This document shows, one piece after another, positions 1 to 64,000 of a DNA stretch of 64,000 bases. Location of the stretch: the NCBI RefSeq assembly GCF_003704095.1, contig NW_020844538.1, positions 62,001 to 126,000 on the forward strand, read 5' to 3'. Source of the stretch: Pocillopora damicornis. Its lineage: Eukaryota. The translations under genes were made by a program, and so were the position numbers. The notes beneath the pieces were generated by a model that ran no database searches, was not told where the DNA came from, and saw only the letters and a list, made by a program, of their open reading frames with translations. How positions within the stretch are numbered: position 1 is the stretch's first letter; the number at the start of each line of letters is the position of its first letter.

Positions 1-303
1 AGGATTTTCAGTCAATAATTTGTTTTTGTTTCTTCCAATCCTTTTTAACCATTTTTTTATTGTGCAATTTATCGGAATGAGCCAAGGAGCAACAGTCCAT
101 TCATAATGTATTGTAATCAGTTGTGAGATTTACTGATGGATGACCAGGCTGAGTGAAAGTCATCGTCAGATTCAAGATCATCCAAGCATTACTCACTGTT
201 AGAACTATGGTTCCTTTCCAGTATTTAGGTCATTGGATAATTTCACTCTGCTGTCAATTTCCTATTTAAAATTGACTAAGAATGGTGTGATGTTTATCTT
301 TAG

Positions 304-2428
304 GCACACCAAGTACAGGCCATGTTTCCAAATATGCCATTCAACATCATTATGGAGGACTTAAGACACACTCACTCCCTTGAGGTCACCACTGATAATA
401 TTTTGGAGGGAAACATAGCAGTGCCTTCTGTAAGTGATGTCCCTCAATTAGAATTGAAATATTGCAAGTGGGAGGATTTTGAAGTGGGGACCAAAATGAT
501 AAACAGTGACAACAAGATAACTTTCTCTAAAGATCCCAAGCTAAAATATTACAATCTCCTTCAATGGCAAGTCTCTAACCATAGTAAGAACTTAAAGTCC
601 TTTTGTTAATATGCACGTGCCAATCACGTGTAAAATTCATGCACATTACATTTTATATTATGGGCGAATTGAAACTGTAAATGTAGGTATCTTCTAAGAG
701 ACTTAGATGGCAAAGGGGAATAACATCTGGTTTCTGCAGCGTATTCTGCTTTCCGCTGTATGCATGCTTACATACAAATATGTGCATGAACTTTGAAAAA
801 AGGTTATTGAGAAATTGAAGGAGTGAAAGAAAAGTGAACCAAATAGGGTTTATTCTTTCCATCAGTAGTTAACTCTTTAACTCCCGTAGGTGACCAAGAC
901 AGAATTTCTCCTTACTTTATCTGTACAATGTCATGCAAACAAGTGATGAGAATAAAGAAAAATATCAATTATGGGATATCTAATTGATCCAATACCAAAT
1001 TCTCCAAACTAACATAATGATAATCACTCTGAAGACAGTAAGGAGAATTAGTAATGAGGTCTTGGGAATTAAAGGGTTAATGTGATTGTCATGCTTTAAC
1101 TCACAGGTCGTGCTTCAACTCACAGGTTATCCTAATTTCTGAATCTTAACACTGTGACTTAATTTGCCTTGTTTAGGTCTGGACACCACCTGAGGAACAA
1201 TCAGAGGATTCAGAGCTCCTTCAGATAGCACACCCAGGTATGTGCTCAGAAAAGACTTTTTGTGCTAGGCTGGATGATATTCCAAGGAAGATGATTTAAT
1301 TTCTATATAAATCATCTAACCCTGGGATCCCAAGCCAAAAATGCTAGAAGTTGTTGTTAATGTAACAGGAACATGACCCTGGCCAGGCAGGTTACCCTAA
1401 TCCCACCTTGCAGCATTTACATGGCAAATTGTGACCCTGGCTGACAGTATTACCCTACCTCTCATACTGGACAATCTGCGGCAATCTGCCCAGGCAGGCT
1501 GCCCCACGTGTGTTGTAAACATGATCAACATAAGTTAAGGGATTTTATGGACAGATGGGTTACCCATCCTAGGCGTATCACTTCACTTACCTGGGGTGCC
1601 CCACCTCCATGTAAACAGGTCCTCAAACTCAACAGTGTATTTGGGTGAGGTGGGGCAAAGTGAACATCAATGCAGTCAGGTGGGAAAAATTAGCATCCCA
1701 CGAAACTCTTGCCACTTATCGTAGATATGCTTATGGATCCTTGCATACTCATATTTCAGACTCACTGACACCTTCAAATACACCTGAAGAAACTGAAAGC
1801 TCTACAAGTGAGACAGAACAGGACAGCACAGAAGCATCTAATAATGCGGAAGTGATGAGAGAACAGGCACTTGAAGAGGCTGCCTCGTTGGAGCAGCGTC
1901 CAAAGCGTGACGAGAGCCCACCACCTAATGAAACACCACCGGGAGAGAGATACAGGAGTGTATCGCCATCTTTGATGGAGTTTTCAACACAATCTTCAGT
2001 GAGACAGTCCCTGTTGTTAAAGAGAAAAGAGATGATGCTTCAACAGGCAAGGAGGTGAGTGATAAAGTCAGAAATGAAGAATACAAAACTATCTTAGGAT
2101 CGATGTAGATTTTATAGGTCTAGAAAGGTAATGGGGTGTTAAGAAGATTTGGGGTCAACTTGCAATGGGCCACTGCGCTTTGCAAGGGTGTTTGATAAGC
2201 AATTCTCCCAGTCACTTTGTGCGATAGAAATCAAGATAAACTTCAGGATGGGTCGCAGGGATTTTAAACTGACTTAAACTTTTGAATATTTTTTACATGT
2301 ATGCTTTCGACTTTATTTGGCATTTCCGAAACAATAGAATGGTTTCTTTACACAATATCAATCTTATTACGTCTTTCAGGCGTTTTATGGACAAAGAAGT
2401 CTCCAATCAGAGTGAATCCAGTCAGTAG
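304..2428 (+). CDS. AMFR: E3 ubiquitin ligase AMFR/gp78, 3' part (CUE domain and G2BR helix); exons 304-429, 1177-1237, 1760-2054, 2380-2428
   Basis: CUE-type segment AHQVQAMFPNMPFNIIMEDLRHTHSLEVTTDNILEG matches the gp78 pattern. G2BR-like RQSLLLKRKEMMLQQARRRF follows. All junctions are GT-AG with consistent phase; stop TAG at 2426-2428. The gene start lies upstream of the window. Confidence 0.88.
869..1080. mobile_element. ~210-bp TTAA-flanked MITE (piggyBac-like ends)
   Basis: Inverted ends TTAACTCTTTAACTCCC ... GGGAATTAAAGGGTTAA; related copies recur through the window. Confidence 0.75.
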
Positions 2429-4282
2429 TTGACGCAAAGTGACAGTCTCTCACAGTGGAAGCAGCTGATGCCAACGTTCCAGATGGTAGGGCAGTTGTAG
2501 CCCGGAAGATGAACATCAGGCTGCTGTTAAACTTTGAAAATCCCTATGGGGAGTGCAAGAAACTACGAACAATTTAATCAACTTTATGACTCAGTAAAAA
2601 CTAACTTTAGACTCAAAGACAAATTAAAGATATCCTCCTTTTGAGGAAACGGGCGTAAGATATTTTTCGTAGATCGATGGTAAAAGTCACTCAAGGCGTG
2701 GTATTCAAATGACATTACTAAGTCAGTTCCGCTTAATCTCAGTTTCCTTTAAACTTGCCCGTCCATCTATTACTGGGTACATTTTGCATAGGTTAGAGTG
2801 ACGAATTTATAGCTTCGACTAAAACTTTAGTGTAGCTCACATAGTGTGCATTTAGAAGTATGCAGTGTAGTCGTATGACAGAACAAATCACGAAATATTG
2901 TTTTTACTCCGTGGCAGATACCTTACTTGTTCTATAGTGCACGCGACTAAATTAATAGATCTACGCATCGGGTTTGATATTATCTTTAGGAACCTCGAAA
3001 AACTTTGACTAGACCCTTGTGTTGTAATCGAGGCTCTGAATGTGATCCTTGTGCTGATTCGAGGCTGGACGCTTATTTACTTTCCATACTTACAAGGTGG
3101 GCGCTTATTCGGGTGCTTAATCTAATAAATACGGTAGTTTTGTTTTCCAAGGCTGAAAAGTCGTTGAAATTTGAAAATTTGTGTTGTCAAATTTCGTATG
3201 AAAATGATTATGTTAAATGGCTCAAACTGTTGCAAAAATCATAATTGTATAACGTTATGTTGGAGTGTTTTTCTTCATAAAACACGGAAAAGCCTTTTGA
3301 ACAGTTCCTGGGATTTCATGGGGTTAAGATAATACAAACTCTGTGGTATTTATGTTCAATAGTTTTGTAGTTAAATTTGTAAATAAAAGAAGGTAGTTAT
3401 TAAATGATGATCACTGCAGTGGATGAACTCACGTAGGCTTCAGTTCTTCTTTCTTTTACAATCAACAAAGTTGATACTACCCATTTTTATTCTTGATAAT
3501 GTTCAAGAAGGGTTGAGGAAGTTATTCCAGCACCCATGGAACTACTGCCACTTCCAGGCGCTCAGTTTGTGGGGCCGAGCAAAAAGTTGGTTAAGTAAGG
3601 GAAGTACAAAGAAGGGACTGGGGTGACATTCTTTCCCAGACCCTTGGCGATTTTCGCGCGATCTCTAACTTACCGAGAGCCTAACTTAAACTTAACTCGT
3701 AAATAAATTGACGTTGATTGATGAATGTAGGGTTACAGGCCCCCTTTATGAAAAGACTCGCGTTTAAATTGTAATCCCGCCTAGGTTTCTTTATTCCTCC
3801 TTTCAAAAGCCTTTTTCGGATAGTTTCCTCCATTTGGTTTAGAGCAGCCATATGTCGTGAATGCCTACAGGCAGCCGAACTTCACGATATCTCGAAAAAG
3901 ATTTATCAAAAGTAACAGAACTATTTAAAGAAAAAAAAGTGTCGTACAACAGCCGTGCTCTATTTCAAAGTTTACACAAAACTTATTAAGCTATCAAATG
4001 AAGTTCTTAGGTTTCTATTTGCTAATCACACTAAACAGACGCTAAATCGACGTCATTAAATTGCTGCACTATTCAACTAACTTAATGTCACTGTCACGCA
4101 ACCTTTTAATATCAAAATAAAATCGATTTCTAACCCTAAGATTTCTGATGCGCAATCAGATTTCACATTAACTTTGGGTTACCTGAAAACAGCTTCGAAC
4201 GACCCGACCCTACGCAACACAACGAAACCTGTCCACTTAAAAACGGCTGTGAAGGTACACTGATCCTTACTTTATCCACAAT

Positions 4283-4488
4283 TTAACCGTTCAGCTCCAA
4301 TGAGAGACCAAGACAGAATTTCTGCTTACAATATCAATACATCAAGCAGACAAATGATGATAACAAAGAAAAATATCAATTGGGAGATTATTGATCCAAT
4401 ACCAAATGCTCCGAACTAATATCACAAGATTCATATAACAGACAGTAAGGAGAATCACTGATGAGTTCTTGGGATTTGAAGGGTTTAG
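4283..4488. mobile_element. TTAA MITE, degenerate copy of the 869-1080 subfamily
   Basis: Shares GACCAAGACAGAATTTCT...AAAGAAAAATATCAATT...GATCCAATACCAAAT...GACAGTAAGGAGAAT with 869-1080. Confidence 0.7.
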
Positions 4489-4652
4489 GGTTTCAGCGCT
4501 TTGGTATAGAGTTTCTGTTTCAGGCCTTCCGGCACGTACACACTCTGATGGCAGTATCAGCTACTGCGGAATTGGGAACTTGAAGTTCCACTTCCGTATC
4601 AGCAGGTTAGAGATAAAGGAAGAAAATTCTTCCTTCTGACTCTTAAGTTATT

Positions 4653-4752
4653 NNNNNNNNNNNNNNNNNNNNNNNNNNNNNNNNNNNNNNNNNNNNNNNN
4701 NNNNNNNNNNNNNNNNNNNNNNNNNNNNNNNNNNNNNNNNNNNNNNNNNNNN
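4653..4752. other. Assembly gap (100 N)
   Basis: Run of N. Confidence 1.
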
Positions 4753-5119
4753 AACTAATTTTTTGAAGCAACGCATGTGTACCAGTTTGTCACAGAGCCC
4801 TGCCGTAGTTAGATGTCGCCTAATATTTTCTTGATTACAAAGAGGAAGTTTAGTAAAGTGAGTGCAAGTTCAGCAACTAACAATTCAGTAATAAATGGTT
4901 TATCCTCTACGATTTCCCTTGGCGCGTTGTCGGTCCCTGTTCTTTCTAGCCTGTCCTTTTTGGTGCTTATTCGAGGTACTTTTCCGAGCATTTTTGGTGT
5001 GTTCTGAAAAAAAAAAAAAGGAAAATGTTGAGAGAAAGGAATCTTCCCTAATATTTTTTCTTCATAACAAGAAAAGAAAGGAGTTTTCATTGACTGAATG
5101 AGCACTTTTGATACAATTA

Positions 5120-5416
5120 TCACTTGCCTGCACCCCCTGAACTCTTTCTTGATTTATTTCTGCTCCTTCCGGCCTTTTTGGCTTGGTTCTTGGCCCTTTT
5201 CTTAGCAGCTTTGATTGCACTCTTTGACAAATATCTCCCTACCCACGGCCAAATCGGCGCGCCACTCGCCCCAGGGAGAAACAGGGAGGAAGACTGGACA
5301 CTTATCTCGCCGTCATGTTGTCCCGCGTTGAACCAAGTGCTACCGAGATGCATAAAATCTGCAGCAATGCTCATTGCAGTCAGAATGTAGACAAATTTTA
5401 GGAACAGCGATCCCAT
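5120..5416 (-). CDS. Putative secreted cationic peptide precursor, 98 aa (antimicrobial-peptide-like)
   Basis: ATG at 5416 in AAAATGG context. Hydrophobic N-terminus MGSLFLKFVYILTAMSIAA; C-terminal 46 aa carry 15 K/R and no D/E. Preceded by a 5'-UTR intron with donor AG|GTAAGT at 5589/5588 and acceptor TTTTTATTTCAG at 5445 (or TTACAG at 5432). Confidence 0.6.
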   Translation of the reverse strand: MGSLFLKFVYILTAMSIAADFMHLGSTWFNAGQHDGEISVQSSSLFLPGASGAPIWPWVGRYLSKSAIKAAKKRAKNQAKKAGRSRNKSRKSSGGAGK

Positions 5417-8400
5417 TTTGACGATCAAGAACTGTAACAGATAACTGAAATAAAAAGAAAATTATTGAAACAAACAATTATCCGGTACAAAATAAAAATG
5501 AAATGATTAGAATGATTCAAAAATAGGCTCAAACGTTAGCCTTCGATGACAAAATATTCATATTTTAATCCGTGAACAAACTACTTACCTCGTTCACCGT
5601 TCTTTGCTCGTCCTTCTACTCTCACCTATCTTCAACAAATATGTGCAGTAGAGTGGTGACAACCAAAGCCCTTTAAGGCTTTAAAGGTTTCTCCCTTCAC
5701 GTGATAGCCGGAAGTAAAATCTCGTTGGTCGGAAGTTACTTTGTTTTGAAGTGTTTCTAAAGTTGCCTTAGAGACACCCACGCAACAATTTCTTCCGTTG
5801 CAGAATTAAAAAAGCTAAACTTGCGCTAGAGCTAATACAGTTGAAGTGCAAACGTGCCGAAAGGTCAAATAACTGAAACCATACACTGAAAGACCTGAAA
5901 CGCCCAAATATTTTTTAAGACTTCCGCTTTATAACCATTCTATTATTTTCATGTAACCTACATAACTTTCGGTCCGGAGCTTTCATCAAATTCACTTATT
6001 GGGTTAGACTGAATGAGGAGTTCACAACTTGGACAGTTCTTAATACAATGGTGTCATTAACGCCGTTGAAGACTGCAGATTTTCATGACGGTGACCCTTG
6101 ACTTAACAGTGGTGTGTGGAAAAATAGGAACAAGGTCATTATATCGGCCCAAGTGTCTGATATACCAGTAGCTTTCCCTCTTGGCCCGCTGGTGGTACCG
6201 TTTTGGGTCAAATATAACAAAAATGATTACTTGCTAATATCTATCAGCACTTGTGGGTTTGATCATTATAGATATCGCTAAACCATGAGTACCTCACTCC
6301 TTTGATTTTTTTTCTCGAAAATGCATCTTCTTTGATGCGTAAGAAACCATTCGGTCAAACTCAGATTTATAGCGTCTATTTTGTTACCGAGATCACTTAG
6401 ACGAAATTGACCGATCACATTACAGAAAATGAACAGTGGGAAAAAAAAAACAAAAAAAAAAACAAATCAAATCAATTGTGCCAGAAAGAACTGTAGAGTA
6501 AAGCAAGCAAAGAATGGCTCGTTTCCTGTAATTGAAACCCTTTTGGTGTTACTAACTTCGGAAACAGTAATCATTCTGTTTCTAATTTCGTTGTATTTTA
6601 TATCACAGGGGCACGTGAATTGTGCAATTTTACCATAATCATGAGATAAAAAGAAACCATTAGTCGATAATGGAATGACCTAAAGGGCCTTATTAAATTG
6701 TTGTCATCGTCTAACTCCCATCGGTAATATTGAGTATCTTGATGTAAAGGCACGGAGACAGGAATATGATCAATATCTTAGGCATTAGTCAGCAATTGTT
6801 TTAATTTTTTATGACTGAAATTCGGAGACTTCGGAGACGAAAAAGGACGAAAGGACAAAGGAGAATAGATAAAGGCACTTTCGTGATATGAAGTATAATA
6901 CAAGCTAGGACAGTGAGCTGTGTTTCTGGTAGGATGAAGTAATAACCCTTTGCAGTAAAAACTGAATTATAAGAAATTTGCAAATCTTAATGCGGAAAAT
7001 TTCATTATTCGAAACTTATCGAGCGGCTTTTCCCATAAATCCCGAGTGATCCAAGTATTCACATCAATGTTGTCATAGAGAAATATGTAGAGAGATGAAT
7101 GCCAAACGTGAATTCATCATCTTATCAGCGGAGTTTCCCTCTTTTGATTATGATGTTGATTTAAATCAGATTTGCCTAAATTGAAATTCTTATTTGTTTT
7201 TTTGCGTTTTTCTCTGAAAATGTTATTGCAGTAAGGAGCGCTGTGTATATCGTATTTGTACAAATATCGGTAAAGTTGTTAGGAAATAAATTTGACCGCA
7301 TACATATAGGTGACCGTGCTCTTTCAAGAACAAAAGACAATTGTACCTGTTTACCTCACCCATTGATTGAAAAACAATACTATGTTCTAGGAATGCATTC
7401 GCGCTTTTTCGCCTGATTACGTGATTTTTATGCGCAGTACAACACTGAGGAATCACCGTTAAGCAGTTCGTTTGCCATTAATTTGGGTTTGTAATATTTA
7501 TCGTTCTTCTGGTTCGCTAAAGGGTAAACTTCAATTGCAGTCGAATGACAATAAAAAAACAACCGCTCTACAGGCCTCACTCATATCCTCACATGATACA
7601 AAAATGCACAAAGCCGAGCAAATCATTTTATCGGTTTCGTAGAAAACAGCTCGCTAAATTAAACGGTAAAATTATCTTTTTTCAAAGGCAGTTTTTTTGA
7701 TCAAAGTTTCTATGATACGCTGATCACATTTTCCTGTTTTCTCTACTAGGAAAAGTTCAGATTTTTAATAACGCAGACGCGGGGCGATGATGAAGTGATT
7801 TTGAATGTAGCGTCGCGGCAACCATTGAGAAAATCATATTTTGGTGTTATTAGGCACGAAATAAGTTGTTTCAAACGCATTCTTCTTTCTTTAGAGTGTG
7901 CTACGCTCAATAAGTCGAACAACGAAGATACTCCGAAACAAACAGGAAGTGACATCGAGTCAAAATCGGGTGAAGTTCGGTATTCTATTTTTACCCTCTT
8001 ACACTCGTAACCCTTTTATTCTTTTTACATTTCCATGACATATGTGGCTTCCTCTTCTCTTTTATATAGGAGGCAGTAGCCATAATAATACTTACCGATC
8101 CGAAAAATGGTGCGCAGGAGGCGAGGCCCCACTTGACGGCAACAAATTCAGTCTTTATTTTGCAATCATAATTTGTAACGTGTTCGGGAATCAAAGTACT
8201 TTCCACTCGAAGCTCATTTCGTCGCTTTCAAGGTTGAACTAACTAATGTTTTCCAAACCAGGTACATTCGCTTTTCATTTTGAGGTTCAAAAAATATATT
8301 TCAATCGGGATGGAATGGAAAAACCAACTTGGAAAATCTCAAAGCAGTCAATTGCTAAGAAATTTTGCTTTCCAAGCCATTTCTTTACCGACACATTGAA

Positions 8401-9655
8401 TTTAATTATACGAATAGTCAGTCACGCAAATAGCTGTCACAACTAATCGGGAGCGTGTAACTAATGCAAACTAACTCAAAGGTTTAGACAAATCAAAATA
8501 ATTTCAATCCTCTATTGGCAACACCTTTAAAGCATTTCACTGTAAGAAGAGTTAGTTTTGGGCTGCAGCACTGCAGAAAATTCTTCAGAATCTTTGGGAT
8601 GGATACAGATCAGCAGTATTCTAGAGCTTGAACGTGGTGATGGACTGAATATAGGAATCAAGGAATACTTTTTCACGTCTTATCATATTTTTTTTGACTC
8701 AAAGATGGATCAAGGGTTCGAAGTCCCTTGTTCGATAGTACAACGTTCCACTGGGACCACGATCCCATGAATTACGACGATCAATGTTTCTTTTGTACAG
8801 TATACTCGACAACCTCGTTTCCAAGGTCCTCTCTCTTCCTCACTTGAGAAAGTACCCTGGTTGCGGCTGATCGCAAATCGAGGGAGGGCTTTTGCGAAAC
8901 ACTTTTTCTATGCAAACCTTGCTTATTAAAATAAGTGCATTTTTTCAAATGCTTGACTGACTTTTAAATCACGCACCACGTTTCTTACAATATTTTCGTA
9001 ATGATTTCCTCACTCACGTTGTGAATCTAGGAAAGAGAAAATAGAAGGGAGGTTGTGCGCGAAACTGCCCTAAATCTACCTTAAAATAGAGAGATAAATT
9101 TTTTTCTAATTGAAAATCATTTTTATTCAGTAACTTAACGCCATTAGAAAGCGAAATTGCGCTAGTTTTGCTTTGATTCGCTCCAGTTTTAGTTTCCCTG
9201 TTATTTCGCCTACGCAACTATGTCGTCGTGGTTATGTTGTCCAGCAAAAGGCGAAAATCGTATACCATTGATGATGCTGAAAAAGATGCCTTCCGCCATA
9301 GACCTCTTTTTTTCAATTACGCACTGGACTGGGTTTCTCTCACCACACGCTACATAACTCTGTCATGGCTCCAACTCAAAACTCTAGTTAAAAATAACGG
9401 ATACCTTATTTTGATCTGCTTCAAAATGTCGGGCTATAATTAAAGGACTTCAATTCACAAGGTTGTTCCAGGTTTTTCCCATTTATTTATTAAAATTTAT
9501 ATTACCACGTTATCATAATCACTTACCGATGACAATATTATACCCCCCAATCACTAAAATAAAATCTCTTTACTCATAAGCCACTATTTCAAATAGCGAT
9601 TTCATTTTTGTAATTACACACATGTTGAGCCGGAGGTAGTCGATCAATCACGTGA

Positions 9656-9995
9656 TCAGAGTTTGTGAGTTGCAGCTGCCACTAACCAGGCCGGGACATA
9701 GACAAACTCAGGCATCATCCAGGCGACAGAGGGGTAGGACCTCTCCAGATGAAACTTCACTTGACGAATGGACAACGGTTGAGTTCCTACAAGAAAGAAC
9801 CAAGATTTCCTCTTGTCTGTACTACTACAAACTGAATTGCTCAACTATGACATAGTTAGTTGTTGAGCTTCTCATAAGCTGTGATTTCTGGTACACAGAA
9901 AGTGGAACAGTTTCGACATAGAGTCATGTATCTTTTATCCTTGGGTACCTTTCAGGGACAAGAATAATAATAATGATAATGCTAGTGATAATGAC

Positions 9996-10059
<64 letters not shown>

Positions 10060-13000
10060 CAGATGCTGATTATGGTGATAACAAAATTGAGAATGATAAT
10101 GAGGAAGGGGGCAGGAACCCACGATGGTCCAACATCTCATCCAGGAGGAAACATGTAACTACATCATGTTATACGATAAGCTGAATTATACTGAATTTTT
10201 TGATTGGCTCTTACATATGATCTATTGGAGGACAGGTGCATCGAAAGCGTCAAAATTTATCAGCATCTTAGATTCTATGTTGCCTTCTGCTTGTACAGTA
10301 ATAGATCACTAAAGACATCAAATGTCTTAACCCTTTGACTCCCAGAAGTGACTGACATGTAAATTCTCCCTATAATATCCATATTTTTTTCAGCAAAGGG
10401 TTAATGAGAATACTCAAAATTATCAGGTAGAAGTTGTCATCTTGATCTTACACCAAAGTCTCGTGGCTGATTTACAAAGAATTGTGTAGCAGCTAGAGGG
10501 GAGAATTAACGATCAGATCTTGGGTGCTGAAGGGTTAAGAACATCAGTGAAACACTCGGCTGCGCCTCATATGCCACTTTTTTTTTCTAACCACATTTTG
10601 ACAATATCTGTGATCTGTCACTGTACAGACAAACGGCAACATGGTATTTATTTTGAAATTTCTTTCCTATTCTGAGAGTCCACATACCTCCAACATCTTT
10701 GAAACCGTATTCTTTGGCCAACTCTGCCACTATTAGAATCCGACCAGTCTTTTTCATGATGTCGCTATCTGAGAGGGGTAATCAAATTTCAGACGTCAGA
10801 ACAAATGAAGAAGGCGTATGGCATGTGGGGTGCTTTTACAATGTAGTCGAAAGCTCTCACATCCATTTGTAACAACTCTTGAAGAATAATATGCAAGAGT
10901 GAAAAAAGGATGATGCTTTTCTTGTGTCATCGCGAGCGTTGAAAAAAAAAAAAATCTATTGAGTCTTCATGACGAAGCGAACGTAAGAATTTCAAATTCC
11001 GTGCTCCGATACTCAACCACTGGATTTCAGAGGGCGTTGTGATTAGCTAGGCCATTTCTAGATTGATATGAGATACTCGTCTGGCAAACTGCAAGGATCA
11101 GTGAGGTCGAAAACTTTGTGTGAGCATATAGAATAAGAGAGATAGTAAAACCAGACCACGAAATACAACGTAGCTGAGGGAGACCTTCTGTGTGAAGACT
11201 GTGTTGCGCAATGCTAATATAGACAATGACGGGAGTACCTGATGCAAGCCACGCCACAGCTTTGCCGGAGAACGTGACATCTTCAGCGTCTTTGAAAATT
11301 GTGGCGGCTTTACTTGCCTAAAAAACGTAAGACGGAAGAAATACTTACATACTCAGAGCCGGCAAGCAAATTGTCACAAGCTTTGTGGCTCGAGAAGTGA
11401 AGCAGCGAAAAACAAGCCCACGAAGTGCTTGGCTTTGCAGATCGCACCCAGCACAGAGTTAATGACATCAAGTTCACAAGCTATTTAACAGTTTGGTTAT
11501 GACATCGAGATTCCTATCCCGTCATAGCTGATAAATGCTGAGCCCGAGCAAACCGTGGATTACAACAAGTAGCCAATGACAATACACCAAAGATAAGGAC
11601 CGCACGAGGCGCGGGAAAACGTGGGCGACCTGGTCGCATTTGATTGGTAGAGGGGGTGGCTCTTGACTTCCAGACCAATCACAGCGCGAAAACTTATGCA
11701 ATACTTTTGACACTCATTCAAAATTGCTACCGCTCCTGCTCCTGCCCTAACCTCTCTTAAAACATAGCATTTATAATTAAAGAGTACCTTTCCTCCTTGA
11801 TCCGCTTTGCTGAGAATCAAGTCCGTCACAATCTCAGTTTTCACAGCTCCTGGCCACAAAGAGACACACGCCACGTTCTGTTTGCGTAGTTCCACAGCCA
11901 TGTCTGCAGCCATTCTGTCCGTCTGGGTGAAGTAAGAATATTACGATAAGACGGTTGAGAACATCTTAGTTTGTTAATCATGCTGCCGGTACTTAATTCG
12001 GCAATTATGGCATAATGTCTTAGCAAAGTCGCTGAAACCGGCAGAAACCATTGAAATAACTTTCAATGTACGATATAATAGCACAAATATGTTGTGCAAG
12101 GGAAGGGAGGGGAAGGGGTAAGAAAAGGGAGGGGAGGGGGAGGGGGGGAGAGAAGGGAGGGGAGGGGGGGAAGGTGGTAAGAGAAGGGGGGGTACTTACT
12201 GCAGCTTTGCCGACGCCATATGCAACATTAAAGAGATATCTTAAGCCTCCGGCTGATGACACATTGACAATGAGCCCCTGTTTTGCTGGAACCATCATCT
12301 TAGCTGCATGCCATGCAGCCACATAACTGGATCTTTAATGGGAAATAAGTCAACAGAAAAGAATAAGTATCAGGCAACTCAGTCAGTGACTCAGTTCATC
12401 AAGTTATGGTCTGTCATTCAGTTGATGAGTCAAGCAGTTGGTCTGATCAGTAAGTTGGTAGACACCCAAAGTCACTGAGTCATTCAGTTTATCAGTCAAT
12501 TAGTAAATCAGCCAGTGGGCCAGTCATCCAGTCTTTCAACCATCAGTCATCCTGTGAGTCAGCTATATAGTCAGTCAGTTGGAGAGATAGTCAGATAGTT
12601 AATCAGTACGTCTGTCAATCAGACAGTTGGTTAGACAGTCAGCCAAACTGCAATATTTCATACTTTGGAAGGGCTACTCAAACTAATTTAGCTTTAGTTT
12701 GTTTTATTTCATGAATTGAGCTGGAATCATATTCAATAAACAAGGATAATTAGCAACTGCTACAAAATTGCAGTGCTAAATATACCTGGCAAATAAGTGC
12801 TCAGTATTTTCTCTGTGAAATCATACCTGCCATCTTTGATTTTTACAGAAGCAGAAGACTGGAACGAAAAAAATTAATTTGCTCCAAGCGGGTGTGAGTG
12901 ACAGTCAAGGATGGAGACAGGAGAGGGCTGACAATGTCTTTCTACCTTTTCCCACCACCTCCTCTAACTGTCCCACTGTCACTCAAATTCAAAACCAGGC

Positions 13001-15124
13001 ATATCCAAGAATATACAATTGCAAGTTTGTAACATCAGTGAATTGGCCCTCAGTACTGCAAGCTAGATATAACTTAAAAACACTTCTCATAAAGAATTAA
13101 GATCAATAATTACCTTAAGCCCACATTGTTGACCTCATCCCACATCTCCACTGACTAGATAGAGGACAAAGATAGGGGGTCAATCATTTTTTTTTTTAAA
13201 GACTGCATCCTATACATTGTTAGGTTTTGTTAACTATGCCTGTAAATAAAATGAAAACTAGCTAAGAGTCTGAACCAAACTTGCAAAAGCTGTTTCATAA
13301 GACAGTCTTCATCAGGAGAAGTATTATTTTGACTGACCTGTTCATAAAATGGTTTCCCAGCACTCTCCAATATTGCCTAAAGGTGAAGGACAGCAAGTTA
13401 GTAAATTATAAGTGCACTGTGATACAGTTCCTTTAAAAGTACTCCCAGCCTTAAATAGTAATGCAAGGCCACAAAACAAGGGAGGTGTGAGACAGGTCCT
13501 GTTCCCTATTTTAATCTGCTATATCCAAAAATGCATTGCACATGCTCATGAATACAGGTGAAGTATGGATAGTGGCTTTTATTAATCTATCTAGATTATC
13601 ACAAATACAGTACACTAACTTCAAATAGTGATGTGCACAAAATTCTCTGATCCTTCACCTAGTAAGTATGGACACTGATATGTTCTGTTTATAAAGTGGA
13701 TGACAGCTGTTATGCACTTATATATCACAGATAAACATCACCTTAACTCCTTTGTAAGCATTGTTCACAAGAACATCCAGTCGTCCATTTTGTTCTTGAC
13801 TGACTTTTTCAAACAATTTTTTTACTTCCTCATCATTTCCATGGTCACACTTTACAGGAATACATTGACCAGCACTCTCCTGACCAATCTGTAGTAAATT
13901 TACAAAATTCATTCTGTATTAACCCTTTACACCTTAAGACCAGTTTCCATATTCTCCAAACTCCACTCAGTCAATTTTCTTTGTTACTGACAAAGAGAAT
14001 TCATTTGACAATCAAAGCTACTAAAGTCCATGATAATTCTCTTTATTCTCATGACTTTAATGAATGATTTAGCAGAATTATGGTAAGGAGAAATTAGATG
14101 CTGGTCACTCTTATGCATGTATGTTGATGATGACAACCTAATAACTTAACAGGCATAGGGATGCTTTTCTTCTTGTTGCAGGGGCCTACTTCCCCATTCC
14201 TTCCTCTGTGCATTTATTATTATACTTGCAGCTCATATTTTACTTGCTCTCCACACAATGATTAGAGAAAAAAAATGACTATTTTTAACGTATACATGCC
14301 TTCATTACACAATCTAGTATCTCCAGGTGTAAGTTAGAAAGAATAAGTATGACAATTTTTTTGTGAGAAAAGATATATGAAGATATAAAAGCAAATACCA
14401 GAAGGGAGCCCTTTTCCTCTAGTTGGAAGATACTGTGAGAGTAAAGTGTCTTGCTAAAAACAAGGCTTGCAGCTGGACCTCTCAATCCCACCTCCTGTCC
14501 TAAGTACGCCCATTCGATCAACATACTGCTGTCACTTAATGGTGATTTGCAGCTTAATAAAGTATACAAGATTTCACAACCTACTGTAACCAATGCGACT
14601 AGAACTTTACACTGAAATGAAATTCAAGCCACTGTCTCTTTTTTGCAAATACCTCTTCAGCTGTTTCCCTCAATGACCCTTGCTTGCCTTGTGCAGCATC
14701 AAGAGTCCTGCCTGCAAATTCAAGTAAGGATGAGTGTCTAAAATGTACTGTCTGTCCAACCCTTTCCTTCAGACAGAATACAAAATTGTTTAACAGACTC
14801 CAAAAATTTGCCGCAGTAGTTATTTATCCAAGCTAGTCATGGGAAGTGATGTCAGTAATTATCTTTGACAGTCCATGTATAAACTGTCAAACAGTCTCCT
14901 TCCTTCATCTCTTTTATGTTCCACTTGTAGAGGAGGTAAAATTAAGAGAGAATCAATCTTGAGTATACCTTTTCTAACTGAAAATTCTATTTTTGTTACT
15001 TGCCTGTGATATAAACAGTAGCTCCTGCCTTGGCCAACATCAAAGCAATACCTTTGCCAATTCCCCTGGAAGCTCCTGTCACAATGCATACTTTTCCTGC
15101 TAAAGAAGGCAGCTCGGACGCCAT
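9656..15124 (-). CDS. DHRS1: Short-chain dehydrogenase/reductase DHRS1; coding exons 15124-15004, 14711-14653, 13888-13742, 13376-13338, 13154-13114, 12332-12200, 11922-11788, 11317-11239, 10768-10688, 9786-9656
   Basis: [10 protein letters not shown] Rossmann motif, [32 protein letters not shown] (catalytic YxxxK), [11 protein letters not shown], and a DHRS1-type hydrophobic C-terminal tail. Phases are consistent. A non-coding first exon ends at 16064 (CAG|GTAAGG). Confidence 0.92.
9997..10059. repeat. (ATG)21 microsatellite in the last DHRS1 intron
   Basis: Perfect ATG run. Confidence 0.97.
10327..10538. mobile_element. TTAA MITE
   Basis: TTAACCCTTTGACTCCC ... GGGTGCTGAAGGGTTAA. Confidence 0.75.
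10905..11110 (-). mobile_element. Degenerate tRNA-derived SINE-like repeat
   Basis: Minus strand reads CAGTGGTTGAGTATCGGAGCACGGAATT (A-box-like), then a decayed GTTCG B-box and a T-run. Confidence 0.4.
13919..14112. mobile_element. TTAA MITE, right end truncated
   Basis: TTAACCCTTTACACC start; internal GTAAGGAGAAATTAGATGCTGGTCACTCTT is related to 20261-20472. Confidence 0.65.
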
Positions 15125-16063
15125 CCTGTCTTGAACTAAAGATAGGAAAATTTGTAATAGGGTGTCAGCATTTACTCAAGGTTACTTTTGTTTTGCTTTT
15201 CCCCGCTTTCCTCTCCCTTTGGTCTTGAAATCTTATGCCACCTCAACCAGACAGTTGCAAACCTTACACCTACTGGACCTTGCCAAAATGAATACATTAA
15301 TTTTGAGTGCATGACAATAAAATGAACACTCTACTCAACAAATCACCCTTGACCTCACATTTTCTCTAATTATTTCATTCTATTCATGATCATGAAGCAA
15401 CATTGCACAGAATCACCAATATATTAGGCTAGCTGTGGGCAGTCTCTTGAAAGATGTCAACCTATAGGGGATATACATTATGAGACCTCAAGTTGTTCCA
15501 TGTACTCTTCATCCAAGTAGTCAAAGCACTACTGAACAAAAGATCACATAGCTTAAAGAATCTGAACATGGCCAACAAGGTGCAACGCAGTGTTAAAAAA
15601 ATTCACTTCAGTTAAATGTAGTTTATTCAATGTATAGCGAGCATGCGGAGGGTAAAAGTAGAAGACTTCGATATTATCACTCTAACAGTCACATCACTTG
15701 CTAATTTTCGAGTAGATGATTCATTCTCAAAGGCTGTAAATTTGTCTTACGTAACAGTGCCTGGCATCTTATTATCAGAGAAAGTCACGCAAACAAGATT
15801 AGGCTATCAGAATATCATGTACGGGCTTTGCAGCGCCTTTTTCTTTAATTGAGTGCATAGTGGCCAATGCAAACGAACACGAAGGTACGGCAATGTTTAC
15901 ACAAAGCAAATCATTTAAATCCTCTTTAGACAACATCTTGAGCAGATTTCAACACATTTGGCTGTGAGAAATTGAGTTCTGAGCTGCAACGCTTCTTCAA
16001 ATCTTTAGAATAGGTAGAGATCAGCAAAATTATAAGAATAGGGAACACATATTTACGCCTTAC

Positions 16064-16422
16064 CTGAAGTTTTTTTCACTCAAAGATCGAAAAAGAGTTC
16101 GAAGCACTGTAGTCACGAGCCTGCGAAATAAGATCACCGAATGGATGTTTGTTTTTTTGGAGTATAGTCGGGTAAAAGTAAGTCATTTCCGTAGCTACGA
16201 CTTTCGTCCGTCTACCTTCGACTCAACGTCTTGTGCAAAGGTGCGACTTGATTGGTGGAAAACAGTCGGAAATTTCCGGTAGTTCGATTTTAATTCCCTT
16301 CAGAGTAGGGGTAGGTGAACTTTCCTCAAATAAAATTGGTACATTAGCTTACAGCATATCGTCTTGGAATGTCACGGCGGGTCTCTGTAAGTAGATTTTC
16401 TGGAACCTTGAGGTCTCTGAGA
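16064..16422. promoter_or_regulatory. Bidirectional promoter / 5'-UTR region between DHRS1 and DHRS4
   Basis: DHRS1 5'-UTR donor at 16063 and DHRS4 ATG at 16423 are ~360 bp apart; CpG-richer than the flanks; ATTGG (CCAAT) near 16251 and TTCCGGT (ETS-like) near 16274. Confidence 0.6.
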
Positions 16423-19400
16423 ATGAGCACAACTGCAGCCTCGAGTCGCAGCTTAGAAGGAAAAGTCGCTGTTGTAACGGCATCAACAGAGGGGTTGGTT
16501 GATACAAGTGTTCATGCTACATGAATGGGAGCGAAATGGTCTGAAGGCAATTTCAACGTAATTTACAAATGATTTCGAGTCAACTTTAGTTCTTGTGTGT
16601 TTGAATTAAGCATGACGATTCGATGTTATCCGACTTTTCCTGGTCTAGGTAGAAAACAGTGTAGCACAGAAAGAGTTGTTCCCAGCTAGCTTGGATTCAC
16701 TCTATTTTAGAGCTCTTAGTAGGTGGCGAGGGGAGGGAGGTGGGTTGGGTGCTGGTGCTGGTGCAGAGAGGGTCCATGATGTAAAGTTATACTCATTATT
16801 AACACTGATCTCTGCTCAAACTTTTGACACATCAAGTAGTAGGCTTGGATTGTTAGTCCACTCTTTTTAACATCATGTTCCCAAATACAAAAGTGTTTCC
16901 TTTACCATATAGGAGATCTATATCAGATCTTGATGTTTCTGAAGTAACTACTTTTTCTTCTTTTGGAGATCCGTCCACTGAAATTTTAATACTTTCTACC
17001 AGAGTCTTGAATATTACTCTTAATGTCAGGATAGGTCACAAGTCAAAAATATTCCTATAAAGAGATGTTAAACAAAAACATTAATTGCTGAACGTTTTTA
17101 AATAGTGAATTACATATTTTCATTACAAATCAGCACAAGTCACTTGTTGTTTGATTTTTGCTTAGTAATGTGAATAATTACCAAGTATTTTCTTAGGATT
17201 GGGTTTGCCATTGCTAAACAACTTGCTCACGATGGTGCAAAGGTTATGATCAGTAGTCGCAAACAAGACAAAGTTATTGATGCTGTCTCTAAGTTGGAGA
17301 AAGAACAAGGTTGTACAGTGAAGGGAGTTGTGTGCCATGTTGGGAAAACTGAACATCGTAGGAATCTTATCAAAGAGGTACTATTCAAAGTGCTAACTTC
17401 TGATAATGTATGCGGAGAAAACATAGTATTTATAATGAATGATATTTGATAATGATATTACTATGTTTGCAACAAACATTTCTCTCTACAGACATTGGAT
17501 ACTTTTGGAGGCATTGACATCTTGGTTTCAAATGCTGCTGCTAACCCCACATTCGGACCAATCCTGGAGGTAATACTTGACTTAACCATCATTCTAATGT
17601 GAGCATGAAAAGGATTGTTATGATGATAATGATGATGATGACAATGAGAGTAATGGTGATGGGAGCATTTTGATTGCTGTGAAAACCACAGTCATGATGA
17701 TGATAGTAATGTTAAGATGGAAAAAGGGCTAAGATTAAAAGGTTTGAAGCTATACTGCTACCAGTTTCATTTTTTTGCTTGAAAAACAATTGTACTTGTT
17801 TTGTGGTTATATTCATTTTGTAATAGAACACTTTTCTATCAATATAGAAAGTACTATCAGTGACAGGGATCCTTTGGTTTTGTCTTATCTTAATCTGTGA
17901 TTGTATCAGAAAACTAGTAATACTATCTCAACCAGTCAGACTTAAAACTGAAATCAATTGTGACTTAAAAGATCAATCACATTTTCTTATGTTCCATGTG
18001 TTTTTTTGCTTTAATTTTCTTGGATCATGTTCTCATGGGGTTTTTGTGATTTTAATCTTTTTTCATGATTGCATGGCCATTATAAGTGACTTCTTTTGAT
18101 TTTACAAAACCTAATCCTATTGTGCTCTAAAATGAGAGGAACAGCAGGCTTCAAGGAAAAACTATATGTTACAGAATGATAAAAATTGATCATGTTATGA
18201 AGTATGGTCTATACCTATGATATATTTTATTTCAGACACCAGAGGAATCATGGGAAAAGGTATTATCATTTTTGTGAAGATTACATATTGATATATTTTT
18301 TTGGCATACAATGTGCATTAGTTTGTTAATGACATGTTTAAATCAGCTCTTGCCTGCAAGTAGGAATAGAGGGGGCAGAGGAACTAAAAGGGAAAGAGAA
18401 GACAAATGCACTGCTACCTAAATATGTATGGTTGTCAGTAGTTAATATAACAAAGCAATTCAAAGAAGGTGACTCTATGATTGCTTGAAGGTGACATAAA
18501 AATTTTCTTTGAAAAGTAATCTCAAATGAGCCACATGGTTTGAAAATTTTTACAATTATCTGGGGAGGAATATCTGTGGAACCTCTCAAGTCCACAACAA
18601 TTTCATCTTCAATTGGCTCCCTCTGCACACTGCGACGTTCCTTCATTGGAGCCTAACCTTTTACTGTATTATGATAATTAACCAATGAAGGTCAATTTTA
18701 GAGCACTGCTTAGTTAAAAGTGTAACAGACTTTAAAGTCAACTTAAATTGTAAAAACTGACAAAGTATAAATTTCCTGGTCTTTCTGTTCATTTTGTTTT
18801 TTTTGGTCTTTTGTTAATACAGATTTTTGATATCAATGTGAAGTCAGCTTTTCTTCTGGCAAAAGATGTTGTTCCATTTATGAAAAAGAGAGGGTTTGTA
18901 TACTGAGTCCCAATTTGAGATATTGGTATTGGTGGTACCGTAGTTTAGTTAACTCTTTAACCTCTAAGAGTGACTAGCATCTAATTTCCCCTTACAATAT
19001 CACCACTGAATCACAGATTAACGTCATGAGAATAAAGGAAAAGATCACCAATGAAAGAACTCTTGATTGTTAGACAAATTCTCCTTGTCAGCACCTTAGT
19101 AAATATACAGAGAACAGTATGGAGAATATGAATGTTAGGGTTGTTAAGGGTTAATCTTAACTGACTTGTTCCAGTTATCAATAATGAAGATAATTTGAGA
19201 TGCAGTTTATCTAAAGACGAAATTTTGTTGCTTGTTTATTTCAGAGGTGGATCTATAGTGTTTGTTTCATCCATTGCTGGGCTCCAGCCATCCCTGCAGG
19301 TAGATATAACCCTTTTCAAACTTAATTGCCCTACAAGACAATACTTGGTGTGAAAAATATGCTATTCTTATAAGTTTGTTTTAATTTATTCAAACATTGA

Positions 19401-20844
19401 TTAATTTGAGACCCAATCTTCAGTTTTAGTTTTGAGCGGCTTTGAAATACTTTGTTTTTCAAATAGTGTGAAAAGTGTGACTTACTGGTAGTCATACTTA
19501 AATCAAACCCCCAAAAAATTACTTTTAAAGTAACTTTTAAAAAGTTACTTTAAAAAGTTACTTTAAAATTACTTTAGTCAACCTTAAGATGGAAAAATAG
19601 GTAGTTATTTATGACTGAAAAGCATTTTTGATTATTCAGTATCTTAATGCCATATTGGTTTCAGGGTCTTGGTGCTTATAGCGTTAGCAAGACAGCTCTG
19701 CTTGGTTTGACCAAGGTTCTAGCCAATGAATGTGCTCACATGGGAGTGAGGGTGAATTGTGTTGCACCTGGGATCATCAAGACAAAGTTTAGTGGAGCAG
19801 TGAGTATTCAAATGTCAGAGCAATCTACTTTAGTTACATTTGCCCTTTTATTGCAAATAACCATGAGACAAAAATAAAAATGAAATTCATCCAGACGATG
19901 TGACATCTATGAGCCAGAAGAGGATTGTTTTCTGAAATGTAGCGGAAAAGCTGGACATGATAATGTTTGTACTGGTACGTGGGATTGAGACAAAAGAAAA
20001 AGAAAACGAGAAGGGCTGGATAAAAAAATGAACAAAGAAATAAATAAATGCATGATCACTATCATCTGACTTCCTTCCTAGGTGGTTTAAAACTTGACTT
20101 GTATAAGGTAAATAAAAATAGACATTGGGGTGTTATTTTTTGTAGCTTTGGCAAAGTGAGTCCTTAACTGAAGCCGCACTTGCTCAAATTCCCTTGAGGA
20201 GGTAGGAGTTGTGATTTACTGGAAAGAATTACTCAATCTTTTTCTCCCAGGATCTCTTTATTAACCCTTTACACTCTAACATCAGTATACACATTCTCCA
20301 TACTGTTCCCTATGTATTTCCCAAGGCACTGTCAAGGAGAATTTGTCCAACAATCAAGAGCTTCTTTAGTTGCTGATCATTTGCTTTATTCTCATGACCA
20401 TCATGAGCAATTCAGTGGTGATATTGTAAGGAGAAATGAGATACTAATCACTCTCAGGGGTCAAAGGGTTCATTCTCTCTTCTGTCTTTACATTTATTAT
20501 AATTGTAGCTCTGATAAATTGGTAAACAATATCCACATGTCAATGATACTCTATCTTCTCATCACCTTTCTGTTTGATATTGTGGTGATATCAGTGCTGG
20601 AGAAATTACTCATTGATCACTCTTAAGTGAGGGGATGTATACAGAATGATTATAATGTTGTAAACAACAATTTTCAAAATTGATCCAGTTCTGTAAGTGA
20701 GATATGTTGTGTCTGTTTGTTGCTTTCAGGCTTGGTGAGTCAGAGGATATAGGAGGTGCAGTATCTTTTCTATCCTCTGATCAAGCATCGTATATCACTG
20801 GAGAAACTTTAGTTATTGCTGGTGGAATGCATTCAAGACTGTGA
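16423..20844 (+). CDS. DHRS4: Peroxisomal SDR DHRS4; exons 16423-16493, 17197-17377, 17492-17569, 18236-18259, 18823-18893, 19245-19299, 19665-19799, 20146-20201, 20730-20844
   Basis: [59 protein letters not shown] (YxxxK), [22 protein letters not shown], and C-terminal PTS1 -SRL*. Confidence 0.93.
18949..19154. mobile_element. TTAA MITE
   Basis: TTAACTCTTTAACC ... TTAAGGGTTAA. Confidence 0.72.
20261..20472. mobile_element. TTAA MITE (opposite orientation to 18949-19154)
   Basis: TTAACCCTTTACAC ... GGGGTCAAAGGGTTCA. Confidence 0.72.
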
Positions 20845-21265
20845 TTTTAATTTAGATTAAAAAAGGACTAAATTAATAATTACTGTTAGTGATCTCATTG
20901 AAGAGACCTTTGGTAGAATATTTTACCTCACAAGAGAAAGCTTTGAAGGTGATTTTGTGAAAACTTTGGATGTGATGTATGAAGGAAGCACAGTTAAATA
21001 AATGTAAAAAAGGAGAAAACTAATGAAATGAACTTGAGTCACAGCAGACAAGATTTATGTCTTTGACACTGGCTTGTGATGACGTTTATTATTCATTTGG
21101 TCACTTCTGGTGGTGAAAGGGTTACGCTAAGAATCCTACAGTTTTCATACTGGTGTCACTTTCAGTTCCAACAAAAAGAGCCATATAGTAATGAGATGTA
21201 CTTTGACCAAAGTTTTGTATTTTTTCCGAACTTTGGTAATGAACCTGAAACTGTAGAAGCATAGT

Positions 21266-21952
21266 TCACCCCACCATTGTCCTCTTTCGTCCACGCAACC
21301 TCACTTCATCCAGTTTCTTTATTATCTCTCCAGCCTTGTTTGCTTTCCCCTTGTAACTTTCCAAAACAATCTTGAACAGCTGCTCAGTGTTTGGATGAGT
21401 GCTGAGGAAAGCCCTCTCCAAAACGTAAAGATCAACGCCTTTGTCTTCTGTCAGTGATGATATAAAGCTCAGTCCGAAGTCAATCAGAATGATATTTTCA
21501 AACCCAGACTTTATCAAGACGTTTGAAGTGGTCAAATCTCCATGAATACAGTCCACGTTGTGCATTACCGCCAATGTAGAACCAATTTTTTCCGCAAGAC
21601 TTTGTAAACTTTGCTCAGATGCATCAGAAGGGCCATCCAGAAGCTCATTGATGTGATCTCTGGCTGTCACGCAATTTTCGATTTCTTCCATGTAGATACA
21701 ATGAGTAGTGTAATCAACATAATAAACGGCTGGAGTGCAGATTCCTGCTTTCCTACAACGAAGCATTGATCGTACTTCTTGCGTAGTCCTTCGATGGGTG
21801 AGCTTTTCGTCTAGAGAGGGGTGCCTGTAACATTTTGAAAATCTTTCCTTCACTATAGTCTTCTTGGTGTAAAACTTCGTTCTGTAGACACGTGCCTCTG
21901 CGCCTTGCTTCAACAAGCCCCAACCTTCCATTGGAGACGCCATTTTGGACAT
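21266..21952 (-). CDS. TP53RK: EKC/KEOPS complex kinase TP53RK (Bud32/PRPK), intronless CDS, 228 aa (second Met at 21943 is an alternative start)
   Basis: QGAEARVY, KERFSKCYRHPSLD, HGDLTTSN, IDFGLS, EDKGVDLYVLERAFLSTHP, C-terminal RLRGRKRTMVG. Confidence 0.97.
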   Translation of the reverse strand: MSKMASPMEGWGLLKQGAEARVYRTKFYTKKTIVKERFSKCYRHPSLDEKLTHRRTTQEVRSMLRCRKAGICTPAVYYVDYTTHCIYMEEIENCVTARDHINELLDGPSDASEQSLQSLAEKIGSTLAVMHNVDCIHGDLTTSNVLIKSGFENIILIDFGLSFISSLTEDKGVDLYVLERAFLSTHPNTEQLFKIVLESYKGKANKAGEIIKKLDEVRLRGRKRTMVG

Positions 21953-22148
21953 GGTTCACGAGCCTTCGTGCGGTCAGCGTGAGCCTGTGAAGTTCATGCA
22001 CAGTTAACTGTATTCGCCGCCATCTTCGCAACATAGAACCACGGTATTTTCGTTGTAAGTTTAGCTTAATCTCGTCTTATTTTGCCATCGTTTACAGTAT
22101 ACATCATTTCAACTTTGCTTTATCTTCGAAATCCCACAGCACTCCAAG
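21953..22148. promoter_or_regulatory. ~200-bp bidirectional promoter between TP53RK and the microprotein gene
   Basis: Divergent ATGs at 21952 and 22149; YY1-type GCCGCCATCTT at ~22016-22026. Confidence 0.6.
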
Positions 22149-24268
22149 ATGGGTATACTGCTAAGGATGAGGAATCACTTTCAACAAAACAGTCATATAA
22201 TTTACCGAGTGGTTTACGATTTGCGATTCCTGATTGCCGGTTTTCTGGTCACTGGCTACGGAGTTGGAAAGATTGTTTCTGCTTCACAAAAAAGTAAGTT
22301 TATATCTTATTGAAGGGTGTATTTTGATCTTTGAATATTTGACAAGGCATTGATTAGATCTTGTACCGGTTTGAAGGCTGCCTAGACGGGTAGGCAAACT
22401 CGTCGAAAATATAGGACTGTGTGAACAGATCTAATGTGTTGCCATCACATGAATGTTAGAGGAAGAATTTTCGCTTTTTCCCAAAATTATATTCTTTTGG
22501 TTCCGATTTGTTTCGCAGCAGACTCTTCGGGAAAAACACCACAAGAAACGCGGGAATGATATTAATTGGAGCAAGGTTCTTCTCCCGTATAGTCTGCTGG
22601 AAAGCAAATCATAGTATTGCGCTGGAATGAAAAAAGAAATTAATTGGAGCAAGGTTCTTCTCCCGTATAGTCTGCTGGAAAGCAAATCCTAGTATTGCGC
22701 TGTGGATAGCTAGTCAAAGTTTGGTGAAGCACAAAACCAGGGGTAGTTGTTATAAGTCTAGAAGTGAAAAATTTTCTGCAGTTTAGTCTTATTTTAAGTT
22801 GCAAACGTTGTGTTGCTAGTTAAAAAACAAAACAAAACAATGATAGTGCTGTCAAACAGTTTGAAAGTAGGAGACAGGTGAGATATAGAGGTGGCCAGGT
22901 TATAGTGGAAACCATGTTGTTCTATTAGAAAAATTTTACCAAACCTGGGAAATGTTCACCTAAAATGTGCCAGGAATTCCATGAAGGTCATGTGAGTCTA
23001 TGGGTGCATTCTGAATGTGAAATCCAAAAGCATATCTATACCTGTTACTGACAAATTTTGCATTCATTTCTAATCCATAAATGGACAATGGCTGCTTTCC
23101 AAATATTTTTTGATGTCTCTTCAATAATTTTACAGTTTTTCATTAGCACTTATGGTTTAATGAGGTAAAAATAGAGGGCTTAGGATGGCAGGAAAGTGGT
23201 GATTTGGCCTGTTAACTGGCTCTTTTAAAGAGCTCTGAGCTATGCTATGATTATGGTAGTTTAAATAACTATTTGATATCTCTTCTCTTTTTCTCCAGAG
23301 GAAACTGGTAAAAAAGGAGGTAAGCATAGAAAACATTCTTTTCTTTCAGTACTGGTGTTATGAATGATATTCTATGAAAGATTTGAATCTTTTCAATGAA
23401 AGCTGTTTCAGAGCAAATTTTGGGTATTTAGTAGTGAAGTGCCTAAAAGTGTTAAGGGAGGCCTTGGTAACTGGGCTGGTAGGTCAGGGGGGTATAATGA
23501 TAAGTTTGGGTTAAAAAGTCCATTTTATTGCTTCAACGTAAAATGAGCAGTTACACATTCAAAATATGGTATAAAAAACTGACTATAACCCAAATGCACA
23601 CATCATTGTATAATCATTAGGATCATGCTCATTGTGACAAGTTCATTTGCATGTGCCTATGTTCTCTGCTTCCATACAGCCTGGTAATTTATGCCGGCAT
23701 ACTACTAACAGTATTTTGCCCTCTGTTCATGTGAAAAGAAAGTCAACCAGATAATATTTCCATTCAGCTGCTATTTGTATTAGTATTAAATTTCAGCTTG
23801 CCTCCTTTAGTTAACCTCCCTGTGATATTTATCAGTAGTTTCATCCTGGTGATTAAGAGAACTTGTTTATTGGAGATAATTTTGAGTTGTATAACTAAGA
23901 TCTTGGTCCCAAAAGTCAAAATATCAGCCACCCTGTCTATTGGGTATTGAAAGATTCCCAAAGATGACGGAGATAAAGTGAGATCTTAAATACTAAGTCA
24001 CTTGTGTGTATGTTGATAAAGGTCACCCATAGAGGCCCATGCTCTATTCATTTTATACTTTCAGCAAAACTAATTGATGAGGAAATTCTTCTTTCTCTGT
24101 AAATTAAATGACAAGAGGACAAATTAGGAGAAGAAAACTTCTCCATTTTTATGTCCTTTTAGTATTTGCAAGTAAATCAGCCAAGTTATGTTACATAGCC
24201 AATTTTTACACTGTCTAAGAGAGAGATTTAAAAAATATATACTCTTTTCATTAGGTGGTCACCACTGA
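22149..24268 (+). CDS. ATP5MJ: 59-aa single-TM microprotein, probable mitochondrial ATP synthase subunit j (6.8-kDa proteolipid / Atp18); exons 22149-22293, 23299-23319, 24255-24268
   Basis: Spliced product MGILLRMRNHFQQNSHIIYRVVYDLRFLIAGFLVTGYGVGKIVSASQKKETGKKGGGHH*. Strong sites (A|GTAAGT, TTCTCCAG, G|GTAAGC, TTTTCATTAG), both introns phase 1, AATAAA at 24312. Size, single TM and terminal GHH resemble vertebrate 6.8PL (recalled). Confidence 0.72.
22561..22702. repeat. Two-copy 64-bp direct repeat (period 78, 1 mismatch)
   Basis: ATTAATTGGAGCAAGGTTCTTCTCCCGTATAGTCTGCTGGAAAGCAAATC(A/C)TAGTATTGCGCTG at 22561 and 22639. Confidence 0.95.
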
Positions 24269-24524
24269 AGTTTGACAACAAAATACAAGGCTTCTTCAGC
24301 CTTTGTTTCTAAATAAAGGAGCTGGATGTAAGATTGGGAGACTCCTGAGGATGTTTTCTTGGAGACTACTTTTGCTTTGTATTTTGGACTGAATTGACTT
24401 TGTGGTTGAAATTAAAATGTGATCTTTGTTTAGAAGATAGTGTTTACCTCTGCTTCCTGCCTGCTGTGTACTTAACCTGTAACTCACACTGCACAGGCAT
24501 GTCCACTCATCCGAGATCTGAGAC

Positions 24525-24552
24525 GGGGGGGGGGGGGGGGGGGGGGGGGGGG
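24525..24552. repeat. G28 homopolymer
   Basis: Direct reading. Confidence 0.95.
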
Positions 24553-48100: not shown

Positions 48101-51100
48101 TTTTCCGAAAAGGCTGTTTAAATGTGACTCTTAAAAAGCTTGGCGATATAAAGGTGCACGTTCTTATGTGCAGGTGCTTCGAGAAAGCTACGTTTCGAAA
48201 GAGACACCGAGCACTGATTGGTAACGAGCGCACGCTTCAGAGAGTGCAAACATTTAAGTTCTGAGTCAAAAAATTATTATTACAACAACATGCCAATCAC
48301 ACAAATATAACAGACAAGGATAAACATAAAATTAAAACTCTTCGAAAGGAAAATGACCTTTTGAAAAGACGACTTGGAGATTTAAGAGCAGAATTCAAAT
48401 CCATCAAGAACAAGATGGTGGAGCAGAATAAAAGCCAAAGCAATGTAGCGTCTGTGTCTTTCCGGACGTGAAAGATGTGCAATTTGTTAGTGATAGTTGA
48501 GATGCTTTAGTCCCGTCCAACATTGTACCATGGAGAAACGCTTTTCTAGTTTTGCTCGAAGGTTGGATTAGTTGAGAGCTGGGCATTATAAATATTACTT
48601 GTTACGTTGACTTGTAAGCTCAGTTGGTAGAGCATTGCACCGGATTTCATTGAACATTTCCCTTTCAGATTCTGTATTAATCTAGAAATCTAAATTTTAA
48701 AGGCTTTGATGTGAATGAAAGTACATTTACAGAGTTTTAACACAATGCTAATCTTCAAAAAAAAGGCCCATCCCTTCTTGAGTCCAGCAGTGCAGTTTTT
48801 TGTTTTATGAACAATAAAAAATTTTCATTGAGTGGTACTTCGGGAATTTTTTTTTTATCTGTCTTCAAGTTCGTATGATGGCAAGCTCTTCTCCAGATTC
48901 GAGCGCATTATTTTTAAACTATTCCGATTATGGCCCCTGTTGGCAAACCGTCCGTGAGCAAAGCGTTTCGTTTGCCGTCTTTGGAGCAGTTTTGTCTTTC
49001 GTATTGCCTTCCCCGAGTATTGTGAGGAACATCTTCTTGATTACAATTATCACAGTTATCACATTACCACAGCTTCACTGACGCAAAGTGTATCACAGAA
49101 TGTAATACTGACGCAAAATGTAATAATCTTAGCAAATATTTGTAAAGTTCGGATATAATGCGCGCTGTAATTGGTTGAAAGAGCTTGTTTCATCAATGTA
49201 CATTCATTCAATTTTCATCTATTAAACAGACGCCTTACGCAGTTTGTTTTCTACTTTTTATGTAAAATAACTTAGGTGTTTTTATGTGCAACAATTCGGC
49301 CGGATTTCACTGAGCATTTCCCTTTCAGATTCTGTATTAAGACTACAAAAATATAAGCAATGGTAGCGAATTCGACCTGATGAACTATTTCAGTCTGCGA
49401 ACTATTGGTTTTTGAACTTTGATGATTGGAAAGTTTTGACAACCTTGGTCTTATTCAACCGATCAGTTTATTGAACCATATCTTAGCATGTTTTACGAGT
49501 GTAAAACAAGCTGACGACACTTTTTTTCGCCTCTGAAATTATAATTTTTTTAGAAACTAAAAAAGAAATGTGAGGGGAATTTGACGGATTCTCTTTCATA
49601 AGACAAATAATGAAGCTTTGATTGTGCTCTGTTCTGTTGTAAGGCACCTCGGAAGCGGCTAAAGCACCCTAGAATTGGAAAGAAACAATCGACTACCTCT
49701 CGTGTTTCCCCCCTACACTTCTTTCGTGCTTTAGCTGCTTCTTTGCGTCCTTTTCAGAGCAAAGGCAAGGCCTGTTTACCTATCAAATGTAATACTGACA
49801 CAAAATGTAGTATTGATCGCAAAATTTAATAACAATCGCTGCAAAGGTAATAGTCTCGACGCCAAGTTTAATGCTAATGCAAAATATAATGATATCGCCG
49901 CAAAATGTAGTAAACTTTAAGCATTCATCGTATCGCAAAATGTAATGACTAAGTTGAAATGCGTTTAATAATGTGTATTTCGTGGCTTGTTGAGCAGTCT
50001 CATGATTGGTCAGGCTTAGTCCGCTAATCAATCATTTTTCCCATACTTTATTACAACTGAGCATGAATGTAAAGGTTAGTGAATAGATCACTTTTCAACG
50101 CAAGATGTAATAACTTTTCTAACAAGTAAGCAGCACTCTGTGAAGCGTAGCTTTGAAACAGATTTAGTAATAAATCTGTGGCCCCCAAACACATTATCTA
50201 CTCGTACCTATAACGTCCGAAAAATATCATGCAAGTTTATTATCTTGTCAACTGAAGTACACCTTGCAAATTATTTACCACGTGCATCATACTATGCGTA
50301 TAGGTTAAAAATAGATACATTATTTACGATTGGTCTATCGGCAACTTATTTGCCCTATCTGTTAAAACTTCCTGATGAATTCTGCCATTGTCAGACAAAA
50401 CGGGCAGAAACTGAAAACAAGTCAATATTATTTTCGTTCGCGCAGTGCTGCTCAGTAGTTGATCAACAAAAACGGTTCTCGTGAATAAAGTAGCTTGAAG
50501 TAAACTGATTGAAGAATTTCGAAGGCAAAGGCAAAACCTACAGCAAATCCTAATTCCGTTTTAAAACTTTTTGAATGAATTGTGTAAGTGTAAGGAGTGA
50601 ATTTTCTTCAATCCTAACATTTTTTAAGCTTCTACAGTGTTAACTGGACATTAATTAACACCAAATTTCAAATTTCCCTCAAAACACGCTGTTACTTACA
50701 TGCCCACACCTTTGTTTGATTGTACTCATTCGAAAAAAAAAACAGCAAAAAAGCAAAAAGTAAGGAAAGTACTAAGCTCATCACCATAGGAACTGCGAGG
50801 GGTAAGGCGCGTAAAAAAAGCAGTCTGGGAAATGAAAAAATACAGTCGAACCTGTACTAAGCCACACCGTATTAAGCGGTCTGTAATCAAGGTCCCAAAC
50901 TTTTTCCCCTCAAAAAAGTTTGCCGTAGCCCTCTAATCTAGTACTTTTTGACTCCACTTAGCGCCCTGTATCACATTTTGTGCTAGCACATCATACGTTA
51001 GTAGCAGAATTACATTCTTCATAATTACATTAAGCGTTAGAAAAAAATTTACTATATTTTGTGTTTAAAAGTTATCACATTTCTTTGGTATCGAATGGTT

Positions 51101-54100
51101 TATTACGTTTCTCTTCAATATCTTTACTTTTTTAAAATTCATGAGAAAACACGAGAAAAGTCTGAAAATCACCTGCCGAAGGCGAGCCATTCACAAACTT
51201 TTCTTGTGTTCTCCCAACATCCCAAGTGGGTTATTATGCGAATAAACCGATGGAAAGTGTGTTCTATTTTCTTCATAACGTAAACTTCAATTTTCTGTGA
51301 GATTACCGGAGCGATAAGCGATAGGTTTTTGACCAATCAGGGCAGATGTACCTCTGTTATTTATAATAATATAAATTTTACTGATGTTTGTATGACAAGC
51401 AGAATGTTACATGTTCGCAAGTGGATGTGGAATTGACTTTTACGTTGACATAATATCGCTCGCGAATAAGCCAAGTAAACGACTTCATTTATTATGCACC
51501 TGTGCTGTTTACTTTGTTACCTATGTCCCAAATTCAATTTTTCAAGTTTTCTTTACCTAACTTTAAACATCATAGTAAATAACCATCATTTTTCTAACAA
51601 GTTGGTCAATTATAACTTATTTTTTGAGATACTATAAGCGCCCTGATCGGTCAAAAACTCAGTATCGTTTGGTCTGAATCAGTGGTGCAAACAGAACAGG
51701 CTGTTCTTAACAAGGAAAACGCCTTTTTCGCCTTGACGCTTGCTTAACTCGCAATGCAGAAAATAAATACTGAAGAATTCAGAACCCCCTGAAACTCCGA
51801 GAAAACTGCCTGAAAAAAAATCCATGTTGAACGAGAAAATCAACGAATTTCGCTGAATTAGACAGTTCGTGTGCAAGTCACATTAGAGACAAAAATTGTG
51901 TTTGTGAGCACAAAACAAAATTGAAGTGATGATCATGAATCACGTTTGAATGAAAGTTTAATTCACTTATTACGAAATTTAAAAAACCTTAAAATTTAAA
52001 AACGTGACAGTTCACGAAAAGAGAGGGGATTCTTTGGTTTCATCAAACTTCGAAGATGAAATTCGTGTTCACGCGCAGCCATGAAATATCCTCTGCAAAA
52101 TTGTAATTAATAGTACAGCCTAGACTATTAAAAATTCACTTTTAAGTACTGACTGTCTTTATGAACAAGTACCGTTCCGCCATTTTGAATCCTGTAACGC
52201 AGTTCTTTGTCTTGTTCAGACAAAGATGTTGTTATAGTGGGAACTCTACATATGTGCAACACTTATAACGCGTTTCTTTCAAGCGAGGTAGACATTACAT
52301 AAACTGATCACACAGGACGAAAGGTTGTTGTACAGGTTGCTCTATCGTCGAGGCAGAATCATGGAAAACATCTCTCAGGCCAATGACACATTGACATCAA
52401 TTGCCCCCTATCTTTACAAAGGCCCCAGCTGGCAAAACGTCCGTAAGTACAGCGTTCCTCTCGCCCACTTTGGAGCAGTTTTTACTTTAGTTCTGCCTTT
52501 CTTGAGTATTTCTGGAAGCATCCTATTAATGGCAGTCATCTTAAGATTTCCGCAGCTTCGTCATATTCCATCCAATCTACTTCTGATGTCTCTCAGTGCA
52601 TCAGATCTACTGATTGGACTCTTGGCTCAGCCACTACATGGGCTGTGTGCTCTCTCGAAAGAACGTTGTGCATCCATCGTGCCCATCCCTCCAATCTTTC
52701 TTCTCTATTTCGGTTCCTTTTTGTTTCAATCATCCTGCCTGAACTTAACCATGATGACAGTGGACCGATACATCTGCATCGTGGAATCCTTACGATATCA
52801 GACCATCGTTACAGAAACAAGAGTTAACATGGCTATAATTATCACCTGGTCGATAAGTGCCGTAATTCCCTTATTACGTTTTAACCTGTCGTTAATAATT
52901 ATCTCCAAGATCCTAATGGTCATCTTTCTAGCCTCTGTTTTGCTTATCATAATTTTCTGTTATACAAGGATTTTCTGCATATCTCGACGCCACAAAAGAC
53001 AAATTACACGTCAGCTACAAGCTGTAACTCAACGACGCGCTCAACAAGAATTCAAAAGCGCAAATACTATGTTCCTGGTGATCGGAGCTGTGTTAGTGAG
53101 TTATATACCATTAATGATGATAAATATTTTATTAACTGCTGGCATTTTTAACTATGTCGTTAAAATAGTTCATCCTTTTGCCGCAACTTTTGTAGTTCTC
53201 AATTCCAGTATAAACCCATGGATAATTATCTATAGGTCGCCTAAACTTCACAGATTTCTGAAGAAACTCTTCAAAAGGCATCCTTAGAAAGTTCTGCAAG
53301 CGACATACTTGAAAAGTTCTGCGAGCGACATTTGTATATCCACATATAATATCCAAAACGTGTTGAGACCTCAACGCAGTTGTTGAAGAATAAACGAATT
53401 TGCTTGTTTAGACAAGAATCACGTTCTTTCTTTTGTTGTAGGAGACTATCAACTTCGCTTCATTGTTCTGATCTAAATCATTTCTCTATCTAATTATCGG
53501 GTTGTTTACGTCAGAAGCGAAAAAGAAGTGATTTAGAGTTGGGGTAAATTGTTTCCTTTCAAGTTAGAAAGGCCTTTTGAATGATACAAACCATATAATT
53601 CATATATCCAAGCTATACGTTCCCAAAGTAACAATACCTTCTGAATTGGTTTACTCCGATGTAATCCCTAAGATTTGCCATAATGAACGAGATCACAAAC
53701 CCTAAAAAGGATAGGAAAAGTTACCAAATTATATCTCCCATTAAATTGTTACCTTGAATCTTGGCAGCAGTTTTTATGACTAAACCTGTTCGCAAAAAAA
53801 AAAAAAAGAAAAGAAAAACACATGAAATCATTATAATATCCTGAGGAAATTCTAAGAGAAAAACTTTCAATAATGATTCACAGAATAAGGAACCAAAATT
53901 GAAGTTTATTTTTATCAATACACCGAAAAAACGGTCAGAATGAAGCTTTTAACAATAATTATGTCTCTACGGATGTTAATAGTACGTACTCGCTAATCAC
54001 TTGCGAGCTGACCAATCATGCAGTACGTGCGCAATGCACTGTTCACCTGTTTGTTATACAGCTGCATATTAATACTTGATACCGTAAAAGCTTTTATAAA

Positions 54101-57100
54101 TATCTCGAAAACCCTCTTCGTCTCTTTAGTTTACTGATAAAATATATTTTCAAGGAAATAGAGAGCAAAACACAAGGTGCGGCCAAAAGAAGCCTGGTTC
54201 ACTTGTAATACACTCTCAACCTAAACTTTATACCTCAATACTTCCTCAAAATCCCTAAAAATAATAATCCCTAAGGTATCCGAAAGTTTGTGAGAGGGTC
54301 AACTATGGTTTGATTTAACTCAGCCATACCACAAAGAAAAACGGTTCTTGTGAATAAAGTAGCTTAAAGTAAACTGATTGAAGAATTTCAAAGGCAAAGG
54401 CAAAACCTACAGCAAATCCTAATTCCGTTTTAAAACTTTTTGAANNNNNNNNNNNNNNNNNNNNNNNNNNNNNNNNNNNNNNNNNNNNNNNNNNNNNNNN
54501 NNNNNNNNNNNNNNNNNNNNNNNNNNNNNNNNNNNNNNNNNNNNTCTTAATTAACTTCCCACTTTCAAAAAAGTTTCTTCGCTCAAAATTAACATCTTTC
54601 TTTTATCGTTTATCTGATCGTTTGTCAAGCAAGTTGTCTTTTCGCTGCCGTTGAAGCAGATGCGAAGAATGTTACAGGCAGGGTTGCAGCATAGAATAAT
54701 CGAACTAGTTCTGCGAACAATGATGTATCTGATCAGGTATTTTCAGGGTGTTTAGTACGTAGATTAATAAGGCTCCAGATCAGGAGGCAACCCAATCAAC
54801 TTTGGATTGTGTCGCAAATTTAGGTACGACTGTGTTTTCCTAACCAAATAACTGACGCTCTCTTCGTTAGTTATCAACATAACTAAAAATGGAATTTCAA
54901 AGGGCTCAAAATCTGCTTGGAGTAGTTAGAGGGTTTTTTGTATTATATATGTAGGTACGGCTGCACATCTGTTGCTAAGAAGCTGATGGAAGGACGTGGA
55001 AAGCGGACGGTTAATGGTAATGACGTTTATGAGAGAACGCCACTCCATCTGGCAGCACAACAAGGCCATGACGAACTGGTTGAGTTTTTCCTCAAAAGGG
55101 GGGCAAAAATTGACAGGTAAAAGAACAGAGTGCGCCATCATGCCACTACCTTGGCGGCATAAAGTCAAGTTTTCGAAACACTTGAAGTGTCATCATTTTT
55201 TAATTATGAGGGAACGGCTTTAAATTCGGGGCTCCAATCGATTGACGGCATTTCTTCGTATTTTCATATCGTTCACTCAAATTGTAATTACAACTTTGAC
55301 CCATAAAAAGGGTAGAACTCTTTCTAACATTGACTGTTTTGTTTCAGTGACGTACATGGTCAAACACCCTTACACTATGCAGCTCTGCAAGGATCGAAAA
55401 GATCAGCTGAACTCATCTTAGCGAGTAAGCCTGAGAGTCTGAATGTTACCGACAAAAACCAGGTATGTTCTTAAGGTGTACGTTTGGATAGTGAGTGTAG
55501 TTAGAGGAGGGGTGGAACAATTATCTCTACACTGCCATGATTAAGGAGTTACTTCATCACTTTGATTTCAACGAAAATTAGGTTGCTATTGCTTAGATTA
55601 AGTGTATGAACTAAGGGAACCATTCTCTCTTGTCTAGAACACAGCGCTTCACATGGCAGCCAAAGGTGGCCACGCAGAAATCCTGAAATACCTGCTTTCC
55701 AAATCAGAACAACTTGTGTCAGTGAATGAGAGAAACCAAAATATCTTGGATATTGCCATTGAAGCTAGGCAAGAAGCCGTTGCCATGGGAATTGTTGAAC
55801 ATAGAAGGTAAGGTTTGTAAAGAAGTCTTTAGGAAGGATTGCAATCAAAAAGTGATGACTAGAAATTGATTTGACAGCAACGGTTTCCCTTTATTTACAT
55901 GTACTCTGCATTTTAGTGCTCTACTTCCAAATATTCGCGAGAATTGATAAGAATGCTGGCAAACCTGAATTGCCCAAAGGGCTGGAGAAAGTTTTTTTAA
56001 TCAACCTCGATGAGCATCGATATCTATGTAAATGACATGTGTGATGGCGAGTTAGTAAACTATATTGGGCATATGAATTTGAAGCTTCATTTAAGTCTCC
56101 TGAGATTATATGACTTTGAATAAAAATGAACGAAACGAATTTTCTTTCATGTGTTGGACTCAAGTATTTTGGCTTTTCCTTCTTTGAGAGGCCTGATTGG
56201 TCTTGGCGAAGGGGTTTATTTAACCTGAAAGTTTTCCAACAAGGACCTCATTTTCGTGTTCTTTTTCTAGGTGGAAAGAAGTGCTTAGAAGTACAACACA
56301 CGGTTCACATACTCAGATACAGCTTCTAGTTCAACACATGCCTGAAGTGGCAAAGGTACTCACTCCTTTTTCCTTTTAAAATTTCTTAACTGTAATATTA
56401 CAATCCTTTCCAATGTCCTAATCTTAACCAAAACAGAGTCCCCCAGTTTTGTGAATCTTTCTGCGTTTTCCCTCTTACAAATCCTAAATTTTGCAGTCTC
56501 CTGCCAAATGAAGAGAGTTTTTGATGGCACCAAAAATAACCCTTTATCTAACCGATTGGAACGTCACACAGATGTGGCATATTTTGCATGACTTGCATTT
56601 TGTGTTTCAATATTTATTTGACTATGCAACAAAACAAGCTGGGCCTAAAGCTTTTAACTGGAGATAAGAAAAGAACGGTGAGAGTATTTCTGGAAATCAA
56701 AGTAAGAGATTGTTTTCAGTTTCCAACTCATATCTTGAAAATTGCCTCTGCCATCTTTATTAAGGATGATATCAACACCTTCAGGTTTGGTTTCCAGACC
56801 AATTACTGTGTGTTCATAGCATGAGTCTTGATTTATTGGTATTTCTATGCAGAAATTTCTCGATCGCTGTATTGTGGAGGAGGGCGATCCAGAGGACGAA
56901 AATTATAAGGTAAAAGACAGATTTTTTGCATAATTCTTGGCTATTTAAGTCTTTAAAAGCCCTTAAAATAGTGAAATGACTTTTAGATCAGAGCAATTTT
57001 CAATGGCGTATCGAAAGTAATCGGAGATTGCTTCAGTTTCGCTTTCAAACTTCGTTCAGGGATTGTTTTATAAAAAAACTCGCTCTACCCTCGAGCTCTC

Positions 57101-60100
57101 GACCAATCAGAAGGAAAATTGAAACTAACCACGACTTCTTCGCTCGCGGTTTTCCACTCGCTTGTTTTTGATTCGAGTTCTCTTTCGGACCCTGTGATAT
57201 TTAACCCTGTTCTCGATGATCTCTTAACCGTTAGGCGTAAAAATTTACAAATTTTAACCGTTATTCGTAAAAAAAATTAACCGTAAAGAAATTTTTCTGG
57301 TGATAACATTGGAATGATGTTGACCTTTAGTCGTAAAATGACCAAAATTTTAACCGTGAGCCGGAAAAGCCATCGCCCCATTGAGACCTCTTTTTTTGTC
57401 CCAACTTTGGCTTATGTTTTTTTTTAACTTTCAATCGAAATGCGCTCTAATGTTACATGCAATGCTTGTTTTTCAATGAAAAATATAACATTACTTCAAT
57501 CCATTGTCTGTTTTAAACTCTCATTGTTTATTAGGTCTCGTACGATCTTCGGTTTATTCAAGGAATGCCCGATGAAAAAAGAAAAGAAAAGAACGCTAAG
57601 GAATCTCTTAGTGCTCTCCATGTAAGTATCATCATTTATCATCATGTCTGAACACAGTTTGGTTATATCCTTCCCATGAAAAATTGGCCTGCGGAAAATT
57701 CAACTCTGTCTCTAAGATTGCTAAGAATGGGATGGGTGGTTTTGTTTAAGTCCTTCCAGAGCTCTGTAAAGATATGCTACAAGGTTTCTTTTTGAACTCA
57801 GACGTTTTGGGAAGAAGGAAGTGTTTATTTGCTTTGGGTTTTGATCGAAATACTTCGAGACGACTCAAATACGTGCTAAATCTCTCTTTTCCTTCTTCAG
57901 ACGATGGTAAAATATCAACGACTCCAGTGTCTCACACATACTCTATGTTCAGTGCTTATGGACATCAAATGGTAATGATTCGTTGATTAAGGATTGAACG
58001 AATTCGTATATTTCATCTCTGTCTATATTACTCAGTCTATTAATCTAACTTAAAATGCCACCACAACACAGTGCATTAACAGCATACTTTTTCGGTTGTA
58101 CCTTTCAACAGAATTAGTGGAACTTTTCACCTAAGTTTCTCAGTGTCTGCTCCACAGTGAGTGGCTCTCGTTAGTATTAAAAATTGTTGTATTTTCATAC
58201 CACAGGCGAAAATTTGGCTTGGTCTGCGCATTACTGAACCAGATTGTTTACATTTTGTTTGTGTTGCTGTTGATGATAATGATGAAAAAACAAGTTGATG
58301 CAAAACATACATCGGTAATTATTTTGAAGTTACATTTGTTTATCTCAATGATTGGCGGGAAATAAACTTCGGCTGATCATTGTAAATTCGTATAATCTGG
58401 AGAGTGGAAATTGACTATTGCACAATTCTAATGGATCGTTGAAACCTGCAAAGGTGGGGCGAACTCGGTTTATACAAGGGGCGAACTCACAAAGGTGGTC
58501 GGAGGCGAACTTGCAATTGGGTGAAACCTCCAGTTACCCAATGAGGTAGAAGGTGCTTTGTCTCGTTTATGTGGTTGGAGCAAGCGATATCACATAATAG
58601 TGAAAGAAGCTTTTTGAAGACTTCCAGCGGACCGTTCTTTACAGTTAACATGGGGCGAAAATCTTAACTGAGCTCAGCTTTCAGGCAAAGCTATTGAGGG
58701 TCCACACAGTGGCCAACAGGGGCTTTCGTAGTTCATGTATGGGCATCGCAAAGTCTTGGTATTACTTTGTTTAAGGCGAATACATACAACCCTAGTCATA
58801 TCTTCTTTTGTTTCCCTTAAAATCAAATCAGTTAAAGGTAAAATTCAAACAGTGACATCTTTAGCTCTAGGGTGACTTGTATTTGTGATTAATATTATCT
58901 TTACAACATTCATTTCATTAACAGGGAACCGACCCATTGATAGCGCTGTGTTTTAAAGACAGCTGGATTCATGCCAGTGTGTCAGTGTTCCTCATAATAG
59001 CGTGTGGATACAATTTGGCTAAAGAACTTTTTCAGATGTTTGATGAAGTAAGTTATTTTGCTTTGAAACTATTGACGTCACCAGATTAAAACGCACACAC
59101 CAACTACGAAAAAGTTACGAACGATCTCAAATCCCCCCCCCCCTAAAATATTTCTCAATGCCCCCCTTCCTTTCTTTAATAAAATGAGAACGTCAGAGAT
59201 CAATCGTCCACAATCTTTTTTTCCTCATAAGGGTGTAAAGTATTTGTTTACGCTTAACAACTGGCTTGAGGTGACCCTGTATGTCCTGACGTTAGTCACG
59301 CTTGTCAGACCACGTTCCGAGGATATCTCTGAAATGGGAATCTGTGTTTTTCTGGTGTGGATTGTCTTACTACAGTATATTAGCAAGTAAGATATTTTTT
59401 TATAATTTCTTAAATAGACTGAACGTCTCTTAGCTGATGATGATACTTTTGACTTAATATCGGAAAATCAAATCTAGTCAAATCTCCCAGTCAGATCAAA
59501 GCTTCAAGGCAAAAGGAAGCCATTGAAGTCACGATCATGTGACAGGCTTCAAAAGCAAAAAAAAAAAAAAACAGCAAATGAACAGGACGCTATTGGTTTA
59601 ATTCTGCATCTGATCGACTGAGAGAGTGGCTCGAGTTTTCTGAACCGTTCAGAGAGAGGGGTAAAGCAAAATAACTGCAATCCCAAATGAAATCACTTTT
59701 GACGTTCTTTTTCAAACTTAAATTGTACAAAGGGAAACACGTGTCGTCAAAGGAAAAACATCCTTTGTTTCAGGTGATTACGTTTCTTTTCCTTATCATG
59801 AGTTTTTACCTTTTTGTATTTCGTTGCCTAAACAGCCGGTTGTATTTCCAAAGTGGTTCCTGTTGTTTTTTTATCTTACCCGACCACTGTACGTCTCTGT
59901 TTCAGATTCAATTACGTTGGATTGTATATCGTGATGATCACGAAGACAATAAAAACAGTTTCCAAAGTGAGTCTTCATAATGATAACGATGATAATAATG
60001 ATAATGATAATGATAATGGGAATTTAGGAATGGACACTCTACGAAGCGATTTCTCTCGTCTGCTGTTTCTACATTGCAAGAAAGAGAAAGAGGGGCGGTC

Positions 60101-62657
60101 TTTATTAAAATGGTTATCGACTAAGTAAGGTTGGGACCGGGAAAATGTTGGTCAAAATTAATGTTTTCCCGTCCTTGCTTACTGAAACGTTTACTTGCTT
60201 TTCTTGTAGGTTATGGTTATTCTTCTTATTCTTCTGGCTGCGTTTGCATTTTCTCTCTACGTCGTGGTTCCAAAAGACGAGGTCAGTTAAGTAAACGATA
60301 AGGAAGAATCTTTACTTCCCTAAAATTAACGATAAAAAATTGTTGGGCGGTTAAAATTTTACGTGTATTCCACCCCTAGCTGGTTTAAACCATGCTCGTA
60401 ACTAAGCTCGAGCGCAGTTAAGTTAATGTCTTATAATGTATTTGAACAAAGGATAATTTTATCATCCTCATCATGATCTTTGTTCACATGATAGTTTCAT
60501 CCCTATAAATTTTGAACCCTTACTTACGAGCAGGCCTTCATTATTAGCAGAATAATTAGGTTTTATCAGTTGAGTTGACAACGTAGATTGGCCACAGTAA
60601 AGAGCTTCCAAAAGCTGACGTTCTGAGCGTCAGGGCGAATGCATCCCTGACGAAGGGCTACCGCTCAAAACGTTAGCTTTCGAAACTCTTTACTGAGGCC
60701 AATTTACATTATCAACTCAGTTGATAAAACCAAATTATCTTCTAATACTCCCCACCGACACATCACCACAGTTTCCTTGGAAACGTACCCCCTGTCCTAA
60801 TTATTAGCAATGAGGGACGCATCCTTATTCACTTTTTAAATGTTCACTTTTGCTTATGGTTCTCTTTTAGAGCGACGCAGGAAATCGTCGCTTTCACAAC
60901 ATTTCTTCCTCATTCGCTGCTACATTCTTTATGATGCTGGATAATTTGCAATATGACAACATCCTTCTGAATTACGATAGCGAGGACAGCGGTGTAGGCA
61001 ATGGCTTGGTGCTGTATGTGTTGTATATTGCATACTGCTTCATGATGCCGATAATATTCCTGAACTTACTGGTGAGTGATGAAAGATATTTCCTTGTTGG
61101 TATTGTGCAATGTGAGTATGACTAACTCCGATTAACTGTTGCGAGGAACAGGTCCCTGGCTAATTTTGAATACGGTGGCATATCTTTATTTTTGCCATAA
61201 AACAAGCTATAAGCAAATGACTGATGATACAATAAATCGTGACATTAAAAAGAAATTTTCAATCTAATATCAGATCGGGTAATTTGATATCGTCAACTGA
61301 GCTGATGACTTAAATCGGCCTCCGTAAAAGAGTTTCTTTGTCAGAGTCATTCACTCTGATCAAGGCCAACATTCGAAACTTTAAAACACTTTATGGTGGC
61401 CAATTTTCGTTATCAACTCAGTTGATGATACCAAATCACCCTGTTGTACTCTCCCACCGACGTAGCCTGACCACAGTTCTCTAAAAGCTTACCCCCTTCT
61501 TGATTTCAGATCGGTTTGGCTGTTGGAGATATTGACACTATTCGAAAGACAGCTGCACTGGAGAGATACACGAGTCAGGTCTGTCGGATTCAGAGGATTT
61601 GTTATCACTTTTGTGAAGAACCAGTCGTTATTTGATACAATGTAATGAAAAAAATATTATTCCTGCGACTGAATTCCTACCGAAATTGAATCAGCTGAAT
61701 TACAAGTGACTCTCAGGACATTCCATGGTAAACATTTAATATTCGAAACCTTTGGTTGACAAGTACATGCGTATGCTTATAACGATACCGTTTTCTTTCT
61801 ATACTGATATTTAGGTGGAGCACCTGTCTCAACTAGAGCGCGCCATACCAACCTTCATCCTCAATAGTGTCCTGGTCACTGAATATGTAGAATATCCCAA
61901 CAAACCAAAGAATTTCAAGACCAAGGTTTGACCTCGCGTATTATTGCGTATTCTGTTCATCTTTCAGTAGACACGAGTTATTAAAGTTAAAATTCTTGTT
62001 CATCTCAAACCTTTAATCCATAACAGTGATGAGCATCTCATTTCTCCTTGCAGTATCACCTCTGAGTCAAACATTAAGGTCATCAGAATAAGGGAAATGA
62101 TCACCAACGAAAGAAGCTCTTGATTGTTTGAAAAACTCTCCTTGCTAATACTAAAGAAAATGTGCAGATAAAAGTGTGGAGAATATGTATACTGATGTTT
62201 GGATGTAAATAGCTTATAGTTAATTCTCTAGTTTTCCTCTTTTGGACTTTCAGATTGTGGACATACTCGTAAAACTTTTGTCTCCTCGCCAAGAGAACGA
62301 TGAGAAACAAGAAATTGCGGAAGATCTCAGAGAGACTATTGAACGACATGATGAACAGTAAGTTGGCTTATGAAAACTCTTACGCATCGGAAGAACTCAT
62401 ATTAAGATAGACGGATATTAAGGCAGACGGCCGTTGTGTAAAATTCTGCCCAAAAAGCGATTGCATGCACCCGAAGTCATGAAGTTACCTTTGCACTCAT
62501 TATATGTTTTGCTAGGTTGAGAGAAATAACTTCATCTATAAAGAAGCAAAGCGCATTACTTGAAGAACTTCGGGACATCTTCATGGATAAAAAGCGAAGA
62601 CCTAAGCGGGAAGAGCCAGCAGAACAGTATCCAGACGGAACTGAATTTTACGTCTAA
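33179..62657 (+). CDS. TRPA1: TRPA1-like cation channel (16 ankyrin repeats, 6 TM, TRP-like helix, coiled coil). First exon B 33179-33373. Shared exons 39555-39663, 40563-40738, 41313-41429, 41868-41976, 42109-42206, 42794-42841, 43476-43609, 44313-44361, 44746-44937, 45190-45276, 46245-46330, 54955-55116, 55348-55462, 55638-55807, 56271-56355, 56853-56909, 57535-57621, 57901-57971, 58206-58314, 58925-59047, 59232-59386, 59906-59966, 60210-60281, 60871-61071, 61510-61578, 61815-61925, 62254-62357, 62516-62657
   Basis: Sixteen TPLH-type repeats; MPEVAKKFLDRC; LTHTLCSVLMDIKW; KELFQ...NNWLE; GLYIVM; MPIIFLNLLIGLAVGDI; YPNKP. All introns are GT-AG with matching phases; stop TAA at 62655-62657. 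Which first exon is used is uncertain. Confidence 0.9.
38091..38201 (+). CDS. Candidate alternative first coding exon C of the TRPA gene (37 aa)
   Basis: AAGATGC start, MLNLENGTCSRTRTSSYDARNAREENWQTLAHFVHFR, phase-0 donor CGG|GTAATT. Confidence 0.4.
40826..40947. mobile_element. Small MITE with a perfect 25-bp inverted repeat, inserted in a SINE-tail-like repeat
   Basis: ATCAGTATCTGGGCAACTGCCCACC ... GGTGGGCAGTTGCCCAGATACTGAT; CAAGGACC repeated at 40818 and 40962. Confidence 0.75.
47211..48134 (+). CDS. Orphan class-A (rhodopsin-family) GPCR 1, intronless, 307 aa, nested in a TRPA intron
   Basis: Seven hydrophobic segments, NLLLISLGASDLLIG, TVDRYICI, TM4 Trp, FCYARIF, SYIP, NSSVNSW; N-terminal NYS sequon. 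Confidence 0.9.
   Translation: MMASSSLDSSASFSNYSDYGPSWQTVREESVSLAVFGAVLSFVLSSLSIAGSILLVAVILRFPQLRHVPSNLLLISLGASDLLIGLLAQPLLGLCALSTESCASIVPIPPIFLLYFGSFLFYSSCLNLTMMTVDRYICIVESLRYQTIVTEGKVCLTIFISWSISVVLPVTHLFRSFMVVTIFLQIIFISSLLFIIIFCYARIFCISRRHKRQISDQLQAVTQGTIKQDFKSAKTVFLMIGVVSVSYIPLIMIKLFLAAGITSDYVKMIHPFATTFFLLNSSVNSWIVFFRSRKLRSFPKRLFKCDS
48290..48590 (+). mobile_element. Decayed coiled-coil ORF1-like fragment of a LINE
   Basis: Relic KIKTLRKENDLLKRRLGDLRAEFKSIK...KDVQFVSDS*D with stops and frameshifts. Confidence 0.4.
48610..48643 (+). mobile_element. Truncated tRNA-derived SINE head
   Basis: AGCTCAGTTGGTAGAGCATTGCACCGG has an A box/D arm but no T arm. Confidence 0.5.
48875..49081 (+). pseudogene. 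3'-truncated duplicate of GPCR 1 (N-terminus and TM1 only), with ~185 bp of duplicated upstream sequence
   Basis: MMASSSPDSSALFLNYSDYGPCWQTVREQSVSFAVFGAVLSFVL versus GPCR 1 MMASSSLDSSASFSNYSDYGPSWQTVREESVSLAVFGAVLSFVL; homology ends at PQL; 48690-48874 aligns to 47014-47210. Confidence 0.88.
50468..50575. repeat. 108-bp segment repeated at 54337-54444 (3 mismatches)
   Basis: AAAAACGGTTCT.GTGAATAAAGTAGCTT.AAGTAAACTGATTGAAG...AAAACTTTTTGAA. Confidence 0.95.
52361..53287 (+). CDS. Orphan class-A GPCR 2, intronless, 308 aa, paralog of GPCR 1, nested in the same TRPA intron
   Basis: NLLLMSLSASDLLIG, TVDRYICI, FCYTRIF, SYIP, NSSINPWIIIY; N-terminal sequons NIS and NDT. Confidence 0.92.
   Translation: MENISQANDTLTSIAPYLYKGPSWQNVRKYSVPLAHFGAVFTLVLPFLSISGSILLMAVILRFPQLRHIPSNLLLMSLSASDLLIGLLAQPLHGLCALSKERCASIVPIPPIFLLYFGSFLFQSSCLNLTMMTVDRYICIVESLRYQTIVTETRVNMAIIITWSISAVIPLLRFNLSLIIISKILMVIFLASVLLIIIFCYTRIFCISRRHKRQITRQLQAVTQRRAQQEFKSANTMFLVIGAVLVSYIPLMMINILLTAGIFNYVVKIVHPFAATFVVLNSSINPWIIIYRSPKLHRFLKKLFKRHP
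54445..54544. other. Assembly gap (100 N) inside the GPCR-bearing intron
   Basis: Run of N. Confidence 1.
60565..60792. mobile_element. Penelope-like hammerhead repeat with inverted arms
   Basis: GGCCACAGTAAAGAG...AAAGCTGACG ... CTGACGAAGGGCTACCGCTCAAAACGTTAGCTTT...CTCTTTACTGAGGCC plus the shared tail. Confidence 0.65.
61290..61497. mobile_element. Penelope-like hammerhead repeat, strongly decayed
   Basis: CTCTGATCAAGGCCAACATTCGAAAC...GGTGGCCAATT...TATCAACTCAGTTGATGATACCAAAT...CCCACCGACG. Confidence 0.55.
62006..62215. mobile_element. TTAA MITE, degenerate (18949-type)
   Basis: CATCTCATTTCTCCTTGCAGTATCACC...GAATAAGGGAAATGATCACCAA...GGAGAATATG. Confidence 0.6.
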
Positions 62658-64000
62658 TTGCTTACTACGTGGATCCGGAGTATGATTGAGTGCAATATAA
62701 CCGCTGCTACATGGCATGGCGGACAGGTAGCCTATTTGCGAGACCTCTTCCCGACGCCATTTTTTTTCCACTGTAAGGTATCTGTTGGGAAGTAGGTGCA
62801 TTACTCAAGGTGGCAGGCACACCGTTACAGCAGTAAACGCAACATATGACAACAAAATAAACGATGGCCGCTTCTGAAAAGCCTACGATGAACACTCATG
62901 GAGATTTCGAGAAGACTTTCTTTGTGAGCTTTATGGCTCAATTAAAACTGCAAAGTTCTCGAACAGGCTGAAAGACTAAGCTAATTAGCGAAAGATCATT
63001 AGCTTAAACTTAAAAGAAAGCTCGACAACTTCAAGGGAAATTAAATACGACAACAGAATATATGTTCACGGCATAGTTCGTGGGATGAGTCATAATCAGT
63101 TGAGTACTAGAACCAGTGAAAATGATCTTCGTCCTTCGGAGTTTTACGTTCCACGAGTCAATTTCAAATTAGACAGATAGATAATTATATCACCGTAAGA
63201 AAGGCTCATTACTATATTGTACAAAAGAGGGGCTTGCAAGGGCACTTTTTTACTTCAAAATGACGACAAGCAATTTTTATTTACGATGAAATCGTCTTCA
63301 CCAACTTCAAACGAGGAGAGTGACAATTTACATTTATCAATTACCTAATTTGTTAGTAAAGTTTGATATTTGAAAACATATAGGTTTTTGGCAGGACCAT
63401 ATCAATTATTAACAATGTTTTTCAAATGAATTACCCTATCGAGAAGGTAAGGAAAGACAGTTTAAATGTTTTAGAAGACCAAACCCAGGTTTTCAATGAC
63501 TCTCCCTGTCGTGAGGGCAAGGAAGGACAATTTATATTTTTTGGAAACGAAACGATTTTATTATTTTCCAATTTACCTTCGCAGTTACTGAGCGCTTTGT
63601 CTACTGCATTTTAGCTGTCTCTTGTTTTATCACGTTCCCGTGCTGACACTACAGTTGTCAATGAGAAACTGAGATTAGAAAACAATACGTTTTGTGTTTG
63701 AAAATATGTAATTTAGTTAAGCTTTTCAAAAGAGCACTTTGTTTTAGTTAATAGGATTAAACTCTAATGAGGAAACAAAAAATCAAGCAGACAGACCGTC
63801 GTCACATCTTGTTGGTTACGTCTTTATTTTTCGTGGAACGGGGGGAAAAGGGCGAGCTTAATTCAGTACAGTGGAGGAGAGGCAAGGAAGACAGTTTGAA
63901 AGGGAATTCTAGAAACTATCTCTAAAACAGAGAGTAACAGATATAGAAAGTCTCTCAGAGGACGACAATTTTTAGCTTTCAATCAAAGAAATTTATGTTG

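What the first reader, a model, noticed from the sequence alone, without database searches (positions are those of the whole stretch)
22149..24317. Hidden 59-aa microprotein that appears to bridge fungal Atp18 (subunit j) and vertebrate 6.8PL/ATP5MJ
Seen: a three-exon gene invisible to the ORF track, with a 21-nt micro-exon and a 14-nt last coding exon, encoding MGILLRMRNHFQQNSHIIYRVVYDLRFLIAGFLVTGYGVGKIVSASQKKETGKKGGGHH. Recalled from memory: human 6.8PL is 58 aa, has ..[22 protein letters not shown].. and ends in GHH; yeast Atp18 is 59 aa with ..LKVYWPFFVAGAAVYYGMSK.. This protein has the yeast-like F-hydrophobic-hydrophobic-AG...YGxxK TM and the vertebrate GHH tail. 6.8PL has been regarded as largely vertebrate-restricted, and its orthology with fungal j rests mainly on structural and functional arguments. 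An early-branching animal intermediate would supply sequence evidence.
Basis: partly seen in the sequence, partly recalled or inferred. Interest (0 to 1): 0.78.

Follow-up and report, generated by a model that had tools for sequence, protein, structure and literature searches.

The report
Coral ATP synthase subunit j candidate
A real, spliced and conserved coral gene that gene finders miss or mis-model encodes a 59-residue single-helix membrane protein that is most likely the coral version of subunit j (6.8PL/ATP5MJ) of mitochondrial ATP synthase, a subunit whose sequence has not been identified in invertebrates.

Summary
All three coding exons have canonical GT-AG borders. The exon 1 to micro-exon junction appears in RNA contigs of four studies. 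A related coral's spliced RNA contigs carry the whole 59-codon frame, including a 21-nt micro-exon. The transcript is longer than described: it has a 5' non-coding exon and a poly(A) site at about 24435.

The gene is single copy and under purifying selection (dN/dS 0.15-0.33). It sits head to head with a Bud32/TP53RK-like kinase in three coral lineages. Public gene calls read through its introns.

The identity is less firm. Neither Pfam model (fungal j PF04911, vertebrate 6.8PL PF08039) reaches threshold, and the window's own protein hits nothing. However, six of seven acroporid-type orthologues hit PF04911, and only PF04911 out of 24,736 models (E 0.004-0.13), over the membrane helix. Eight hydrophobic control pieces never hit it.

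The coral genome has recognisable genes for subunits a, e, f, g and k, but none for j. The invariant GGGHH end matches the GHH end of bovine and pig j.

Verdict: a probable coral subunit j (about 0.75). The link to fungal j has weak statistical support. The link to vertebrate 6.8PL rests on the tail and on motifs compared by eye. The scan had not noted this gene before.

The parts
22016..22054 (+). 5' non-coding exon (its start is approximate: it is the furthest upstream base of a spliced RNA contig)
   Evidence: Contig X9 record 25 joins 22016-22054 to 22140-22293. The joint 22054->22140 (GT..AG) appears in runs X9 and X13. There is no ATG in it.
22055..22139 (+). 85-nt intron in the 5' UTR. 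It is retained or bypassed in some samples: contig X1 record 1 runs unbroken from 22104.
   Evidence: tables 5 and 8; GTAAGT...CACAG borders
22140..22293 (+). First coding exon. The ATG is at 22149. It encodes residues 1-48 plus one base (phase 1): the N-terminal basic amphipathic helix and the transmembrane helix.
   Evidence: AF2 model with helices 2-13 and 15-50
22294..23298 (+). Intron 1 of the coding region (1005 nt). It holds a roughly 64-nt direct repeat at about 22562-22625 and 22640-22703.
   Evidence: Joint 22293->23299 in 4 RNA runs; repeat seen
23299..23319 (+). 21-nt micro-exon, phase 1 to phase 1, encoding the Lys/Gly-rich linker
   Evidence: A 21-nt counterpart sits between the two flanking exons in L001 (16 of 21 bases identical by my count). 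There is a 21-nt candidate with a strong polypyrimidine tract in a third coral genome at L025:7427.
23320..24254 (+). Intron 2 of the coding region (935 nt)
   Evidence: GTAAGC...TTAG borders; the length arithmetic of the 79-nt spliced contig and the L001 colinearity
24255..24435 (+). Last exon. It has 11 coding bases (G-G-H-H with the carried-over base), the stop TGA at 24266-24268, and the 3' UTR with AATAAA at 24312 and ATTAAA at 24411. The poly(A) tail starts at about 24435.
   Evidence: contigs 24253-24435 in all four runs and a loose poly(A) end at 24435 in X9
21953..22015 (.). Short shared upstream region between the microprotein gene and the divergent kinase gene (inferred bidirectional promoter)
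   Evidence: The kinase ORF is at 21266-21952 on the - strand. The same head-to-head pair is found in L001-L008 and L025.

Best explanation
The gene encodes the coral orthologue of mitochondrial ATP synthase subunit j (fungal Atp18 or i/j; vertebrate 6.8PL/ATP5MJ). By analogy with the solved bovine and yeast enzymes, the 59-residue protein would sit in the inner membrane in three parts. (1) The basic N-terminal amphipathic helix (Arg6 invariant, Arg/Lys at position 8) lies on the matrix leaflet, where bovine jLys-8 helps hold a cardiolipin. (2) The single transmembrane helix (about residues 22-43) packs against ATP6 and the b/e/f/g wedge and locks ATP6 in place late in assembly. (3) The Lys/Gly-rich tail ending in GGGHH sits in the intermembrane space near the monomer-monomer interface. 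Shown here: the gene, its splicing, its conservation and selection, the helix architecture (predicted), the weak specific match to the j profile, and the absence of any other j candidate. Inferred: mitochondrial location, membership of complex V, topology and role.
For: (1): six of seven acroporid-type orthologues (P0004-P0009) hit PF04911 ATP-synt_J as their only Pfam family among 24,736 models. E is 0.0043-0.13 at 12-17 bits. The match is always residues 23-47 to profile positions 13-35 of 51, which is the membrane helix. (2): eight hydrophobic or small mitochondrial control pieces from this coral never hit PF04911; the model rings in only 1 of 14 control genomes, and there below the cut-off. 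(3) These orthologues are tied to the window protein by E 1.8e-5 in 1.84 billion proteins and by profile E 1e-15 to 1e-27. They also share the same exon 1 donor phase and the same kinase neighbour. (4) Vacancy: the genome has over-threshold matches for a, k/DAPIT, e, g and f but none for j with either model. Yet j is present in fungi, in mammals and, as density, in brine shrimp. (5) The tail GGGHH is identical in corals that are only 47% identical overall, with synonymous codon changes. Bovine and pig j end in GHH. (6) Size is 56-59 aa, with one N-terminal helix plus one long helix, and basic residues on both sides as in bovine j. (7) Language-model neighbours: a PF04911 cluster is first for P0001 (0.87). 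For P0002 the neighbours are a PF04911 cluster second (0.89, 171 shared features) and the plant 6-kDa ATP synthase subunit third, and the 6.8PL cluster ranks 15th (P0001) and 18th (P0002). (8) dN/dS is 0.15-0.33. Exon contigs have far higher k-mer depth than intron contigs in poly(A) RNA of four studies.
Against: No sequence reaches the Pfam gathering score of either family. The window's own protein, P0001, P0002 and P0003 hit nothing at E<=10. PF08039 never hits. Coral profiles find no j chain among PDB sequences, and neither do single sequences. The six PF04911 hits come from close relatives, so they count as roughly one observation. Chance hits at E about 0.1 do occur in such scans. Membrane helices rich in Gly, Ala and aromatics resemble each other easily. 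The atlas scores are under 0.9 (leads only), and for P0002 the first neighbour is a different, poorly named chordate cluster. There is no experimental localisation.
Confidence: 0.75

Rival explanations
1. It is a stony-coral-restricted single-pass membrane microprotein unrelated to ATP synthase. For example, it could be another small subunit or assembly factor of the respiratory chain (SMIM4/UQCC5-like or similar), or an ER or plasma-membrane micropeptide. Its likeness to j would then be the convergent look of short Gly/Ala/aromatic membrane helices.
For: Detectable relatives are all corals. No family reaches threshold. For P0002 the top atlas neighbour is a 57-aa chordate cluster in which 14% of members carry UPF0640, and the other neighbours are small subunits of complexes I and III.
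Against: PF15114 and all other small-protein models give no hit, even at E<=10, whereas PF04911 does, repeatedly. The GHH end and the vacancy for j would both have to be coincidences.
Confidence: 0.2
2. It is not a functional protein-coding gene. The transcript would be a non-coding or promoter-associated RNA of the divergent kinase gene, and the ORF would be fortuitous.
For: The ORF is very short, it shares a roughly 60-bp upstream region with the kinase gene, and no family reaches threshold.
Against: The frame is kept through two introns and a 21-nt micro-exon in corals that are only 47% identical. dN/dS is 0.15-0.33. The last five residues are invariant with synonymous changes. The transcript is spliced and polyadenylated, with exon contigs far deeper than intron contigs.
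Confidence: 0.03

Closest known systems
Fungal ATP synthase subunit j / i (Atp18; Pfam PF04911 ATP-synt_J)
   Same: Length is similar (59 aa in yeast, 56-59 here). Both have a single membrane helix preceded by a short basic N-terminal stretch. There are sub-threshold but specific profile matches over the helix. By eye, against the yeast sequence printed in PMC7519299 SI, the pattern F-h-h-A-G ... Y-G-h-S/G-K is shared (yeast YGMSK; coral YGVGK, or YYGISK in P0007).
   Different: Scores are 12-17 bits against a cut-off of 24. The coral helix is one or two residues longer. The yeast tail is longer, unrelated in sequence and does not end in GHH. The window's own protein does not hit the model.
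Vertebrate 6.8 kDa proteolipid, 6.8PL / MP68 / ATP5MJ (Pfam PF08039 Mit_proteolip)
   Same: Both are 58-60 aa with one membrane helix. Both have basic residues at positions 6-8 of the N-terminal helix, a Lys-rich tail with small residues, and the identical C-terminal G-H-H. By eye, coral YGVGKIVSA compares with bovine YIVYKIRSA at the exit of the helix.
   Different: No PF08039 hit for any of ten coral sequences, nor at the locus in the genome scan. The rest of the helix and the tail differ. Whether vertebrate genes share the phase-1 micro-exon was not tested.
The unidentified '6.8PL' density of brine shrimp (Artemia franciscana) ATP synthase
   Same: It shows that an invertebrate enzyme has a subunit in the j position whose gene is missing from the annotation (PMC12325954). 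This is the same situation as in corals, where gene callers read through the introns.
   Different: No sequence is known for it (it was built as poly-Ala), so nothing can be compared.

Membership tests
ATP-synt_J (PF04911, fungal subunit j/Atp18) | Score over the Pfam gathering cut-off (24 bits) | tested here: not met
   The best is 17 bits, E 0.0043 (P0008). The window exon 1, P0001, P0002 and P0003 give no hit. There is no hit at the locus in the genome scan.
ATP-synt_J (PF04911, fungal subunit j/Atp18) | Specific similarity of the membrane helix to the family profile, above what controls give | tested here: met
   6 of 7 acroporid-type orthologues hit only this model, always residues 23-47 to profile positions 13-35. 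0 of 8 hydrophobic controls hit it.
ATP-synt_J / 6.8PL (subunit j in general) | About 60 residues, an N-terminal amphipathic helix plus one transmembrane helix, and a short C-terminal tail | tested here: met
   56-59 aa. The AF2 model has helices 2-13 and 15-50 and a disordered tail, mean pLDDT 69.
ATP-synt_J / 6.8PL (subunit j in general) | Physical presence in complex V next to ATP6 and the wedge | not testable with these tools
   This needs complexome MS or cryo-EM. The one modelling job gave no answer (see Tried and rejected).
ATP-synt_J / 6.8PL (subunit j in general) | It is the only j candidate in a genome that has the other supernumerary subunits | tested here: met
   a, k, e, g and f are found over their cut-offs. 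Neither j model finds anything else credible. The gene is single copy. Caveat: six-frame exon-wise scans can miss small split genes.
Mit_proteolip (PF08039, vertebrate 6.8PL/ATP5MJ) | Match to the family profile | tested here: not met
   No hit at E<=10 for ten coral sequences. The only genome hit (E 3.5) lies elsewhere, inside a 372-aa frame.
Mit_proteolip (PF08039, vertebrate 6.8PL/ATP5MJ) | C-terminal G-H-H | tested here: met
   Window, P0001 and P0002 end in GGGHH. Bovine and pig j end in GHH.
Mit_proteolip (PF08039, vertebrate 6.8PL/ATP5MJ) | Shared exon-intron structure with vertebrate ATP5MJ | not tested
   No vertebrate genome is within reach of these tools, and human sequence is out of bounds here.

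The most novel reading that the evidence does not exclude
The coral protein is a true sequence intermediate. It would show that fungal j (PF04911) and vertebrate 6.8PL (PF08039) are one ancient opisthokont family. It would also show that invertebrate j genes exist widely but are hidden by their tiny split structure (a 48-codon exon, a 21-nt micro-exon and an 11-nt coding end). The coral family would then be the seed for finding the missing j of other invertebrates, including the poly-Ala chain of the brine shrimp structure.
Probability: 0.55. Interest if true: 0.6.

Novelty: new member of a known kind. Interest (0 to 1): 0.5.

Why it matters
Subunit j locks ATP6 into ATP synthase and sits at the dimer interface (PMC13434801; PMC7519299). 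Even so, it is the one supernumerary subunit with no recognised sequence outside fungi and vertebrates. A 2015 survey called 6.8PL vertebrate-restricted. In 2025 the brine shrimp structure had density for it but no sequence. Bovine and yeast j are only 14.9% identical, so their orthology rests on structure. A cnidarian gene that leans towards the fungal profile while keeping the vertebrate GHH end would give the first sequence thread between the two families. It would also give a practical search image (three tiny coding exons, phase-1 junctions) for annotators and proteomics databases. It is not a new kind of system, because the presence of a j subunit in animals was expected.

Tried and rejected
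Exon 1 was searched by reference, and the natural full-length orthologues P0001 and P0002 stood in for the whole protein. The micro-exon (7 codons) and the last coding piece (4 codons) are too short for any search tool.

2. Bovine, pig and yeast j sequences are printed in the supplement of PMC7519299 (machine-read with at least one dropped letter). They have no reference, so they were not handed to any aligner or script. They were compared by eye only, so no score or shuffle statistic exists for coral versus bovine or yeast j.

3. Pfam on the window exon 1, P0001, P0002 and P0003: nothing.

4. PDB sequence searches with single sequences and with two profiles: only His-tag or chance matches.

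5. Foldseek of the AF2 model against the PDB: no match, as expected for a helix.

6. Complex prediction of coral ATP6 (211 aa, table-11 open part) with P0001: no answer, score 0.00, controls not run. This is neither for nor against binding.

7. Exhaustive phmmer with P0001 found only one relative. Word searches found only corals. The metagenome locus scan found nothing.

8. ATP8 could not be located with PF00895, so it was not used.

9. Rfam on the locus: nothing credible.

10. The last exon was not found within the 5 kb fetched downstream in L025.

Full report
WHAT IS THERE

The window comes from a stony coral. Earlier notes on the same genome say so. The RNA runs that hold the stretch are labelled coral metagenome. 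The only named relative is an Acropora cervicornis protein.

- An ATG exon ends AAAA|GTAAGT at 22293 (145 coding bases, phase 1).
- A 21-nt micro-exon, 23299-23319, lies between CTCCAG| and |GTAAGC.
- A last coding piece starts at 24255 after CATTAG| and reads GT GGT CAC CAC TGA.

The mechanical ORF is only 54 codons, because it reads through into intron 1. This explains why the gene is invisible on an ORF track.

IS IT TRANSCRIBED AND SPLICED THIS WAY

Yes. Contigs of four poly(A)/oligo-dT RNA runs from four studies were laid on 22000-24500.
- All four show the joint 22293->23299 with GT..AG ends.
- Exon contigs have k-mer depths of about 250-1900, against 5-17 for intron contigs of the same runs.
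- A 79-nt contig has exactly the length of 30 nt of exon 1 + 21 nt + 28 nt of the last exon. It shares its last 30 letters with the contig that starts at 24253, because the micro-exon ends in AG, as does intron 2.
- The second junction was not listed as a joint by the tool, because the micro-exon is so short.

The second junction is shown directly in a related coral. Eight Logan RNA contigs (L001-L008) carry an uninterrupted 59-codon ORF (P0001, 87% identical to exon 1). They are colinear with the window: L001 2093-2243 matches 22143-22293, then comes a 21-nt piece that is 16/21 identical to the micro-exon, then 24255 onward.

- There is a 5' non-coding exon (about 22016-22054) and an 85-nt UTR intron (joint 22054->22140 in two runs).
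- The poly(A) tail begins at about 24435, after ATTAAA at 24411, not at the AATAAA at 24312.

IS IT A PROTEIN-CODING GENE

- The gene is single copy in the assembly.
- An exhaustive phmmer search with P0001 of 1.84 billion representatives found one relative: P0002, 56 aa, E 1.8e-5.
- A profile word search added seven more, all corals. Every one of those seven is a mis-called product that reads through intron 1 or intron 2. One example is A. cervicornis P5673_017787, called at 92 aa.
- P0001 and P0002 are only 47% identical. They keep M1, R6, the block Y-D-x-R-F-L-x-A-G-F, T, G-V/I, K-I, and an identical GGGHH end.
- dN/dS over exon 1 is 0.33 (window vs L001) and 0.15 (two acroporid-type genomes).
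- The tail codons differ synonymously: GGT CAC CAC, GGT CAT CAT, GGA CAT CAT.
- In a third coral genome (L025) exon 1 ends at the same phase with AAAA|GTAAGT. A 21-nt micro-exon candidate follows 2.3 kb downstream.
- In the window, in L001-L008 and in L025, the gene lies head to head with an intronless 226-228-aa kinase of the RIO1/Kdo/Pkinase type (Bud32/TP53RK-like). The two start codons are about 100-240 bp apart.

WHAT IS IT

Negative results first.
- Pfam gives nothing at E<=10 for the window exon 1, P0001, P0002 or P0003.
- Neither PF08039 (6.8PL) nor PF04911 (subunit j) finds this locus in a six-frame scan of the genome.
- PDB sequence searches with single proteins and with two profiles find no ATP synthase chain.
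- Foldseek with the model finds nothing.

Positive results.

(a) The other orthologues were scanned one by one. Six of seven (P0004-P0009) hit PF04911 ATP-synt_J, and nothing else among 24,736 models. E is 0.0043 to 0.13 (12-17 bits; cut-off 24). The match is always the membrane helix (residues 23-47) to profile positions 13-35 of 51.

These six are close relatives, so they amount to about one observation, and E of about 0.1 is the level at which chance hits appear (one search shows three). Eight hydrophobic or small mitochondrial control pieces from this coral never touched PF04911, while each hit its own family.

(b) Vacancy. The same genome has over-threshold matches for:
- ATP6 (145 bits)
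- k/DAPIT (29 bits)
- e (25 bits)
- g (73 bits)
- f (31 bits)

Subunit j is the only membrane subunit without a recognisable gene.

(c) Architecture. The proteins are 56-59 aa. AF2 predicts helix 2-13 and helix 15-50 with a floppy tail (pLDDT 69). Basic residues lie on both sides of the helix.

(d) The GHH end. Bovine 6.8PL peptides end ...AHGHH. The supplement of Spikes et al. prints bovine and pig j ending in GHH.

(e) Language-model neighbours.
- For P0001 a PF04911 cluster is first (0.87) and the 6.8PL cluster 15th (0.85).
- For P0002 a PF04911 cluster is second (0.89, 171 shared features), the plant 6-kDa ATP synthase subunit third, and 6.8PL 18th (0.86).
- The remaining neighbours are small subunits of respiratory complexes.
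- All scores are 0.90 or less, so these are leads only.

COMPARISON BY EYE

This comparison has no statistics. The printed bovine, pig and yeast sequences have no reference, so they were not given to any tool.
- Position 37 is Tyr in the window protein, yeast and bovine. The Lys four places later is present in all coral sequences and in yeast and bovine. The motif reads YGVGK in the window protein, YGMSK in yeast and YIVYK in bovine. This register agrees with the bovine-yeast alignment printed in the supplement.
- One acroporid-type orthologue has YYGISK against yeast YYGMSK. Before it comes F-L-I-A-G against yeast F-F-V-A-G, with one extra residue in the coral helix.
- Towards bovine j the helix exit reads YGVGKIVSA against YIVYKIRSA.

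So the coral proteins do look intermediate. Only the fungal side has any computed support.

HOW IT MOST LIKELY WORKS

This section is inferred from the bovine and human work.
- Subunit j is added with ATP6 and ATP8 late in assembly and "locks ATP6 in place".
- Its N-terminal amphipathic helix lies on the matrix leaflet, where jLys-8 helps bind a cardiolipin.
- The two j helices face each other at the monomer-monomer interface (PMC7519299).
- Its C-terminal Lys49 cross-links to e, f and k in the intermembrane space (PMC4505582).

The coral protein has the matching elements: an invariant Arg6 and Arg/Lys8, one helix, and a Lys-rich tail. I therefore expect the same placement and role. Nothing here shows location or binding.

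KNOWN OR NEW

- Lee et al. 2015 stated that 6.8PL is restricted to vertebrates.
- He et al. 2018 proposed that it is the functional orthologue of yeast i/j (via PMC6131620).
- Spikes et al. 2020 adopted the name j, at 14.9% identity.
- Paper searches for invertebrate or cnidarian j found nothing.
- One atlas cluster of chordate-labelled proteins carries PF04911, so some animal j-like entries may already sit unnoticed in databases.

I file the finding as a new, divergent member of a known kind. It has practical value as a search image. It is not a new system.
Noticed in passing
window 21266-21952 (- strand): There is an intronless 228-aa atypical kinase (Pkinase, RIO1 and Kdo models; Bud32/TP53RK-like). 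It lies head to head with the microprotein gene. Its start codon is about 60 bp from the microprotein's 5' exon. The pairing is kept in a related coral's RNA contigs (L001-L008) and in a third coral genome (L025).
   Followed up: partly
window 16282-20900 (+ strand): A multi-exon short-chain dehydrogenase (SDR) gene lies upstream. RNA contigs of the related coral run from its spliced exons through its 3' end into the kinase gene on the opposite strand. The 3' ends of the two transcripts therefore overlap or abut.
   Followed up: no
window about 22562-22625 and 22640-22703 (intron 1): A roughly 64-nt direct repeat occurs twice, 78 nt apart. Short RNA contigs over it have k-mer depth 90-230, against 10-17 in the rest of the intron, so the element is probably repeated or expressed elsewhere in the genome. 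Rfam and TRF gave nothing.
   Followed up: partly
window 23627-23718 (intron 2): Contigs from other places join here: there are loose ends on both sides, a 34-nt skip at 23647->23682, and raised depth. This suggests a short dispersed repeat.
   Followed up: no
G000:C1453:105784-106005 (L030): The coral subunit f exon matches both the animal model (WRW, PF10206) and the fungal model (F1F0-ATPsyn_F, PF10791) over their cut-offs. For subunit f, then, a cnidarian sequence already bridges the two family definitions.
   Followed up: no
L012 (G000:C4393, mitochondrial contig): ATP6 is open for 211 codons under table 11. ATP8 was not found with PF00895 anywhere on the mitochondrial contig; only chance-level nuclear hits appeared.
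   Followed up: no
P0003-P0009 (public coral gene calls): All seven public predictions of this gene in coral genomes read through intron 1 or intron 2 and carry junk C-termini (47-94 aa). They include A. cervicornis P5673_017787.
   Followed up: yes
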